From an uncultured Gammaproteobacteria bacterium (GTDB taxonomy: Bacteria > Patescibacteriota > Patescibacteriia > Patescibacteriales > GWE2-39-37): a stretch of DNA of 64,000 nucleotides. Each line of letters opens with the position of its first letter. Position 1 is the first letter of the stretch. Where the stretch lies: contig CAYUCS010000001.1 of the NCBI GenBank assembly GCA_964443495.1, positions 616,468-680,467 on the forward strand. Direction: 5' to 3'. Below, piece by piece: positions 1 through 64,000 of the stretch. A model generated the notes under the pieces. The model saw only the letters and a list, made by a program, of their open reading frames with translations. It searched no databases and was not told the origin of the DNA. The translations under genes and the position numbers were made by a program.

Positions 1-1138
1 CTATGCGGTTCTTCCTTGCCAGAAGACGCGACTCCTTGAACAGATAGGCCGTTGAAGTCGCCGTAACGCTCATGTCCGGCTTGAGGTTGTTCAGGTCGTT
101 AAACGAGAACTGCTTGATGAAACCGACAAAGCCGTTGACCACCTTAGGCTTGTTCATGACATCTTTCTTGGCAATATAAACCATGCGCATCTTGAATTTG
201 AAACCCATCTTGCTGATCTTTTCCTGGATGCCCTCGACCGCCTTCTTCTGAGCGGGTTTCAGGTCCATCATCTTGAGCGCGTCGTCTTTCTTAACTTCGC
301 CAGCGCCCGGTTTTAAGGTGGTGCCGGCTCCGGCATCAACCCAGCCCAAAGCCTCATCGATGATCTTATTGACCGTTGAGGGCTTGGCCTTGGGCTTTTC
401 TTTCATGATCTTTGAAATCTCTTCTTCGCCCTTCTTGACCCACTCGAAATCGGTCGGCGTGACCAGGATCTGATACCAAAGCTGCTCACCCGCGTGCAGG
501 CTGGAACAGAGGTCCATCAGGGCCGCCATCGGATCGCGGAAGTGAGTCTCGGGCGGGCCGTACTGGTGCTCGAAATCCTTATAGGTTTTGATCGGGTAGG
601 TCCAGTGCTTGACTTGGACGAACTCAGCGCCCCAGACATCGTACTCATTATCAGGAAAGACGGACGGCATGCCGATCGTGTAGTCGTTAATTTCCGTGAT
701 TTCGGCATCTGGATATTGGGAGTAGAAAGCCGTCTCGACGAGTTGGCGGAAACCTTCCGGCGTACGCACGACAAACTGAGTATAGCCCTCGATGCTGACT
801 ATCTCGAAGCTGAAACCGAGCTGGTACTTGCCCTCCCAATAAGTGTCTATGAGGTTCAGTGTCCCATGAGCTCCGGCCAGATAAGTAAAGAGGTTTTCAA
901 CTGCCTTGGGTGACTGCTCGTTGCCCCGCGGCACATCGATCGCCAGATAAATGAACTTCTGCTTGGCCGCGAATTGGTTTTGGCGATAATCGACCCAGAC
1001 CTGCAAGATACCCCAAAGGAAGGTCAGGGCGATCGGAATCCAGCCAAAAAGAATCATCATGCGCAAAAGCATCTCGTCTGGCGGCAGGGCCAGAAAATCA
1101 TAAATCGGCTGCAGATTCAATACTATTTCTCCTTCCAT
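1..1138 (-). CDS. hypothetical membrane protein, C-terminus cut by window edge (first 379 codons present)
   Basis: Absent from the ORF track because it has no stop in the window. ATG at 1138-1136, MEGEIVLNLQPIYDFLALPPDEMLLRMMILFGWIPIALTFLWGILQVW... with one hydrophobic helix, and the frame stays open to base 1. Track ORFs 273-473, 494-913 and 517-774 lie inside it in other frames. Confidence 0.7.
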   Translation of the reverse strand, partial: MEGEIVLNLQPIYDFLALPPDEMLLRMMILFGWIPIALTFLWGILQVWVDYRQNQFAAKQKFIYLAIDVPRGNEQSPKAVENLFTYLAGAHGTLNLIDTYWEGKYQLGFSFEIVSIEGYTQFVVRTPEGFRQLVETAFYSQYPDAEITEINDYTIGMPSVFPDNEYDVWGAEFVQVKHWTYPIKTYKDFEHQYGPPETHFRDPMAALMDLCSSLHAGEQLWYQILVTPTDFEWVKKGEEEISKIMKEKPKAKPSTVNKIIDEALGWVDAGAGTTLKPGAGEVKKDDALKMMDLKPAQKKAVEGIQEKISKMGFKFKMRMVYIAKKDVMNKPKVVNGFVGFIKQFSFNDLNNLKPDMSVTATSTAYLFKESRLLARKNRI

Positions 1139-1192
1139 AATCTTTTTCGCTTTGTTTTTATTTTACCACGATTCCTCGATTGAGGCCAAATG

Positions 1193-1220
1193 AAAAGAGC
1201 GCCTTTTATGGCGCTCTTTT
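1193..1220 (-). terminator. rho-independent terminator after the sigma-region-4 gene
   Basis: AAAAGAGCGCC-TTTTAT-GGCGCTCTTTT hairpin. On the minus strand it is followed by TTTTCATTT. Confidence 0.7.
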
Positions 1221-1231
1221 CAGAAAGTATC

Positions 1232-2473
1232 TTATGCTTGTTTCAGAATATATCGGTTATCCACTTTGTCAAAAATACTCTTGTCCATCAGCGCCAGGAT
1301 GATGGTCGCTTTCTTGACTAATCGCTGGGCCAGGACCTTCTCGATGATCTCATCACGGGTCAGTCCCTCGGGGTTCTGGACCAGGATTTCCTTGATCACA
1401 TCCAGGACCGTGCCCTGCTTATAACCCCACTCCTTCAAGGAATAAAGTCCGCGGCCGACCAGGACATATTTGTCATCAAGGATCAGCTCGTTGTGGACAG
1501 TGGCGGCATTGGCCGGCTTGTCATCGAAATTGATCTGATTGATCCTGGTGGTGATATCGACGAAATGGAGAGGTTTGCCCTCGTTCTTCAATATGAGATA
1601 GATCTTATCATTGATGGTTTTAGGCTTGATTTCGCGCCAATCGGCGATGCCCCACTGCCCGAATTTGTTCTGCTCAACCTGCTTAGAAGCCTGGAGCAAA
1701 GAATAAAGGGCTTTGTTGGCATTGACTACCTCGGCGTTTTCCTGGAATAGATCGCCGCCGAGGACGTTGGAAATATCCAAGTTATAGATCAAGTTGAACT
1801 TATCCTGGTACTTCTGGAAGGACTCGAGGTCCTTGATGGTGCCGATCAGCTCGTCGGTCGCGAAGAGACGCTTAGCATCCTTGATTTTAAGCACTAAATC
1901 CTGGGCCAATTCCTCTAAATGATCCAAGGTTTGGTGTTTAAGCTTGAAAGCTTCCTTAAACTGCTTCGAACTTTTAACCTCTTCGAAGTGGTCATGAAGC
2001 AAGCGGGAAATCAGGAAATCGAGATGGTTCTTGTGGAGTCCAGCCTCTTCAGGCTTGTTGCGGAAGCCGCCGGCGGAAAAATTAACAAGATTGTTCAAGA
2101 GATATTCCTTCTCCATCAGGCCGCCGTGCTCTTCTAAGAGCTGGTTGATGGTGCGGCGCAGGCTGACGATATACTCCTCAAGATTCTTGAGGGCGCGCAA
2201 TTTCTTGACGCTCGAGGTCTCGATCTGGCGGATACGCTCACGAGTGAGCTTGTGGACTGCGCCGATGTTCTCCAAAGTTTCCTTTTCACTGCCATGGAGA
2301 CCGAAACGGCGAGACAGCACGTCGCGTTCGCGATCGTTCAGCTGCGAAAGCAGGTTCTCAGTGATCTCGATAGCATCCAACCGCGCGACCTGTTCGGCCT
2401 GGTTGTTGGTGAGAATCTGGTCGAGAATAGATTTTCCGTCGAGAGATGCGCTCTGGTTGGGATTAATTTCCAT
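1232..2473 (-). CDS. sigma-70 region-4 domain protein with C-terminal HARE-HTH/winged-helix-like modules (not a canonical sigma factor)
   Basis: RERDVLSRRFGLHGSEKETLENIGAVHKLTRERIRQIETSSVKKLRAL matches the sigma-70 region 4 HTH. I could not recognise a region 2. C-terminal segments KIYLILKNEGKPLHFVDITTRI and VLDVIKEILVQNPEGLTRDEIIEKV look like HARE-HTH. Confidence 0.75.
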   Translation of the reverse strand: MEINPNQSASLDGKSILDQILTNNQAEQVARLDAIEITENLLSQLNDRERDVLSRRFGLHGSEKETLENIGAVHKLTRERIRQIETSSVKKLRALKNLEEYIVSLRRTINQLLEEHGGLMEKEYLLNNLVNFSAGGFRNKPEEAGLHKNHLDFLISRLLHDHFEEVKSSKQFKEAFKLKHQTLDHLEELAQDLVLKIKDAKRLFATDELIGTIKDLESFQKYQDKFNLIYNLDISNVLGGDLFQENAEVVNANKALYSLLQASKQVEQNKFGQWGIADWREIKPKTINDKIYLILKNEGKPLHFVDITTRINQINFDDKPANAATVHNELILDDKYVLVGRGLYSLKEWGYKQGTVLDVIKEILVQNPEGLTRDEIIEKVLAQRLVKKATIILALMDKSIFDKVDNRYILKQA

Positions 2474-2582
2474 ATTAGCGTAGAAAAATCGGACAAGCTC
2501 AATCTTTCTTTTTGTAATTATTTAGACAAAAAAGAAAACCAAAACATTTGACTAAATCGTCAGTTATTATTTTAGTTTTCAT

Positions 2583-2611
2583 AATATAGCACAATATTTA
2601 ACATTAGTCAA
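2583..2611 (-). promoter_or_regulatory. sigma-70-type promoter for the 1232-2473 gene
   Basis: Minus strand reads TTGACT-N17-TATATT with TGc extended -10. Confidence 0.6.
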
Positions 2612-2615
2612 TAGT

Positions 2616-2647
2616 AAAAACAGCCCCAATCGATAGGGCTGTTTTTT
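2616..2647 (-). terminator. rho-independent terminator after murB
   Basis: CAGCCC...GGGCTG stem flanked by an A-run and a T-run. On the minus strand the hairpin is followed by TTTTTAC. Confidence 0.7.
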
Positions 2648-2666
2648 ACTAATATTTAACGTTTTT

Positions 2667-3608
2667 TTAATTCAAGTAGGTGATTTCTTCTTTTAGTTGC
2701 ACTCCGAATTCGACGCGCACCTTCTGTTTGATCAAGCTCATCAGCATCATCACATCGTCCGAAGTTGCCTTAAATCCCTCGTTCACAATGTAGTTGGCAT
2801 GATCCTCACTGACCCGGGCGCCGCCGACCCAGTGGCCTTTGAAATGCAGGCGCTCGATCAGCCAAGCCGCGCTGAGCTTGCCGTTGCGTATCGCGCCCTC
2901 AGACTCGGCCATTTCCCTGGCCTCGCGGTCCATACCGGCCAATTCGGCCAAGGGCACGTTCTTGAATACGCAGCCGGCGCTAGGATATTTGGGCTGGCTT
3001 GCCATCCTCTTCGCGATATTTTCCTGAATTTTAGCATTAATCTCTTCTGACTTGCCCTCTTTTAACTTCAAGCGGGCCTCAAGGACGACTATCGGCTCCA
3101 AACGGCACTTGCTGAAGCGGTAAGCGAAACCGAAATCAGCCGGCGACCAGGTATCAATTTTGTCTTCGTTGACTAGATATACCGTCGCCGACTCCAAGAT
3201 ATCCGAGGTCGAGCTGCCATAAGCGCCCGCATTGCCTGCCACAGCCCCTCCGATGGTTCCAGGAATGCCCACTGCCCACTCCAGACCGGTCAGATTGTGG
3301 CGCCTTGCCGATAGGCAGGCCCGCGCGAAAGCCAAGCCCGAACCGCAGGCCATAACGCTCTTTTCCCGGAAAAGAAGCTGATAATTGTTCTTGATGACCA
3401 GGCCGTCGAAGCCGTGATCGCTTACCAAGACGTTGCTGCCGCCTCCCAAAACGAAGAATTTTTCATTATTAGCCTTGGCCCAACGGATTGCCGCCACGAT
3501 TTCCTCGGACGAATCGGCCTGCACAAATAGCTTGGCCTGGCCGCCGATGCGAAAAGTAGTAAATGATGACAAGGCGATATTTCTTTCGATTTTTTCCTCG
3601 ATATTCAT
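2667..3608 (-). CDS. murB: UDP-N-acetylenolpyruvoylglucosamine reductase
   Basis: 313 aa. FTTFRIGGQAKLF...VLGGGSNVLV and the C-terminal MurB pattern. Confidence 0.92.
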   Translation of the reverse strand: MNIEEKIERNIALSSFTTFRIGGQAKLFVQADSSEEIVAAIRWAKANNEKFFVLGGGSNVLVSDHGFDGLVIKNNYQLLFREKSVMACGSGLAFARACLSARRHNLTGLEWAVGIPGTIGGAVAGNAGAYGSSTSDILESATVYLVNEDKIDTWSPADFGFAYRFSKCRLEPIVVLEARLKLKEGKSEEINAKIQENIAKRMASQPKYPSAGCVFKNVPLAELAGMDREAREMAESEGAIRNGKLSAAWLIERLHFKGHWVGGARVSEDHANYIVNEGFKATSDDVMMLMSLIKQKVRVEFGVQLKEEITYLN

Positions 3609-3683
3609 TTTGTGGCGATTATTAGGTAATAATAGATTAATTTTAGCTCAATTTTAAAAATAAATAAAGAAAGCGCGCAAGTC

Positions 3684-3712
3684 TTGACTTATAGCTTAAA
3701 ATATGCTAAGTT
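3684..3712 (+). promoter_or_regulatory. possible promoter of the crp-like gene
   Basis: TTGACT-N17-TAAGTT. The -10 is weak. It would give a leader of about 120 nt. Confidence 0.3.
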
Positions 3713-3774
3713 TGGATGTTTCATCGAACCTTGAAACACCTAGAAACAATTCACCCCGGAACGGTAACGAGGGC

Positions 3775-3805
3775 GGCCTCCTTTTGTATTTGTTAAGAGG
3801 AGGCC
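3775..3805 (+). other. stem-loop in the crp-like leader
   Basis: GGCCTCCT (3775-3782) pairs with AGGAGGCC (3798-3805) around a 15-nt loop. No T-run follows. Confidence 0.35.
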
Positions 3806-3838
3806 CTGGCTTCCTCACAACAGCAAAGGAGAGACATC

Positions 3839-4480
3839 ATGTCTAAGATCACTACTGCCCTGAAGCAAGTTCCTCTTTTCGAAGGATTAACCGAAGAACG
3901 ACTGGAAGACATCGGCCGCTTTTTCACCCTCGTAAAACACGAGAAGAAGGCGGTGCTCCACATGGAAGGAGAAAACCCGGACTGTCTCAACTTCCTTATC
4001 GCAGGGACCGTCAAGGCGATTACCCATCTGTCGGACGACGGAGAGAAGAAGATGATCAATGTCATCTACCAACCCGGCAATTTCTTTGCCGAATCCAGCT
4101 TGGACAAGCTGCCGCTGCCCTTCACCCTCATCGCCAGGGAGCATGTCGTCATGCTGAGAATCAGCACCGATAATTTCAGGCACATCCTTGAATCCGACCT
4201 CGGGCTTTTCTGGAAGTTCCTGCAACAGCAGGCCATGGAAAAGCTGGAGCTCAACCGCAGGCTGACTATCCTCAGCCAAGCCGATGCCAAGGAACGCATC
4301 AAACAGTTCTTGGGCTTCGTTTATCAGCAGCATCCACTCAAGCTGCCGCTCAACCTGTCGCACGAGGAAATCGGCGAAGCCTGCAGCATCGCGCGCGAAA
4401 CGGTAACAAGAGTACTCGGTCTTTTAAAAAAAGCCGGCCAGATCAAATTCGACGGCCGGAGAATCATCCCATGTTTCTAG
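3839..4480 (+). CDS. Crp/Fnr family transcriptional regulator
   Basis: 213 aa. N-terminal cNMP-binding-like fold (LFEGLTEERLEDIGRFF...) and C-terminal HTH LSHEEIGEACSIARETVTRVLGLLKKAGQI. AAAGGAGAG Shine-Dalgarno precedes the ATG. Confidence 0.85.
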   Translation: MSKITTALKQVPLFEGLTEERLEDIGRFFTLVKHEKKAVLHMEGENPDCLNFLIAGTVKAITHLSDDGEKKMINVIYQPGNFFAESSLDKLPLPFTLIAREHVVMLRISTDNFRHILESDLGLFWKFLQQQAMEKLELNRRLTILSQADAKERIKQFLGFVYQQHPLKLPLNLSHEEIGEACSIARETVTRVLGLLKKAGQIKFDGRRIIPCF

Positions 4481-4493
4481 GAACAACCTTGAG

Positions 4494-4522
4494 GAGGGCG
4501 AAGCGATCGCCCTCTTTTTTTT
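4494..4522 (+). terminator. rho-independent terminator after the crp-like gene
   Basis: GAGGGCGA-AGCGA-TCGCCCTC followed by T8. Confidence 0.8.
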
Positions 4523-4570
4523 ATGGTCAAGCAACATGGATTCCGGACCACGCAAAATGATTCTGCCCTT

Positions 4571-6016
4571 TTATTGCTTAACCAAGTTTTCGCCGACGCG
4601 AAAAACATCGCCGGCGCCCATCAAGAGAACGACATCGCCCTTCCTGACAACGCTTCTGAGGTATTTTTCCGCGTCTTCAAGCATGGGCTGATGCGATACC
4701 TTGGCCGGCGCATCTTCGCGCTCCTCGATCAAAGCGATCAGGTCCTGCGACGAGACGCCTCCTTGCTGCTCGCGGGCGCTGCCATAAATGTCGAGGATGA
4801 CCAGGTCGTCGACGCCCGGGAAAGCAGCGGCAAAATCAGCCAAAAGGCCTTTGGTGCGAGTGAAGGTGTGGGGATGGAATACCGTGACGAGACGTTCGCC
4901 CGGGTGCCGTTGGCGGATGGCTTGGATGGTGGCGCGAATCTCGGTCGGGTGATGGGCATAATCATCATAAATCGGCACTCCTCGGAATTCGCCCATCTTT
5001 TCCAAGCGGCGGCTAGTACCCGTAAACTCTCCCAGATAGCGGCGGATGTCGAGAAGCGGCACTTCAAGCTCGATGGCGGCTGCAATGACAGCCAAAGCAT
5101 TGCTGACATTGTGCTTGCCCAGCAAAGAAATCGAGAAATCACCCAGGTCGGAAGCGGCCTGGCGATGGTCTTGCTCCATTTTGATATCGGCAAAGGTGGG
5201 TTCGTCGTCGCTGTCGGCCATCCGGACTTTGAAATACTGGCGACCGTTCGCCACGCGCAAGTCAGAGGCCTGGTAATCCGCCTCAGCCTCGATCGCATAA
5301 CTGATGACGCGGCCATGGCAATTGACGGCGGCAAACTTGCTGATGGCCGGATCGTCGTAATTCGCCACCAGAAAGCCTTTTTTCGGTATCTTCTTGATAA
5401 AATCGATAAATGCCTGCTCGTACGACTCGACCGTAGCGAAATAATCCGGGTGGTCGTAATCGATATTGTTCAAAAGCACGCCCCGTGGCTGGAAATATTG
5501 CAGCTTGTTCTGGTACTCATCCGCCTCGATCACCATCAGATCCGAGCGGCTGACCAGGCTGGCGCCGCCGAATTGCGGGACGTTGGCCCCGACCAGGACG
5601 TTCGGGCTTTGCCCCGACTGTTCCAAGACGTAGCCCAGCCAAGCCGTAGTCGTAGTCTTGCCGTGCGAACCGACGACGGCCACGCCGTATTTGGAATTAA
5701 AAATCTCGCCCAGCGCGACTGCATAAGGCACTGTCCTGGTCTTGCTGATGACGGCTTTGGCCACTTCAGGATTGGTCTTGCTATTGTAAGCAGTGGAATA
5801 GATGATGAGATCGGCATCGGCAGGCACGTTCGACTCGCTGAAGCCCTCAAAAAGTCCGATATCCAGCCGTTTCAATATGGCGTCAGTCATGAAAGTTTCG
5901 GCGACATCGCTGCCTGTTACCTTTATTCCCTGCTCAGCCAGGAACTGGGCAAGCATAGTCATGCCCACTCCCTTGATGCCGATCAGATAGGCTTTTTTTA
6001 TTCGTGATAAATCCAT
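4571..6016 (-). CDS. murC: UDP-N-acetylmuramate--L-alanine ligase
   Basis: 481 aa. GIKGVGMTMLAQFL and the VVGSHGKTTTTAWLG P-loop. Confidence 0.92.
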   Translation of the reverse strand: MDLSRIKKAYLIGIKGVGMTMLAQFLAEQGIKVTGSDVAETFMTDAILKRLDIGLFEGFSESNVPADADLIIYSTAYNSKTNPEVAKAVISKTRTVPYAVALGEIFNSKYGVAVVGSHGKTTTTAWLGYVLEQSGQSPNVLVGANVPQFGGASLVSRSDLMVIEADEYQNKLQYFQPRGVLLNNIDYDHPDYFATVESYEQAFIDFIKKIPKKGFLVANYDDPAISKFAAVNCHGRVISYAIEAEADYQASDLRVANGRQYFKVRMADSDDEPTFADIKMEQDHRQAASDLGDFSISLLGKHNVSNALAVIAAAIELEVPLLDIRRYLGEFTGTSRRLEKMGEFRGVPIYDDYAHHPTEIRATIQAIRQRHPGERLVTVFHPHTFTRTKGLLADFAAAFPGVDDLVILDIYGSAREQQGGVSSQDLIALIEEREDAPAKVSHQPMLEDAEKYLRSVVRKGDVVLLMGAGDVFRVGENLVKQ

Positions 6017-6017
6017 A

Positions 6018-6635
6018 TTAATGGTTGTGTTGCTTGATATTGAAGATGTGACTGTCGTCTGGCGCGGAGTCTTCAGCCAGCAGTAATAATTCCGAATTGC
6101 CGAAGTGGAACATCCTCAGCACTTCCCGCCAATCAAGACCATAATAGGCGGCATAGACCATCTTGCCAAAATCCCCGTGCGTTACCAAGAGCACGCTTTT
6201 GCCCGCCCATTCGCGCCTGACATGCTCCAGCGCTTTTTTTGCCCGCTCGATCAGCTGCGGAAAAGTTTCCGCTCCCTTCGGCGAAAGAAAGTAGGTGATC
6301 GTGTCGGTCTTCATAATGTCTGGTGCGCACGTTTTCTCAATATCCTTAGTCGGCTTGCCGGTCATGATTCCGAAGTCGCGCTCGATTATAAGGTCCAACT
6401 TCTCTGGATTTTCCATTCCCAAGGCGTCGGTGATTGTTTTTGCAGTCTTGTACGCCCTTTGCAAAGGCGAGCTATACACTTTATCAAAAGAGATGCCGGA
6501 GTCCTTAATCTTTTGCGAAACTTGTTCGGCCTGGTCGATGCCGATTTCAGTGAGCGGCATATCGCGATGGCCGTTCAAGATTCCACTGGCATTGTCCTGG
6601 TCTTGGCCGTGCCTGGCAAGATAAATTTTGGTCAT
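6018..6635 (-). CDS. histidine phosphatase family protein (phosphoglycerate-mutase-like)
   Basis: 205 aa. N-terminal IYLARHGQ (RHG motif) and later VTHGD. Confidence 0.8.
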   Translation of the reverse strand: MTKIYLARHGQDQDNASGILNGHRDMPLTEIGIDQAEQVSQKIKDSGISFDKVYSSPLQRAYKTAKTITDALGMENPEKLDLIIERDFGIMTGKPTKDIEKTCAPDIMKTDTITYFLSPKGAETFPQLIERAKKALEHVRREWAGKSVLLVTHGDFGKMVYAAYYGLDWREVLRMFHFGNSELLLLAEDSAPDDSHIFNIKQHNH

Positions 6636-6659
6636 ATTTCCTTAATTGAAATCTGCGTG

Positions 6660-6986
6660 TTATTCGCCCCTCTCCAACTGGAGCATTATCCTGTTAACAA
6701 AGACGCGAGCGTCATTCGCTTCAGCTTCATCTTTTACCGGATCATAGTCTTCGAATACCGCTTGGACGCGTCGCAACGCCTCTAGCTGCTTATCAATATC
6801 GCCTTCGGCCGCCTTGAATGCTTCAAAACCAGCTCTCGCCTCGGCCGGAAGCGGTTCCTCGTTTTGTTCAAGCTTATCAAGATTAGCTCCGAGAGATTCG
6901 GTATCCTCAGCAATGTTCCAGGGGTATTTGGCTAACTCCTCATTGGATTGTAATTTTTCAAAACCCATAAATTTGTTGTCCGGCAA
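6660..6986 (-). CDS. hypothetical acidic protein
   Basis: 108-aa ORF packed between murG and the phosphatase gene on the same strand. No recognisable motif. Confidence 0.55.
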   Translation of the reverse strand: MPDNKFMGFEKLQSNEELAKYPWNIAEDTESLGANLDKLEQNEEPLPAEARAGFEAFKAAEGDIDKQLEALRRVQAVFEDYDPVKDEAEANDARVFVNRIMLQLERGE

Positions 6987-7028
6987 TTCACCGTATAAAT
7001 TAACTTAAAATTTTGGTTCACACAACCG

Positions 7029-8099
7029 TCATCGCAAAGCTAACGATTTCACCGCTTTGGCAAAAAGCTGATTGGCGTCGCGCTTGGCCAGCTTGCCGAT
7101 ATTGCCGCTGAGCTCGCGGAGCAGCCCTTCGTCCGTTATCGACTCCTTGATTATGGTGGCTAATAATTCCGGCGTCAACTGGCGCTGATCCAGGACGGCG
7201 CCCGCATGGGCGGTGCGGAAGAATTCGGCGTTGTCCTCCTGGTGGGTCTCCGGCATCGGCACGATCAAAGCCGGCTTGCCCAAATAAGCCAATTCGGAAA
7301 GGGTTCCAATACCGGCGCGCGTCAGGACCAAGTCGGCCGAAACGTAGGCTTCGGCCATTTCCTTCTCGTTCAAGAACGGCACGGCACGATAATGCTTCCT
7401 CGTCGCGGTCGTGGCCGTATTCTTGTTCGGTCCGGTCACATGCTGAACTTGGCAAAACTCAGCCAAAAGCGGGGCCGCTTCCTCGATCAAGACATTCAAA
7501 GCTTCGGCGCCCGTGCCGCCACCCAAGACCAAGAGCGAGGGCAAGCCTGTCTTCGGCTTCCGGGCATCCTTGCTCGCGGAAATGAAAGACTCCCTGAGCG
7601 GATTGCCGAACCATTGGGCTTTTTCCTTGAAATCCGCCAACGATTTCTCGAAGGTGACCGTGATGATGGTGGAAAAAGGCGACATCAAACGATTAGCCAA
7701 GCCAGGCCGCAAATCCTGCTGGTGGACGATAATCGGTATTTTCAACAAGCGGCCAGCCCAAACCACCGGCACGCTGATATAGCTCCCAGCCGTGATTATC
7801 AAGCCTGGCCGCCACTTGCGCATAAAAACGAAGGATTCGATCAGTCCGAACAGGATAAGCCAGGGGTCGATGAAGTTGCGCCAAGACCAGTAGCGGCGCA
7901 ATTTTCCGTTATGAATCGGGCGAAAATCGATATTAGCGCGACCAACCATCCTCTCCTCGATGCCGCCGCGGCCGCCGAGCCAGACGAACTCGTAGCTATC
8001 CGGCGTTTTTCTCAAGGTTTCGACGATTGCCAAAAGCGGACTGACCGAACCTCCGGTTCCGCCGCCTGTGAGCAATATCTTGCGAGTATCTTTATTCAT
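7029..8099 (-). CDS. murG: undecaprenyldiphospho-muramoylpentapeptide beta-N-acetylglucosaminyltransferase
   Basis: 356 aa. LLTGGGTGGSVSPLLAI N-terminal glycine loop, and dcw context. Confidence 0.92.
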   Translation of the reverse strand: MNKDTRKILLTGGGTGGSVSPLLAIVETLRKTPDSYEFVWLGGRGGIEERMVGRANIDFRPIHNGKLRRYWSWRNFIDPWLILFGLIESFVFMRKWRPGLIITAGSYISVPVVWAGRLLKIPIIVHQQDLRPGLANRLMSPFSTIITVTFEKSLADFKEKAQWFGNPLRESFISASKDARKPKTGLPSLLVLGGGTGAEALNVLIEEAAPLLAEFCQVQHVTGPNKNTATTATRKHYRAVPFLNEKEMAEAYVSADLVLTRAGIGTLSELAYLGKPALIVPMPETHQEDNAEFFRTAHAGAVLDQRQLTPELLATIIKESITDEGLLRELSGNIGKLAKRDANQLFAKAVKSLALR

Positions 8100-8103
8100 A
8101 TGA

Positions 8104-9249
8104 TTATCTGGCTTTGGTTTGCCGGCTGATATTCAGAAGCAAGCCCAGTGCCGCTAGTCCGGCCATGATGGCCGTACCGCCGCTCGAGACGAATGGAAGC
8201 GGCACGCCGGTCATCGGTATCAGGTTGATCATGCCTCCGATATTGATGAACGCCTGGAAAGTCAGCCAGCAGCCGATGCCGATGGCGATCACCCGGCCGA
8301 ATTGGTCCTGCGCCTTCTTGGCTATGACATAACTACGATAAAAGAATGCCAGAAAAAGAGCGACCAGGCCGGAGGAAAACAAAAAGCCCAACTCTTCCCC
8401 GATGACCGGAAAGATGGCATCGCCAGAAACCTCGGGCAGATACATCAACTTCTGGCGGCTGGCGCCGAAGCCGCGCCCGAACCACCCACCCGAACCGACG
8501 GCGATCAACGATTGCTTGAGCTGATAGCACGATGCTTGAGCGTCGCTTTCAGGGTTCAAGTAGCATTGGATGCGATCCGCCTGATAATCGGAGGACTTAA
8601 TCATCAGCGTGACGGCCAACAGGCCTATAGCGACCAAAGCGACAATATGGCTGATTTTGCCGCCGCCGACGAACCAGGCTGCGAACGAGGTGACGACGAT
8701 GATCGACAGCGTGCCGAAATCCGGCTGCATCAGCATCAGGAAGCCGATGACGGCCAATACGGCCAGGAATGGCCCGGTTCCCTGGGCAAAGTCATCCATC
8801 TTCTTGCCGACCGACTCCAGCCAAGCAGCCAGATAAATCAAGAAGAAAAGCTTGACGAATTCCGAAGGCTGCAAAGAGAAGCCGAAGATATTTATCCAGC
8901 TATGCGCTTTGAAATTGGCCGAAGAGGCGATGCCCGGCACGAAGACCAGCACCAGGAGCGCGACTGAAAACAGGAGGAGGTAGAATGCGTACTTCTGCCA
9001 ACGATGGTAATCGTTCTTGTAAAAGAAGAAAAAAAGCCCTATGCCGATGACTAGGGCGTAAATCTGGTGCTTGATGAAATAATAGCCGTCGTTGTAGCGG
9101 GAATAGGCCAAGGTGCCAGAAGCGCTGGTCAGCATGATCAATCCGAAAAGGATGATCGATGAAGCGATAACCAGAAGCGGCCAGTCGGGTTCTCCCAAGC
9201 GGGAGGCAGCCGCGGCTGTCTGTTTGATTTTTTGGACTATCTTGGCCAT
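8104..9249 (-). CDS. ftsW: SEDS family peptidoglycan glycosyltransferase FtsW
   Basis: 381 aa polytopic membrane protein with FtsW/RodA family sequence, located between mraY and murG. Confidence 0.88.
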   Translation of the reverse strand: MAKIVQKIKQTAAAASRLGEPDWPLLVIASSIILFGLIMLTSASGTLAYSRYNDGYYFIKHQIYALVIGIGLFFFFYKNDYHRWQKYAFYLLLFSVALLVLVFVPGIASSANFKAHSWINIFGFSLQPSEFVKLFFLIYLAAWLESVGKKMDDFAQGTGPFLAVLAVIGFLMLMQPDFGTLSIIVVTSFAAWFVGGGKISHIVALVAIGLLAVTLMIKSSDYQADRIQCYLNPESDAQASCYQLKQSLIAVGSGGWFGRGFGASRQKLMYLPEVSGDAIFPVIGEELGFLFSSGLVALFLAFFYRSYVIAKKAQDQFGRVIAIGIGCWLTFQAFINIGGMINLIPMTGVPLPFVSSGGTAIMAGLAALGLLLNISRQTKAR

Positions 9250-9254
9250 TTTGA

Positions 9255-10316
9255 TCAGATTAAGTTCTTGTCAAGAAGCAGTGCCGCTAAGCCGATCGCG
9301 GCGGATACTTGGGCGATGACCCAGAAACGCATGACTATTTTCGGCTCGGACCATCCGAGCGCTTCGAAATGATGGTGGATCGGCGAGGACAGGAAAATCT
9401 TCTTGCCGCCTCGCAGTTTCTTCGAGGTCATCTGGATAATGACGGACATCGACTCCATCACGAAGACGAAACCGATAATCGGCAAGATCAGCGCGCTATT
9501 GGTAAGCATGGCGATGACACCGAGCGTCACGCCCAAGCTCATCGCTCCAGTATCGCCCATGAAGAAACGCGCCGGATTGATGTTGAACCAAAGGAAAGCG
9601 AGCAAGGCGCCGACGATCACGCCGCAGAAAGTAGCCAGGTCGTAACGCTGCTCGGCGAAGGCGATCACGCCGTAAGCGGCGAAGCTGGTCATCAGGACGC
9701 CGCCAGCCAGCCCGTCAAGACCGTCGGTCTCATTGACGGAAAAAGAGGTGGCAACTATGACGAAAACAAAAATCAGCATATAGGACCAGCCCAGCTGGAT
9801 GTCGCCGTAGAATGGAATGTGGAACGTGTCCCAATCAAGCTTGAAGTAGAACCACCACGCGCCTACCAGCGCGATCAAGGCATAAATAAGGAGGCGATGC
9901 CAGACTTTGAGTCCGCCGCCGCCAAAAACACCTTTGCCGCGGACATCGAGCCAATCATCAAACAAGCCGACTAAGGCCGTCGCCACCAAGGCGCCAAGCG
10001 GCAGCAAAGTCTCTTTGCGCGAAAGGAAATTAAGATTCTTGAAAACGGCGACATCAGTCAGGGTCGCAAGATAATAAAGAGATAAGGCGATCACCAGGAC
10101 GGTAACCCAGATAAGGATGCCACCCATAGTCGGAGTCCCCGCCTTAGCGGCGTGCAATTTAGAAAAAATCGGGGTGTTGCCGCTATTGCGGATCGACTTG
10201 CCCATCTTGTACTTGAAAAGAAAATGGGTTAATAGCGGAGTCCAAGCAACGGCGAATAAGAAAGCGACTGCGGTTAAAAATAGTATTCTGATCAGGTAAA
10301 AGCTTTGCGGTTCCAT
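9255..10316 (-). CDS. mraY: phospho-N-acetylmuramoyl-pentapeptide transferase
   Basis: 353 aa. MraY motifs GLFDDWLDV, NETDGLDGLA, and HHHFE near the C-terminus. Confidence 0.93.
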   Translation of the reverse strand: MEPQSFYLIRILFLTAVAFLFAVAWTPLLTHFLFKYKMGKSIRNSGNTPIFSKLHAAKAGTPTMGGILIWVTVLVIALSLYYLATLTDVAVFKNLNFLSRKETLLPLGALVATALVGLFDDWLDVRGKGVFGGGGLKVWHRLLIYALIALVGAWWFYFKLDWDTFHIPFYGDIQLGWSYMLIFVFVIVATSFSVNETDGLDGLAGGVLMTSFAAYGVIAFAEQRYDLATFCGVIVGALLAFLWFNINPARFFMGDTGAMSLGVTLGVIAMLTNSALILPIIGFVFVMESMSVIIQMTSKKLRGGKKIFLSSPIHHHFEALGWSEPKIVMRFWVIAQVSAAIGLAALLLDKNLI

Positions 10317-10319
10317 AGT

Positions 10320-10739
10320 TTATCTTAAATTATAGAAATATAAGGCTAATTGAGCGATAAGCAGCAGAAGATTGACCGCGGCGGCGGTCACCATCAGGCA
10401 ATGGATGAGGAATCTCTCATGGCGGCCGGTATTGGCCACCAACACCAGATTGATAACGAGAATCAGCAAACCTATGAATGGAATGATGAAAAGCCTGGAG
10501 GTCTCGCCATAAAGATCGACGCCGAAATCGACGTTGTAGTGCAGGACCACCTGATCAAGCTTGACCCTGAACTGCACGAAAGTTGCCGTTGACCAGTTCA
10601 GGACATTAAGCAAGACGGCTAAGGCCAGATATACGCGGATATAAAAAAAACTCCAAAGCGATTTTGCTATGGCTGTCAATTTCTTTTTAGCTTCTTGGGG
10701 ATATTGGCGCGCCAAGTGCCAATCGATTTTTATGTTCAT
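10320..10739 (-). CDS. hypothetical membrane protein at the head of the mraY operon
   Basis: Track ORF is 10320-10832. I prefer the internal ATG at 10739 (MNIKIDWHLARQ...). About 4 hydrophobic helices. Confidence 0.55.
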   Translation of the reverse strand: MNIKIDWHLARQYPQEAKKKLTAIAKSLWSFFYIRVYLALAVLLNVLNWSTATFVQFRVKLDQVVLHYNVDFGVDLYGETSRLFIIPFIGLLILVINLVLVANTGRHERFLIHCLMVTAAAVNLLLLIAQLALYFYNLR

Positions 10740-10862
10740 TGTAATATAAAAAAGCCGATGGCTTTTTGCGTGTTGTGGAAGGCTGGTTCCTTGACCATAA
10801 AATACCATAAACGGCAAAAAAAATAAATACACCAGCCGATTTTCCTAGATTGTTCGCACTAT

Positions 10863-10891
10863 TTGGGAGTATTAACTATTTATGGTATAAT
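10863..10891 (+). promoter_or_regulatory. sigma-70-type promoter of the pilus operon
   Basis: TTGGGA-N17-TATAAT with TGg extended -10, 33 nt upstream of the pilB ATG. Confidence 0.6.
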
Positions 10892-10923
10892 AAAATACAT
10901 CTTACTAACAACTTCCGAACCCC

Positions 10924-12651
10924 ATGCTGCAAGCTGAACAAATCAAGGAAATCTTGGCCTCAGCCAACATTTTGCCTAAGGAAAACTTCGACAAGATCGC
11001 CAAAGAAGCCCAGGCTATCGGGAAAAATCTCGAAGATTACCTGGCCGAAAAGAAAATCATCAGCACTAACGCCTTATACGAAAAGGCTGCCAGCTTCCAC
11101 GACTTGCCTTTCATCAATCTCAAGGAACAGAATATACGCAAAGACGTGCTTTTGACAGTGCCGGAAGCCATTGCTTCGACTCATGAGCTTATCGCCTTCG
11201 ACAGCAACGCCAAGGAAATATTCTTGGCAACGCTCGACCCGGCCGATTTGGAGATTTTCGAATTCATCAAGAAAAAGACCGGCCTTGAACCGCGTGTCCA
11301 CCTGACCACGCCGGAAGGCATCCAATACGGCATCAAGCAATACCACAAGAGCCTTAAGGCCGAGTTCGACAGCTTGGAAGACGCTCCGATAGCCGAGGGT
11401 GCCGGCTCGGACGAAGACTTGAAAAAATTGGCCACCAACCTGCCAGTAGTGCGTGTCGTCGATACCTTGCTAGAATACGCCATCTTCGAAGATGCGAGCG
11501 ACATCCATATCGAACCTGAAGAAAAGGAAGTGAATGTCCGCTACCGCATCGACGGAATCTTGCGCCACGTCATGACCTTGCCCAAGAACATCCAATCCGG
11601 CATTACGGCCCGCATCAAGATTTTGGCCAACCTCAAGGTGGACGAACACCGACTGCCCCAGGACGGACGCTTCAAGATCAGCAACAAGGAATACAAGGTC
11701 TCGTTCCGCGTCTCGATCATCCCGACCTTCGACGGCGAGAAAATCGTCATGCGCCTCCTGCGCGAGAAGGCCCAGGTCCTCACCCTGGAACAGCTCGGTT
11801 TCCAGTCCTCCGCCCTGGAGGCGATCAAACGCAATATCGACAAGCCTCACGGCATGATTCTCGTTACCGGACCGACCGGTTCGGGCAAGTCCACCACGCT
11901 CTATACCGTGCTTAATATTTTGAACACCCCCGAAGTAAATATATCGACCATCGAAGATCCGATCGAGTACCGCATGCCGCACGTCAACCAGTCGCAAGTC
12001 AACTCCAAGATCGGTTTCACATTCGCCGCCGGCCTGCGCGCTTTCCTGCGCCAGGATCCGAACATCATCATGGTGGGCGAAATCCGCGACGAGGAGACCG
12101 CTGAAATCGCCATCCATGCCGCTATGACCGGACATCTCGTGCTTTCGACGCTGCATACCAACGACTCGGTCAACACCCTGCCCCGCCTGGCTGACATGGG
12201 CGTCCCTTCATTCTTGCTCGCCACCACCTGCAACGTCATTATCGCCCAGCGCCTCGTCCGCAAAATCTGCCCCAACTGCATCCAAAGCTTCAACCTCGAC
12301 AAGAAGACTATCGAGGATATGCGCAAGCACTTCGACATGGACACTATCGTCAAGACGATGATCCGCGAAAAGATCATCGCTTCCAACAAGGGCTTGGAGT
12401 CGCTGCTTTTTTACCGCGGCAAAGGCTGCAAGCAGTGCAACGACACCGGCTACAAGGGCCGCATGGGCATCTATGAAGTCCTGGAAATAACTCCGAAGAT
12501 CTCCGAATTGATCTTGAAGAAAGGCACTGAGAACGAAATCAAGGAAACGGCTATCGAGCAGAAAATGATCACCATTATCGAGGACGGCTTCATCAAGGCC
12601 AAGAACGGCATCACGACGATCGAGGAAATAATGCGCGTAACCAAAGAATGA
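10924..12651 (+). CDS. pilB: type IV pilus assembly ATPase (GspE/PilB family)
   Basis: 575 aa. T2SSE N-terminal domain, Walker A LVTGPTGSGKSTTLY, and tetracysteine CPNC...CKQC. Confidence 0.93.
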   Translation: MLQAEQIKEILASANILPKENFDKIAKEAQAIGKNLEDYLAEKKIISTNALYEKAASFHDLPFINLKEQNIRKDVLLTVPEAIASTHELIAFDSNAKEIFLATLDPADLEIFEFIKKKTGLEPRVHLTTPEGIQYGIKQYHKSLKAEFDSLEDAPIAEGAGSDEDLKKLATNLPVVRVVDTLLEYAIFEDASDIHIEPEEKEVNVRYRIDGILRHVMTLPKNIQSGITARIKILANLKVDEHRLPQDGRFKISNKEYKVSFRVSIIPTFDGEKIVMRLLREKAQVLTLEQLGFQSSALEAIKRNIDKPHGMILVTGPTGSGKSTTLYTVLNILNTPEVNISTIEDPIEYRMPHVNQSQVNSKIGFTFAAGLRAFLRQDPNIIMVGEIRDEETAEIAIHAAMTGHLVLSTLHTNDSVNTLPRLADMGVPSFLLATTCNVIIAQRLVRKICPNCIQSFNLDKKTIEDMRKHFDMDTIVKTMIREKIIASNKGLESLLFYRGKGCKQCNDTGYKGRMGIYEVLEITPKISELILKKGTENEIKETAIEQKMITIIEDGFIKAKNGITTIEEIMRVTKE

Positions 12652-12652
12652 T

Positions 12653-13792
12653 ATGGTCGTAAACTTGCAATCGGACATTTCAGCACCGCAGCCGGCGGAA
12701 CAGGCGCCAGCCAAGAGCCTGGTCGCCAAGATCAATGACGCATTGATCAGGATGTCGCCGATTCCGGCTGATGAGAAGCTGTTTTTCGTCAGGAATCTTT
12801 GCGTCATGCTTAAGGCCGGCGTGCCTCTTTTGTCCGCCCTGCAGACCTTGGGCAAGCAAAGCGTCAATAAGCATTTCGTCCAAGTCATCAGCGACACATC
12901 GAAAGCGGTCGAGAAAGGCAAGAGCTTCACTGAAGCCTTGAAACTCAATCCTGAGGTCTTCGGCGAGCTCTTCATCAATATGGTCGAAGCGGGCGAGATT
13001 TCCGGCAAGCTGGAGAATGTGCTCGACCAGCTTTACATCCAGATGAAGAAGCACCACGAGCTGATTTCCAAGATCAAGGGCGCCTTGACCTACCCGGCAG
13101 TGGTGCTTTTCGCCATGGGCGGCATCGGCATCTTCATGATGATAGTGGTCGTCCCGCAAATCGCCTCGATGCTGAAAGACTTCAACACTGAATTGCCGCT
13201 AGCCACCAAGGTAATCATCGGCGTCAGCGATTTCCTGGCCAATAACACCACCATCGCCTTGATCATCATCGCCCTCGCCATATACGTGCTCGTAAGGATT
13301 TACAAGACTACGCCTGGCAGATACTACTTCGACCTGATCATGCTCAAGATGCCGATTTTCGGCAAAATCGCCATGAAAATCAACTTGGCTAAGTTTGCCC
13401 GCACCGTCAGCTCCCTATTGAAAACCGATATCATGATCATCAAGTCCTTCCAGATCACAGCTAACGTCTTGGGCAATGTCCATTACCGGGCGGCCATAAA
13501 CGACATCGGCGATAAGATCAAGAAAGGCACGCCGATAAACGAGGTCGTCTCGACCTACCCGAAGCTTTTTCCGCCGATAGTCACGCAAATGATCTCGATT
13601 GGCGAGCAGACTGGCGAATTAGACAGCATCTTGCAGGAATTGGCCGAATTTTATGAAGAGGAGGTCGATGCGGTCATGGAAAGCTTGCCGTCGATCATCG
13701 AGCCGGTCTTGATTCTTGTACTTGGATCCGCCGTGGGCGTCATGGCTATCGCCATCGTCATGCCGATGTATTCTATCACCACTTCAGTATGA
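12653..13792 (+). CDS. pilC: type IV pilus platform protein (GspF/PilC family)
   Basis: 379 aa polytopic protein in two T2SSF-like halves. Its start lies 1 nt after the pilB stop. Confidence 0.9.
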   Translation: MVVNLQSDISAPQPAEQAPAKSLVAKINDALIRMSPIPADEKLFFVRNLCVMLKAGVPLLSALQTLGKQSVNKHFVQVISDTSKAVEKGKSFTEALKLNPEVFGELFINMVEAGEISGKLENVLDQLYIQMKKHHELISKIKGALTYPAVVLFAMGGIGIFMMIVVVPQIASMLKDFNTELPLATKVIIGVSDFLANNTTIALIIIALAIYVLVRIYKTTPGRYYFDLIMLKMPIFGKIAMKINLAKFARTVSSLLKTDIMIIKSFQITANVLGNVHYRAAINDIGDKIKKGTPINEVVSTYPKLFPPIVTQMISIGEQTGELDSILQELAEFYEEEVDAVMESLPSIIEPVLILVLGSAVGVMAIAIVMPMYSITTSV

Positions 13793-16008
13793 TCATGAAT
13801 TTGGATTTCAAAAAGCAATCAGGCTTCACCATAATCGAGACGGTCATTTCCTTGGCCGTCTTGACGGTAATCACATTGAGCGTTTATGACCTGATTCTCC
13901 AAGCGTTGAAAATATCACAGGACAACAAGCTCCGGATGATCTCGATTTCACTGGCGGATCAGAAATTGGAACAGATCCGCAACCTGCCTTACGCCGATGT
14001 CGGCACCTTGGCCGGCATCGTGACCGGAGTAGTACCCGATAACGAGACGGCCAGCACCAGCAACGGTACCTTCTACGTCAATACCTTGGTACTTTACCGG
14101 GACGACCCGTTCGACGGGCTGCAGCCGGCCGATACCTTGCCGACAGACTACAAGGAGGTGCGCATCCGCGTCCAATACAATGGCCCGTTCGGCTTCAAGA
14201 GAGTTGAGACATTTACAAGGATCGCCCCGAAAGCGATCGAGACCAGCGTGGGCGGCGGCACGCTGGAAGTCGAGGTTATAAATGCCAATGGCCAGCCGGT
14301 AATCAACGCCGATGTAACGGTAAAGAACGCCAGCACGACTCCGACCATCGATTTCACCGCCCAGACTGACGCTAACGGCATGCTCTTGCTTTATGGAGCC
14401 AAGCCCTCGATCGAGAGCTATGAGATTATCGCCACCAAGATGGGCTACAGCCTCAGCTCAACCACTGCCCGCACTGCCGCCAACCCCAACCCCACCTTGG
14501 TGAACCAAAGCATTTTCGTCGATCAAAAGACCACCGTCACCCTATCTATCGACCAGGTCAGCACCCTCAGGCTCCACACCATCCAGCAGCCGATGCAAAC
14601 TAACTGGAGGGTCAACACTGACGGCGGCACGGACAATCAAACGAATCCTCATCTTGCCATCGACCCAAGCGGTTATATCTACATGGTCTGGCAGGATTTT
14701 CGCAACGGCTCAAGCGGCAAGATTTACGCCCAAAAATACAGCAGCACAGGCACGGCGATGTGGGGTGCGGATGTGGTAATCAGCCCAGCAAACAACCAGA
14801 TCTTACCCGAAGTCGCCATTGATAATTCCGGCCACCTTTACATCTGCTGGAATGATGACTCCAACGGCAATCAGGACGTCTTCCTGGTCAAGCGCGCCTC
14901 GAATGACGGTTCGGACCTTTGGGGCGGTTCAAAGCGGGTAGAAACCGACGCCGACAACAAAGACCAGATAAAATGCAAGATCGACCTTAATAATGACTTT
15001 TCAAAAATTCTTGTCACCTGGCAGGATGACCGCAACGGCGACGCTGACATCTACATGCAATCATACGACACCACTACGCGCGTAGAAACCTGGACTCCGG
15101 AAATCCGCATCGATAGCACGGCAGTAGCCGGCGGCACCAATCAGACGACGCCGATCGTGGGCGACGATAATTCCAATGATATTTTCGTCTTCTGGGCCGA
15201 CGACAGGAATGGCAACCAGGATATTTTCGCGCAGAAATACGACCCCGCCGGAACGAAGCTCTGGGGCTCCGACCTGATCATAAATTCCGACGGCGGCTCG
15301 ACCAACCAATATGCTCCGAGCGTGGCCGTCAGCTCAAGCACTTTCTACGTCTCCTGGACCGACGAGCGCAACAGCAACCTCGATGTTTACGCGCAGAAAG
15401 TCGATGCTACCGGTACCAAACTGTGGCCAAGCGACCTCTTGGTCAACACCGACGGCGGAAGTTCGGCGCAATACAGCCCCAGCGTCGCCATAGGCAATAA
15501 CGTCATCTACATCGCCTGGGGTGATGAGCGCAACGGCAACCAGGACATCTACGCCCAGAAACTAATGGCTAGCGGCACCGCCATGTGGTCGCCTGATGTC
15601 CGGGTAAACATCAACCCAGGCAGCTCAGCCCAATTCAATCCACGGATCGCCTATAACGTCGCCGATGGCAAGCCATACGCTGTCTGGCAGGATGATCGTG
15701 ACGGCAACTTCGACATCTTTGCCACAAGCTTCGATGCCTGGGGCGCCTCGTCTACTTTGTCAAACATCCCGATAGTGGTTACCGGGGCCAAGCGCATCGG
15801 AGAAAATCCGGTCATTCTGAAATATTCACAAAGCTTCACCTCCGATGCCAATGGTTTGATTACTATAAGCAATCTCGAGTGGGACACTTATTCAATCGCC
15901 ACGGGTACGCCGACCAACTACAGCATCACCATGACCCAGCCTGCCGCTCCAGTCAGCCTTTCACCGAACACCACCCTTGACGTCAATATTTTCCTGACCA
16001 CACCATGA
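13789..16008 (+). CDS. giant pseudopilin: prepilin-type N-terminus + beta-sandwich + seven-repeat (propeller-like) domain
   Basis: 739 aa. MIMNLDFKKQSG/FTIIETVISLAVLTVITL has the class III signal pattern (G-1, E+5). ATGA overlap with pilC. See the repeat feature below. Confidence 0.85.
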   Translation: MIMNLDFKKQSGFTIIETVISLAVLTVITLSVYDLILQALKISQDNKLRMISISLADQKLEQIRNLPYADVGTLAGIVTGVVPDNETASTSNGTFYVNTLVLYRDDPFDGLQPADTLPTDYKEVRIRVQYNGPFGFKRVETFTRIAPKAIETSVGGGTLEVEVINANGQPVINADVTVKNASTTPTIDFTAQTDANGMLLLYGAKPSIESYEIIATKMGYSLSSTTARTAANPNPTLVNQSIFVDQKTTVTLSIDQVSTLRLHTIQQPMQTNWRVNTDGGTDNQTNPHLAIDPSGYIYMVWQDFRNGSSGKIYAQKYSSTGTAMWGADVVISPANNQILPEVAIDNSGHLYICWNDDSNGNQDVFLVKRASNDGSDLWGGSKRVETDADNKDQIKCKIDLNNDFSKILVTWQDDRNGDADIYMQSYDTTTRVETWTPEIRIDSTAVAGGTNQTTPIVGDDNSNDIFVFWADDRNGNQDIFAQKYDPAGTKLWGSDLIINSDGGSTNQYAPSVAVSSSTFYVSWTDERNSNLDVYAQKVDATGTKLWPSDLLVNTDGGSSAQYSPSVAIGNNVIYIAWGDERNGNQDIYAQKLMASGTAMWSPDVRVNINPGSSAQFNPRIAYNVADGKPYAVWQDDRDGNFDIFATSFDAWGASSTLSNIPIVVTGAKRIGENPVILKYSQSFTSDANGLITISNLEWDTYSIATGTPTNYSITMTQPAAPVSLSPNTTLDVNIFLTTP
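14605..15744 (+). repeat. seven tandem repeats of about 55 codons (core WxDxRNGNxDIYAQK) inside the pseudopilin gene
   Basis: Cores at aa 301, 354, 411, 469, 523, 577 and 633: WQDFRNG, WNDDSNG, WQDDRNG, WADDRNG, WTDERNS, WGDERNG, WQDDRDG. Spacing is 53-58 aa. Confidence 0.85.
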
Positions 16009-16613
16009 AATCACAAGGCCTGAAAAACAACCGTGGCTTGACGATCGTTGAGCTGATGATTTCTATCAGCATATTCATGGTGTTCATGATCGCGTCATCA
16101 GAATTCATTATCCGAGGCCTCCAAAGCAACGTCTTCGGTTATGAACAAGAGGACGCCATCGCAAACGCTCGCCGCGCCGCCGGGGTGATGGTTGAGGAAT
16201 TGCGCCGCGCCGCCAACAGTGCCAGAGGCGATTACCTTTTCGAATCAGTAGCTACCGGCACCATCATATTTTACGCCGACACTGACGATGACGGCTTGAC
16301 CGAAAGGATACGTTACTTCGCAGACGGCATCAATTTGAAAAAAGGATCGATCGCGCCGACCGGCACACCGCTGACATACAACTCGGCTGACGAAAAGATT
16401 TCCACCTTCGCCATTTACCTGAACAACCAGTCGATGCCGATTTTCCAATATTTCGACACCAATAATGACGAAATCGCCAACCCCACCGCCAATAAGACCA
16501 GGATTCGACTGATCCGCACGACCCTGAAAATCAATGTTACGCCCGAGCGCGCGCCAGCCGATTATTTTTACAGCGCAGACATCCAGATCCGCAATCTAAA
16601 AGATAATTTATAG
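16005..16613 (+). CDS. pseudopilin / minor pilin (prepilin-type N-terminal domain)
   Basis: 202 aa. MKSQGLKNNRG/LTIVELMISISIFMVFMI (G-1, E+5). ATGA overlap with the upstream gene. Confidence 0.85.
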   Translation: MKSQGLKNNRGLTIVELMISISIFMVFMIASSEFIIRGLQSNVFGYEQEDAIANARRAAGVMVEELRRAANSARGDYLFESVATGTIIFYADTDDDGLTERIRYFADGINLKKGSIAPTGTPLTYNSADEKISTFAIYLNNQSMPIFQYFDTNNDEIANPTANKTRIRLIRTTLKINVTPERAPADYFYSADIQIRNLKDNL

Positions 16614-16614
16614 C

Positions 16615-18069
16615 ATGAAACTGAAAATCACTTCTGAAAAAGGAATGGTCCTAGTCACAGTGATGGGCATGACCACCATTTTCATCGTCATGGCCGGCGC
16701 CTTGACTGGAATAGCTTTGCTGCAAAAGAAGTTGAACAGCCAGCAAGTAGCTCGACATACGGCCCTGCACGTGGCCGAGGCAGGTGTAAATTACTACCGC
16801 TGGCACCTGGCCCATGCTCAGAGCGATTTCATGGATGGTACAGGCAGCGATCCTGGCGGGGGCGGCGAGCCATACGGCCCCTATACGCATTCGTTCAGCT
16901 CCCCTGGCAATGCCATGACCGGGACCTACGTCCTTGAAATCACCCCTCCGCCAACCGGTTCGACCATCGTCAAGATACGCTCGACCGGCTGGGTCGACTC
17001 CAACCCGAATATAAAACGGACTATCGAGGTGCGTTACGGCATCCCTTCCCTTGCTAAATTCTCCTTTCTAACCAACTCGGACACCTGGTTCGGCGAGTCT
17101 GAAAGCGTGGTAGGCGAAATGCATTCCAATGGCGGCATCCGGATGGACGGCACCAATGATGCTTTGATTACTTCTGCCAGACAGACATACGTCTGCCCAG
17201 CTGGCCAAGCATGCGACACTCAGGCAACCTGCAACGCGCCATGCACCTGGGATGCCGTCACCAAATGCACCTGCCCTGGCATCTGGGGCGAAGGTTCGGG
17301 CTCCAGCCTTTGGACATATCCGGTCACGACAGTCGATTTCAACAGTATCACTGCTGACCTGGGCACGTTAAAAACCTTGGCCCAGGACGGCGGAGTTTAC
17401 CTCAAGGTTAATGGTTCCAACAAGGGCTACCACATCACTTTTAAAAGCAATGGCCATTTCGACGCGCGCCTGATCAGTGCCTTGAACAACGGCATACAGC
17501 AGCTTAACGACACTTGGTCCGGCTATTCCAACATCTCTGAGAGCATCCGCACCGAAGGTGCGGCCACTGATTATGCCATCCCGGCGAACGGCATAATATT
17601 CATTGAGGACGGCGACGCTTACGTCGAAGGCACAGTCAACGGACGAGCCACTTTAGTGGCCGCCACTTTGCCGGCGCAAGCCACTAAATACCGTAGCATC
17701 ATCATTAACAGTAACATTGTTTATTCCGCCAGGAATGGCAGCAACATTCTTGGACTTATAGCCCAGAAAGACGTCAAGGTGCCTCGCCATGCGCCCGCCA
17801 ACCTCACGATCGACGGCTTCATGCTTGCCCAAAATGGCCGGGTTTTCCGCAATTACTACAACTCGCCGGTCGTAAAGAGCGCGATTGAAGTCTATGGCGG
17901 AATCCTGACCAACCAAACCTGGACGTGGAGCTGGGTTAACGGAGGAGGCACTGTTACTGACGGTTACGCCAGCACCACTTCCATATACGACCCTTTGGCA
18001 ACTTTTTCGCCGCCGCCCTCTTTTCCTACTTCCGGCGAATACACTTTCATCTCTTGGGGTGAGGAATAA
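16615..18069 (+). CDS. PilX-N-like pilus-associated protein with Cys-rich insert
   Basis: 484 aa. KG/MVLVTVMGMTTIFIVMAGAL N-terminus without E+5, as in PilX/GspK-type minor pilins. Eight Cys fall within 17194-17274. Confidence 0.7.
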   Translation: MKLKITSEKGMVLVTVMGMTTIFIVMAGALTGIALLQKKLNSQQVARHTALHVAEAGVNYYRWHLAHAQSDFMDGTGSDPGGGGEPYGPYTHSFSSPGNAMTGTYVLEITPPPTGSTIVKIRSTGWVDSNPNIKRTIEVRYGIPSLAKFSFLTNSDTWFGESESVVGEMHSNGGIRMDGTNDALITSARQTYVCPAGQACDTQATCNAPCTWDAVTKCTCPGIWGEGSGSSLWTYPVTTVDFNSITADLGTLKTLAQDGGVYLKVNGSNKGYHITFKSNGHFDARLISALNNGIQQLNDTWSGYSNISESIRTEGAATDYAIPANGIIFIEDGDAYVEGTVNGRATLVAATLPAQATKYRSIIINSNIVYSARNGSNILGLIAQKDVKVPRHAPANLTIDGFMLAQNGRVFRNYYNSPVVKSAIEVYGGILTNQTWTWSWVNGGGTVTDGYASTTSIYDPLATFSPPPSFPTSGEYTFISWGEE

Positions 18070-18083
18070 AAATATGCTATAAT
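18054..18083 (+). promoter_or_regulatory. possible internal promoter ahead of pilM
   Basis: TTGGGG-N18-TATAAT with TGc extended -10, in the 42-nt gap before pilM. Confidence 0.35.
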
Positions 18084-18111
18084 ATGAATATGCCAATGCA
18101 TCAATTTTTTT

Positions 18112-19257
18112 ATGTTACTCAGCAATAGCTCAGAATTCCCCATCGGTCTGGACATTTCCGACTTCTCCTTGAAGCTGGTCCAGCTTAATCGTGCGGGCGA
18201 ATCGTTTTCCATACAGGCAATCAACAAAATCGATCTCCCTTCCGGTATCATTGATGATGGCGAGATAAAAAATCGTGAAGAGCTGATCAAGCATTTGAAA
18301 GGCCTGATCGATAAGCCGAAATTCGGCAAAGTGTCTTCGCATGAAGTCACTGCTTGCCTTCCTGAAAACAAGACATTCGTCAAATTGATCGAAATCGACA
18401 ACGGCCCGAACGACCTCAAGGAAACCATCTTGGCGGAAATGGAAAAGCACATCCCGATGCCGATCGATGAAATTTATTTCGACTGGCAAATCATCAGCAA
18501 GGAGCAAGGCAAAAATCTTGTCTTGCTCGGCGCCGCACCGAAGCAAATCGTTGACGACTACTCTAACATTTTCGACGAGCTCGGATTGTCCGTCTTCGCT
18601 CTCGAGATAGAATCAAGCGCTATCTGCCGAGCTTTGATTCCTGATGAAAACAGCCGGATCAAAGATGTCCAGCCAAGCAATTATGCGATACTCGATATCG
18701 GAGCCAAACGAACCAGCATGATCCTTTACGCGCACAAAACGATTCTCTTCACTGTCAGCCTCCCTATCTCTGGCGAAGCTGTGACTAAGAATATCGCCGA
18801 CAGCCTGAAAATCGATCGCGACCAGGCCGAACGGGCCAAGATAATTTGCGGCCTGGACGAACAGAAGGCCGAGGGCGTAATCCGCGAGATTCTTGCCAGC
18901 CAAATCAATGAGCTGGTAAGGAAAATCAAGGAAGTGATCAATTACTACGAAACCCACTTCCCCGGCCAAGGCCCGATCAGCAGCATCTTCCTTTGCGGCG
19001 GCGGATCGAATATCGAGAACATCGACCGGATTCTTGCCGAGTCCCTCAGCCTGCCGGTCGCCCTCGGCGACCCTCTCATGAATATCAAAGAGGACCATGA
19101 AAAGATCAAGCACCTGTTCGCCGAAACCTATAGTCTTGCGCTTGGCGAGGACAAGAAAAGCCAAGATGCCGACCTGACGTACACCCAAGACTCCAGCTTG
19201 GCCTTTGCCACTGCCATAGGTCTCGGCTTGCGAGGATTATTCATTGATGAACTATAG
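18112..19257 (+). CDS. pilM: type IV pilus assembly protein PilM (actin-like ATPase fold)
   Basis: 381 aa. GLDISDFSLKLVQL, ILDIGAKRTSMILY and IFLCGGGSNIENI. Confidence 0.88.
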   Translation: MLLSNSSEFPIGLDISDFSLKLVQLNRAGESFSIQAINKIDLPSGIIDDGEIKNREELIKHLKGLIDKPKFGKVSSHEVTACLPENKTFVKLIEIDNGPNDLKETILAEMEKHIPMPIDEIYFDWQIISKEQGKNLVLLGAAPKQIVDDYSNIFDELGLSVFALEIESSAICRALIPDENSRIKDVQPSNYAILDIGAKRTSMILYAHKTILFTVSLPISGEAVTKNIADSLKIDRDQAERAKIICGLDEQKAEGVIREILASQINELVRKIKEVINYYETHFPGQGPISSIFLCGGGSNIENIDRILAESLSLPVALGDPLMNIKEDHEKIKHLFAETYSLALGEDKKSQDADLTYTQDSSLAFATAIGLGLRGLFIDEL

Positions 19258-19259
19258 CG

Positions 19260-19796
19260 ATGATATCATTAAATCTGATCTCCGAACAAAAGAAGAAGGA
19301 GATTAAAATCAAACATCTTCATCAGCTGCTCAAAAAAATCGACTTGGTCGTCATTATTTTTGTCTGTTTGATTGCCATCATGATACTTGTCGCCAAAATC
19401 ATGCTCCAGAATACCTTCAATACCACTATCGACCAAACCACCCTGATTACCAAGAATACCCAGGGATCCGCTTCTAGGGTCCGGGATATAAACAACAAGA
19501 TGGCCTCGGTCGACCAGGTGCAGTCCGATTTCATCGTCTGGACTAAACTCTTGGACCAACTCGCCACTTCGACGCCCGAAGGCATTGTCTTCAATTCGAT
19601 CAAGGCCAGCTCCGACAAGAATATCAAAATTACCGGCACCGCCAAGACCAGGGATTCGCTGATTGCACTGAAAGAATCCTTCGAAAAAATCTCCATGTTC
19701 GATAAATTCGATTTTCCGCTGTCCAATATGCTTCAAAAGGAAAATATCAGTTTTGAAATCGCGACTAAAATAAAAATCGACTCATTAAAACCATGA
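19260..19796 (+). CDS. pilN: PilN-like pilus assembly protein
   Basis: 178 aa. Basic N-terminus, a single TM helix, and position directly after pilM. Confidence 0.7.
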   Translation: MISLNLISEQKKKEIKIKHLHQLLKKIDLVVIIFVCLIAIMILVAKIMLQNTFNTTIDQTTLITKNTQGSASRVRDINNKMASVDQVQSDFIVWTKLLDQLATSTPEGIVFNSIKASSDKNIKITGTAKTRDSLIALKESFEKISMFDKFDFPLSNMLQKENISFEIATKIKIDSLKP

Positions 19797-20362
19797 ATTT
19801 TTCTGCCGCAAAAAAATTAGGACTTAAAGAAAAGATCCTTTTGATCAACCTGGCGCTGCTTGGCGTATCCGGTTCATTGATATACTTCCTGATCATCCCG
19901 AATATCGACGACATCAACCGGATAAAAAAGGAAATTGACGCGCAATTGATCGATCTTGAGGTAAAATACCAGCGCGGCCAAAGCATAAAAAAGCTTAATG
20001 CAAACCTGAAAAAGATCGAGCCGGAAATCGCGACGCTTGATCAGGTCTTTGTCAAGGAATCGGAGCAGGTCAACTTCATCACCAGCCTCGAAGAGCTGGC
20101 AACCAAGAATAACGTGAAACAGAAACTGTCCCTGGGCAAAGCGCAGAACTCCAAAAGCAGCTTCAAGAAAGTTCCCTTGCAGATCTCGCTTGAGGGTGGC
20201 TATTTGAGCATCTTGTCATACCTTCACGACCTTGAAACCTCACCAAATTATATCAATATAAAAACCATCGAGATAACCAGCACTTCTGCCAACATTGATG
20301 AGAACGGCATGACAAAGAACAATCTTTCAGTCAGCTTATCCGTTGATACTTATTGGCAATAA
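19793..20362 (+). CDS. pilO: PilO-like pilus assembly protein
   Basis: 189 aa with TM, coiled-coil and a C-terminal ferredoxin-like segment (PLQISLEGGYLSILSYLHDLE). ATGA overlap with pilN. Confidence 0.7.
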   Translation: MNFSAAKKLGLKEKILLINLALLGVSGSLIYFLIIPNIDDINRIKKEIDAQLIDLEVKYQRGQSIKKLNANLKKIEPEIATLDQVFVKESEQVNFITSLEELATKNNVKQKLSLGKAQNSKSSFKKVPLQISLEGGYLSILSYLHDLETSPNYINIKTIEITSTSANIDENGMTKNNLSVSLSVDTYWQ

Positions 20363-20370
20363 GCCCGAGT

Positions 20371-20643
20371 ATGAAAATAAAATATAAGATTCCCTACAAA
20401 AAAATAATCATTTACGCCTACATCCTGATAGCTATCTCAGGCATCTTGGCGACAGGTTACACGCTCAACTTCCTTTACTCTAATTTTTACCAGACCCTAA
20501 CCTCTTCAATCAACCTTCTGGACCTCAAAGGCAAAGTTGCGAATGACTCCATCAACGTCAAGCGCTTCGACCTCATTCTTAGCCGGATCAAGTCAAAAAA
20601 GGAATTGCCGGTGCCAGATCGCACGCACGACATCTTCGATTAA
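20371..20643 (+). CDS. small membrane protein ending the pilus operon
   Basis: Track ORF starts at TTG 20353, inside pilO. The ATG at 20371 (MKIKYKIPYKK...) is more plausible. One TM helix. Confidence 0.55.
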   Translation: MKIKYKIPYKKIIIYAYILIAISGILATGYTLNFLYSNFYQTLTSSINLLDLKGKVANDSINVKRFDLILSRIKSKKELPVPDRTHDIFD

Positions 20644-20648
20644 AATAC

Positions 20649-20675
20649 AAAAACGCCCCCGTTGGGGGCGTTTTT
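20649..20675. terminator. bidirectional rho-independent terminator (pilus operon / iscS operon)
   Basis: AAAAA-CGCCCCC-GTT-GGGGGCG-TTTTT. Confidence 0.85.
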
Positions 20676-20726
20676 GTATTTGAGATGACAACCTTAACGG
20701 CCATGAAAACGTTTCCGCCCTGATCG

Positions 20727-21968
20727 TTATTTCAATGGAGACATTTTTCTGAAACGCTCGATAATCGGCGGCAATACTGCGATCAGCTTCTTGATTTCTG
20801 CGGCGGTATTGTACTTGCCCAAAGTGAAGCGGATGGAGGTGTGCGCTATTTCGACCTTGATTCCCATGGCTATGAGAACGTGCGATGCCTTCAGGCTATT
20901 GGAGGCGCAAGCTGAGCCGGTCGAGACGGCGATACCTTCAAGATCGAGCGCTATAAGGGTCGTTTCACCCTCTACGCCCGGAAATGAGAAATGCGCGTGC
21001 GACGGCGTGGCATTGCGGCGGTCGGTGTTGAGAATGGCGCCGGGCACGCTCTTCAAGAGTCCGTCCGCCAGCAAGTCACGCAGTTTGGAAATCTTTCGGG
21101 CGTACTTGTCTTGATTCGCGGAAGACAGGTTGCGCAACGCCTTGCCGAAACCGACAATTCCCGCAGCGTTTATGGTGCCGCTGCGCCGATTATTTTCATG
21201 ATGGCCGCCAAGCTGCTGAGCTGCTAACGGCACATGGCTGGCGGCAAAAAGCAGGCCGACTCCTTTGGGGCCGTAAATCTTGTGAGCCGAAAGGGACAAT
21301 AAGTCTACATTCAGAGCTTTCACGTTGCACGATAAAAAATTGGCCGCTTGCGTGGCGTCAGTATGGAAAAAAATCGGCAGCGGCTTGGCCGGGCGGATTT
21401 CAGGCTTCAAATTATTCCAATTCTTGATTCGACGCTCACCGACCTTCCTTACAAGCTTGCCTATCGCCTTGGCTGGCTGGATGCTGCCAACCTCGCTGTT
21501 GACGTACATAATCGAAACAAGAACCGTATTATCCTTGATGGATGACTCGAGAAACTTCATATCAACCACACCCGATTTATCAACCGGGACATGGGTCACT
21601 TCGACTCCAGCGCGCTCAAGTCCAGCCAAGGGCTCAAGTACGGAATCGTGCTCGATAACGGAAGTGATTACATGCAGTTTGGCAGCTGGATCTTTCCTTT
21701 TCAGGGCCGCGACTACGCCTTTAAGGGCCAGATTATTCGCTTCAGTCGATCCGGAAGTGAAAATCACCTCATTGGCATCGCAATTCAAAAATTCCGAAGC
21801 ATCAATCCTGGCAGCATCGACACCAGCCATCGCTCGCTGACCGAATTGGTGCACTGAGGACGGGTTGCCGAAATTGTCAGAAAAATACGGCAACATCGCC
21901 TTCAACACGTCGGCGTCAACCGGGGTGGTCGCGCTATGGTCAAGATAAATTGGCTTTTCCTTTTTCAT
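20727..21968 (-). CDS. iscS: cysteine desulfurase (IscS/NifS family)
   Basis: IYLDHSATTPVD, SAHKIYGPKGVG and GSACAS. The track ORF extends to 22010, but the ATG at 21968 (MKKEKPIYLDH) abuts the upstream stop. Confidence 0.9.
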   Translation of the reverse strand: MKKEKPIYLDHSATTPVDADVLKAMLPYFSDNFGNPSSVHQFGQRAMAGVDAARIDASEFLNCDANEVIFTSGSTEANNLALKGVVAALKRKDPAAKLHVITSVIEHDSVLEPLAGLERAGVEVTHVPVDKSGVVDMKFLESSIKDNTVLVSIMYVNSEVGSIQPAKAIGKLVRKVGERRIKNWNNLKPEIRPAKPLPIFFHTDATQAANFLSCNVKALNVDLLSLSAHKIYGPKGVGLLFAASHVPLAAQQLGGHHENNRRSGTINAAGIVGFGKALRNLSSANQDKYARKISKLRDLLADGLLKSVPGAILNTDRRNATPSHAHFSFPGVEGETTLIALDLEGIAVSTGSACASNSLKASHVLIAMGIKVEIAHTSIRFTLGKYNTAAEIKKLIAVLPPIIERFRKMSPLK

Positions 21969-21969
21969 A

Positions 21970-22194
21970 TCAAGCGGCTTCAACGGTTTTGACTTCGGGG
22001 ATGTTCTCACGAATCGTCGCCTCGATTCCCTGTTTCAGGGTGATCTGCGACATGGGGCAATGAGCGCAATGGCCCAGTAGGCGCACTTGTAGCTTGCCGG
22101 TCGCCTCATCAAAACTGACAAATTCGACATCGCCGCCATCCATCTGCAATGACGGGCGGATCTTTTCCAGCTGCTTTTCGATCTTATTTTTCAT
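21970..22194 (-). CDS. NifU C-terminal (Nfu-type) Fe-S scaffold domain protein
   Basis: 74 aa from the internal ATG 22194. MDGGDVEFV...GHCAHCPMSQITLK (CxxC). Confidence 0.8.
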   Translation of the reverse strand: MKNKIEKQLEKIRPSLQMDGGDVEFVSFDEATGKLQVRLLGHCAHCPMSQITLKQGIEATIRENIPEVKTVEAA

Positions 22195-22201
22195 ATTCGT
22201 G

Positions 22202-22591
22202 CTATTTAGAATTATATTGCTTGATCGCTTCATGCAAAGCTTCGAGTCCAAGCATCGAACAATGGATTTTCGGTGCCGGCAGACCCCCAAGGTCCTTGAC
22301 TACATCATCCTTGGTTATCGCCAAGGCTTCGTCCAGGCTTTTGCCCTTGACCCTATCAGTCAATGCTGAAGAAACGGCTATGGCAGCAGCGCAACCGAGG
22401 GTTTCGAATTTTATATCCTTCACCATCGGACCAGGCTTAGCCTTGGTTCCTTTGGGATCGATTTTCAAATATATCTTCATCACGTCACCGCATGCGGCGT
22501 TGCCTTTCTGCCCGACGGCATCAGCATTCTTGATCGAACCCTGATTATGCGGATTTTTGAAGTGCTTGATCACTTCCTTGGTATATATCAT
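22202..22591 (-). CDS. iscU: Fe-S cluster scaffold IscU/NifU N-terminal family
   Basis: 129 aa. GNAACGDVMKIYL...LGCAAAIA...IHCSMLG, giving the three conserved Cys. Confidence 0.88.
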   Translation of the reverse strand: MIYTKEVIKHFKNPHNQGSIKNADAVGQKGNAACGDVMKIYLKIDPKGTKAKPGPMVKDIKFETLGCAAAIAVSSALTDRVKGKSLDEALAITKDDVVKDLGGLPAPKIHCSMLGLEALHEAIKQYNSK

Positions 22592-22604
22592 ATCTTTCCA
22601 CTGA

Positions 22605-23303
22605 TTAATAAATTACGACCTTCGTGCCCACCTCAGCCCAACGATAAAGCTTTTCCGCCGGGCCGACACCTAGACGGATGCAGCCATGGGAAACAGGCTT
22701 GCCCAAATGATTAGCTCCCTCCTTGTAGCCGCTCGGCCATTCTGGCAATTCATGAAAGCCGACTCGCCCTCCGGAAATCCCCATCCAGAAAGGCATCCAA
22801 AGCCCGTAACTTTTTGACCAAGCCTTGGGGTTTTTGTTGATTATGCTGAAAGTGCCTTTCGGAGTCGGCATCGACGGTTTGCCGGTCGAAACAGTCGAGG
22901 TTGCCAGCCGTACTTGTCCCAGAAAATAAGACAACTCCTGTTTGGCCAAATTGACTTCAATCTTTTTAGGCAGCTTCTCGCTTGCCTTGTTCGGATCAAA
23001 GCCGTTCCGCACCTCCTCACCGTCCTTGAAACCGTCTCCGTCAGTATCGGCAGCCGTAGGGTCCGATCGGAAATTAAGCTCCATGCGATCGGTGAGACCG
23101 TCCTTGTCCGCGTCCCCCGACTCCAGCTTCAAGCCTTTTTTTACTTCATAAGGCGAGTAGCCGTTTTTCAATTCTTCGCCATCGCTGAATCCGTCGCCGT
23201 CCGTATCGCTTTTTTGCGGATCGGTACGGAAGATCATGACCTCATCCTGGTCGGAAACCTTGTCACCGTCAGAATCAAGGGGCTGATCGGCCAATACAAT
23301 CAT
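22605..23303 (-). CDS. L,D-transpeptidase (YkuD domain) with four Asp-rich calcium-binding-type repeats
   Basis: C-terminal HGCIRL catalytic motif. DSDGDKVSDQDE, DTDGDGFSDGEE, DADKDGLTDRME and DTDGDGFKDGEE fall at about 22989-23276. The true start is probably upstream of 23303 (see finding). Confidence 0.85.
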   Translation of the reverse strand: MIVLADQPLDSDGDKVSDQDEVMIFRTDPQKSDTDGDGFSDGEELKNGYSPYEVKKGLKLESGDADKDGLTDRMELNFRSDPTAADTDGDGFKDGEEVRNGFDPNKASEKLPKKIEVNLAKQELSYFLGQVRLATSTVSTGKPSMPTPKGTFSIINKNPKAWSKSYGLWMPFWMGISGGRVGFHELPEWPSGYKEGANHLGKPVSHGCIRLGVGPAEKLYRWAEVGTKVVIY

Positions 23304-23370
23304 GGGGGACGAGAAGAAAATAAGGATGGCGAAGCTGGCTAGCTTTGGGAATTTTCGATGTTTGATATGT

Positions 23371-23775
23371 TTATGATAAAAGCTTATTGAGCGTCAGGTC
23401 GGTCAATGCTTTCTTGAGCGCCTCATTGGTTTTCTTGAAAACCAGATTCACTCCGCAATGGCAATCTGCGCTACAATGAATTTTACCATTTTCAGCCAAA
23501 CAATAGAATAACTCCGCTTCACCTTCGAGCGCGGAAATTATTTCAAAGACCGAAACGTCTTCCGGCCCCCGCGATAATTGATAGCCGCCACCGGAACCAC
23601 GGCTGCCAACGACTAGCTTGGCCTGCCTCAGTTTGGCGAACAGCTGCTCCAAGTATGACAAGGAAATCTTTTCTCTCTGAGCGATTTCAGCCAACGAAAG
23701 GTCGCCCAGCTGCCAATTGCGGCCCAGGCAAATCATCGCCCTAAGCCCGTAAGTGGTCTTGGTTGAAAATTTCAT
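23371..23775 (-). CDS. Rrf2 family transcriptional regulator (IscR-like)
   Basis: 134 aa. MKFSTKTTYGLRAMICL winged-helix N-terminus, and a Cys cluster CLAENGKIHCSADCHC. Confidence 0.88.
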   Translation of the reverse strand: MKFSTKTTYGLRAMICLGRNWQLGDLSLAEIAQREKISLSYLEQLFAKLRQAKLVVGSRGSGGGYQLSRGPEDVSVFEIISALEGEAELFYCLAENGKIHCSADCHCGVNLVFKKTNEALKKALTDLTLNKLLS

Positions 23776-23792
23776 AATCCTACTAAATTACT

Positions 23793-23811
23793 TGGTATTA
23801 AAAATATACCA
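23793..23811. promoter_or_regulatory. inverted repeat TGGTAT-N7-ATACCA overlapping the rrf2 promoter -10 (candidate Rrf2 operator)
   Basis: Perfect 6-bp arms at 23793-23798 and 23806-23811. Confidence 0.4.
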
Positions 23812-23830
23812 GAATTCCTGCCCTTGTCAA
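23803..23830 (-). promoter_or_regulatory. sigma-70-type promoter of the rrf2-ldt-iscU-nfu-iscS operon
   Basis: Minus strand reads TTGACA-N16-TATATT with TGg extended -10. Confidence 0.6.
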
Positions 23831-23906
23831 GCCAAGAAACGGCTAGATTTTTTGGAGCAGTTATTTTGCACTCCTTCTGAGCTAAGCCAACCCCGCCATC
23901 GAAATA

Positions 23907-23935
23907 TTGACATTTGCATAATTTAATGTTAAACT
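23907..23935 (+). promoter_or_regulatory. sigma-70-type promoter upstream of rpmA
   Basis: TTGACA-N17-TAAACT. Confidence 0.5.
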
Positions 23936-23948
23936 AAATTCATTAATA

Positions 23949-23977
23949 AATAAGCCCTACGGGATCTTATTTTTTTG
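23949..23977 (+). terminator. terminator-like hairpin + T7 in the rpmA leader (possible attenuator)
   Basis: ATAAGCCC-TAC-GGG(AT)CTTAT (one 2-nt bulge) followed by TTTTTTT. It lies between the predicted promoter and the rpmA ATG. Confidence 0.35.
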
Positions 23978-24046
23978 TTTAATACTAGTAATAATTACTC
24001 GTTAACGCTTAAGTCGTGGCTTGGCAACAATTAACGGGCAATCACT

Positions 24047-24328
24047 ATGGCTACAAAGAAATCGGGTGGCTCCACATCCAACGGCCGAGATTCGAACAGT
24101 CAACGACTCGGCGTCAAACTCTATGGAGGCGAACAGGCTAAGCCGGGCGCAATCATCGTCAGGCAGCGTGGCAGCAAGTTCCATCCAGGCACCAATGTCC
24201 GCATTGGCAAGGATGACACTTTATTCGCTACTGCGACTGGCGTCGTGAAGTTTTCAACCAAAAAGATTATCGGTTTCAACAATAAGCTTCGTCAGATCAA
24301 GATCGTCAACGTCGTTTCAGCCAAATAG
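24047..24328 (+). CDS. rpmA: 50S ribosomal protein L27
   Basis: 93 aa. [29 protein letters not shown]...[10 protein letters not shown]. Confidence 0.95.
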
Positions 24329-24340
24329 TTCCGTCTCTAT

Positions 24341-24371
24341 AAAAAAGCAGTCCTTCGGGACTGCTTTTTTT
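24341..24371. terminator. bidirectional rho-independent terminator (rpmA / ctpA)
   Basis: AAAAAA-GCAGTCC-TTCG-GGACTGC-TTTTTTT. Confidence 0.85.
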
Positions 24372-24432
24372 ATGGTTGAATGTCTCTATTTTGACACGCC
24401 TGGATGCTCGGCTTTTACCGGCTCTCAAATAC

Positions 24433-25713
24433 CTATTTTTTCTGAGGCTTTGTCAGCAACTCGATCGCCTTGTCCATTTGCGGATCCTTATTATTCTCGT
24501 AATCCTCGCTCTTCAAATCAACGATAACATCTGGAGTGATGCCCTTCTCGCTGATGTTAACCCCCTTGGGCGTGAGCCATTGCGCGATCGTCACCTTAAG
24601 TGATGATCCGTCCTTCAATTTATCAAGCACCTGGACGGAGCCCTTGCCGAAAGTCTGCTTGCCGACCAATTTCGCTACGCCATGATCCTGCAGGGCGCCG
24701 GAAACGATTTCAGAGGCCGAAGCGCTGCCCTGATTGACCAGGACGACAGTCGGGATGCCCTTAAGTCTAGCTAAGCCGGCGGCCGGATATTCATCATTCT
24801 TGCCGTCGCCGAATTTCTCGCTAACCACGACCGTTCCCTTATCAAGCCAATTGCCTGCCATGCTGACGGCGACATTGAGATACCCGCCGGGATTATTGCG
24901 CAAATCAAGGATGATGCCCTTCGGCTTCTTGGCCACGATGTCATCGACAGCTTGATTGAACAAGACTTCGGTATCATCGTTAAAGCTCGTGACGGTTATA
25001 GTATAGATTCCGTTCTTGCCCATCGAGGTCTTGACGCTCTTGATTACGATCAATCCCCGTGTGATCTTCACCTCTTTGACAGTATCTTCGCCATTATGAT
25101 TGATAGTCAGTGTCACGACCGTATCTTTCGGGCCGCGAATCTTGCTGACCGCCTCATCGACGTTCATGCCCAATGTCGTCGTTCCGTTAATCGCCAAGAT
25201 ACGGTCGCCAGCACGCAGGCCTGCCTTTTCTGCCGGAGAGTCGGGCAATGGAGCGATGATCAGCAAGCGCTCCTTCTTGATGCCGATCTCGGCACCGATG
25301 CCTTCGAAGGTTCCGGCCAAATCATCAGCAAAAACCTTGGACTCTTTCGGATCGAGAAAAACGGTGTACGGGTCGCCGGCAGCCGCCACCATTCCTCTGA
25401 TGGCACCATAAAACAAATCCTGTTCCTTGAGCGTGTCTTTCTTGACGTACTTCTGCTTCAAGGTGTCCCAGACGTCCCAAAAAAGCTGGAAATCTACGTT
25501 TCGTGCTTCGGATTCCGGAGTCTCATTGCCTATGCCCAGTATCTTCTCGATAACCTTGGCCTTGGATTGCTCCGAAGACAATATCTGGTCTTGCCGGACA
25601 TCTATCTTGCCAGCAACAAAACCGATCTGGAAAACGATTATGATCAGTACTAGGCTCAAAGTAATAAAAACTAGCCGCTTAACCGCTCCGCGGCCTTCTT
25701 GGTTATATTGCAT
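24433..25713 (-). CDS. ctpA: S41 family carboxyl-terminal processing protease
   Basis: 426 aa. N-terminal TM, PDZ segment, LDLRNNPGGYL, GSASASEIVSGAL and GKQTFGKGSVQ. Confidence 0.9.
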   Translation of the reverse strand: MQYNQEGRGAVKRLVFITLSLVLIIIVFQIGFVAGKIDVRQDQILSSEQSKAKVIEKILGIGNETPESEARNVDFQLFWDVWDTLKQKYVKKDTLKEQDLFYGAIRGMVAAAGDPYTVFLDPKESKVFADDLAGTFEGIGAEIGIKKERLLIIAPLPDSPAEKAGLRAGDRILAINGTTTLGMNVDEAVSKIRGPKDTVVTLTINHNGEDTVKEVKITRGLIVIKSVKTSMGKNGIYTITVTSFNDDTEVLFNQAVDDIVAKKPKGIILDLRNNPGGYLNVAVSMAGNWLDKGTVVVSEKFGDGKNDEYPAAGLARLKGIPTVVLVNQGSASASEIVSGALQDHGVAKLVGKQTFGKGSVQVLDKLKDGSSLKVTIAQWLTPKGVNISEKGITPDVIVDLKSEDYENNKDPQMDKAIELLTKPQKK

Positions 25714-25734
25714 ATGGTTTGATTATTTTTTTTC

Positions 25735-25763
25735 ATTATATCAACCATCTGTTTTTTGAGCAA
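25735..25763 (-). promoter_or_regulatory. sigma-70-type promoter of ctpA
   Basis: Minus strand reads TTGCTC-N17-TATAAT, 22 nt upstream of the ATG. Confidence 0.6.
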
Positions 25764-25773
25764 ACATCCAACC

Positions 25774-25800
25774 TTGAATTTAGGCTAAATTTGGTATAAA
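25774..25800 (+). promoter_or_regulatory. probable extended -10 promoter of murA
   Basis: TGgTATAAA at 25792-25800. TTGAAT at 25774 sits at a short 15-nt spacing. Confidence 0.4.
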
Positions 25801-25828
25801 ATAGTTAAGAATAATTAACAGTCAAAAT

Positions 25829-27088
25829 ATGTCAAAATATGTCATTGAGGGCGGCCATGAACTTAAGGGAGAAATCTCGGTCAAGGGCGCCAAAAACGCT
25901 GCTTTGAAGATAATCCCAGCAGCCCTGCTTTCGGCTGAGCCGCTAAAAATAACTAACCTTCCGCAAATAGAAGACGTGCGCCAAGCCCTGGATCTGATCA
26001 AGGATTTGGGGGCGCGAGTCGATATTGCCGATAGCGAATGCACCATCAGCATCCCGGAGGTGGCCACCAATGAACTCAAGCCGCAATTCGCCAACAAGCT
26101 CCGTGCCTCAATCGTCTTCGTCGGCCCGCTTCTGGCCCGCACCGGCGAGGTCCGCTTTCCTCATCCAGGCGGCTGCGTCATCGGTGCTGGCAAACGCCCA
26201 ATCGACCTTTTCCTCGAAGGCTTCGTTGAGTTTGGAGCCAAGCTGTCAGTCAAGGACGGCTACTACCACCTTGAAGCCGCACGTCTTAAGGGTTGCTCAT
26301 ATTTCTTCACTACAGTCAGTGTCACCGGCACTGAAACCCTGATGATGGCCGCCACCCTGGCTAAAGGGCGCACGACTCTCAAGAATTGCGCGTGCGAACC
26401 GGAAATAAAAGCCTTGGCCGATTATCTGAACGACCAAGGCGCCAAGATCCAAGGCGCCGGCACTCCAACCATGATCATCGATGGAGTGGACAAGCTTTCG
26501 GCCGGCGAATTCCGCATCATCCCTGACCGCATCGAAACCGGCACCTTCGCCATCCTGGCCGCCGCCTCCCAGTCCCACCTCAAGATTACCGACTGCATCC
26601 CGGAACATATTGAAATATTGCTGAGCATCTTTGAAAAGATCGGCGTCAAATTCAAGGCTGGCAACGACTTTTTGGAAGTTTTTCCCAGCCAGAAACTTAA
26701 GGCCTATAGCATCAAGACCCACGAATACCCCGGTTTTCCTACCGACCTGCAATCGCCATACACGGTCCTCGCCACGCAGACCAAGGGCAGTTCGATCATC
26801 CATGAAACGATTTATGACCGCCGCCTGCTTTTCACAGACATGCTCACGCAGATGGGTGCTGACATCATCATGTGCGACCCACACCGAGTTGTCGTCAATG
26901 GACCAACGCCATTGTCCGGGCGCAAGCTGACAAGCCCTGATTTGCGTGCCGGTATCGCCATGATTATTGCCGGGCTGATCGCCCAAGGCAAGACTGAAAT
27001 CGACAACATCTACCAAATCGAACGCGGATACGAGATGATAGATTCGCGCCTTCGCTCGCTCGGTGCGGCAATTAACAAAATCGAATAA
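25829..27088 (+). CDS. murA: UDP-N-acetylglucosamine 1-carboxyvinyltransferase
   Basis: 419 aa. EPSP-synthase-fold MurA sequence (KGEISVKGAKNAALKIIPAALL...). Confidence 0.93.
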   Translation: MSKYVIEGGHELKGEISVKGAKNAALKIIPAALLSAEPLKITNLPQIEDVRQALDLIKDLGARVDIADSECTISIPEVATNELKPQFANKLRASIVFVGPLLARTGEVRFPHPGGCVIGAGKRPIDLFLEGFVEFGAKLSVKDGYYHLEAARLKGCSYFFTTVSVTGTETLMMAATLAKGRTTLKNCACEPEIKALADYLNDQGAKIQGAGTPTMIIDGVDKLSAGEFRIIPDRIETGTFAILAAASQSHLKITDCIPEHIEILLSIFEKIGVKFKAGNDFLEVFPSQKLKAYSIKTHEYPGFPTDLQSPYTVLATQTKGSSIIHETIYDRRLLFTDMLTQMGADIIMCDPHRVVVNGPTPLSGRKLTSPDLRAGIAMIIAGLIAQGKTEIDNIYQIERGYEMIDSRLRSLGAAINKIE

Positions 27089-27093
27089 CAGAC

Positions 27094-28461
27094 ATGACAT
27101 TAGCCAAACGCCGGCTCCTCTACTTCATTTTTATCGGTGCCTTCTGCATCATTACGCCGTTAGTCATACTTTATGCTAACGGATACCAACTGAGCCTTAA
27201 CAAGAAAGCGCTGGTAAAAACCGGCATGCTTATCGTGGACAGCTACCCGCAAGGAGCGGAAATCAAGCTGGACCGCCAGTCACAGAGCAATTTCGTCAAC
27301 AAGCTTTTGAGCTTGAGCGACAAGACAGTCACTCCGGCAAAAATCAAGAATCTTATCCCGGGAGAATACACGGTCGAATTCAGCCTGCCTGGCTATTGGC
27401 CTTGGAAGAAAAAACTCCAGATAAAGCCTGGCGAATCGACATATGCCGAAGACGTCACCCTGTTCAAGCAAAGCTTGCCCAAACTCTTGTCCGCCGGGGA
27501 TAAAGCGGCTCTCCTGGCATCTCCAGATTCCGGCTTCCTGCTTTCAAGCGGAACATCTGGCGCCGAACTGTTCGATGCCTCAACCCAATCTTTGGTCGCC
27601 AGCTCGGCTGCCAGCAGCTCGCGGAGCGCCATGTGGTCAAGCGACGGCAAGCTGGCCCTTGTCGGAAACACCCTTATCAGCTTGGACCAGTCCGCGTCTG
27701 CAATCAACATCGAGAAAACTTTAGGTAAGAATATCCTTAATGCCAAATGGTCTGCTTCCAACGGAACAATTCTCTATTATCAGATCGGCAGGCAGGTTTT
27801 CCAGTACGATATCAGCAAGCAGGAAAGCTCGACTCTGTTTTCCGAAGCGGCTATCCCGCCAGCACTCAAGGGCTTGCCGCTTTCGGACTTTGTCCAAGCG
27901 GACAACAAGCTCTACTTAGCTTTCTACAAGCAGGCCAAATCCATCGTCCTCCTTTACGACCTATCTAGCGGCTCGGCTGTCAGAGAAATATCAATACCCA
28001 GCTCCAAAGATGTGGCTTTTGTCGATTACGGCCAGAATTACGTCAACTTGCTGGACAAACCGGTCGGCAACTTGCATTTGATAAACTTTGACGGCTACTA
28101 CCCCTTAGAGGATACTATTGCGAATATTTCCGGAGGCTACTGGGTTTCGAAAGACCGCTTGCTCGGCTGGAACGACTCGGAAATATTCATCTACGAGAAG
28201 AACATCAAGCAGAAGAACCTCTTGACCCGCGTTGCCCAACCCATCCGCCAAGCATTATGGCACTTGAGCAATAATTACATCATCTACGCGACCGACCGCG
28301 AAATCACCAGCTTCGAACTTGATGACCGCGACCGGCATAACACCATCACCTTGGCAGATGGAGCCGACATCAAAGGCATTGCCGTCAACAAGAAGGCGAC
28401 TGCTCTTTACGTCATCGGCAAGCTTCAAGGCCAAACAGGACTATACTCTATCGATCTATAA
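27094..28461 (+). CDS. PEGA domain membrane protein with large extracytoplasmic C-terminal domain
   Basis: 455 aa. N-terminal TM, then the PEGA-like segment MLIVDSYPQGAEIKLD...PGEYTVEFSLPGYWPW. Confidence 0.65.
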   Translation: MTLAKRRLLYFIFIGAFCIITPLVILYANGYQLSLNKKALVKTGMLIVDSYPQGAEIKLDRQSQSNFVNKLLSLSDKTVTPAKIKNLIPGEYTVEFSLPGYWPWKKKLQIKPGESTYAEDVTLFKQSLPKLLSAGDKAALLASPDSGFLLSSGTSGAELFDASTQSLVASSAASSSRSAMWSSDGKLALVGNTLISLDQSASAINIEKTLGKNILNAKWSASNGTILYYQIGRQVFQYDISKQESSTLFSEAAIPPALKGLPLSDFVQADNKLYLAFYKQAKSIVLLYDLSSGSAVREISIPSSKDVAFVDYGQNYVNLLDKPVGNLHLINFDGYYPLEDTIANISGGYWVSKDRLLGWNDSEIFIYEKNIKQKNLLTRVAQPIRQALWHLSNNYIIYATDREITSFELDDRDRHNTITLADGADIKGIAVNKKATALYVIGKLQGQTGLYSIDL

Positions 28462-28467
28462 ACATAT

Positions 28468-28497
28468 AAAAAATACGCCCGCTCGGGCGTATTTTTT
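28468..28497. terminator. bidirectional rho-independent terminator
   Basis: AAAAAA-TACGCCC-GCTC-GGGCGTA-TTTTTT. Confidence 0.85.
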
Positions 28498-28502
28498 ATA
28501 TG

Positions 28503-29366
28503 TTATTTTTCCAACAGCTGCTTCGCGAACTTCCTCACATCTTTGCCGATATCCTTGCGATCGAAGGCGTATTTCATGATGGTCGTAATATAGTTCAGCG
28601 GGTCGCCCGTGGTCAGCCATTCGCCATCCTCGACGGTTTTGGCCATGAACTTACCGCCATTCTTGACATAAGTCCTGATTGCGTCCACGATCCAAAGCTC
28701 GTTACCCTTGCCCAGAGCCGTCCTTTTGAGAATATCGATAATTTCCTGATTAAGGACCATGCGTCCGAAATCGGCCAGCCGTGAAGGCGCTTCCTCGATA
28801 GATGGCTTCTCGACGATGTCCTCGATTTCCATAGACTTGCCTCTCAATTTGACGATGCCATAACGATTGACCTGGCTCTTTGGAACCTCCTGCACCGCGA
28901 TGATCGGGTTGCCGTGCTTCTCGTAATCCTTGACCATCTGCTTGGTGAATGAAACCTTGGACTTCACCAAGTCGTCGCCGAAGCAGAAGACGAACGGTTC
29001 ATCTTCGACCAAGCTGGCCGCTGAAAGTATCGGCGTACCGTTGCCATAGGGCCCTTTTTGCCGTACGTAAATGAAGTTCGCCATATCGGCTATCTTTTTG
29101 ACCTCGTCCAAAAGGTGCTCTTTGCCGGCCTGCTTCAGCTCATGGGTCAGGGCCCAGTTATAATCGAAATGATCTTCCAGCGGCTTCTTGTCCCACTTGG
29201 TCACCAATATGATATCTTGGATGCCGGCTTCAACAAGCTCTTCGACTAGCAATTGGATGATCGGCTTGTCGACGATCGGCAGCATTTCTTTGGGCATCGA
29301 CTTTGTGGCTGGCAGCAAGCGCGTGCCCGAGCCGGCGACCGCCACGATGGCTTTCTTGATTTTCAT
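28503..29366 (-). CDS. galU: UTP--glucose-1-phosphate uridylyltransferase
   Basis: 287 aa. KAIVAVAGSGTRLLPATKSMPKEMLPIVDKPIIQ. Confidence 0.88.
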   Translation of the reverse strand: MKIKKAIVAVAGSGTRLLPATKSMPKEMLPIVDKPIIQLLVEELVEAGIQDIILVTKWDKKPLEDHFDYNWALTHELKQAGKEHLLDEVKKIADMANFIYVRQKGPYGNGTPILSAASLVEDEPFVFCFGDDLVKSKVSFTKQMVKDYEKHGNPIIAVQEVPKSQVNRYGIVKLRGKSMEIEDIVEKPSIEEAPSRLADFGRMVLNQEIIDILKRTALGKGNELWIVDAIRTYVKNGGKFMAKTVEDGEWLTTGDPLNYITTIMKYAFDRKDIGKDVRKFAKQLLEK

Positions 29367-29372
29367 AGATTT

Positions 29373-30176
29373 TTATTTAAATTTCCATTTGATGGAATAC
29401 TTGATCAGTGAATAAAGATGGACTCGCGACATCTTGTTGGTAAACAAAGCGACAAACCAATGCCTCTTGGCGCTTGCTCGCCCATGATGATGAACGACGC
29501 GGGCGGACGGCAAATAGACGACCTTGTGCCCGGCGTTATTGATCCTGCGGCAAAGGTCGGTATCTTCGAAATACATGAAAAAGCGTTCATCGAACAGGCC
29601 GACTTGGTCTAAGACGCTCTTCCGAATCAAGAGACAGGAACCCATGATCCAATCGACGGCCTGCGCCTTGGTCAGATCAAGATTTTTCATCAGGTAATAA
29701 TCCAGATAATCTTTAGCGAAGCCGCCGACAAAGGTCCGGCGGACCAACGGCAAGACCAGGTTGGGATAGCGGTAACAGGAATCCTGCGGCGTGCCGTCAG
29801 GATAAACCAGCTCCGGGCCGACAAGACCGACGCCAGGATTATCGCGCAAATAGCCGAGCATCGTCCTGATCGCATCTGGCTTGACCTCGGTGTCAGGATT
29901 GAGAATAAGCACGAATTCGCCTGTCGCGCGCCTGATGCCGACGTTATTGCCCGACCCCATGCCGACATTGGCAGGGTTCTTAATAAAGATCAAGCCATCG
30001 ATTATGGTCCGGGCCTCATACTCTACTGATTCGGACGAATTATTGTCAACCAGGATTACTTCCTTGGCCAGTCCGTCAAAATCAGCCCTGCTCAAGGACG
30101 CCAAACAGGCTAAGGTCTTTTCCTTAGTATTATAATTCACGATTATAATGCTTAAATCCATCATGCTACCAGACAA
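29373..30176 (-). CDS. glycosyltransferase family 2
   Basis: 267 aa. LSIIIVNYNTKEKTLACL...VDNNSSE...NVGMGSGNNVG...LNPDT. Confidence 0.85.
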   Translation of the reverse strand: MSGSMMDLSIIIVNYNTKEKTLACLASLSRADFDGLAKEVILVDNNSSESVEYEARTIIDGLIFIKNPANVGMGSGNNVGIRRATGEFVLILNPDTEVKPDAIRTMLGYLRDNPGVGLVGPELVYPDGTPQDSCYRYPNLVLPLVRRTFVGGFAKDYLDYYLMKNLDLTKAQAVDWIMGSCLLIRKSVLDQVGLFDERFFMYFEDTDLCRRINNAGHKVVYLPSARVVHHHGRASAKRHWFVALFTNKMSRVHLYSLIKYSIKWKFK

Positions 30177-31227
30177 TTAAATGCTTGACTGCTCGCCAGT
30201 AAGCAGTAAAGACGATATTTGCGATCCTCAGCGGCAGCGACTCCAACTCCTGGAATTCTATCTTCGAAGCCAGCATTTTAATTATCTCGCGGTCAGGCAC
30301 TTTCCGCAAGCGTCCGACTGCGCGACGGCCGGCGATTATATGCTTCCAACAGCGAGGCGACAAGAAGTAACCATAGACTCGCAGCTTTTCCTTGAACCAG
30401 CCGCCCTTGATGGCAAAAAGCACTTGCCCAGCTTCCATTACCAGCATAGCCGGCAAAATCAGCATGATCGTAGGCAGCTTGTAGTTCATAAAAGCGACAA
30501 CCAAGCGATTGCGATCCATCCAATAATATTTGCTGATACTTCGGCTGAATTCGTATTTATGGAATACCGTTGCGCGCGGAGCTAGAACGCAGCTGTAACC
30601 AGCCAGCCATAAGCGCCAGCCGAGATCCTGGTCCTCATTATACATCCATAACTCCTCGTCGAATAAGCCGACTGAGCGCAAGGCCTCGGCGGCAAACATC
30701 ACCCCTGCGCCCGATGGATAAAAAATCGCTTTACTTTCCAATTCGCCATAATCTATCTGACTGCCATCAGCCGCGTATCCCTCGCAAAAGCCGAAGCCCA
30801 TGAAGTGGGTTGCATTGCCCAAGCTGTTCACCTTGTTCTTTTCGGGCCAAAGCATCAATCGTGCTTGGACTGCGCCGATTGCCTGGCTGCGCTCAGCCGT
30901 AGCGACCAAGTTGGCGACAGCATCCGGATCGGCAATAGTATCCATATTTAACAGCAGCAAATAATCGAATCCTTGATCAAGAGCTCTGCGCATGGCAACA
31001 TTATTGCCCTTGGCAAAACCGGCATTTTCGGCATTTCTGATGATTTCCGCCTCTGGTGCCAATGATTTCAGATATTCAAAACTAGCCTCGCTCGTTTCAT
31101 TGTCAACTAAAAAAAGCTTGGACTCGCCTGTCCAATTCTGTTCCCTGACGCCCTTGAGGCAGTCGGGCAAATATTTTTTGGCATAATCGCGCCAATTGGG
31201 GCTGATTATGATTGCTACCTTTGCCAT
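30166..31227 (-). CDS. glycosyltransferase family 2
   Basis: 353 aa. VAIIISPNWRDY...LVDNETSE...NAGFAKGNN...LLNMDT, and C-terminal TM helices. Confidence 0.8.
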   Translation of the reverse strand: MAKVAIIISPNWRDYAKKYLPDCLKGVREQNWTGESKLFLVDNETSEASFEYLKSLAPEAEIIRNAENAGFAKGNNVAMRRALDQGFDYLLLLNMDTIADPDAVANLVATAERSQAIGAVQARLMLWPEKNKVNSLGNATHFMGFGFCEGYAADGSQIDYGELESKAIFYPSGAGVMFAAEALRSVGLFDEELWMYNEDQDLGWRLWLAGYSCVLAPRATVFHKYEFSRSISKYYWMDRNRLVVAFMNYKLPTIMLILPAMLVMEAGQVLFAIKGGWFKEKLRVYGYFLSPRCWKHIIAGRRAVGRLRKVPDREIIKMLASKIEFQELESLPLRIANIVFTAYWRAVKHLIVW

Positions 31228-31282
31228 ATCCGCTCTAATTCAAGATATATTTTAGCTTATTTTAGATAATAAATCAATATGC

Positions 31283-31945
31283 CTAACGGACATTTCCCAG
31301 TCCGCACGCCCCATCCGCCCAAAGTCCTCGCCCCTGACTCTTGGCATCGGCCTGCGCTGCCCTGAATTCCGCCTGATATTGATAAGGGGTGTCATAAGTA
31401 TATTCATAGGCATAACCCCGCTTGATTATCTCCAGATTATAAAAAAAACCTTCCTTGGTGCGGACATACCTCAACAATCGTCCGTATTTATCCTTGTCGG
31501 ACTGAGTCGGGTCGCTCTCCAGCTCGACCTCCTCGCCCGAGAGGAACTCCACAGCCTTGGCCGAAGCTTCTTTGCCGAAACACTCGACCGGACGTCTGGG
31601 ATCGACAGTTTCCGGAGTGTTGATGCCGATTAGTCTCAAGCGTTCAGCCTTGCCATCAATTTCCACGTCAATCGTGTCGCCATCGACGATTTTGAGTACT
31701 TTGTAAAATATTTTCTTCACCTCGATCGGAGCCGTTTCGCCAACTGGTTCAGGTTCAACTGGCACCAATTCCGCTTCTTCATTGATAGATTTAACCCGCT
31801 GGTTGTTATACTCCGTAATCGTCTTGCCGTCCTTCAAGGCGCCTACCAAGGTTTCGCTATATGTCTTGGCCGGCTTTCCTTCGATTTGCGATCCGCAAGC
31901 CGTCAGCAATAACAACAAAAAAGCCAACAAGGATATCCTTTTCAT
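31283..31945 (-). CDS. secreted thermonuclease (SNase) family lipoprotein
   Basis: 220 aa. Lipobox LLLLTAC/GS, then VLKIVDGDTIDV...RLIGINTPE...YGRLLRYV. Confidence 0.88.
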   Translation of the reverse strand: MKRISLLAFLLLLLTACGSQIEGKPAKTYSETLVGALKDGKTITEYNNQRVKSINEEAELVPVEPEPVGETAPIEVKKIFYKVLKIVDGDTIDVEIDGKAERLRLIGINTPETVDPRRPVECFGKEASAKAVEFLSGEEVELESDPTQSDKDKYGRLLRYVRTKEGFFYNLEIIKRGYAYEYTYDTPYQYQAEFRAAQADAKSQGRGLWADGACGLGNVR

Positions 31946-31948
31946 AGT

Positions 31949-31977
31949 TTTACAAAAAATAGCTAAAATTATATAAT
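31949..31977 (+). promoter_or_regulatory. sigma-70-type promoter of the 32022 gene
   Basis: TTTACA-N17-TATAAT. Confidence 0.55.
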
Positions 31978-32021
31978 ATCAATAAGTTTATTTTACTTCA
32001 TTAAACCATAATGCTCAACAC

Positions 32022-33509
32022 ATGAAAAAACACCTTCTAGAAATCACTGTCTTCATCAGCGGTGCGGTAGTCATGATTTTCGAGTTGGCCGGATCCAGGA
32101 TTCTGGCGCCATACCTCGGCACTTCCCTATATGTTTGGACTTCGATTATCGGCGTAATTCTTGGCAGCTTGAGCGTCGGTTACTGGCTGGGCGGCAAATA
32201 CGCTGACAAGAACCCTAGCATGAAACAGCTTTCGATCATCATATTCTTTACCGGACTATGCATCGGCTTAACCGGCATGCTCAAAGACCCGCTCTTGACC
32301 ATTGCCATACCGCTGATGCGCGGCCATGTTGCTTTTTTCGCCATCCTTTCATCTTTGATACTTTTTGCCCCTGCCAGCATCCTATCGGGGCTAGTCTCTC
32401 CATACGCCGTCAGGTTAAAAATCGACAGCGTCGGCAATTCGGGCAAGACCGTCGGCAATCTTTATGCGATTTCGACTATCGGCAGCATTGCCGGAACTTT
32501 CTTCGCCGGCTTCTTCCTTATCCCGACCTTCGGCACCAGCAATATCGTCTTTGCCTTGGCCATAACTATGGCCATGCTTTCGCTGCTTATCTATCGGCAT
32601 GATTTTACCGCGCAGAAATCTACGGCCATTATCGCCTTCTTAATCCTGACCTTGATACCGACGCCGCTGATCAAACCGTACACCAGGGCCGACATCATCG
32701 ATATCGACACGCAATATAATCGTCTCTGGCTGCAGGAGGTGACCGACGAAAAGACAGGCAAGCCGATATTGATAATGCAGACTGACTCCAGGGGCGCTCA
32801 ATCCGGGCGCTTTCTTGATTCAAACGAGCCCGTATTCGAATACATGAAATATTACCAGCTTGCCGAGTATTTCAACCCTTCCTTTTCCAAGTCCCTCATG
32901 CTTGGCGGCGCGGCCTACACTTTCCCCTCATATTATCTCGATCATTACCCTGAATCGACAATCGATGTGGTAGAGATCGACCCTGGCATGACAGAGGTTG
33001 CCAAAAAACACTTCAAGCTGGACGACAAGAATCCCCGGCTCCGCATCATCCACCAAGATGCCCGCATTTTCATGAATAATGCCAAGGAAAAATATGACGT
33101 CATTTTCAGCGATGTCTTCGGCTCAACGAATATTCCGCACCAAATGACAACCTTGGAGACTGCCAAAAAGATGAGCTCGATCCTAAACGACGATGGCGTG
33201 GCCCTGCTCAACGTCATCTCCGGGATAGAAGGCAAGCGAGGAATGTTTCTCCGGGCTGAAATCGAAACCTTCAAACAGGTCTTTCCCCAGGTTTACCTTC
33301 TGCCGGTCCAACACCCGGATGACGGCGAAATCATGCAGAATGTCATCTTGGTCGCCTCCAAGAGGACCGCACCATTCAGCTTCAAGTCCGATGACACCCA
33401 AACCCAGAAGCTTTTAGACACAAAATGGCAAAAGCCTATCGATAACGATATGCCGGTCCTGACTGACGACTTTTCACCGGTCGAATTCTACCACCAACAA
33501 GCTTTATAA
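32022..33509 (+). CDS. membrane-fused spermidine/spermine synthase-like methyltransferase-fold protein
   Basis: 495 aa. About 7 N-terminal TM helices, then LMLGGAAYTFPSYY, VEIDPGMTEVAKKHF and DVIFSDVF. Confidence 0.75.
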   Translation: MKKHLLEITVFISGAVVMIFELAGSRILAPYLGTSLYVWTSIIGVILGSLSVGYWLGGKYADKNPSMKQLSIIIFFTGLCIGLTGMLKDPLLTIAIPLMRGHVAFFAILSSLILFAPASILSGLVSPYAVRLKIDSVGNSGKTVGNLYAISTIGSIAGTFFAGFFLIPTFGTSNIVFALAITMAMLSLLIYRHDFTAQKSTAIIAFLILTLIPTPLIKPYTRADIIDIDTQYNRLWLQEVTDEKTGKPILIMQTDSRGAQSGRFLDSNEPVFEYMKYYQLAEYFNPSFSKSLMLGGAAYTFPSYYLDHYPESTIDVVEIDPGMTEVAKKHFKLDDKNPRLRIIHQDARIFMNNAKEKYDVIFSDVFGSTNIPHQMTTLETAKKMSSILNDDGVALLNVISGIEGKRGMFLRAEIETFKQVFPQVYLLPVQHPDDGEIMQNVILVASKRTAPFSFKSDDTQTQKLLDTKWQKPIDNDMPVLTDDFSPVEFYHQQAL

Positions 33510-33520
33510 ATACTAAATGC

Positions 33521-35452
33521 ATGAAAAAACTTACCCTGCTTCTTTTTCTTGGGGCTTTTTTTGTTTTTTCTCCAGCTGTCGTCAATGCTGCCCTCCCCGA
33601 AGAAGAAATCTGTGTCATCACGCCGGTCAGCGGCATGTTTTTCGACAAGACCCAAATAACCATCATTTGCGGCAGCCGGGTCGTCAAATCATCCTACTAC
33701 TGGGGCAATGAAAAGCCCAAAACTTTTAATAAATCCGTCAAAACGGTTTATAACGCGGAAAAGTTCCAAGCGCTATCCGTTTCGTATGTTTACTACGGGG
33801 CCGACAAGAAAAAGAAGCCGCGGACCTATACCTGGCATTTCAAGTCCGGCCAGAACACTTGCGAAATCACACCCAACGGCGGAGCAATCCAGAATGACCA
33901 ATCTACTGTCATCCAGGTAAAATGCGGCAAGAATGTCAGGAACGCGACCTACCAATGGGGCAGCGAAAAAGCCCAGCCCTTCCAGAATCAGATCGGCGTA
34001 CCTTTCGAAAACAGGACCAAGACGCCGCTCCTCATAAGATTCCAGTATCCGCTTTCGGCCAAAAGCCGGACGCTCAGGCAAGCGATGGTCAGTGCTGAAT
34101 TCTCTCCGAAATATTGCTCAGACTCCGACGGCGGTATCGATCAAGAATATCCCGGAGCGGCCACGGCCTCAGACGGCAACGGCAAGCTGACTGATGGTTC
34201 TGATGCCTGTATCGATAACGATACTCTGAAAGAGTTTTATTGCACCAAGGACGGCATCGCTTCGAAAAGCATCAAATGCCAATACGGCTGCTCCGAAGGC
34301 GCGTGTAATTTCGCACCTGACAAGCAATTTTTCTTTGATCGTGAAGCGTCTTGCGCTACCGCTTGCGAAAACCAAACCTGCCCGCTGAAGAGTTCCTACT
34401 TGAAAAATGATTCCGAGGCTATCGCAGTCGCTGCCGGCAACACGACAGCCAAGCTGGCCAGCCCGATCAAGGATATCGCCTCTTGCATGTACAATTACAA
34501 GATGAGCGATATCGGCTCATTTTCCTGGCGCGTCTACAACGCCCTGCAGATGGCCGGCTACACCGGCAACATCATGATGCCAGGCAGGACAATCGATAAG
34601 AAGTTCATTCTTGAGCTTGATTGCCGTCTTGCCAAAGCGGAGGCGGCCATCGATACCCGAGCGGCCAAGCTGCCAAATTTTTCCTCGATATCCGGGCCGG
34701 ATTTCGGCAAGGCCATCCCCCAGAAATATGCCGCTTATTCTTATGCGGCCATCTTCGATCTTTACAACGTCGGAGGCAACTACTTCGATTACGACAACCA
34801 GTGCCTCCTTGCCAGCTTGTGCTACCAGGTTCCCGAGGCACTGGCCAACGGCTGCTCCGGACGGACATATTCCGGATTCGACCAGAACAAAACCGTGCAA
34901 ACACCCGGATTATTCGGTTTCAATTTCAAGTCGCCGAGCGGCATGAATATCGGCTATTACGGCGCGCTTACGCAGTCATCGCAGCCATCGACCTATCCGA
35001 ACGTAATGCTTTACCAGAAAATGCTCGTCCATGAATTCACCCATTGGCTCGACAATCGTCTCAATTATCCGGTCTCGTTCTGTACCGGCAAATCATTCAA
35101 CCTGACCAAATCCGACTCGCCCTTCAACAATGTTTCAAGCAACAACCAATCGGATTTTGTCAGCCGGTACGCCATGACCAATCCCATCGAAGATGCGGCC
35201 GAATCGGTGACGTCATATATCGTGTACCCGGAATACTTCCGAATGAAGGCGGAGAGGCGCCCGGTGCTTAAAATCAAATACGACTACATCAAGAACAACC
35301 TGTTCAACGGCTACGAATTCAGCAATCCCTACGCCGCCAAGCCCAACCAGCTTTCGAAATACCTCTACGAGCTTCCCTACGTCACCGGCAGCCTCATCAG
35401 GCTGAGTGACAAATTCATGCTCACGGATATCTCCTACGCGAAAAAACGCTGA
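33521..35452 (+). CDS. secreted hypothetical protein with C-terminal HExxH (putative zinc metallopeptidase)
   Basis: 643 aa. Signal peptide MKKLTLLLFLGAFFVFSPAVVNA. Duplicated N-terminal module. Cys-rich module at 34115-34306. HEFTH at 35030-35044. Confidence 0.7.
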   Translation: MKKLTLLLFLGAFFVFSPAVVNAALPEEEICVITPVSGMFFDKTQITIICGSRVVKSSYYWGNEKPKTFNKSVKTVYNAEKFQALSVSYVYYGADKKKKPRTYTWHFKSGQNTCEITPNGGAIQNDQSTVIQVKCGKNVRNATYQWGSEKAQPFQNQIGVPFENRTKTPLLIRFQYPLSAKSRTLRQAMVSAEFSPKYCSDSDGGIDQEYPGAATASDGNGKLTDGSDACIDNDTLKEFYCTKDGIASKSIKCQYGCSEGACNFAPDKQFFFDREASCATACENQTCPLKSSYLKNDSEAIAVAAGNTTAKLASPIKDIASCMYNYKMSDIGSFSWRVYNALQMAGYTGNIMMPGRTIDKKFILELDCRLAKAEAAIDTRAAKLPNFSSISGPDFGKAIPQKYAAYSYAAIFDLYNVGGNYFDYDNQCLLASLCYQVPEALANGCSGRTYSGFDQNKTVQTPGLFGFNFKSPSGMNIGYYGALTQSSQPSTYPNVMLYQKMLVHEFTHWLDNRLNYPVSFCTGKSFNLTKSDSPFNNVSSNNQSDFVSRYAMTNPIEDAAESVTSYIVYPEYFRMKAERRPVLKIKYDYIKNNLFNGYEFSNPYAAKPNQLSKYLYELPYVTGSLIRLSDKFMLTDISYAKKR

Positions 35453-35456
35453 TATT

Positions 35457-35485
35457 AAAAACCGCCCGGATAGGGCGGTTTTTTT
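35457..35485. terminator. bidirectional rho-independent terminator
   Basis: AAAAA-CCGCCC-GGATA-GGGCGG-TTTTTTT. Confidence 0.85.
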
Positions 35486-36356
35486 ATGTTTTAGCTCGTG
35501 CTCTGATTTTTAAAATTCCTGCCGCTGCTACAGCCGCGCGGCCGATCGGCCAGGCGAGCTTCAATAGCAGATAGTGCCAATACGGGTGCCACTTCTTGAA
35601 GTATTTAAGCATGCTATCCTGGAAATAGATTTGCGTCGTCCCGCGCTTGACCTGCTTGAAGCTTTGCCCGACATAGTCAAGGCATTTGGCCGCCGGAGCG
35701 TACCAGATCTGCAGACCCTTTGCCTCGACCTGACGGCAGTAATCCACCTCCTCGAACCAGATGAAATATCTCTCGTCCAGCAAGCCGACATCACGGATTG
35801 TTTCTTTGCGAAGCATGAAGAAGCCGCCCCTGACCGAATCGACGCGCGCAGGCTGGCTGTAATCGAAATCCTTCCTCAAGTACTTCGCCAGGACGCCCGG
35901 AAAAAGATGCGGCAGCTTCAAGACGATCGCCAGCTGGTCCCAAACTGTCGGGAAGCGGCGCACATGCTTGACGACAGCCCCATGCTCATTATACAAATAG
36001 CAACCAGCAACAGCCGCTTGCGGATTCTCCCGCATCCAGGCAACCATATTGGCCAGAGTATCGGGCTCGACTTTCATGTCGGGATTCAAAAGCAGCACGA
36101 ACTCGCCCCTGGCTTCGGCGATAGCCTGGTTGTTAGCCTTGGCAAAACCAACATTTTCCTTGTTTGCGACGAGATTAACCCAAGGAAATTCATTGGCGAC
36201 CATCTCGGCCGTAGCGTCGGCGGAATCATTATCCACGACGAATATTTCGAAGCTGACTTCACCCGAGCTTGCGTGCAAGGCCTGCAAATTTTCCCTAAGC
36301 TTATCCCTGACATTCCAGGAAACGATTATTATTGATATATCAGTCTTATTTTCCAT
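35484..36356 (-). CDS. glycosyltransferase family 2
   Basis: 290 aa. ISIIIVSWNVRDKL...VDNDSAD...NVGFAKANN...LNPDM. Confidence 0.85.
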   Translation of the reverse strand: MENKTDISIIIVSWNVRDKLRENLQALHASSGEVSFEIFVVDNDSADATAEMVANEFPWVNLVANKENVGFAKANNQAIAEARGEFVLLLNPDMKVEPDTLANMVAWMRENPQAAVAGCYLYNEHGAVVKHVRRFPTVWDQLAIVLKLPHLFPGVLAKYLRKDFDYSQPARVDSVRGGFFMLRKETIRDVGLLDERYFIWFEEVDYCRQVEAKGLQIWYAPAAKCLDYVGQSFKQVKRGTTQIYFQDSMLKYFKKWHPYWHYLLLKLAWPIGRAAVAAAGILKIRARAKT

Positions 36357-37305
36357 AATATTTCAAACCGCGCCGCTTGATAACAAGCTGAGGCAGCTGT
36401 AAAAGCAAATACGGCTCAAGCAGGCAGACATAGGCAAGCAGCTGGCACTGCTGCTTAATAAGGCCTATTTTGCCGCTGAAACCAAGCGTCCGCCAGTACT
36501 TGCAATATAGCAGCTGCTGGTTGACGAAAGACCAGATCTTGACCTGGCGCGACTTCGAACGGCGGCTGCCGATGCGAGAAATCACGCCCTCGCCATGTCC
36601 GGCTGCGGTGCGATCATGATAGGCGACTGCGCCTGGAACCAAGGTTGATCTTCCGCCAGCCAGGCTTAATCGCATATCCAAGTCGCAATCCTCCTTGTAC
36701 ATAAAAAAGTGCTCATCGAAATACTGGCCATTCTCTTTGACGGCCTCGAGAGACTTGACGCGGAATAGGCCGGCAGCGCCCGATGGTCCGAGTATTTCCG
36801 CCTGGTCGTATTGTCCGTTATCCGCCTCTCCCTGCCCCAAATCGAAAAATTGAAGGCTGGGACGAAGCACGATTCCGCAACTGTCGATATAACCGGTCAT
36901 TTCGCCTTTGGCGAAATCCCAGCGTTTCAGCTTGGGACAGGCCGAGCTTGACAAAGGCTCCGCGTCCAGCGCTTCGGCCATCAATCGGATGGCATCAGGC
37001 TCCAGGATGACGTCAGGATTGGTAACGAAAAAATACTCGGCGCCCTGAGCCGCGGCGCGGGAAATCATCAAGTTATAAGCTTTGCCAAAGCCCAAGTTGG
37101 CGCCAAAAGACAACACTTCAACCTCCGGACGCAGCTTCAAGTAGTCGAGATTGGTCGTGCCGGATTCGGTGTTATCGACGGCCACCACCCGCAGCTCGAC
37201 ACCGGCCTGCTTGGCGAGCGAGTCAAGGAAGTACGGCAGGTATTTGAAAGTCGACTCGCCATAAGTGATGAAACCGACCCAGATTTTATGCTTATTTTCA
37301 GGCAT
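36346..37305 (-). CDS. glycosyltransferase family 2 (rhamnosyltransferase-like)
   Basis: 319 aa. VAVDNTESG...NLGFGKAYN...TNPDV...YKEDCDL. Confidence 0.8.
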   Translation of the reverse strand: MPENKHKIWVGFITYGESTFKYLPYFLDSLAKQAGVELRVVAVDNTESGTTNLDYLKLRPEVEVLSFGANLGFGKAYNLMISRAAAQGAEYFFVTNPDVILEPDAIRLMAEALDAEPLSSSACPKLKRWDFAKGEMTGYIDSCGIVLRPSLQFFDLGQGEADNGQYDQAEILGPSGAAGLFRVKSLEAVKENGQYFDEHFFMYKEDCDLDMRLSLAGGRSTLVPGAVAYHDRTAAGHGEGVISRIGSRRSKSRQVKIWSFVNQQLLYCKYWRTLGFSGKIGLIKQQCQLLAYVCLLEPYLLLQLPQLVIKRRGLKYYGK

Positions 37306-38030
37306 CAGATTATCATCTTGTCCTGCATCTTTTCCTTGGCGAAGTTCTGCGCGCGCAAGAGGCTTTCAAAGGTGCCGGCATCGAGCCACTCGCCATTGAC
37401 CATCGCGACATCAAGCTCGCCCTTTTCGAGGTACCAGCGATGCAGATCGACTATCTCATATTCGCCACGAGCGCTCGGCTGGCAGTTCTTGGCCACCTCG
37501 ACGACGCGGTTGTCATAAACGTAGAGTCCGGTCAGCGCGTAATCACTGATCCAATCCTGAGGCTTTTCCTCTACCTGGACTGCGTGCATCTGGTCATCGA
37601 ATTTGACCACGCCGAAACGTTCCGGATCGGCGACCTTCTTGGCGAAGACCTTGGCCCCAGATTTGAAATTCTTTATCTCATCAGAGAAATCATCCTCGAA
37701 GATATTATCTCCTAAGATCATAGTCACGTCATCACAACCGATAAAGGCCTCGCCGATTACGAAGGCTTCGGGCAAGCCAGCCGGCTTGTCCTGGATCTCG
37801 TACGTGAACTTGACGCCGAACTCCTTGCCTGAACCGAGAAGGTTCAGATAATCGCCAGCTCGCTCCGGAGCGACGATGATCAAGATTTCCTTGATGCCCG
37901 CCTTGATCAGCGTGTTCAAGGGATAATAAATCATCGGCTTGTTATAAACCGGCAACAGCTGCTTCGAGGTGATTTTGGTCAGCGGCCGCAAGCGCGTCCC
38001 AGACCCTCCTGACAAGATAATTCCTTTCAT
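37305..38030 (-). CDS. rfbA: glucose-1-phosphate thymidylyltransferase (short form)
   Basis: 241 aa. MKGIILSGGSGTRLRPLTKITSKQLLPVYNKPMIYYPL, adjacent to rfbD/rfbB. Confidence 0.78.
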   Translation of the reverse strand: MKGIILSGGSGTRLRPLTKITSKQLLPVYNKPMIYYPLNTLIKAGIKEILIIVAPERAGDYLNLLGSGKEFGVKFTYEIQDKPAGLPEAFVIGEAFIGCDDVTMILGDNIFEDDFSDEIKNFKSGAKVFAKKVADPERFGVVKFDDQMHAVQVEEKPQDWISDYALTGLYVYDNRVVEVAKNCQPSARGEYEIVDLHRWYLEKGELDVAMVNGEWLDAGTFESLLRAQNFAKEKMQDKMII

Positions 38031-38032
38031 AA

Positions 38033-38899
38033 TTATTTCTTAATAGCTAAATATTCCTTCAATGCCTCCTGCCAGCTGCGCATCTTACCAAGCTTCGTGT
38101 TAAGCAAGGTCGAATACTTTGGGCGTTTGGCGGGGCGCGGAAACTTTTCAGAAGACACCGGCACGATTTTTATCTTGACGCCGGCCTGCTTGAACAGCTC
38201 CTTGGCTGCGTGGTACCAGGTCACAGGCTTGGCATTCGTCACGTGATAGATGCCGTAGCCATAGTCTCCATCGATGATATCCTTGGTGCGCTGCGCCAGA
38301 TCCGGGGTATAAGTGAAGCAGCTGACTTCCTCGTTGACGATTTCCAGCTCTTCCTTTTCCTGGGCCAGCTTAAGCATGACATCAAAAAAACTGGGCTTGG
38401 CCAATTCGCTTTCGCCTTTGGGGCCGAACAATTTGGAGGTGCGGATGACATACCACTTAAGGCCGCGGCCGGATAGCTTGATGATTTCCTTTTCGCCCAG
38501 CAATTTGCTTTCGCCGTATTTGCTGATCGGTTTCGGCTCGTCATCCTCCTTGTAGCCCGCTTCGTTGTCTCCGGCAAAAACATAGTCAGTCGAATAATGG
38601 ACCAATGTGGCACCGATAGAGAGGGCTTCCTTGGCCAGATTCGCTACGGCATCGACATTCAGCTTCTTGGCAATCGCCCAACCCTCGTCGCTCTCCATGT
38701 GATCGACAGCATTGTATGCGACTGCATTGATGATGACATCCGGCTTTAAATCATCGATCTTCTTTTTGATCAGGCCCTTATCAGTGACGTCGATCTCGCT
38801 CCTATCCCAACCGACGACCGAAAACATCGGGTCAGCCTCGAATACCTTGATTAATTGTTGGCCCAAATTGCCCTGGGCGCCTAAGACTAATATTTTCAT
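38033..38899 (-). CDS. rfbD: dTDP-4-dehydrorhamnose reductase
   Basis: 288 aa. MKILVLGAQGNLGQQL Rossmann fold, then HYSTDYVFAG. Confidence 0.88.
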   Translation of the reverse strand: MKILVLGAQGNLGQQLIKVFEADPMFSVVGWDRSEIDVTDKGLIKKKIDDLKPDVIINAVAYNAVDHMESDEGWAIAKKLNVDAVANLAKEALSIGATLVHYSTDYVFAGDNEAGYKEDDEPKPISKYGESKLLGEKEIIKLSGRGLKWYVIRTSKLFGPKGESELAKPSFFDVMLKLAQEKEELEIVNEEVSCFTYTPDLAQRTKDIIDGDYGYGIYHVTNAKPVTWYHAAKELFKQAGVKIKIVPVSSEKFPRPAKRPKYSTLLNTKLGKMRSWQEALKEYLAIKK

Positions 38900-39552
38900 A
38901 TAAGTTTCAATACCTTCTCGATATATTCTTTCGCTTGCAGTTGTTCCACGAACGGATTTTCCATCTCTAAGCTTATCAAGTCTGGAAAGTAACCGGCGTA
39001 CTTGATGAGATAATCCAGCTCGTGCAAATCCTTCATGTAATGCTCGGCCAGCTGTTCACTGCTTATCAGTGAGATGTGGCAGCAGCCGACCGGATACTTC
39101 CCTAAAAGCCCGGACAAGGGGTTGCCCACTGTCGCCTTCTGGACGCGTGCATCCTCGATGTGCGAAAAATCCAGACACATGCCGGCGCACTTGATGACAT
39201 CCTTCTCTTCCAGCGGCTCATACTGGTTTTCAACGAAAATCTTGTGCATATAAGGCGCCAGCACAGCTGCGTCGACCGCCTGCGGATGGATATTGTACGC
39301 CTTGGTGCTGTATCGCTTTTCAAAAAGCTCCATTTCCCACGCCTCCGTGTCATCGCTGCGCAGATGCACATGCGGCAGTTCGCGGATTCCAGTATGCTCA
39401 AGCAAGCCATAGAGCTCTTTGCGCTCCTCGATTCCAAGAAAAGTCGGAAACAAAGCCACCTTAGTCAACCCCAACTCATCAATCTCCTCGCACTTTTTCC
39501 GCCAATCAGAATCAAGCGTCGTGGTTAGTCCGAGCAATATCTCCTTAGGCAT
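38896..39552 (-). CDS. hypothetical protein embedded in the rfb operon
   Basis: 218-aa ORF overlapping both neighbours by 4 and 8 nt (translational coupling). I recognise no motif. Confidence 0.6.
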   Translation of the reverse strand: MPKEILLGLTTTLDSDWRKKCEEIDELGLTKVALFPTFLGIEERKELYGLLEHTGIRELPHVHLRSDDTEAWEMELFEKRYSTKAYNIHPQAVDAAVLAPYMHKIFVENQYEPLEEKDVIKCAGMCLDFSHIEDARVQKATVGNPLSGLLGKYPVGCCHISLISSEQLAEHYMKDLHELDYLIKYAGYFPDLISLEMENPFVEQLQAKEYIEKVLKLI

Positions 39553-40525
39553 GATGTTTAGCTTTCAGTTTCTGCCACCATTCAGGATTGCTCTTATACC
39601 ACTCAACGGTTTTAGCCAAGCCGGTCTTGAAATCGACTTTCGGATACCACTCCAGCTCCTGCTTGGCCTTGGAAATGTCCATAGCATAGCGGAAATCATG
39701 CCCCTTGCGGTCTTCAACGTACTCGATCATCTCTTCGCCGGCGCCCATCTGCCGCAAGATATCGTTAGTGATTTCGAGATTGGATAATTCGTTTTCGCCG
39801 CCCAGGCAATAGGTTTCGCCGATCTTGCCGCGTTCGATAATCGCCTCGACGCCGGCATTGTGGTCATCGACGTATATCCAGTCGCGGATATTGGAACCGC
39901 GGCCATAGACCGGCACTTTCTTCCCTTCCATCAGATTGGTTACGAACAGCGGAATCAATTTTTCCGGGAATTGGTACGGGCCATAGTTGTTGGTGCAGTT
40001 GGAAATGGTAATCGGCAGCTTGTGTGTGTGCCAATAGGCGCGTACCAAGTGGTCTGAAGCCGCTTTTGATGCGCTATACGGGCTGCGCGGGTCATACGGC
40101 GTAGTCTCGCGGAACTTGTCGCCGTCGAGCTCGAGCGAGCCGAACACTTCGTCGGTCGAAACGTGATGGAAGCGGATGTTGCCGTTGTTCTTGGCGGCGT
40201 CAAGGAGAACCTGCGTGCCGACGACATTGGTGCGCACGAACGGGCTCGAATCATTGATCGAGCGATCGACATGCGACTCGGCGGCGAAGTGGACGATCAG
40301 CTCCACGCCCTGCACCAAATCGTGCACTAATCCAGCGTCGCAGATGTCGCCCCTGACCAATTCGTAATTATAGTTATTTTCTTCGATGTCCTTGAGGTTG
40401 TCCGCGTTGCCGGCATAAGTCAAAAGGTCCAGATTGACGATATAATCGTCAGGATGGTTCTTGAGCCAGTAGCGGATGAAGTTGGAGCCGATAAAACCGG
40501 CACCGCCGGTAACGAGTAATTTCAT
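39545..40525 (-). CDS. rfbB: dTDP-glucose 4,6-dehydratase
   Basis: Start taken at the internal ATG 40525 (MKLLVTGGAGFIGSNF). The track ORF extends to 40690 across the intergenic gap and into the HIT gene. Confidence 0.9.
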   Translation of the reverse strand: MKLLVTGGAGFIGSNFIRYWLKNHPDDYIVNLDLLTYAGNADNLKDIEENNYNYELVRGDICDAGLVHDLVQGVELIVHFAAESHVDRSINDSSPFVRTNVVGTQVLLDAAKNNGNIRFHHVSTDEVFGSLELDGDKFRETTPYDPRSPYSASKAASDHLVRAYWHTHKLPITISNCTNNYGPYQFPEKLIPLFVTNLMEGKKVPVYGRGSNIRDWIYVDDHNAGVEAIIERGKIGETYCLGGENELSNLEITNDILRQMGAGEEMIEYVEDRKGHDFRYAMDISKAKQELEWYPKVDFKTGLAKTVEWYKSNPEWWQKLKAKHHA

Positions 40526-40559
40526 ATTATGATAATAATTTCTTAACGCCAGTGACCGT

Positions 40560-40598
40560 GACAACGATGGCGCTCTCAATGTCGCAGCTATCGTTGTC
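40560..40598. repeat. 9-bp perfect inverted repeat between the HIT gene and rfbB
   Basis: GACAACGAT (40560-40568) and ATCGTTGTC (40590-40598) around a 21-nt loop. Confidence 0.4.
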
Positions 40599-40604
40599 TG
40601 GCTA

Positions 40605-40994
40605 TTACTTGGATAATTTTCCCAGAGTGGCTTCCATCTCGCCCGCTCCATACTTCTTAGTCGGCCAGAAGCCGGCCAGGCCGTCATCATAGTAGCGCGG
40701 AATCAGGTGGATGTGAAAGTGCGGCACGTCCAAACCGACGACTGAGACCGTTACATAATCGGCCTCAAGCGCTTTTTTCATCTTTATCATCAGTTCCTTG
40801 GCCTTGACGTAACAATATGCCAATAATTCGTCAGGTACGTCGTGCATCATTTGATGATGCTCCTTGGGGATGACCAAGGTGTGGCCGTAGTTCACCGGAT
40901 TGATATCCAGGAAAGCGAAAACTTTATCGTCCTCATAGACCTTGGCCGACGGAATTTCACCTTTGATAATTTTACAGAAAATACAATCGTTCAT
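40605..40994 (-). CDS. HIT family (histidine triad) protein
   Basis: Start at the internal ATG 40994 (MNDCIFCKIIKGEIPS). HIT motif HFHIHLIP. Confidence 0.88.
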   Translation of the reverse strand: MNDCIFCKIIKGEIPSAKVYEDDKVFAFLDINPVNYGHTLVIPKEHHQMMHDVPDELLAYCYVKAKELMIKMKKALEADYVTVSVVGLDVPHFHIHLIPRYYDDGLAGFWPTKKYGAGEMEATLGKLSK

Positions 40995-41007
40995 TTGTTC
41001 ATCTCTA

Positions 41008-41478
41008 CTAATCGATATGGTAAGGAGAATCAGCCTTTTCCTCCCAGCGAATCTCATCGATCTCTTCCTGTTTCTTCTCGCCTTTGTACAACTTGTCCGG
41101 CAGATTGATCGAGTAGGCCGGTCCCTTGACGCATTTGTAACCGTGAACCACGCCTGGCGGCACGATGGCCATGGTCGGATTATCCTCGCCGACTTCAATT
41201 TTCATGTACTCGCCATTGGTCAGGCTGTCCTCGCGGCGATCCCACAGATGCAGTGTGAAGGTTCCTGGGCCGACGAAGTAAAAGCAATCCGCCTGTTCGA
41301 CGTGCTCATGCGGGCCGCGAACCACATTTTCATTAGTCAAACTGACGTAACCCATGACGCTGCGGTAATCAGTCTCATCGTTACGATAGATTTCGGCCAG
41401 CCAGCCTCGCTCATCCTTGTACTGGACCAAGGATTTGATAACAACCCCTTCGATCATAAATTTACCAATATTAAACAA
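41008..41478 (-). CDS. rfbC: dTDP-4-dehydrorhamnose 3,5-epimerase-like cupin
   Basis: 156 aa. YKDERGWLAEIYR...VRGPHEH. Cupin fold in rfb context. Shorter and more divergent than classic RmlC. Confidence 0.6.
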   Translation of the reverse strand: MFNIGKFMIEGVVIKSLVQYKDERGWLAEIYRNDETDYRSVMGYVSLTNENVVRGPHEHVEQADCFYFVGPGTFTLHLWDRREDSLTNGEYMKIEVGEDNPTMAIVPPGVVHGYKCVKGPAYSINLPDKLYKGEKKQEEIDEIRWEEKADSPYHID

Positions 41479-41479
41479 A

Positions 41480-41668
41480 TTAAAGCCCTTTTACCGAGCC
41501 TTTTCTAAGTACCAGGATACCAAAAAAGAGCCAAAAAAGCAAGACTGCGTTTATGTTAATGTAAGCCAAAACTACCCCTGGCCATACCGATTCCATGACG
41601 GCAAAAATCGCCAAGGCCCCGGTCAGAACGTAAAATATCTCCTGGATGATAATTTTGCTATTTGCCAT
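41480..41668 (-). CDS. small two-TM membrane protein
   Basis: 62-aa ORF, hydrophobic throughout, overlapping the upstream gene by 11 nt. Confidence 0.5.
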   Translation of the reverse strand: MANSKIIIQEIFYVLTGALAIFAVMESVWPGVVLAYININAVLLFWLFFGILVLRKGSVKGL

Positions 41669-43094
41669 AAATCTTGTTTTTTAACTTATCCCACAGGCTT
41701 GAGCCGCTGAATTCGATTTTTATTTCCTTAAGGACCAACTTCCGCTGCGGCTGTTCTTCCGCCTTGAGTCCGGGGGCTGATATGATGAAACTGTATTTAT
41801 AAAATTCACGATAAGCGGCAGAACCAAGATCGAACTCGGCCTCGGCCTTGCGCCAGCCGTCTCCGATCTGGTCAGGAGCGACATAATCAGCAATGACATA
41901 TTCGACGCCGCGCTGATCAGGAAAAAATTCCGGTCCCACTTTCATATAGCCGGGATTGATAAAGCCGCTGCCGGACAAAGTGAAGACCCCGTCGCCGGAA
42001 ACGATCATGCCGTCTTGAGGCAAGACGACACTGGTCAGCCTTCCGATAGTCGATACGCTGTACTGGCGATAAGTCTCAGCTACTTCAAGCTCATGCTGGC
42101 CTACGGTAACTATCGAAAGCTTGGCCGGATCAGTGGTCTGCACATTCACCGTCTGGCTATCCGTATCCAGCACAATCGGCTTACTCCCCCCTTCGGCGAA
42201 CCAAACCTTATTGATGAATGAGAGCTTGGATTGCGGCGTGACGATGCGGCTCGTCACGATGTCGTCATTGGCCACCACTTCAAGACGATAGGCGGACTCA
42301 GGCAGGTCGGCGGCTTCGAGAGCCAGCTCGCGCATCGGACCGATTTTCCCCGTATCGCCAGCGGCTCCGTCATCGGCCAATTTGGCGCTTGAAATCAAGC
42401 GGTTGCCCTGCCAAAGCTTCAATTCGATCGGGTCAGCATCCTTGTTCAAATTAAGGTCTTGGACCTCGAGCTTGAATGACAGCTTTTCATCCTTGGCATA
42501 GGTGTAGAATTGATAGGCGCCACGGAGCGGTTGCGAGAAAACGTTCGTTGTCGTACCGGGGCGATAATCTGGCAATTCGAACGGCGCGTCCAGTGCCAGG
42601 TTGAAGGCAGCGACTTTGCGTGAATCAGGCAAATTGTTGAAAAATTCCTCCAGGCTCCCAAACCTCTTCTCCTTCTGCAGCAGCAGAATGCGACCTTGGC
42701 GGATCGAAGGCCAGCGACCGGACAATTCGTCCAGCTTCATATTTTCCAAAGGTTCGGTCTGATATCGCCACACCTTCTTATCGGCCAGCACGCCGGCCTC
42801 GATGACCGGAATGGCGTCAGGATTCTTGTAGATTACTGTCATCTTGGCATGGGCGAAGGCGCGCGGCGTGCGCACCGCAAAATATGCCGGGTCGCCGACT
42901 ATCGCTTGTTCCCCGCCTTTTGCCGGCAAGACGCGTTCTTCCGGTGTCAATTTGCGAATGAAATAGCCGGGGCGCTCAAAATCGCTCGTATAGGTTATGC
43001 GGCCGCCCGGAACTATCCCCGAATACAAAAGCCAGGCCGCCGAAAGCCCCAGGATAGTCCAAAGGATTAATCTAATCTTAATGCGTAATTCCAT
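41658..43094 (-). CDS. hypothetical membrane-anchored extracytoplasmic protein
   Basis: 478 aa. Single N-terminal TM (IRLILWTILGLSAAWLLYSGIV). First gene of the rfb/GT2 minus-strand operon. Confidence 0.65.
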   Translation of the reverse strand: MELRIKIRLILWTILGLSAAWLLYSGIVPGGRITYTSDFERPGYFIRKLTPEERVLPAKGGEQAIVGDPAYFAVRTPRAFAHAKMTVIYKNPDAIPVIEAGVLADKKVWRYQTEPLENMKLDELSGRWPSIRQGRILLLQKEKRFGSLEEFFNNLPDSRKVAAFNLALDAPFELPDYRPGTTTNVFSQPLRGAYQFYTYAKDEKLSFKLEVQDLNLNKDADPIELKLWQGNRLISSAKLADDGAAGDTGKIGPMRELALEAADLPESAYRLEVVANDDIVTSRIVTPQSKLSFINKVWFAEGGSKPIVLDTDSQTVNVQTTDPAKLSIVTVGQHELEVAETYRQYSVSTIGRLTSVVLPQDGMIVSGDGVFTLSGSGFINPGYMKVGPEFFPDQRGVEYVIADYVAPDQIGDGWRKAEAEFDLGSAAYREFYKYSFIISAPGLKAEEQPQRKLVLKEIKIEFSGSSLWDKLKNKIYGK

Positions 43095-43124
43095 ATGATA
43101 ATTATAGCCCGAACAGGGGCAATA

Positions 43125-43133
43125 TGCTACAAT
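43125..43133 (+). promoter_or_regulatory. extended -10 promoter element (TGcTACAAT)
   Basis: TGCTACAAT at 43125-43133. It overlaps the track ORF's ATG 43124, which argues for the start at 43163. Confidence 0.4.
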
Positions 43134-43162
43134 TTAAGATAATTAACCCCTTAAATCAACAT

Positions 43163-43636
43163 ATGACCAACAATAAGGACGGCTTGATCGAGCTCATGGC
43201 CACTCATGAAGAGACCTTGAGCCAGCTTTACCAGATTTACAGCCAAAAGTATGATTTTTATCAAAGTTTTTGGCAAGACATCGCCTCTGAAGAAATAGAC
43301 CATGCCCGCTGGCTGCACGCGCTGAATGAGAAAGCTGACCGGGGCGAACTGTCATTCGACGAGCACCTTTTCAAGCTGCCGGCGATAACGACCTCCTTGG
43401 AATACCTTAACCAGAAAGTTGCTCAAGCGCGCATGGAGGATATTCCTGTCCTGACCGCCTTAGCCATTTCCCGAGATCTTGAGAACAGCATGCTGGAGGG
43501 AAAATTCTTCATTGTCTTCCAGACTGATTCGCCCGAGCTGAAAAAAGTCTTTTCCGAATTAGAAGACGCGACCAATCTCCATGCGCACAAGATCAAAGAT
43601 TTGCTCGATGCCCAAGGGCAGCTGCCAGTCGGCTAA
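43163..43636 (+). CDS. ferritin-like/rubrerythrin-like superfamily protein (tentative)
   Basis: 157 aa from ATG 43163 (MTNNKDG...). ExxH element in IASEEIDHARWL. All-helical appearance. Confidence 0.45.
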   Translation: MTNNKDGLIELMATHEETLSQLYQIYSQKYDFYQSFWQDIASEEIDHARWLHALNEKADRGELSFDEHLFKLPAITTSLEYLNQKVAQARMEDIPVLTALAISRDLENSMLEGKFFIVFQTDSPELKKVFSELEDATNLHAHKIKDLLDAQGQLPVG

Positions 43637-43676
43637 CCATGCAACCAATCAAATATCTAACAAGTAAACGAACCAT

Positions 43677-44255
43677 ATGGCATACACCGCGCAAAATTTT
43701 GAGAATATCCTAGGCATCCAGGGTATCTCAGACCAATTGATCATGAACCACCTCTCGCTTTATCAAGGTTACGTCGCGAACACGAACAAGGTCCTTGACG
43801 AACTCAATGCGCTAGGAGCGGCGGGGCAGCTGGCAACGCCGCAAGCCGCCGAACTGCGCCGGCGGCTAGGCTGGGAGTGGAACGGCATGCGCTTGCATGA
43901 ACTCTATTTCGCCAACCTGACCAGCAAGCCGGCTCCTTATGACTTCAATTCCGCATTGGTTCAGAAGATAACCTCTGATTTCGTATCCATGGAAAATTTC
44001 GAGGCTGAATTCCGTGCTGTCGCCGCGATGCGAGGCATCGGCTGGGTCGTTCTCTACCACGACCTTGCCAGCGACAGGCTCTTTATCTCATGGATCAATG
44101 AACATGACCAGGGCCACCTTTCGGGCGCGAAGCCGCTCTTGGTTCTTGATGTCTTCGAGCATGCCTACATGATCGATTACGGCCTCAAGCGCGCCGACTA
44201 CATCGACGCGGCCATGAAAGCCGTCGATTGGGCAGCCGTTTCGGCCAGATTCTAA
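43677..44255 (+). CDS. Fe/Mn superoxide dismutase family protein
   Basis: 192 aa. C-terminal DVFEHAYMIDY (Asp/His ligands), GMRLHELYFANL and an N-terminal His. A divergent SOD. Confidence 0.72.
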   Translation: MAYTAQNFENILGIQGISDQLIMNHLSLYQGYVANTNKVLDELNALGAAGQLATPQAAELRRRLGWEWNGMRLHELYFANLTSKPAPYDFNSALVQKITSDFVSMENFEAEFRAVAAMRGIGWVVLYHDLASDRLFISWINEHDQGHLSGAKPLLVLDVFEHAYMIDYGLKRADYIDAAMKAVDWAAVSARF

Positions 44256-44265
44256 CAAATACCTC

Positions 44266-44288
44266 GAGGGAGCCCAGCTCCCTCTTTT
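44266..44288 (+). terminator. rho-independent terminator after the SOD gene
   Basis: GAGGGAGC-CCA-GCTCCCTC followed by TTTT. Confidence 0.6.
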
Positions 44289-44298
44289 AAAGTCGCCT

Positions 44299-44979
44299 AT
44301 GAACAATATCACCGTAATTTCGCTCGGCGGTTCCCTGGTAGTACCCGACCAAATCGATGTCAGTTTCTTGAAAAGCTTCAAGAAACTGATCGATGCCCAG
44401 ATAAAGCGCGGACAGAGGTTTGTCATAATCTGCGGCGGGGGCCGCACCGCCCGCAACTACCAAGCCGCTGCGAAGGGGGTCATCAAGTTGACCGATGAAG
44501 ATGTCGATTGGCTCGGCATTCACGCCACTCGCATCAATGCTCATCTGCTGCGCACGATTTTCTGGAAGGACGCCAACCCCAAGATTGTCACCCACCCTTT
44601 GGAAAAGATCCGTTTTACCGAACCGTTATTGATCGCTGCCGGCTGGAAGCCAGGCTGGTCGACGGACTACGACGCCGTGCTGATCGCCCGCCAATTGGGC
44701 GCTAAACGCGTCATCAACCTTTCCAACATCACGCACGTCTACGACAAGGATCCTAACCGGTTCAAGGATGCTAAAAAAATCGAAAGGATTGATTGGGCGA
44801 GTTTCCGCAAGATGCTGCCGGATAAATGGTCGCCTGGGGCCAATGCTCCGTTCGACCCGATCGCCAGCAAGCTGGCAGAAAAGCTTAGCCTCGAAACGGA
44901 TATCATCAACGGCAAAGACTTGAAGAATCTAAAGCTCTGCCTTGAAGGAAAGAAATTCATCGGCACCATCATAAAATAG
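44299..44979 (+). CDS. pyrH: UMP kinase, archaeal-type
   Basis: 226 aa. Amino-acid-kinase fold (ISLGGSLVVP...ICGGGRTARNY...AGWKPGWSTD). Confidence 0.75.
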   Translation: MNNITVISLGGSLVVPDQIDVSFLKSFKKLIDAQIKRGQRFVIICGGGRTARNYQAAAKGVIKLTDEDVDWLGIHATRINAHLLRTIFWKDANPKIVTHPLEKIRFTEPLLIAAGWKPGWSTDYDAVLIARQLGAKRVINLSNITHVYDKDPNRFKDAKKIERIDWASFRKMLPDKWSPGANAPFDPIASKLAEKLSLETDIINGKDLKNLKLCLEGKKFIGTIIK

Positions 44980-44980
44980 A

Positions 44981-45007
44981 AAAAACCGGCCCGAGGCCGG
45001 TTTTTTT
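44981..45007. terminator. bidirectional rho-independent terminator
   Basis: AAAAA-CCGGCC-CGA-GGCCGG-TTTTTTT. Confidence 0.85.
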
Positions 45008-45449
45008 ATCTGCCCAGATAGATTTTTGCGCCCTCCAGGCATCCGGAAATGAAATGCTTTTCAAGGTCGATCTCCTCAAGATCGACCCAGCGATGATCAA
45101 GGTGTTCATCGCTGATCGTAATGCTGCCGCCATTGAATCGCGCCTCGAAAAAGACGTATAGGACGTGGTTGCCCGCAGTATTGCCGGAGCGCGACGGCAA
45201 GAAATGCCGACCGGTGGCGACCGGAGAGGGCTTGATCATGAAATCGATATCCCCGACTTCTTCGACGATTTCCCGTCTTGCGATTTCGACTAGCGGCGTT
45301 TCCAATTCCGATTCGTCAATCCGTCCGCCAGGAAAATCATAGAACCCCTCGTACGAGCCGCCATCAGCGGCTTTCAATATCAGGACTTCGCCTCGCTCAT
45401 TTTTTAAGAAAACTTTGAGGGAAACTTGGTACAAAGCGTGCTTTTTCAT
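45006..45449 (-). CDS. NUDIX hydrolase
   Basis: 147 aa. Nudix box GGRIDESELETPLVEIARREIVEEVG. Confidence 0.88.
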   Translation of the reverse strand: MKKHALYQVSLKVFLKNERGEVLILKAADGGSYEGFYDFPGGRIDESELETPLVEIARREIVEEVGDIDFMIKPSPVATGRHFLPSRSGNTAGNHVLYVFFEARFNGGSITISDEHLDHRWVDLEEIDLEKHFISGCLEGAKIYLGR

Positions 45450-46594
45450 TTCATTGATCTTATTAACTGCAAATATTTAGCGGCGGCTGCCGGCCAAGTG
45501 AATTTTGCCGCCTGGGCAAGGCCCTTCTGTTTGAGGCCGTCCGCAACATCGCGGCTTCCGAGCACGGCAGCCATCGCTCCGGCCATATCCGAAACATCGA
45601 ACGGATCGGCATACATTACCGCTTGCTCCAGCACCTCCGGCAAGCTGGAGGCGCTGCTTGATACTACCGGCGTTCCGCAAGCCATCGCCTCCAATGGCGG
45701 AAAGCCGAAGCCTTCATAAAAAGACGGGAAAACGAACAGTTCAGCCGCGCTATACAGGGCCGGCTTGTCGCTATTATCGACATAGCCTATAAACTTGATC
45801 TTGTCCTTATATTTCGACTTCTGCCAGGACTGGATAATCGAATCGCTTTTCCAGCCTCGGCCGCCGGCGATCACTAAATCAAGATCGCCGAACGAAGGCT
45901 CGGCATCAAGCATCATCTCGAAGGCTTCAATGAGGCCCTCCATGTTCTTTCTTGGCTCGACTGTCCCGAGCGTCAGGATGAATCTCTCCGCAAGCCCGTA
46001 TTTGGACTTGAGATCGGCGATCAGGCGGCTTTCCTGGCCGATCTGGCGGTAGGCCGGACTGATGCCGGAGTGTATCACCTCGATCTTATCCGGACTTAAG
46101 CCGCAAAGCTCGACAAGGTCGCGCTTGGTATTGTCACTGATGGCGACGACCTTGGTAAAGCATCGGGCCAGTTTGCGCGTGGCCAGTTGCGAGTGCCAGA
46201 TATTCTTGCGCCAGGAAAAAAAATGCGGATACCGCAGGAATGAGAGATCATGGACGACCAGAACGCTCGGTCGTGACGATGACAAGGCGTAAAAATTTAT
46301 ATGGGGAGCAAAAAAAACATCCGCGCCAGCCAAGAGATTCAGCTTGGGCCAGCGAAGATGCTTTTGCAGGATATAATTGAAAATCTTGTTGGGATAATGA
46401 GTAGAAACCACTTCGGCATTCGGTCGCTTGAAATCCGGGAAACGGTGGCTGACTTCCTTGAATGAGTTGTAGTATAGCCGGAACTCGTCTTCAGTATCGA
46501 GAGCCAGCATTGCCAAAAGTATCTCTTTGGTAAATTCCGAAACGCCGCTGTAGTTGGCGTCCATCAATGGCCGGATGTCGAAACCGATTCTCAT
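45446..46594 (-). CDS. glycosyltransferase family 4 (GT-B, Glycos_transf_1)
   Basis: 382 aa. C-terminal FVFPSFYEGFGFPPLEAMACGTPVV. Confidence 0.88.
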   Translation of the reverse strand: MRIGFDIRPLMDANYSGVSEFTKEILLAMLALDTEDEFRLYYNSFKEVSHRFPDFKRPNAEVVSTHYPNKIFNYILQKHLRWPKLNLLAGADVFFAPHINFYALSSSRPSVLVVHDLSFLRYPHFFSWRKNIWHSQLATRKLARCFTKVVAISDNTKRDLVELCGLSPDKIEVIHSGISPAYRQIGQESRLIADLKSKYGLAERFILTLGTVEPRKNMEGLIEAFEMMLDAEPSFGDLDLVIAGGRGWKSDSIIQSWQKSKYKDKIKFIGYVDNSDKPALYSAAELFVFPSFYEGFGFPPLEAMACGTPVVSSSASSLPEVLEQAVMYADPFDVSDMAGAMAAVLGSRDVADGLKQKGLAQAAKFTWPAAAAKYLQLIRSMK

Positions 46595-46597
46595 ATC

Positions 46598-47716
46598 TTA
46601 AAACTTGCAGACTTTGGCTGAAAAATTCTGATACTCCTTCTCGATGAACAGCTTGATCTCACGCATGAAGCGTTCGCGCGAAAAGCTGAGCGCATGCTGC
46701 CTGATCTTCTGCGGATCATATTTCGTATGATCGAATCGGTTCAAGACAGAAACAATCGCCTGGGCTGTCTGCTCGTAAAAGAATTCGCCGGTTTCGTGGC
46801 CGATGATCGTTTCCTTGGCGCCGCCGCGGCACAAAGCGATTACGGGGCGGCCGGAAGCCATCGCCTCGACCGCCGTAATGCCGAAATCCTCTTCTTGCGG
46901 ATTGATAAAGGCCAGGCACTTGCTATACAGCACGGCCTTTTCCTTGTCGTCGACGCGGCCGATGAATTCGATATTGTCATGGCCGGCAGCCATTTTCCTC
47001 AATCGAGCCATGTCGATGCCGTCGCCGAAGACCTTGAGCTTTTTGCCGGTCTTTACGAACGCCTCGATTACGATATCTACGCGCTTGTACGGAGCCAGGC
47101 GTCCGCCGATAAGGAAATAATCGCCCAACTCCTGGCATATTTCGAAGTTACCCGTCTCAACCGGCGGGTATATGACGACGGAATCGCGGTGATAATACTT
47201 CTTGATCCGCTGGGCGATGAATTGGGAGTTAGCTATGTACGAATCGACCCGGTCGGCGGCCAAGCGGTCCCATAGCCGGAGCGAGCTTAACATGTAGGAG
47301 ATGACTTTCTTGAGATACTTATTGTAGCCGAGCTCCTTGATGTACTGATGCGTATCGCTCCAGAGATAGCGGGTCGGGGTGTGGCAATAGCAGATGTGCA
47401 GCGTTTCAGTCGAGGTGATTACGCCCTTAGCGAAAGCGCTCGCATCCGAGATGACCAAATCATAGCCTGAAAGATCGAAGAATTCGACGGCCATCGGCAT
47501 GAACGGCAGATACCACTTATAGTGCCTGACTCCGCCTGGCAACTTCTGGATAATCGAGGTCTCGATCCGTTTGTCTTTGAAATTCTTGTCAGCGTTATTC
47601 TTCTCGTAAAGCAAAGTATAGATCGGAGCACTCGGAAAAAGATCCGTAAAGACCTTCAACACTTTCTCCGCCCCGCCGTCCTGGGCCAGGTGGTCATGTA
47701 CTAAAGCGACGCGCAT
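46598..47716 (-). CDS. glycosyltransferase family 4 (GT-B)
   Basis: Start at the internal ATG 47716 (MRVALVHDHLAQDGGAEKVL). EDFGITAVEAMASGRPVI. Confidence 0.85.
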   Translation of the reverse strand: MRVALVHDHLAQDGGAEKVLKVFTDLFPSAPIYTLLYEKNNADKNFKDKRIETSIIQKLPGGVRHYKWYLPFMPMAVEFFDLSGYDLVISDASAFAKGVITSTETLHICYCHTPTRYLWSDTHQYIKELGYNKYLKKVISYMLSSLRLWDRLAADRVDSYIANSQFIAQRIKKYYHRDSVVIYPPVETGNFEICQELGDYFLIGGRLAPYKRVDIVIEAFVKTGKKLKVFGDGIDMARLRKMAAGHDNIEFIGRVDDKEKAVLYSKCLAFINPQEEDFGITAVEAMASGRPVIALCRGGAKETIIGHETGEFFYEQTAQAIVSVLNRFDHTKYDPQKIRQHALSFSRERFMREIKLFIEKEYQNFSAKVCKF

Positions 47717-47736
47717 ATTGATGGGGTTAATAGTGA

Positions 47737-49152
47737 TTACTCGGCTTTGCGGCTCCTGAGTACCGCCCAAGGGGTTTTGAGCAAGATCGAGAGATCGAGC
47801 AGCAAGGACCAATTTTCGATATAATAGGTATCCAATTTCACTTCTTCTTCGAACGACAAATCGCTGCGTCCGGAAACCTGGGCCAGGCCGGTGATTCCCG
47901 GCTTGATGGTCAGGACCTTCTTATGCGACTGTTCATACTTAGCCACCTCCTCAGGCAAGTGGGGACGCGGACCGACCAGGCTCATATCACCGCGCAAAAC
48001 GAGGAAAAGTTCGGCCAGCTCATCGATGCTGTACCGGCGGATAAAGCGGCCGATACGGGTGACGCGCGGATCATCCTTGATCTTGACCAAGGGGGATCCG
48101 GAACGCAAATCGCGATCGGCCAGTTCGGTGTAGCGCATACTATCGGTGCCCGGTCGCATGGAACGGAACTTGAAATAACGGAACAGCTTGCCGCCCTGCC
48201 CCACGCGATAGACTGGCGTGCCGTCATCACGCTGGGAAAAGAAAACAGGCCCCTTGGAATCCATCTTGATGATCAGGGCGGTAATGATCGTTACCGGACT
48301 GGTCAGGATGATCAGAATAATGGAGCTGATGATGTCGAAAAAGCGTTTGATAATCCGCCCCCACCCTTCGAGCGAGGTACGCTGCACCTCGACGATCGGT
48401 ATCCCGGCGATCTCATCGACCTCGGTCTTCAGGACTTTGGCATCAAGCAAGTCGGCTGCGTATTTGAAAGTCAGATGATGTTCATCGGCAAAGTCGAACA
48501 GGCGGAGAATTTCCGCTTTGGTCAGGTTCGGATCGGCCTGAATTATCTCATCAACCTCCTTATTCTTCAGAAACTCTTCGAGCTCTTGGGAGGTCTCGAT
48601 GCTGAAATCGCGCAAGCGCTTCATCACCTCGTAGCCGCTAGCCTTCTGGCTGGAAAAGCGATTGATGAGGATGTCGGCCGTCTTGCTATTGCCCACGACT
48701 ACGACCTTGTGCACGCCGATGTCATAACTGAACAGGATGCGTTGCACTAGGCGCACCAGCGAGCGAGCGATGACGATATACAAGATGGCTAAGAGCCAGG
48801 CAGCCAAGACGATGAAACGTGACGAAAAAAGCTCGCGCGAAAAGAAAAGGATGATTACCACCAAGACTAGGCCGGTCGAACAGGCCTGGACGATGCTATA
48901 AAGCTCCTCGACCAAGCTCTTGGTGCCCTTGATGCGATAAAGGCCGGCAAAGGCGAAGATTATCAGCCAGGCGACAGCGATACCGAAGAGAATCTGCAAG
49001 AACTCCGCGAAAGGCAAATTAAAAATTACCGGCCGGATTTCGGTGGTAATCTGGGCGAAGCGCAGATTGTAGGCCGAGATGCCGGCCAGGACGATCATCA
49101 GGAAATCAAGCGGAACCAGCAAGAAGGAAAACGCCAACTCTGATCGTTTCAT
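47737..49152 (-). CDS. polyprenyl-phosphate glycosyl-phosphotransferase (WbaP / bacterial sugar transferase family)
   Basis: 471 aa. N-terminal TM helices and C-terminal sugar-transferase domain (GPRPHLPEEV...KPGITGLAQVSGR). Confidence 0.88.
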   Translation of the reverse strand: MKRSELAFSFLLVPLDFLMIVLAGISAYNLRFAQITTEIRPVIFNLPFAEFLQILFGIAVAWLIIFAFAGLYRIKGTKSLVEELYSIVQACSTGLVLVVIILFFSRELFSSRFIVLAAWLLAILYIVIARSLVRLVQRILFSYDIGVHKVVVVGNSKTADILINRFSSQKASGYEVMKRLRDFSIETSQELEEFLKNKEVDEIIQADPNLTKAEILRLFDFADEHHLTFKYAADLLDAKVLKTEVDEIAGIPIVEVQRTSLEGWGRIIKRFFDIISSIILIILTSPVTIITALIIKMDSKGPVFFSQRDDGTPVYRVGQGGKLFRYFKFRSMRPGTDSMRYTELADRDLRSGSPLVKIKDDPRVTRIGRFIRRYSIDELAELFLVLRGDMSLVGPRPHLPEEVAKYEQSHKKVLTIKPGITGLAQVSGRSDLSFEEEVKLDTYYIENWSLLLDLSILLKTPWAVLRSRKAE

Positions 49153-49169
49153 AATTTGAAATTAAAACT

Positions 49170-49590
49170 CAATAATTCCAAGGCAAGCTGTAAGCCGGAT
49201 TCTGTCTTCTGCTTTTTGCAGGAGGCAATTATCTATCTGGTACCGCCGTTGCCGACGGACTCAAGCGAGCCACTTTTCATCACCCGCCATAGGCGGATGG
49301 TTTGCCCTTGCTCCGGATGGGGTTTGCCACGCATCCCGCTCACACGGGTGCGAGCCATGTAGCATTCGTTAGGAAATTTCCTTTCTAACCAATACATCAC
49401 GACACTTTTCACCTTTCGCCAGCGCGAAGCGCTGGTTAGTATTGTCTCTGTGGCACTTTCCGTAGGATCGCTCCCCGTGGCCGTTAGCCACCATCGCTTT
49501 CAAGAATTCGCATTCTTTCGGAGTCCGGACTTTCCTCTGAAACAGCTTTTTTGCTCTTTCAGCAATTGCCCGCTTGCCTTGGAATTATTG
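49170..49590 (-). ncRNA. rnpB: RNase P RNA, bacterial type A
   Basis: The minus strand contains GAGGAAAGTCCGGACTCC (complement of about 49520-49538), GTGCCACAGAGA, CCATCCGGAGCAAGGGCAAA and ACAGAATCCGGCTTAC (complement of 49190-49206). A 19-bp P1 forms between 49572-49590 and 49170-49188. Confidence 0.9.
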
Positions 49591-49616
49591 AATTTTAAGG
49601 AATATTCGCTCCTAAA

Positions 49617-49645
49617 ATACTACCACCGGAGGGGCAAAAAGTCAA
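49617..49645 (-). promoter_or_regulatory. sigma-70-type promoter of rnpB
   Basis: Minus strand reads TTGACT-N17-TAGTAT, ending 26 nt upstream of P1. Confidence 0.55.
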
Positions 49646-49650
49646 TATAA

Positions 49651-49678
49651 AAATATTACCTAAAATTAGGTAATATTT
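49651..49678 (-). terminator. AT-rich palindrome/hairpin after the ZIP gene (terminator or operator)
   Basis: AAATATTACCTAA-AA-TTAGGTAATATTT with 13-bp arms. On the minus strand it is followed by TTTTTAT. Confidence 0.45.
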
Positions 49679-49729
49679 CATAAAAAATAGGTATAATATT
49701 TTGCGTATTCGGCTTTTTATGTTCTAATA

Positions 49730-50467
49730 TTACTTCAACCAGCCGACCACGACGACCGACACGAAACCCAGGGCCATGCTGATCGACGGCGCCAGCTTGT
49801 ACCGGCTGACGAAAATCGAGTTCGGAATCAGCTCGAAGGCGGAAATAAAGATCATGATTCCGGCGGTAATCGAAATGAAGAAACCGATCACATCGAAAGG
49901 CAGGTCATGGAAGAAATAGTAGCTCAGAACGAAACCGAATACGGTCGGCACCAAGGTCGACATGGTCACGAGAACCGATTGAAGCTTGTTGCCGGTCAGC
50001 TGATAATAAGGCACGGTCGTGGCGATCGCTTCAGGGATGTCATGGATCGCGATGGCTAAAGCGACTTTGAGCGACAGCTCCCAACTAGACAAGGCGCTCA
50101 GGCCGATGGCCATGCCTTCAGGAAAATTATGGAACAGGATGCCGACGATCAGGAGGATGACCACGCGCTCGAATTTGCGCCGCTTGAATTGGTACCAAGG
50201 CGTGACGGTCTTGATGTGTTTCATTACCCGGCTTACCAAATTGATCATCAAGCCGCCAAGCAGCATGCCGAAAAGCATGGTCGGAACATCGACGAACTGC
50301 AAACTTTCCGGAATCAGTTCGTAAAAAGAAACCATCAGCATGACGCCGGCCGAGAAAGAAAGCATCAGTACCGAGTATTTTTCATCAGGTTTCTTAATGA
50401 CCCCGATCAGCGAGCCGACCAACGGCCCGACGCCCAGGATGAACATTATTGAGAGGAGATTGGTCAT
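49730..50467 (-). CDS. ZIP family metal (zinc) transporter
   Basis: Start at ATG 50467 (MTNLLSIMF...), in an ATGA overlap with the upstream stop. HNFPEGMAIG and AIHDIPEA motifs. Confidence 0.82.
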   Translation of the reverse strand: MTNLLSIMFILGVGPLVGSLIGVIKKPDEKYSVLMLSFSAGVMLMVSFYELIPESLQFVDVPTMLFGMLLGGLMINLVSRVMKHIKTVTPWYQFKRRKFERVVILLIVGILFHNFPEGMAIGLSALSSWELSLKVALAIAIHDIPEAIATTVPYYQLTGNKLQSVLVTMSTLVPTVFGFVLSYYFFHDLPFDVIGFFISITAGIMIFISAFELIPNSIFVSRYKLAPSISMALGFVSVVVVGWLK

Positions 50468-52053
50468 ACCGTGAAGACGAAATAGAGTAAAAAGGCCGTA
50501 ATGCCGACCAGGAACAAGGCGAGCACGAAGGTCCAAAGTATCGGATGGCTCCTGACAACGGTCCCGTCTTCGGTCTTGATGCTCTTCAAGGATATGGAGG
50601 AGCCCATGCCTCGGAAGAACCAGCCGGCTGCTTGCGATGGCTTCTCGAACAAAGTCTTAATCTTCTTGAGCGAGAAAATGAAATCGCCGATAAAGCCGAA
50701 AGATGAATTATAGTCCAGGAATATCAAGCCGGTCGCATCCTGATACATCATGTCTTCGCTGAAAATATAACCCGGAACGCCGCGCCCGATGACCTTGCCG
50801 TTGATCGATACCAGCCTGCCCTTGATCGGCGAAGCATAAGGATTGCGCATCTGCTCCAAAACGGTAGTCGTCACCGGCTGTCCTGACGGATACTTGTAAG
50901 GGATCTGCAAAAGCAAACCGATGCCGATGGCCGCAGGCAGAAAGGCTAGCGGCAAGAAGGCGAAAGCATACAGGGCGAGCAAATACGGCATAAGCATCAC
51001 GACAAAGCCTACGGCGAAATCCAAATAAAGCCTATTGCCGTCGATCTGCAGCCTGGCGATGGCGCCATCGACATCGAAGCCGAACGGCTTGCCGATATTG
51101 CGCGACAACTTGCTCAGATGATCGATGCGCTTGCCGGTCAGCGGGTGGGTCGATCCCAGCTCCGAGATGATAGCCCAAGGATTGACCTTGTCGAAAGCCA
51201 TGACTTCGGCTAAAGCGTTAGCATCATTATTAGTGACATAAGACATGACGCCGAGATGCTTGGCGTTCTTGACGTCGATAATACCGAGATGGCGCGTGCT
51301 CTGTAATAGCCGCTTGGAAGAGCCGTCGTCTTCTGCCGTAACGATGCCGTAGGCGATCTTGACCAAGGCGTTGGCCAGGTATTTCGGCTCGACGTATTTG
51401 GCCGAAAAGGCATCCGCCAGATATTCTCGGGTGCGGCTCAGATAATAAATCAGATAAACGCCGATGACGTAAAGGATGTAAGAAATGATAGCGACAATCT
51501 TCAGAGCGCCAGACCGCTTGCCTTTGGCCTTGATAAAGGCGGCATAAATCTCATACAGGATCTGCACCAAGGTGCTGGCGATCATCATCACAATAAAGTC
51601 GCGGTTGACGATGTGGCCCAATTCGTGGGCCACGACCGCCCTGACCTCCTCCGGTTTCAAGAAATATGAGATGCCGTCAGTCAGGATGATGCGTGAATTA
51701 TAACGGGCTGAGCCATAAGTGAAAGCGGTCGGATTGCGATCCGGGATGATGCCGACTTTCGGGAACTTGAACTTGTACTCGTTCGAAACTTGCTCGATGA
51801 TGGCAGCCGCCTCAGGATAAGCCTGGGTGAATTCTTCCCTGCTCAAAAAACGAGCCTTATAGAAAAACCTATTGATCAGATCCGTAATGGCAGGACCGAT
51901 CAGCCAAAGCACTACATTGATCGTGATAGTCAAACCAATGGCAACGCCCAGATTAATCGCATCAACATAAAGCAGCAGCATCATGACTGCCGCAAAAACG
52001 AAAGAAAACAGCACGCCGAGCGTGAACAGCGACGACCAAATCAATTTGTTCAT
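50464..52053 (-). CDS. M48 family (HtpX-like) zinc metallopeptidase with extended C-terminal membrane domain
   Basis: 529 aa. HELGHIVNRD (HExxH), multiple TM helices and a long extra C-terminal region. Confidence 0.82.
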   Translation of the reverse strand: MNKLIWSSLFTLGVLFSFVFAAVMMLLLYVDAINLGVAIGLTITINVVLWLIGPAITDLINRFFYKARFLSREEFTQAYPEAAAIIEQVSNEYKFKFPKVGIIPDRNPTAFTYGSARYNSRIILTDGISYFLKPEEVRAVVAHELGHIVNRDFIVMMIASTLVQILYEIYAAFIKAKGKRSGALKIVAIISYILYVIGVYLIYYLSRTREYLADAFSAKYVEPKYLANALVKIAYGIVTAEDDGSSKRLLQSTRHLGIIDVKNAKHLGVMSYVTNNDANALAEVMAFDKVNPWAIISELGSTHPLTGKRIDHLSKLSRNIGKPFGFDVDGAIARLQIDGNRLYLDFAVGFVVMLMPYLLALYAFAFLPLAFLPAAIGIGLLLQIPYKYPSGQPVTTTVLEQMRNPYASPIKGRLVSINGKVIGRGVPGYIFSEDMMYQDATGLIFLDYNSSFGFIGDFIFSLKKIKTLFEKPSQAAGWFFRGMGSSISLKSIKTEDGTVVRSHPILWTFVLALFLVGITAFLLYFVFTV

Positions 52054-52063
52054 ATTGTTTGAT

Positions 52064-52108
52064 AAAAAAATACCCCTCTTTGCTTACATTATAGCAAAAA
52101 GGGATATT
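52064..52108 (-). terminator. rho-independent terminator of the secreted-protein operon
   Basis: 15-bp stem 52069-52083 / 52094-52108. Its two C-A mismatches on the plus strand become G-U pairs on the minus strand. A T7 run follows on the minus strand (52064-52070). Confidence 0.7.
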
Positions 52109-52138
52109 ATAAACAATTTCGAGTTCAATGAATTGATC

Positions 52139-53302
52139 CTAATTCTCGCCAACTTCTATCTTTCTGATGTTAATATTATTTATTCCCAGCCCAAGCTTTC
52201 TCATAACATTAAAGGCGTCTCCGGGCCGTCCAAGAAAATAGGCCTTTTTATCTTTTGGGTTTATGTAATATGCCTTACCCTTGTCCTCGACGTTAATTAA
52301 TATTCTTCCTAAAAGCTTGCCTGAAAAAACTTTAGTATTTTTTATAACATTATTTTTAACACCCAATCCTTGTTTTCTCATAACATCAAAGGCGTCGGCT
52401 GGCCTTCCCAAAAAATATTTTTTACCGGAATCGGGATTCACATACCAAGCTTGGCCCTTATTTTCAACTTGAATCAAAATTTGCCCCCTCATTCTCTTGG
52501 ACATTGCATCATCCTTTTTAACCAGGACTTTTTCCTCTGCGACTACACTTTTTATATCTTCCAGATTATTAGAATTGCCGGAGGATATACTTGTTTTTGA
52601 ATTATTATCAATTTTTATACCAAGTACTTTTGGCGGAGCACCGCTTTTGTCATCAGTAGTAGTTGCGATTTGGCAAGTCTTTTTGGTTGCAGCCTGCTGT
52701 TCGGCCGTCAAAGCGCATCCTGCCGGCATCTGTGTCACTACTGAGCGCACTTGTAAGTCGTTGGTGCAATTAGCTTGCCAAGAAGAATAAGACACTGAAG
52801 CACAGCTTGTTGGAGCTGAAACTGCTCCCCCGCCACCTCCTGAACTTACTGTAGAGCCTGTTGACCCTGAAGAACAGTCAGTATTTTTAAAAGACAAATT
52901 TAATGACACTACCCCTCCCTGAACAAATTCGCCATCATATTGCTGGACCAAGCAGCCAGATTCAGGCATTGCAACATTGGGTAACGTATATTTAAAAATG
53001 ATTGCCCCCTCATAGCTTTTTACAACCAATTTGTTTTTTATCGGATTATCATATCCGTATACCCCGGCCTCATCAAGAGTTACTGCACCTAACAAAGTCG
53101 AGCTGGCAAAAGCTAAAACCCTTGAGCCGAAAGGCAGCGGCGCACCATTCAGATTTACAGTTCCGTAAAAGGACATTGGAAATGAAGGAAAGATGGGACC
53201 AACCCCTAACCCTCCACCGCCAGTTGTTGTGTCACTATTTGCAAACGCGCCAAATGGCGCGAAGGAAAATGTAATAAAAATTGCAACAAAAATTCTCTTC
53301 AT
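52139..53302 (-). CDS. secreted hypothetical protein with two C-terminal tandem repeats of about 45 aa
   Basis: 387 aa. Signal peptide MKRIFVAIFITFSFAPFGAFA, a Gly/Ser linker, a 4-Cys module, then repeats GQILIQVENKGQAWYVNPDSGKKYFLGRPADAFDVMRKQGLGV and GRILINVEDKGKAYYINPKDKKAYFLGRPGDAFNVMRKLGLGI. Confidence 0.8.
   Translation of the reverse strand: MKRIFVAIFITFSFAPFGAFANSDTTTGGGGLGVGPIFPSFPMSFYGTVNLNGAPLPFGSRVLAFASSTLLGAVTLDEAGVYGYDNPIKNKLVVKSYEGAIIFKYTLPNVAMPESGCLVQQYDGEFVQGGVVSLNLSFKNTDCSSGSTGSTVSSGGGGGAVSAPTSCASVSYSSWQANCTNDLQVRSVVTQMPAGCALTAEQQAATKKTCQIATTTDDKSGAPPKVLGIKIDNNSKTSISSGNSNNLEDIKSVVAEEKVLVKKDDAMSKRMRGQILIQVENKGQAWYVNPDSGKKYFLGRPADAFDVMRKQGLGVKNNVIKNTKVFSGKLLGRILINVEDKGKAYYINPKDKKAYFLGRPGDAFNVMRKLGLGINNINIRKIEVGEN
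52181..52492 (-). repeat. two tandem coding repeats (52358-52492 and 52181-52318)
   Basis: About 60% identical 45-aa units (aa 271-315 and 329-374 of the 387-aa protein). Confidence 0.8.
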
Positions 53303-53306
53303 ATTT

Positions 53307-55874
53307 TTACTTAGACAAGGTCTGGGTCGAGGTGGTCAGACCAGGAACCCTCTTGCCGTTGGAGTAAGTCGGGGTGGTGATATCAGCGCCATCAGACCAG
53401 ACGAAGCTGCCAGCCACAGTGGTATCAGAACCAATGGCATAAGCGGCGTCCTCAACGATCTTGGTGGTGACTGACTCAGAACCGTTGCCAGAAACGCTGA
53501 CGGTAGCCAAGATTTCGAAGGTCTTGGAAGAACCGGCAGTGATAACTTCTGGGGTAGCACCGAAGTCAACGGTCACAGTCTTGTTAGCCAAGCTGACAGT
53601 AGCTGCGAAGTCCTTGGTAGAACCATTGACCTTGACAGCGTTGTTAGCGATGGTAGCGATCGACGAGTTGGTGGTGGTTGCATAGGTCAGAACAACCTTG
53701 CCCAAGGTAACATCGCCATTGGCATCAGCCGTAACGGTGAACTTGGAAACAACCTTGTCACCAGCAGTCAACAAAGTCTCAGGCAATGCCTGCAATGCGA
53801 CGGTCGGAACAGTCTTCCTGATGCGGAAGCCGTTAGCGAGGTCACCCTCATACTGAGGAGCAGACAAAGTGCCGGCAGAAGACTTGAATTTGACATCGGT
53901 CAAAGCGATCTGCAGATCCTTGTTGGTTGCAGTAGCGTCGTTGGAGATAGCATTCAAGGAGACCTTGACGGTCAAAGTCTTTGAACCATTAGCTGGAACA
54001 ACGACCTTGTCGTTAACCAAGAATCTGCCGATGCCGTTAACCAAAACGGTGGAATCAACAAGGGTAGCACCGTCGTACAAAGAGATGCCAGCGACAGTGG
54101 AGTCAACGGCAGAAGATGTAGCGACAGCGGTCGAAGAAGAGGTGTTGACGAAGTTGATTTCATACAAGGTAGCGGCGTCATTGACGGCGGTGAACTTGTA
54201 CTCAGCAACGGTCTGCTCTGCAGCCTTGGCAGCCAAGATAGCGGCCTGAGGAGCATTGCCACCCAATTCGACGTTCAAAGTGCCAGCGTCACGTACCGAG
54301 AAGACGGTAGAGGTGGCAACATTGCCAGTGGTAATCGCGGTACCGCGAGAATCCTGGGAGTTGATGGTGATCGGGGTCTGGAAGCCGCCGGTAGCGGAAG
54401 AATCGAAGGAAGCCTTGATTTCAATCTGCTTGGTGGTGTCCTTAGCGATCACGAAGTTCAATGAAGAGAAGGTAGCGCCAGAGGTGCCGAAATCGACAGT
54501 GTTGCCGACCTGGACGCCTGCGACGAAGAGCTTCGCGTCATAAACGGAAGAAGCCAGGGTCGAAGATGCGTTTGCGCCCAAAGCGATGGAAGTCACCTTG
54601 ACCTCATCGTTGGTAGCCTTCAAGGCGAATTTGCCCAGAGAGACATCGGTAGAACCCTTGACGACAACCTTGTTGGCAGAGTAGCCGTCGTTCCTTACAG
54701 TGGCCAAAGCTGCTCCCTGGACAGTGAAAACGCCGCCCATGGCAGTACCCCAAATATCATCAGAAGAAACGGCGTTTCCAAAATATGAGTACACTGGATT
54801 TTGATCAATAAAAGCAGTGAAGCCGTCAATTTTGACAAAAATGGAAGCATTTACAGAAGCAGTTGCCTTGGCCTTAACCATGACCTTGATCTCGTTGTCG
54901 CCCTTGTTCAGGGTCAGTGAACTAGTCAGGGTCTTGGACAAAGGAGCGGTAGAGCTGGCAGCCGGATCAAAGGAATCCAGTAGAGCGCCGTTCAGGTAGA
55001 CGCGGACGTTCTCAAACTGGTCAGTGGTGGAAGCAAACTGTCCGGAATTATAGATTAGGTTTAAACCATCGGCGATGACCGCCTCGTCAGCGCGGATATT
55101 GGCCAACAGAATGGTGTTATCAGAACCCTTAATGATAGTGGTATCAGCCGGGGAAGCCGATTTCTTTGAAATGACCAGCGTGCCAGTTGCTGTAACCGGA
55201 GTTGAAGTTGAAACGGGATTATTATTTTGATAACCACTATAAACTGCACCTGCATTACTGTAAACCGCATACGCCTTTGTTTCCCTGAAATCATCTAAAT
55301 TATTAGCATCAATCCACGTTGCGCTTGCCCAGTTGTCACTAATTTTTGTTGAATACCTTGACGCCTGGTTGGCTGTTAGGTCATAAACCGATTGAACACT
55401 GGATCCTAGACTGTCTAAGATATTATTTACATTATTTGTGTCTACGCCATCAAAATCTTTCTGATTTAGCGCATAGCTTGGATTAGCTACACCGACCGCA
55501 TTCCAGCCTGGCAATAAATTCCTTGAAAAAAGCCTTTCATTTGGCGCGACATTCTGCCTGTAGTTAAGAGTCAGTGTTGTCGTCGCGCCAGTTTTATTGT
55601 TTATAAAATAACCGAACAAAGGTACAAATTCTACCTGTCCCAAATCTGCCATAGTTGACCATCCCGTGACACTTTTCGGATTTAAAAGATAAATATCATA
55701 ATTGGATGAGGTGCTCGATGCTGAAAATTCATGAGACTCCACAAGTCTTGGGGTGGAAAACAAATTCCACCCTGGAGCGAGTGTGATTACGTGGGAATAT
55801 TCGGCAGCATTAGCCACTTCGCCCCCTGCGAGCAATAAAGAGAAGCAAAATAAAACTCGGGTTAAGGTCCTCAT
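53307..55874 (-). CDS. large secreted surface protein (candidate S-layer / adhesin), Thr/Ser/Ala/Val/Asn-rich
   Basis: 855 aa. Signal peptide MRTLTRVLFCFSLLLAGGEVANA. No Cys after the signal peptide by eye. Several beta-sandwich-like modules of about 90 aa (..KFTVTADANGDVTLGKVVL.., ..YKFTAVNDAATLYEINF..). Confidence 0.8.
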   Translation of the reverse strand: MRTLTRVLFCFSLLLAGGEVANAAEYSHVITLAPGWNLFSTPRLVESHEFSASSTSSNYDIYLLNPKSVTGWSTMADLGQVEFVPLFGYFINNKTGATTTLTLNYRQNVAPNERLFSRNLLPGWNAVGVANPSYALNQKDFDGVDTNNVNNILDSLGSSVQSVYDLTANQASRYSTKISDNWASATWIDANNLDDFRETKAYAVYSNAGAVYSGYQNNNPVSTSTPVTATGTLVISKKSASPADTTIIKGSDNTILLANIRADEAVIADGLNLIYNSGQFASTTDQFENVRVYLNGALLDSFDPAASSTAPLSKTLTSSLTLNKGDNEIKVMVKAKATASVNASIFVKIDGFTAFIDQNPVYSYFGNAVSSDDIWGTAMGGVFTVQGAALATVRNDGYSANKVVVKGSTDVSLGKFALKATNDEVKVTSIALGANASSTLASSVYDAKLFVAGVQVGNTVDFGTSGATFSSLNFVIAKDTTKQIEIKASFDSSATGGFQTPITINSQDSRGTAITTGNVATSTVFSVRDAGTLNVELGGNAPQAAILAAKAAEQTVAEYKFTAVNDAATLYEINFVNTSSSTAVATSSAVDSTVAGISLYDGATLVDSTVLVNGIGRFLVNDKVVVPANGSKTLTVKVSLNAISNDATATNKDLQIALTDVKFKSSAGTLSAPQYEGDLANGFRIRKTVPTVALQALPETLLTAGDKVVSKFTVTADANGDVTLGKVVLTYATTTNSSIATIANNAVKVNGSTKDFAATVSLANKTVTVDFGATPEVITAGSSKTFEILATVSVSGNGSESVTTKIVEDAAYAIGSDTTVAGSFVWSDGADITTPTYSNGKRVPGLTTSTQTLSK

Positions 55875-55929
55875 AATATTTGTTTAATATAAGATATAGA
55901 AATCACTATTCACAGCTAAAATTAAATAT

Positions 55930-55958
55930 ATAATACAATAAATATTCAAATTAGTCAA
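55930..55958 (-). promoter_or_regulatory. strong sigma-70-type promoter of the surface-protein operon
   Basis: Minus strand reads TTGACT-N17-TATTAT in an AT-rich region. Leader of about 50 nt. Confidence 0.6.
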
Positions 55959-56006
55959 TAGAAGCAACCTTTTTCTTTGCTATCCCGCCATTTTAAAATT
56001 TAATAC

Positions 56007-56034
56007 AAAAAAACACCATTTTATTGGTGTTTTT
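56007..56034 (-). terminator. rho-independent terminator after tRNA-Val
   Basis: Minus strand reads ACACCA-ATAAAA-TGGTGT followed by T7. Confidence 0.75.
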
Positions 56035-56041
56035 CCATCTG

Positions 56042-56115
56042 TGGTCGCACCAGGACTCGAACCTGGGACCTCGCCGATGTGAACGGCGCGCTCTAACCAA
56101 CTGAGCCATGCGACC
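56042..56115 (-). tRNA. tRNA-Val (anticodon CAC)
   Basis: Hand-folded 74-nt cloverleaf: acceptor GGTCGCA/TGCGACC, D stem GCTC/GAGC, anticodon stem CGCCG/CGGCG with loop TTCACAT, T arm CCAGG-TTCGAGT-CCTGG. CCA is not encoded. Confidence 0.92.
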
Positions 56116-56123
56116 GGGATATT

Positions 56124-56528
56124 TTAGCGGCTATCCAAAGCCATATTCACTAACTTATCCGCCTCCTGGTTCTGCTCGCGTCGGACGTGGGTGTATCTGA
56201 CCTTCCGGAAACCGAGGCTGGCGTTGTATATCTGGACGAACAGCGGGGCCAGGTCCTTGTTCTTGACCTTGTAGTTGCCATTCAGCTGCTCGACGACCAA
56301 TTGACTGTCCAGGAAAAAATCGATTTCCTTGGCGCCCAGCTCCCTGGCCTTGCTGATAGCGGCGACCACAGCCTTGTACTCGGCTTGATTGTTAGTCGTC
56401 TCGCCGATGTACTCGGATATCTCAGCCAAAACTTGGTGCTGGTCGTCATAGATGACCGCGCCGATCGCTGCCGGTCCCGGGTTGCCCCGCGCACCGCCGT
56501 CCGTAAATATAATCAGTTTCTCACTCAT
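56124..56528 (-). CDS. rnhA: ribonuclease HI
   Basis: 134 aa. IFTDGGARGNPGPAAIG...TNNQAEYKAV...LDSQLVVEQLNG. Confidence 0.9.
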   Translation of the reverse strand: MSEKLIIFTDGGARGNPGPAAIGAVIYDDQHQVLAEISEYIGETTNNQAEYKAVVAAISKARELGAKEIDFFLDSQLVVEQLNGNYKVKNKDLAPLFVQIYNASLGFRKVRYTHVRREQNQEADKLVNMALDSR

Positions 56529-58273
56529 ACTTTAGAGGGCATCAAGTCGATAATCCTTAACTGGACCTCCCTTTTGCCGTTGAATTCGTTCAATTCCATA
56601 TAATAAGCTAGGTCTATTGTATCACCGATTTTCAAATCTGGCCACTCTTCGGCCTGGCCGAAACCGAGAGCCGTCTTGACCTTGGAGGTCGAATTCCTGA
56701 GCTTCAGGCGCAAATGCCGGCCGTCCCAGCCGAGCTTGGCCACATCGACGATATTGATCTGCCGGCTCAAAAAGACCGGCCGCGGATTGCCCTCGCCGAA
56801 CGGGGCGAAGCGCTCGATCTGCTCCAGGAATTTCTCATCGACCAAAGACAAATCTATCTCAGTCTCGATATTCAGGCTCGGCTTCAAATCCAAGCCGCCG
56901 AGCTTCTCATTGGCCAACGCAGTTATATCCTTGGTGAAACGGGCCAGATTATCCTGCCCCTTGATGCTGAAACCGCAAGCAGCGGCGTGGCCGCCATACT
57001 TATGCAAGGAATCCTTAGTTGCTTCAACAGCCTTGATCAGATTGAATTGGTCGATGCTGCGGCCCGAGCCCTTGATCTCCTCCGGGGTGCCGGTAATGAC
57101 CAATGCGGGCAAATAATATTTTTCCGACAGCCGACCAGCTACTAGGCCGACAGTGCCCTCGTTCCAGGGCTCGCCTTGGCCGTAGACACTAGGGCTGATC
57201 GCGATAACAATCTTGTCGGCCGACTTTTCCGCCTCAACGTTAGCAATAATTGTTTTAACGATATCTTCAGTCACTTTCTGCCGTTCCTGATTGCGCTCAT
57301 TCAAGCCGATGGCCAAGCGTTCGGCCTCGGCTTGGTCGCGGGTAATCAGCAGTTCAAAGGCCGTGTTAGCGTGATCCATGCGGCCGGCGGCATTCAGTCT
57401 CGGCGTCAGTTGGAAGCTCACGTTCCAGCTATCGATCGAACGGCTAGGATTAATCTTGGCGATCTTGATCAGCTCTTTCAGTCCGATGCGGCGCGTCTGG
57501 TTCAAGATCTCCAAGCCGCGCTTGACCAGCACCCGATTCTCGCCAACTAAAGGCACGCAATCGGCGATCGTGCCGAGAGCGACCAAATCCAGAATGCGCT
57601 CCTCCAAACGGAGCTTCATCTCCTCTTCCAATTTCGAGCGTTGGATAATCGCCATCGCCAGCTTGGCGGAAACGCCGACGCCGGCCAGGTATTTGAATGG
57701 ATACGTTTCCCCGCTGACCATCGGATTGATGACCAGGCATTCAGGCATCGCCTCAGCTTCCGGCGGTGGCACATGATGATCCGTGATAATGACTTCGAGG
57801 CCGATCGACTTGATGTAGGCGACCTCTTCCTTATTTCTTATGCCGTTATCAACGGTAATGATCAATCCGGCCCCATTGGCGGCCAGCTCGTCGATGGCCT
57901 GGCGATTCAAGCCGTAACCCTCGGTTACCCGGTCAGGAATATAGATATCAGTCTTGGCCTTAAGGGTCGAAAGGACCTCGAGTAGGCAGGCAGTAGCCGT
58001 GACGCCGTCAGCGTCATAGTCGCCGTAGATAACGATCTTCTTGCCGGCCTTGATCGCTCCGATTATCTGCTCGACCGCCTCGGCCATCTGCGAAAACAAT
58101 GACGGCGCGTGCTTGTACGTGACGTAATCCGAAGACAAGAAGGCTTCGGCCGTCTGCTGGTCGGAGATGTTGCGGTTGAACAGGAGCTGCGCGGTTATCT
58201 GGTCATAGCTCGACAAGGCGTCAGTCGCAGCAGGAGCGATACGTTCACGGACCTGCCAATGACGTTTTGACAT
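56525..58273 (-). CDS. recJ: single-stranded-DNA-specific exonuclease RecJ
   Basis: 582 aa. DHH family motifs IYGDYDADGVTATA and ITDHH, plus a DHHA1 segment with GGHAAACG. Confidence 0.9.
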   Translation of the reverse strand: MSKRHWQVRERIAPAATDALSSYDQITAQLLFNRNISDQQTAEAFLSSDYVTYKHAPSLFSQMAEAVEQIIGAIKAGKKIVIYGDYDADGVTATACLLEVLSTLKAKTDIYIPDRVTEGYGLNRQAIDELAANGAGLIITVDNGIRNKEEVAYIKSIGLEVIITDHHVPPPEAEAMPECLVINPMVSGETYPFKYLAGVGVSAKLAMAIIQRSKLEEEMKLRLEERILDLVALGTIADCVPLVGENRVLVKRGLEILNQTRRIGLKELIKIAKINPSRSIDSWNVSFQLTPRLNAAGRMDHANTAFELLITRDQAEAERLAIGLNERNQERQKVTEDIVKTIIANVEAEKSADKIVIAISPSVYGQGEPWNEGTVGLVAGRLSEKYYLPALVITGTPEEIKGSGRSIDQFNLIKAVEATKDSLHKYGGHAAACGFSIKGQDNLARFTKDITALANEKLGGLDLKPSLNIETEIDLSLVDEKFLEQIERFAPFGEGNPRPVFLSRQINIVDVAKLGWDGRHLRLKLRNSTSKVKTALGFGQAEEWPDLKIGDTIDLAYYMELNEFNGKREVQLRIIDLMPSKV

Positions 58274-58331
58274 TTTTATTATTTTAAAAAATTAAAAACA
58301 GGATAGCGTCTGCCTCCGATGCGGGATTGCC

Positions 58332-58442
58332 TTACTGCATGAACGCGATACCGACCGACCAGATGACCATTGAAAAGATGACCATCAGGCTGACGATGGC
58401 CCAGGCGACGCGGATGCGCTTGCTTCTCTTTGTGTCGAACAT
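58332..58442 (-). CDS. possible 36-aa single-TM micro-protein
   Basis: Hand-translated: MFDTKRSKRIRVAWAIVSLMVIFSMVIWSVGIAFMQ*. Basic N-terminus then a hydrophobic helix. Below the ORF-track size cutoff and has no Shine-Dalgarno. Confidence 0.3.
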   Translation of the reverse strand: MFDTKRSKRIRVAWAIVSLMVIFSMVIWSVGIAFMQ

Positions 58443-58485
58443 GAGTTTATATATTATTTTTTTGTTATTTGAAAATCCCGTTGGC

Positions 58486-58561
58486 GTTCAGGCCTTGAAA
58501 ATGATTTTTATCGCGCATACGTACTCGTCTAAGCAGAAAAAATCATTTTCAAGGCCTGAAC
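58486..58561. repeat. 24-bp perfect inverted repeat with 28-nt loop downstream of lepA
   Basis: GTTCAGGCCTTGAAAATGATTTTT (58486-58509) and AAAAATCATTTTCAAGGCCTGAAC (58538-58561). Confidence 0.85.
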
Positions 58562-58570
58562 TGAGGCATC

Positions 58571-60352
58571 TTATCTTTTCAAAATCTTGACGAAGGTGTC
58601 GCTGGGAATATCGACGCTGCCGCGGCCCATGGCCATCATCTTCTTCTTACCTTTCTTCTGTTTTTCCAAAAGCTTCCTCTTGCGCGAGACGTCGCCGCCG
58701 TACAGCTTGGCGGTCACATCCTTGCGCAGCGCGGAAATGCGTTCGGCCGCGATAACTTTGCCTCCGAGCGCCGCCTGCAGCTTGATGACGAACATCTGCT
58801 GGGGCAGAGTCTCTTTCAAGACCTCCACCACTTCCTTGCCCCGGCGGAAAGCCTCGTCGCGATAGACGATCGTCGATAACGACTCGACGATTTCCTCGGC
58901 GACCAAGATATCTAATTTTACCACGTCAGCCGGACGGTAATCCAAAAATTCGTAATTGATCGAAGCATAGCCGGAGCTGATGCTTTTTATTTTATCATAA
59001 AAATCGGTCAGGATGGCACTCATCGGCAGTTCGTAATGCAGCACCGCACGCTCCTGGTCCAGATATTCTGTATTAACATAAACGCCGCGCTTTTCCTGGG
59101 CGAAACTCATGATCGAGCCCAGATAATCTTTTGGCGTGACAACATCGAGCTTGACCCATGGTTCCTCAAGCTCCTTGATTTCGCTTTGCTGCGGCAGGAG
59201 CTGCGGACTCGACACGACAAGAGTCTCGCCATTGGTTTTTTCGACGTGGTACGAAACGCTCGGTACGGTGACGATCAGATCCAGGTTGTGTTCGCGGCGC
59301 AAGCGCTCTTGGAATATCTCCAAGTGAAGCAGCCCGAGAAAGCCGCAACGAAAACCGAAGCCCAAGGCCTGGGAGTGTTCCGGCTCGTAAATTAAAGCGG
59401 CGTCGTTTAATTTCAGTTTGGAAATGGCCTCGCGCAACAGTTGGAATTCGTCACCTTCCTTAGGAAAAATGCCGGCAAAGACCATCGGCTTGGCTTCCTT
59501 GTAGCCAGTGAGGGGTTGGACATTTGCCGCGTCCTTCGACAGGACGACCGTGTCACCAACTCGGCAATCTGCGACTTCCTTAAAGCCAGTGACGACATAG
59601 CCGATCTGGCCGCAAGCCAGTTCTTTGGTCGAGATATAATCCGGCTTGAAGATACCGACATCGATCGCTTCGCTTTTGGCGCGCGTCGCCACCAATGTTA
59701 TCTTCTCGCCGTTGCGAACCGCCCCGTCGATGATGCGGACATAAGCGACAACGCCGCGGTATTCGTCATAGTTGGAATCGAAAATCAAAGCCCGGAGCGA
59801 AGACTCGGGTTGGCCGGCCGGCGACGGGATGCGCGCGATGACGGCCTCGAGTAGCTCGGTCACACCCTCGCCGGTCTTACCGGAAACGGCCAAAATCTCC
59901 TCCTCGGAACAGCCGAGCAGCTTCATGATTTCACGCTTGGTTTTGGGCACGTCAGCGGCCGGCAGATCGATCTTATTGACCACCGGAATGATTACCAGAT
60001 CCTGCTCCATGGCCAGATACAGGTTAGCCAAAGTCTGTGCCTGGATACCCTGGGTGGCGTCGACGAGCAGGACTGCCCCCTCGACCGCCGCCAAGCTTCT
60101 TGAGACCTCATAGCTGAAATCGACGTGACCCGGAGTATCAATCAGATTGAGACGATGCCCCTCAAACTCCATGGTCACCGGCGCCAATTTTATGGTAATG
60201 CCACGCTCGCGCTCCAGATCCATCTTGTCAAGGACCTGTTCTTTCATCTTGCGCTTCTCCACTGTTCCGGTCAGCTCAAGCATACGGTCAGCCAAGGTAG
60301 ATTTGCCATGATCGATATGGGCAATAATGCAAAAATTTCTGATTTTATCCAT
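58571..60352 (-). CDS. lepA: translation elongation factor 4
   Basis: 593 aa. IIAHIDHGKSTLADR, DTPGHVDF, NKIDL and the LepA C-terminal domain. Confidence 0.95.
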   Translation of the reverse strand: MDKIRNFCIIAHIDHGKSTLADRMLELTGTVEKRKMKEQVLDKMDLERERGITIKLAPVTMEFEGHRLNLIDTPGHVDFSYEVSRSLAAVEGAVLLVDATQGIQAQTLANLYLAMEQDLVIIPVVNKIDLPAADVPKTKREIMKLLGCSEEEILAVSGKTGEGVTELLEAVIARIPSPAGQPESSLRALIFDSNYDEYRGVVAYVRIIDGAVRNGEKITLVATRAKSEAIDVGIFKPDYISTKELACGQIGYVVTGFKEVADCRVGDTVVLSKDAANVQPLTGYKEAKPMVFAGIFPKEGDEFQLLREAISKLKLNDAALIYEPEHSQALGFGFRCGFLGLLHLEIFQERLRREHNLDLIVTVPSVSYHVEKTNGETLVVSSPQLLPQQSEIKELEEPWVKLDVVTPKDYLGSIMSFAQEKRGVYVNTEYLDQERAVLHYELPMSAILTDFYDKIKSISSGYASINYEFLDYRPADVVKLDILVAEEIVESLSTIVYRDEAFRRGKEVVEVLKETLPQQMFVIKLQAALGGKVIAAERISALRKDVTAKLYGGDVSRKRKLLEKQKKGKKKMMAMGRGSVDIPSDTFVKILKR

Positions 60353-60411
60353 TTTTTTGTCTGAAATAAATAAGAGGAGCGAGTTAGGGCCCCTGATATT
60401 TGAGTGACTAT

Positions 60412-60440
60412 ATCTTACAAGTTTTATGCCGATAGGTCAA
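60412..60440 (-). promoter_or_regulatory. sigma-70-type promoter of lepA
   Basis: Minus strand reads TTGACC-N17-TAAGAT. Confidence 0.5.
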
Positions 60441-60448
60441 ATGGCAGA

Positions 60449-60847
60449 TTATGCCCCGATCTTATCCTTGAACGAATTATTTTCGAAATATCCATCGACT
60501 ATTCCATGGGCCCGTTTCTGGATAGCCGACTTGTCCGCCTCATCGAAACCGGACAACATCTCGCCCAATTCTATGTCCAAAATCGATTTGGTCAGCGGCA
60601 CCAGCTTGGTATCCGGCCTGATTTCCAAAGCGAAGCCGGTCGGCTTATGCTCATACAGATTCTCGCTGATTTTCTTCCAGTTATCCAAGAGACCGACCGC
60701 CTCCTTGACGCAGCTGCCCGGTTGCAAGGTCCGATTACGCTCAGCCAGATAGATGTAAACCGAGTGCATATGGAACGCCAATTCATTGGCGAAACGGATA
60801 GCACGCTTCTTGTTTCGGATTCGATTATACCACGCGAATAAGTTCAT
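60449..60847 (-). CDS. hypothetical protein
   Basis: 132-aa ORF 1 nt downstream of the murJ stop. No recognisable motif. Confidence 0.6.
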   Translation of the reverse strand: MNLFAWYNRIRNKKRAIRFANELAFHMHSVYIYLAERNRTLQPGSCVKEAVGLLDNWKKISENLYEHKPTGFALEIRPDTKLVPLTKSILDIELGEMLSGFDEADKSAIQKRAHGIVDGYFENNSFKDKIGA

Positions 60848-60848
60848 A

Positions 60849-62471
60849 TCAGATGCCTCGAGCCTCTCCCTGGTCTTCGCTCTCGAGCTGTTTCCAAGGG
60901 AGCCTCCTTTTTAAGCCTTGCCAGAACGAGTCCAGCTCTTCGCTCTTAAGTATAGCACACCCGGCAAGGTAAACCAGCAAGCCGGCCATGCCGGCTAGGA
61001 ATCCTTGCGCGAACACGCCTGGGCCGGTCTGCATATCAATATATGGGACAAGGACTATTTTAACATATTGGGCTGCCAACATGGCGGTCAAGCCTGCGGC
61101 GACAAACTTGCCGGCAGCGACAAGCACCTTGCGTCCATCCAGTCCCCCGAGCTGCTTCGTCATGACTGTCCAGAGCATCAGATAGTTGAGAATATTTGCT
61201 ACTGAAAAGGCTAATGCGATGCCAGCCACGCCCAGCACTCGTGAGAGCCAGAGCGATAAGACGATATCGATGACAACGGAAACGATCCCGATATAGAAAG
61301 GGTGCTTGCTGTTCTGCTGGGCATAGAACATGCGCACCAGCAAAGGTATGCTGGCTTGGGCAAACAAGGAAAAGCTGAAAAAAGTCAGGGCCTCGATCGT
61401 GAAAACCGTATCTTCCCAGTTGAACTGACCCCAGCCGTACAGCACGCGGACGATCTGGGCGCGCAGGACCCAGATCAGCATGGTCGAAGGGATGATGAAG
61501 AACAGAATCTGCCGCTGGGTATTGGAAAAAGTCTCCACGAGAGCTTTGCGGTCCTTGGCCTTGGCTGAAAGCAACGGAAAAACGGCGGTGGCGAAAGAAA
61601 TGCCGAAGATGCCGATGGGAAAGGACTGGATATTGTTCGCGAGATTAAAGACGGTTAACGAACCGGCGGTGAGTGTCGTAGCGATAGCCGTGCTGACCAG
61701 CAGATCGACTTGAGCGATGGCCAGCGACATGGTGCGCGGCACCATCAAGCGCGCAAGCTTCCTAACCGAGGCATTCTTCCATTCAAAAACGAAACGATAT
61801 CTGAAGCCGAGTTCGATAGCGGTCGGCAACTGGATGGCGAAATGAAGGAAAGCGCCGATGACTACGCCCCAAGCCAAGCCATGCGTGCCCCAAATTGGCA
61901 CAAGCCAGACCGCCCCCGCTATGATGCCTAGATTGTACATGATCGGGGCAAAGGAGTATATCAGGAATCGCTTGAACGATTGGAGTACGCCGCCGATGAC
62001 ACCGGATAGGCCAAGAAAGAAAGGCGACAGGAACATGATCCGCGTCAGGCTGACGGTCTGGTCCAGCTTCTCGGGCGAAAAACCAGGAGCGAACGCTTCG
62101 GCTAAAGGCCGCGCGAACACGATGCAGATCGTCGATATGGCAACTAGCCCGAGGGCTAGGATATTGATGATATTATTGGCCAATTGCCAAGCCTCATTAT
62201 TCTTGGCGGTATCTTCGCCATCCTTGAGCAGATTCGTAAAAAGCGGGATGAACCCGGCTGACAAGGCGCCTAAAACAAGCAGGTTGAACACTAAATCTGG
62301 TACCCTGAAGGCGGCATAATAGACATCGAGCGTGTCGCCGGCACCGAACTGCCCGGCCAGGATGCGGTCGCGCACCACCCCCAAAAAGCGTGAGAACAAT
62401 GAAGAAAAAGCGACCAGGATGGCGGCCGTGGTCACGCTATTCGTCTGATGTGAGAAAATCCTTTTTAACAT
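60849..62471 (-). CDS. murJ: lipid II flippase MurJ (MviN family)
   Basis: 540 aa with about 14 TM helices. N-terminal LSRFLGVVRDRILAGQFGAGDTLDVYYAAFRVPD. Confidence 0.9.
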   Translation of the reverse strand: MLKRIFSHQTNSVTTAAILVAFSSLFSRFLGVVRDRILAGQFGAGDTLDVYYAAFRVPDLVFNLLVLGALSAGFIPLFTNLLKDGEDTAKNNEAWQLANNIINILALGLVAISTICIVFARPLAEAFAPGFSPEKLDQTVSLTRIMFLSPFFLGLSGVIGGVLQSFKRFLIYSFAPIMYNLGIIAGAVWLVPIWGTHGLAWGVVIGAFLHFAIQLPTAIELGFRYRFVFEWKNASVRKLARLMVPRTMSLAIAQVDLLVSTAIATTLTAGSLTVFNLANNIQSFPIGIFGISFATAVFPLLSAKAKDRKALVETFSNTQRQILFFIIPSTMLIWVLRAQIVRVLYGWGQFNWEDTVFTIEALTFFSFSLFAQASIPLLVRMFYAQQNSKHPFYIGIVSVVIDIVLSLWLSRVLGVAGIALAFSVANILNYLMLWTVMTKQLGGLDGRKVLVAAGKFVAAGLTAMLAAQYVKIVLVPYIDMQTGPGVFAQGFLAGMAGLLVYLAGCAILKSEELDSFWQGLKRRLPWKQLESEDQGEARGI

Positions 62472-62472
62472 C

Positions 62473-63525
62473 TTATCTGGTAACTACTGATTTCACTTTG
62501 CGGGCAATATTCAGCTCTTCGTTAGTGTTGATGGCCAATATTGGCAAGGCCGCAAGGTGGCGCAGCTTGCGCATGACCGCTTGGCGGGTGGCCGGATTGC
62601 CGGCACCGATCGCGCCGGTAAAGACGATGGCATCGACCGCGCCCTCAAGCACGGCGTAGTAAGCGCCGATATACTTCGCGATCCGATATGTGAACACATC
62701 AAAAGCGGCTTGCGCTGCCGGCTGCCCCAAGGAGACTTCGCGCAAAAGGTCCCTGAAATCGCAGATGCCGCCCGTCAGGCCCTTCCAGCCGGACTCCTCA
62801 TTGATGATGCGGTAAACTTCAGCGACCTTGTCTTCATTGACTTCGCCTGGCAAAAGATACATCAGCTCGATTATCAGCCCCGGGTCGATGTCGCCGGTGC
62901 GCGTCTGCATCATCAAGCCTTCGGCCGGAGTGTAGCCGTTCGAGATATCGACCGGCCTTCCCTGCCTGATGGCCGCGACCGAAGAACCGCCGCCGAGATG
63001 GCAGGAAATCAAGTTGACCTTTTCCGGCTTCTTGCCCAGATGCGTCGCCGCCTCGCCCACGATAAACTCATGGCTCAAGCCATGGAAACCGTAGCGGCGT
63101 ATGTGGTATTTGCTGGCAATATCGCGCGGCAAAGCGTAGGTCCTGGCTTGGTCGGGCAAATCGCTAAAAAAGCCGGTATCGAAGACCGCGACTTGAGGAG
63201 CTTGCGGCAAAAAGTCACCCACCGCTTCGATGCCGGCCAGGTTATGCGGATTGTGCAAGGGCGCCAAATAATTGAGCTCGGCCAATTCCTCCATCACCGG
63301 ACCAGTCACCAGGGTCGGGCTGGTAAATTGCCAGCCGCCATGGACGACACGATGGCCGACGGCCGAGATCTCGCCGTGAGCGACCACTTGTCGCAAAAGC
63401 TGCTTGATGCTCGATTTGAATTCCCTTTCAGCGAACTGTCCGCCGGCCAATTCCGTTTCGTCGGGCGCAAAAAGCTTGTATTTGACTGAGGTCGAACCGG
63501 AATTGATCACTAAGATATTCGACAT
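62473..63525 (-). CDS. ackA: acetate kinase (short form)
   Basis: 350 aa. ILVINSGSTSVKYKLF, GHRVVHGG, FGFHGLSHE and C-terminal TNEE. Confidence 0.85.
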   Translation of the reverse strand: MSNILVINSGSTSVKYKLFAPDETELAGGQFAEREFKSSIKQLLRQVVAHGEISAVGHRVVHGGWQFTSPTLVTGPVMEELAELNYLAPLHNPHNLAGIEAVGDFLPQAPQVAVFDTGFFSDLPDQARTYALPRDIASKYHIRRYGFHGLSHEFIVGEAATHLGKKPEKVNLISCHLGGGSSVAAIRQGRPVDISNGYTPAEGLMMQTRTGDIDPGLIIELMYLLPGEVNEDKVAEVYRIINEESGWKGLTGGICDFRDLLREVSLGQPAAQAAFDVFTYRIAKYIGAYYAVLEGAVDAIVFTGAIGAGNPATRQAVMRKLRHLAALPILAINTNEELNIARKVKSVVTR

Positions 63526-63528
63526 AAG

Positions 63529-64000
63529 CTAAGAGATTATTTCAGCTGACATGCCCGGCTCGATGCCGGCGGCGTTGCCCTCATCGACATCGAGATGCAG
63601 ATGCCAGTCGTAGTTATCAGCGACCTTGAACATCACGTTCTCAAAAATGACTGCACGCGGTCCGCCGATCTTCGCCTTGACGAACTGGCCATGCTTGATG
63701 CCGAGTCCCTTGGCGCGTTCGGTCGAACAGTGGATATGCCGATAAGCCAAGACGACACCTTCCTTGAGTTTGACTGTGCCGTTCGGTCCGATCAAGGTAA
63801 TGCCAGGCGTATCCTTGATGTCGCCGCTTTCGCGTATCACTGGCGACAGTCCCAAAAAATAAGAATCAGTCCGCGAAATCTCGACTTGGCTATACGAACG
63901 GACAGGACCGAGCACGCGCACGCCCTTCAAGGTATTTTTCTTGGTCTGGATGTCGAGCACCGCAGCCGAAGCGAACTCGCCCGGCTGGGACAGCGGCTTG
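63529..64000 (-). CDS. pduL: phosphate acyltransferase PduL, N-terminus beyond window edge
   Basis: GVRVLGPVRSYSQVEISRTDSYFLGL...HIHCS...HLHLDVDEGNAAG. The frame stays open past the track ORF start (63960) to base 64000. Confidence 0.8.
   Translation of the reverse strand, partial: KPLSQPGEFASAAVLDIQTKKNTLKGVRVLGPVRSYSQVEISRTDSYFLGLSPVIRESGDIKDTPGITLIGPNGTVKLKEGVVLAYRHIHCSTERAKGLGIKHGQFVKAKIGGPRAVIFENVMFKVADNYDWHLHLDVDEGNAAGIEPGMSAEIIS

What the first reader, a model, noticed from the sequence alone, without database searches (positions are those of the whole stretch)
52064..55958. Strongly promoted two-gene secreted-protein operon: candidate S-layer protein plus repeat-bearing partner
A near-consensus promoter (TTGACT-N17-TATTAT) in an AT-rich region and a dedicated terminator (52064-52108) bracket two genes, both with signal peptides. 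The 855-aa product is rich in Thr, Ser, Ala, Val, Asn and Gly and has no Cys after the signal peptide by eye. It has a distinct N-terminal domain (aa 24-270) followed by several similar beta-sandwich-like modules of about 90 aa. Its composition is so biased that many spurious ORFs appear in other frames on both strands. These properties are typical of S-layer or abundant surface-array proteins, and cryo-EM of CPR cells has shown surface layers of unknown composition. The window is also crowded with glycosyltransferases and a dTDP-rhamnose pathway, which could glycosylate such a Ser/Thr-rich protein.
Basis: partly seen in the sequence, partly recalled or inferred. Interest (0 to 1): 0.55.

Follow-up and report, generated by a model that had tools for sequence, protein, structure and literature searches.

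The report
Two-part wall-tethered surface protein operon
This operon in a tiny uncultured bacterium (Patescibacteria, probably Falkowbacteria) encodes a large surface protein and a probable wall-anchoring partner, built from domain families with no entry in Pfam or the PDB; it gives a testable candidate for the unknown outer coat of these bacteria but does not prove it is an S-layer.

Summary
Two co-directional genes with signal peptides lie between a promoter-like site and a strong terminator. Gene A (855 aa) is acidic, has no Cys once the signal peptide is removed, and is rich in Thr, Ser, Ala and Val.

Gene A has an N-terminal head (M3, aa 24-232; confident model, no PDB neighbour) and four homologous modules of about 150 aa (D1-D4). 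Most relatives (Falkowbacteria and related Patescibacteria, one locus in each of 27 genomes) fuse the same module array to a different head, M1.

Gene B has an N-terminal BN domain and two C-terminal M2 repeats. In 33 of 43 testable metagenome loci, an M3 gene is followed 1-53 nt later by a BN gene. BN proteins end in interchangeable modules: PG_binding_1, dockerin, M2, M1 or a terminal helix. I infer that gene B is a wall-bound adaptor that holds gene A.

D2-D4 is nearly identical in DNA to a long-form gene elsewhere, which shows a recent swap of the head end. This segment also has the most extreme codon bias in the window, consistent with high expression.

S-layer identity is plausible but unproven: there is no homology to known S-layer proteins, no expression data and no lattice test.

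The parts
56041..56115 (-). tRNA-Val (CAC). It is followed by its own terminator-like hairpin at 56038-56005 and marks the upstream boundary of the operon.
   Evidence: ARAGORN; terminator scan.
55930..55958 (-). Sigma-70-like promoter, TTGACT-N17-TATTAT.
   Evidence: 10/12 match. The same arrangement is found at a similar distance upstream of the orthologue in L001.
53307..55874 (-). Gene A, 855 aa: signal peptide, M3 head and four D modules.
   Evidence: Public databases call it from Met75 (P0001, 781 aa), which removes the signal peptide.
55806..55874 (-). Gene A signal peptide (aa 1-23, cleavage after ANA).
   Evidence: Read from the sequence. Orthologues P0004, P0005 and P0108 align from residue 1.
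55179..55805 (-). M3 head domain (aa 24-232), proposed docking domain.
   Evidence: 174 representative clusters match it, and it is N-terminal in 105 of 124. AF2 model pLDDT 93.8. No PDB structural neighbour. No Pfam or PDB sequence match.
54741..55184 (-). Module D1 (aa 231-378), part of the imported head end.
   Evidence: hhalign D1-D2 probability 88%. 53-85% DNA identity to L111. GC3 0.55.
54285..54740 (-). Module D2 (aa 379-530).
   Evidence: hhalign probability 95% to D3 and D4. pLDDT above 90.
53826..54284 (-). Module D3 (aa 531-683).
53310..53825 (-). Module D4 with the conserved C-terminal tail containing the WSD motif (aa 684-855).
   Evidence: The tail recurs in the M3-D proteins of other loci.
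53307..54713 (-). Recombination tract: DNA nearly identical (3 mismatches in about 1,400 nt) to the long-form gene on contig L111. It ends exactly at the stop codon.
52139..53302 (-). Gene B, 387 aa: signal peptide, BN domain, Cys-rich module and two M2 repeats. Proposed wall-bound adaptor.
52853..53218 (-). BN domain (aa about 29-150), proposed partner of M3.
   Evidence: Homologous N-domains occur in the genes just downstream of M3 genes in L001, L030 and 33 of 43 testable metagenome loci. No Pfam or PDB relative.
52658..52822 (-). Cys-rich module resembling a thrombospondin type 1 repeat (aa about 161-215, four Cys).
   Evidence: Read from the sequence. Conserved in the L001 partner. PF19030 is precomputed on related proteins P0152 and P0154.
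52325..52498 (-). M2 repeat 1 (aa about 269-326).
52148..52321 (-). M2 repeat 2 (aa about 328-385).
   Evidence: M2 always comes as two repeats (120 of 120 proteins) and is C-terminal in 96 of 120.
52069..52108 (-). Intrinsic terminator of the operon.
   Evidence: -22 kcal/mol, z = -5.2.

Best explanation
The operon encodes a two-part surface protein that is tethered to the cell wall.

Gene A is exported through the Sec pathway. It consists of an N-terminal head (M3) and four homologous beta-sandwich modules (D1-D4). This module array is the conserved surface protein of Falkowbacteria-like Patescibacteria: one locus was found per genome, and the gene is strongly codon-biased.

Gene B is an exported adaptor. 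I infer that its N-terminal BN domain binds the M3 head of gene A, and that its two C-terminal M2 repeats hold it on the cell wall.

Most relatives skip the adaptor and fuse the same module array directly to another tether module, M1. In this genome a recent recombination replaced the M1 end with M3 and D1, and gene B now lies downstream.

The module array most likely forms the cell's main protein coat, in the manner of an S-layer.

Shown: the domain architecture, the gene-pair rule, the interchangeable tethers, the mosaic structure and the codon bias.
Inferred: M3-BN binding, wall binding by M2 and M1, high expression and the coat function.
For: 1. Gene-pair rule. In the window, L001 and L030, and in 33 of 43 testable metagenome loci retrieved by M3 patterns alone, a BN gene follows the M3 gene on the same strand after 1-53 nt, median about 5.
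2. Tethers on BN proteins. BN proteins end in PG_binding_1 (six of ten scanned, E 8e-11 to 6e-20), Dockerin_1 (three above Pfam's cutoff), M2, M1 (L030 partner, 39% identity over 118 aa, E 5e-24) or a terminal amphipathic helix.
3. M2 behaves like an anchoring unit. It is always a tandem pair, usually C-terminal, and sits on proteases, nucleases, cohesins, CAP domains and others.
4. M1 heads other secreted proteins, such as roughly 265-aa cupredoxins.
5. M3 is a discrete domain with a confident model that directly follows the signal peptide in 105 of 124 representative proteins.
6. The core is four homologous modules, modelled at pLDDT above 90.
7. One locus was found in each of 27 genomes.
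8. Codon bias. In D2-D4, four-fold codons end in U 44% and G 6% of the time, against 18 +/- 4% and 24 +/- 5% in the other 47 genes. The same bias is seen in P0003 but not in its neighbours.
9. The mosaic breakpoints are clean.
10. Neither protein has an LPxTG motif, a transmembrane segment beyond the signal peptide or a lipobox, so some other form of attachment is needed.
Against: - No binding was tested. M3-BN contact rests on gene adjacency alone.
- 10 of 43 testable M3 genes have no adjacent BN gene, and several of these still carry D1-D4 arrays.
- M3 has four invariant Trp residues and other conserved aromatics, so it could bind a wall glycopolymer directly.
- The direction of the codon bias could not be calibrated, because no locus of similar GC holds ribosomal-protein genes.
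- Gene B uses many codons that are rare in this genome (AUA 41% of Ile, AGA 55% of Arg). That fits poorly with a partner needed in equal amounts to an abundant protein, although recent import from a low-GC donor also explains it.
- There is no similarity to any known S-layer protein.
Confidence: 0.55

Rival explanations
1. Gene A is the protomer of a true two-dimensional crystalline S-layer. The D modules tile the lattice, and the M3/gene B pair (or M1 in relatives) anchors it.
For: - S-layer-like composition.
- A tether plus tandem beta-sandwich modules; the long form has six, the same number of lattice domains I recall for SbsB and Sap (the comparison is from my own knowledge).
- One locus per genome.
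- Extreme codon bias.
- Conserved lattice domains paired with varied anchors, and co-expressed accessory anchors, are described for S-layers (bioRxiv 10.1101/2024.05.28.596244).
- The composition of the CPR envelope is unresolved (PMC5220378).
Against: - No homology or fold match to any solved S-layer protein appears among the 50 matches listed.
- The number of modules varies (3 in P0108, 4 here, 6 in the long form), which is unusual for a fixed lattice.
- No lattice or expression test was possible.
Confidence: 0.3
2. Gene A is a fibrillar adhesin or spacer. The D modules form a stalk that projects the conserved C-terminal tip away from the wall, to contact a host cell or a substrate.
For: - The best Foldseek matches are stalk-like Ig arrays: PrgB Ig domains (E 1.5e-12), chaperone-usher pilins and integrin legs.
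- The number of modules varies among relatives.
- Many Patescibacteria live attached to other cells.
- The C-terminal tail with the WSD motif is conserved across distant M3-D proteins.
Against: - TM-scores are only 0.1-0.2 at about 10% identity, so the matches are generic.
- There is no distinct adhesive tip domain beyond a tail of about 40 aa.
- Conservation is even along the array, with no variable tip.
- The extreme codon bias suggests more protein than is usual for an adhesin.
Confidence: 0.25
3. M3 is itself the anchor and binds a wall glycopolymer, such as a rhamnose-containing polysaccharide. The BN protein is then a separate, co-expressed wall protein and not an adaptor for gene A.
For: - M3 has many invariant aromatic residues: four Trp, plus Tyr and Phe.
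- M3 is highly conserved (45-70% identity) on very different proteins, as expected if it binds one shared ligand.
- Rhamnose-pathway and glycosyltransferase genes lie in the window.
- 10 of 43 testable M3 genes lack a BN neighbour.
Against: - The very tight gene pairing (77%, gaps of a few nt) needs an explanation.
- BN proteins consist of little more than BN plus a tether (about 200 aa in the smallest forms), which suits an adaptor.
- The M3 model matches no carbohydrate-binding fold in the PDB.
Confidence: 0.15
4. The M3-D1 segment plus gene B is a mobile surface-variation cassette that changes how the main surface protein is displayed, for example to escape phages or to switch host.
For: - GC3 is low in M3 (0.36) and gene B (0.35) and intermediate in D1 (0.55), against about 0.67 for typical neighbouring genes.
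- The breakpoints are clean and D2-D4 is nearly identical to a long-form gene elsewhere.
- The operon lies next to tRNA-Val.
- The P0004 and P0005 loci lie among defence and mobile-element genes, including a large serine recombinase.
Against: - The window shows no integrase and no flanking direct repeats.
- There are no phage relatives.
- This explains the origin of the cassette, not what the proteins do, so it is compatible with the main explanation.
Confidence: 0.1

Closest known systems
SLH-anchored S-layer proteins of Bacillota (Sap and EA1 of Bacillus anthracis, SbsB of Geobacillus)
   Same: A Sec signal, an N-terminal wall-tether module that other wall proteins also carry, then tandem beta-sandwich modules. 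Acidic and free of Cys. The description of Sap and SbsB is from my own knowledge.
   Different: No SLH domain and no sequence or fold match. The tether modules here (M1, M2) have no Pfam family. In this window the tether sits on a separate protein.
Two-component S-layer SlaA/SlaB of Sulfolobales
   Same: A large beta-rich outer protein and a smaller anchoring protein encoded side by side (from my own knowledge). The S-layer survey also mentions anchoring through co-expressed accessory proteins.
   Different: SlaB is anchored in the membrane by a transmembrane helix. Gene B has none beyond its signal peptide and probably binds the cell wall. There is no homology.
Cohesin-dockerin display on wall-anchored scaffoldins (cellulosome anchoring proteins)
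   Same: Cargo held on a wall-bound adaptor through a dedicated protein-protein module pair. Some BN partners carry true dockerins, and cohesin+M2 proteins exist in Patescibacteria.
   Different: Gene B in the window has no dockerin. The proposed M3-BN pair is unrelated to cohesin and dockerin, and its binding is only inferred.
Clostridioides difficile SlpA and the CWB2 family of wall proteins
   Same: A wall-binding repeat shared by many surface proteins, and a two-subunit S-layer complex in which one subunit carries the anchor (from my own knowledge).
   Different: The two SlpA subunits come from one cleaved precursor, whereas here there are two genes. CWB2 comes as three repeats and is unrelated to M2, which comes as two.
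Gram-positive fibrillar adhesins with Ig-like stalks (for example PrgB)
   Same: An array of tandem Ig-like modules. PrgB is the best Foldseek match, E 1.5e-12.
   Different: No LPxTG sorting signal. The anchor is at the N-terminal end, not the C-terminal end. TM-scores are only 0.17-0.20.

Membership tests
S-layer protein (functional class) | Exported protein with a signal peptide | tested here: met
   N-terminal signal-peptide-like sequence ending ANA|AE. Orthologues align from residue 1.
S-layer protein (functional class) | Self-assembles into a two-dimensional lattice that covers the cell | not testable with these tools
   No multimer prediction and no imaging were available.
S-layer protein (functional class) | Among the most abundant proteins of the cell | tested here: inconclusive
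   Promoter-like site and strong terminator. D2-D4 has the most extreme codon bias in the window, and P0003 shows the same bias. No ribosomal-protein reference and no expression data.
S-layer protein (functional class) | Homology to a described S-layer protein family | tested here: not met
   No Pfam, NCBIfam or PDB sequence match. None of the 50 Foldseek matches listed is an S-layer protein.
SLH-anchored S-layer proteins | SLH domain | tested here: not met
   No SLH match in gene A, gene B or the long forms.
SlaA/SlaB-type two-component S-layer | Partner protein anchored by a transmembrane helix | tested here: not met
   Gene B has no hydrophobic segment beyond its signal peptide.
SlaA/SlaB-type two-component S-layer | Large and small subunits encoded next to each other | tested here: met
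   A 4-nt gap and one terminator. The pairing is conserved in L001, L030 and 33 of 43 testable loci.
Cohesin-dockerin display | Dockerin or cohesin domain in the window's proteins | tested here: not met
   No Pfam hit in gene A or gene B. Dockerins occur only on BN partners at other loci.
Sortase-anchored Gram-positive adhesins | C-terminal LPxTG motif, hydrophobic segment and charged tail | tested here: not met
   No such motif; gene A ends ...TQTLSK.
Peptidoglycan-binding wall proteins (PG_binding_1) | PG_binding_1 domain in gene B | tested here: not met
   Absent from gene B. Present in the same position in BN partners at other loci, which is why I infer that M2 binds the wall.

The most novel reading that the evidence does not exclude
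The D-module array is the so far unidentified S-layer protomer of Falkowbacteria and related Patescibacteria. M3-BN is a new general docking pair, working like cohesin-dockerin, by which Patescibacteria display many different cargo proteins on adaptors bound to peptidoglycan. M1 and M2 would then be new wall-binding modules specific to this phylum.
Probability: 0.25. Interest if true: 0.8.

Novelty: new variant of a known kind. Interest (0 to 1): 0.6.

Why it matters
How Patescibacteria (CPR) build their cell envelope is an open question, and one paper read here says so directly (PMC5220378). This operon yields concrete hypotheses that can be cloned and tested:
- a candidate main coat protein;
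- a candidate adaptor;
- a simple rule for finding such pairs: an M3 gene followed within a few nucleotides by a BN gene that ends in a tether.

The rule covers many proteins now labelled 'hypothetical' and involves four domain families with no Pfam entry. If M3-BN binding is real, it would be a new modular display system and possibly a useful tool. The clean head-swap between nearly identical genes also shows how these organisms can change the attachment of a surface protein without changing the protein's core.

Tried and rejected
**Searches that found nothing**
- Pfam, NCBIfam, PHROGs and PDB sequence searches on genes A and B found nothing significant.
- Profile searches with the whole family, M2, BN and M3 against PDB sequences found nothing.
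- A Pfam scan of 22 BN domains found nothing consistent.
- tblastn of gene A against phage genomes gave no match.
- Literature searches for Patescibacteria with cohesin/dockerin, for CPR surface proteins and for Falkowbacteria S-layers found no description of this architecture.

**Structure searches**
- Foldseek with the full model returned only generic Ig-like arrays.
- The M3 model has no PDB neighbour.
- The M3 model has one marginal neighbour among predicted viral structures, a 'putative hemin binding protein' (E 3.6e-4, TM 0.49). I treat it as a weak lead only.

**Attempts that failed technically**
- Whole-protein self-BLAST for internal repeats gave no output. Segment BLAST and hhalign were needed instead.
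- The test for an empty site failed: exact-sequence look-ups of the flanking M48 peptidase, RNase H and P0001 were not on record.
- The cluster look-up gave no accession or organism name.
- No other held locus (L001-L111) nor the window has ribosomal-protein genes (L030 supplied the queries), so the codon bias could not be calibrated.

**Ideas tested and dropped**
- I looked for island boundaries as direct repeats around the operon. Only the internal M2 repeat and chance matches appeared.
- I considered a sortase, lipoprotein or membrane anchor and rejected all three.
- I considered the missing Shine-Dalgarno sequence as evidence against high expression, and rejected it because the genome hardly uses them.
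- An apparent hit of the LN2 profile inside M3 is an artefact: short-form sequences were misaligned into those columns of alignment A1.

Full report
**1. What is in the sequence**

Gene A (53307-55874, minus strand, 855 aa) and gene B (52139-53302, 387 aa) are co-directional and 4 nt apart.

Upstream lie tRNA-Val (56041-56115) with its own terminator-like hairpin, and then an AT-rich spacer. The spacer holds TTGACT-N17-TATTAT at 55958-55930. Downstream is a hairpin with a 16-bp stem and a T-run (52108-52069). It folds at -22 kcal/mol, z = -5.2.

A 10/12 promoter match is not rare in itself. However, the orthologous locus L001 has TTGACT-N17-TATATT at nearly the same distance from its start codon. 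The genome hardly uses Shine-Dalgarno sequences (6 of 50 genes).

Both products begin with signal-peptide-like sequences. Without its signal peptide, gene A has pI 4.9, no Cys, and is rich in Ala, Thr, Ser, Val, Asn and Gly. Gene B is basic (pI 9.3) and has six Cys. Neither has an LPxTG motif, a lipobox or a transmembrane segment beyond the signal peptide.

The window also holds RmlA, RmlD and RmlB-type genes, several GT2 and GT4 glycosyltransferases, a priming sugar transferase and MurJ.

**2. Gene A: a swappable head and a conserved module array**

Neither protein has a significant Pfam, NCBIfam, PHROGs or PDB sequence match.

Gene A has 199 homologues, and nearly all the named ones are from Candidatus Falkowbacteria or 'Patescibacteria group'. 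Most are about 1,165 aa and match only aa 230-855 of gene A. A few (P0004, P0005) match along the full length.

A scan of species-representative genomes found 27 loci, each in a different assembly. All of them match only the core.

AlphaFold2 models aa 231-855 at pLDDT above 90 as all-beta. Profile comparison divides this core into four homologous modules of about 150 aa:

| Module | Residues |
|---|---|
| D1 | 231-378 |
| D2 | 379-530 |
| D3 | 531-683 |
| D4 | 684-855 |

The hhalign probabilities are 88-95% for D1-D2, D2-D3, D2-D4 and D3-D4. The long form has two further modules of the same type, plus an unrelated head of about 190 aa, which I call M1.

Foldseek against the PDB returns only generic Ig-like arrays: the PrgB stalk, chaperone-usher pilins, integrins and alpha-2-macroglobulin. 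TM-scores are 0.1-0.2 and identity about 10%. No S-layer protein is among the 50 matches listed. A whole-family profile finds no PDB sequence at all.

**3. Four uncharacterised modules**

*M3, the head of gene A (aa 24-232).*
- It matches 174 representative clusters, 124 of them at E <= 1e-30.
- It follows the signal peptide directly in 105 of 124 proteins, whose lengths run from 209 to 2,394 aa.
- With an alignment of 32 sequences it folds confidently (pLDDT 93.8, pTM 0.89).
- It has no PDB structural neighbour (best E 0.03). It has one marginal neighbour among predicted viral structures.

*M2, the C-terminal repeat of gene B.*
- The search found 939 proteins carrying it. It is fused to trypsin-like and subtilisin proteases, cohesin, CAP, thermonuclease, beta-helix and other extracellular domains.
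- It always comes as exactly two repeats (120 of 120) and is C-terminal in 96 of 120.

*M1, the head of the long form.*
- It also heads small cupredoxins and other secreted proteins.

*BN, the N-terminal domain of gene B (aa about 29-150).*
- It has no Pfam or PDB relative.

**4. The gene-pair rule**

The gene after P0004 (L001) is a clear homologue of gene B, with BN, the Cys-rich region and both M2 repeats.

The gene after P0108 (L030) shares only BN with gene B (40% identity, E 8e-30).

I then fetched 80 metagenome loci using M3 patterns alone. Of the 43 M3 genes with at least 450 nt of downstream sequence, 33 are followed on the same strand by a BN gene. The gaps are 1-53 nt, median about 5. 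Of 47 complete M3 proteins, 33 carry D-type modules.

BN proteins end in one of several modules:
- PG_binding_1: six of the ten scanned with Pfam, E 8e-11 to 6e-20.
- Dockerin_1: three above Pfam's cutoff and one weak.
- M2.
- M1: the L030 partner, 39% identity over 118 aa to the head of P0003, E 5e-24.
- A Gly-rich linker followed by a terminal amphipathic helix.

Cohesin+M2 proteins of about 295 aa also exist, one of them in the genome that encodes P0003.

Because M2 and M1 occupy the same position as a recognised peptidoglycan-binding domain, I infer that both attach proteins to the cell wall. Because BN proteins are little more than BN plus a tether, I infer that they are adaptors for the M3 protein encoded just upstream.

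The rule is frequent but not absolute. Ten testable loci lack a BN neighbour, and some of them encode full M3-D1-D4 arrays.

**5. Mosaic origin**

| Segment | GC3 |
|---|---|
| M3 (with signal peptide, aa 1-230) | 0.36 |
| D1 | 0.55 |
| D2-D4 | 0.60-0.65 |
| Gene B | 0.35 |
| Typical neighbouring gene | about 0.67 |

The long-form protein P0002 is 99-100% identical to gene A across D2-D4, 71% identical in D1 and unrelated before that.

At the DNA level, its contig L111 matches the window with 3 mismatches in about 1,400 nt, from about 54713 to the stop codon at 53307. Identity is 53-85% across D1 and absent on either side. The flanks of L111 match nothing in the window.

So the head end of an otherwise identical gene was exchanged very recently. 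Gene conversion between a resident long form and an incoming short-form cassette would explain why the tract ends exactly where homology ends, but this is inference.

The other short-form loci lie among defence and mobile-element genes. P0005 is next to a large serine recombinase.

**6. Expression**

No expression data were available. The indirect evidence is codon bias.

In D2-D4, four-fold codon families end in U 44% of the time and in G 6%. In the other 47 genes the figures are 18 +/- 4% (maximum 26%) and 24 +/- 5% (minimum 14%).

The long-form gene P0003 shows the same bias along its whole length. Its neighbours do not, and they include two other surface proteins of 1,227 and 1,410 aa. The bias is therefore specific to this gene.

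I could not calibrate its direction against ribosomal-protein genes from a genome of similar GC. The bias is consistent with high expression but does not prove it.

**7. Interpretation**

The best-supported reading is a two-part, wall-tethered surface protein (confidence 0.55). Gene A is the cargo, and gene B holds it through M3-BN contact and binds the wall through M2. Relatives achieve the same result with a direct M1 fusion.

The function of the D array is not settled. A main protein coat fits these points:
- the composition;
- one locus per genome;
- the codon bias;
- the parallel with SLH-anchored S-layer proteins and with the modular anchors described for bacterial S-layers.

A true crystalline S-layer gets about 0.3. 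There is no homology to known S-layer proteins, the number of modules varies, and neither lattice formation nor abundance could be tested.

A fibrillar adhesin or spacer gets about 0.25.

The other rivals are M3 acting as a direct glycan-binding anchor, and the cassette acting as a mobile surface-variation unit.

**8. Novelty**

Wall-binding modules, adaptor proteins and two-subunit S-layers are all known concepts. What is new here:
- four domain families with no Pfam entry;
- the M3-to-BN gene-pair rule;
- the interchangeable set of tethers;
- the clean head-swap.

The papers I could search do not describe any of this. One survey predicts a novel class of S-layer protein in Paceibacterales but does not give enough detail to compare.

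I rate this a new variant of a known kind, with interest 0.6.

Noticed in passing
window 55653-55874 (gene A aa 1-74): The public database copy of gene A (P0001, 781 aa) starts at Met75. That cuts off the signal peptide and the first third of the M3 domain. Orthologues P0004, P0005 and P0108 align from residue 1 of the 855-aa form.
   Followed up: yes
L002 7780-8000 and L111 290-512: Long-form genes share a conserved GC-rich leader with no sigma-70-like promoter. The leader has a short hairpin (CGTCCC...GGGACG) just before the start codon. In L002 an ECF sigma factor and a DUF5667 gene lie directly upstream, so the long form may be under ECF control.
   Followed up: partly
L001 (P0004 locus) and the P0005 contig: The other short-form operons sit among defence and mobile-element genes: SduA_C, DndB, GIY-YIG, AAA_13 and a DnaA/IstB-like gene in L001; a large serine recombinase and a DNA methyltransferase beside P0005. 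L001 has only 32% GC.
   Followed up: partly
window 52658-52822 (gene B aa 161-215): A small module with four Cys, whose pattern (YSSWQANC...Q.R...C...C) resembles a thrombospondin type 1 repeat. It is conserved in the L001 partner. Related proteins carry a precomputed PF19030 hit.
   Followed up: partly
Proteins P0170, P0192, P0195, P0222, P0231, P0235: Proteins of about 295 aa that combine a cohesin domain (PF00963) with the M2 repeat pair. P0231 comes from the same Falkowbacteria assembly as P0003. Together with BN-dockerin proteins, this suggests a cohesin-dockerin display layer in Patescibacteria.
   Followed up: no
window 38896-39552: The 218-aa ORF between the RmlD-type and RmlB-type genes, where RmlC would be expected, has no Pfam match at E <= 1e-5.
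   Followed up: no
whole window: Only 6 of 50 genes have even a 4-nt Shine-Dalgarno core upstream. This genome seems to start translation without Shine-Dalgarno pairing.
   Followed up: yes
P0390 (aa 1210-1401), P0366, P0373, P0377: The M3 domain is internal in 19 of 124 representative proteins. In P0390 (2,394 aa) it follows a subtilase, a beta-helix and an Ig-like domain.
   Followed up: no
L005, L006, L008, L014 and others: Several assemblies that carry the long-form gene at 54-61% identity are titled 'uncultured Gammaproteobacteria' or 'Bacillota'. The titles look wrong for genomes carrying this Patescibacteria-type gene.
   Followed up: no
M3 model m971d464d65ce: The only structural neighbour of M3 with E < 0.001 is a predicted 'putative hemin binding protein' of an uncultured marine phage (E 3.6e-4, TM 0.49, 11% identity).
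   Followed up: no
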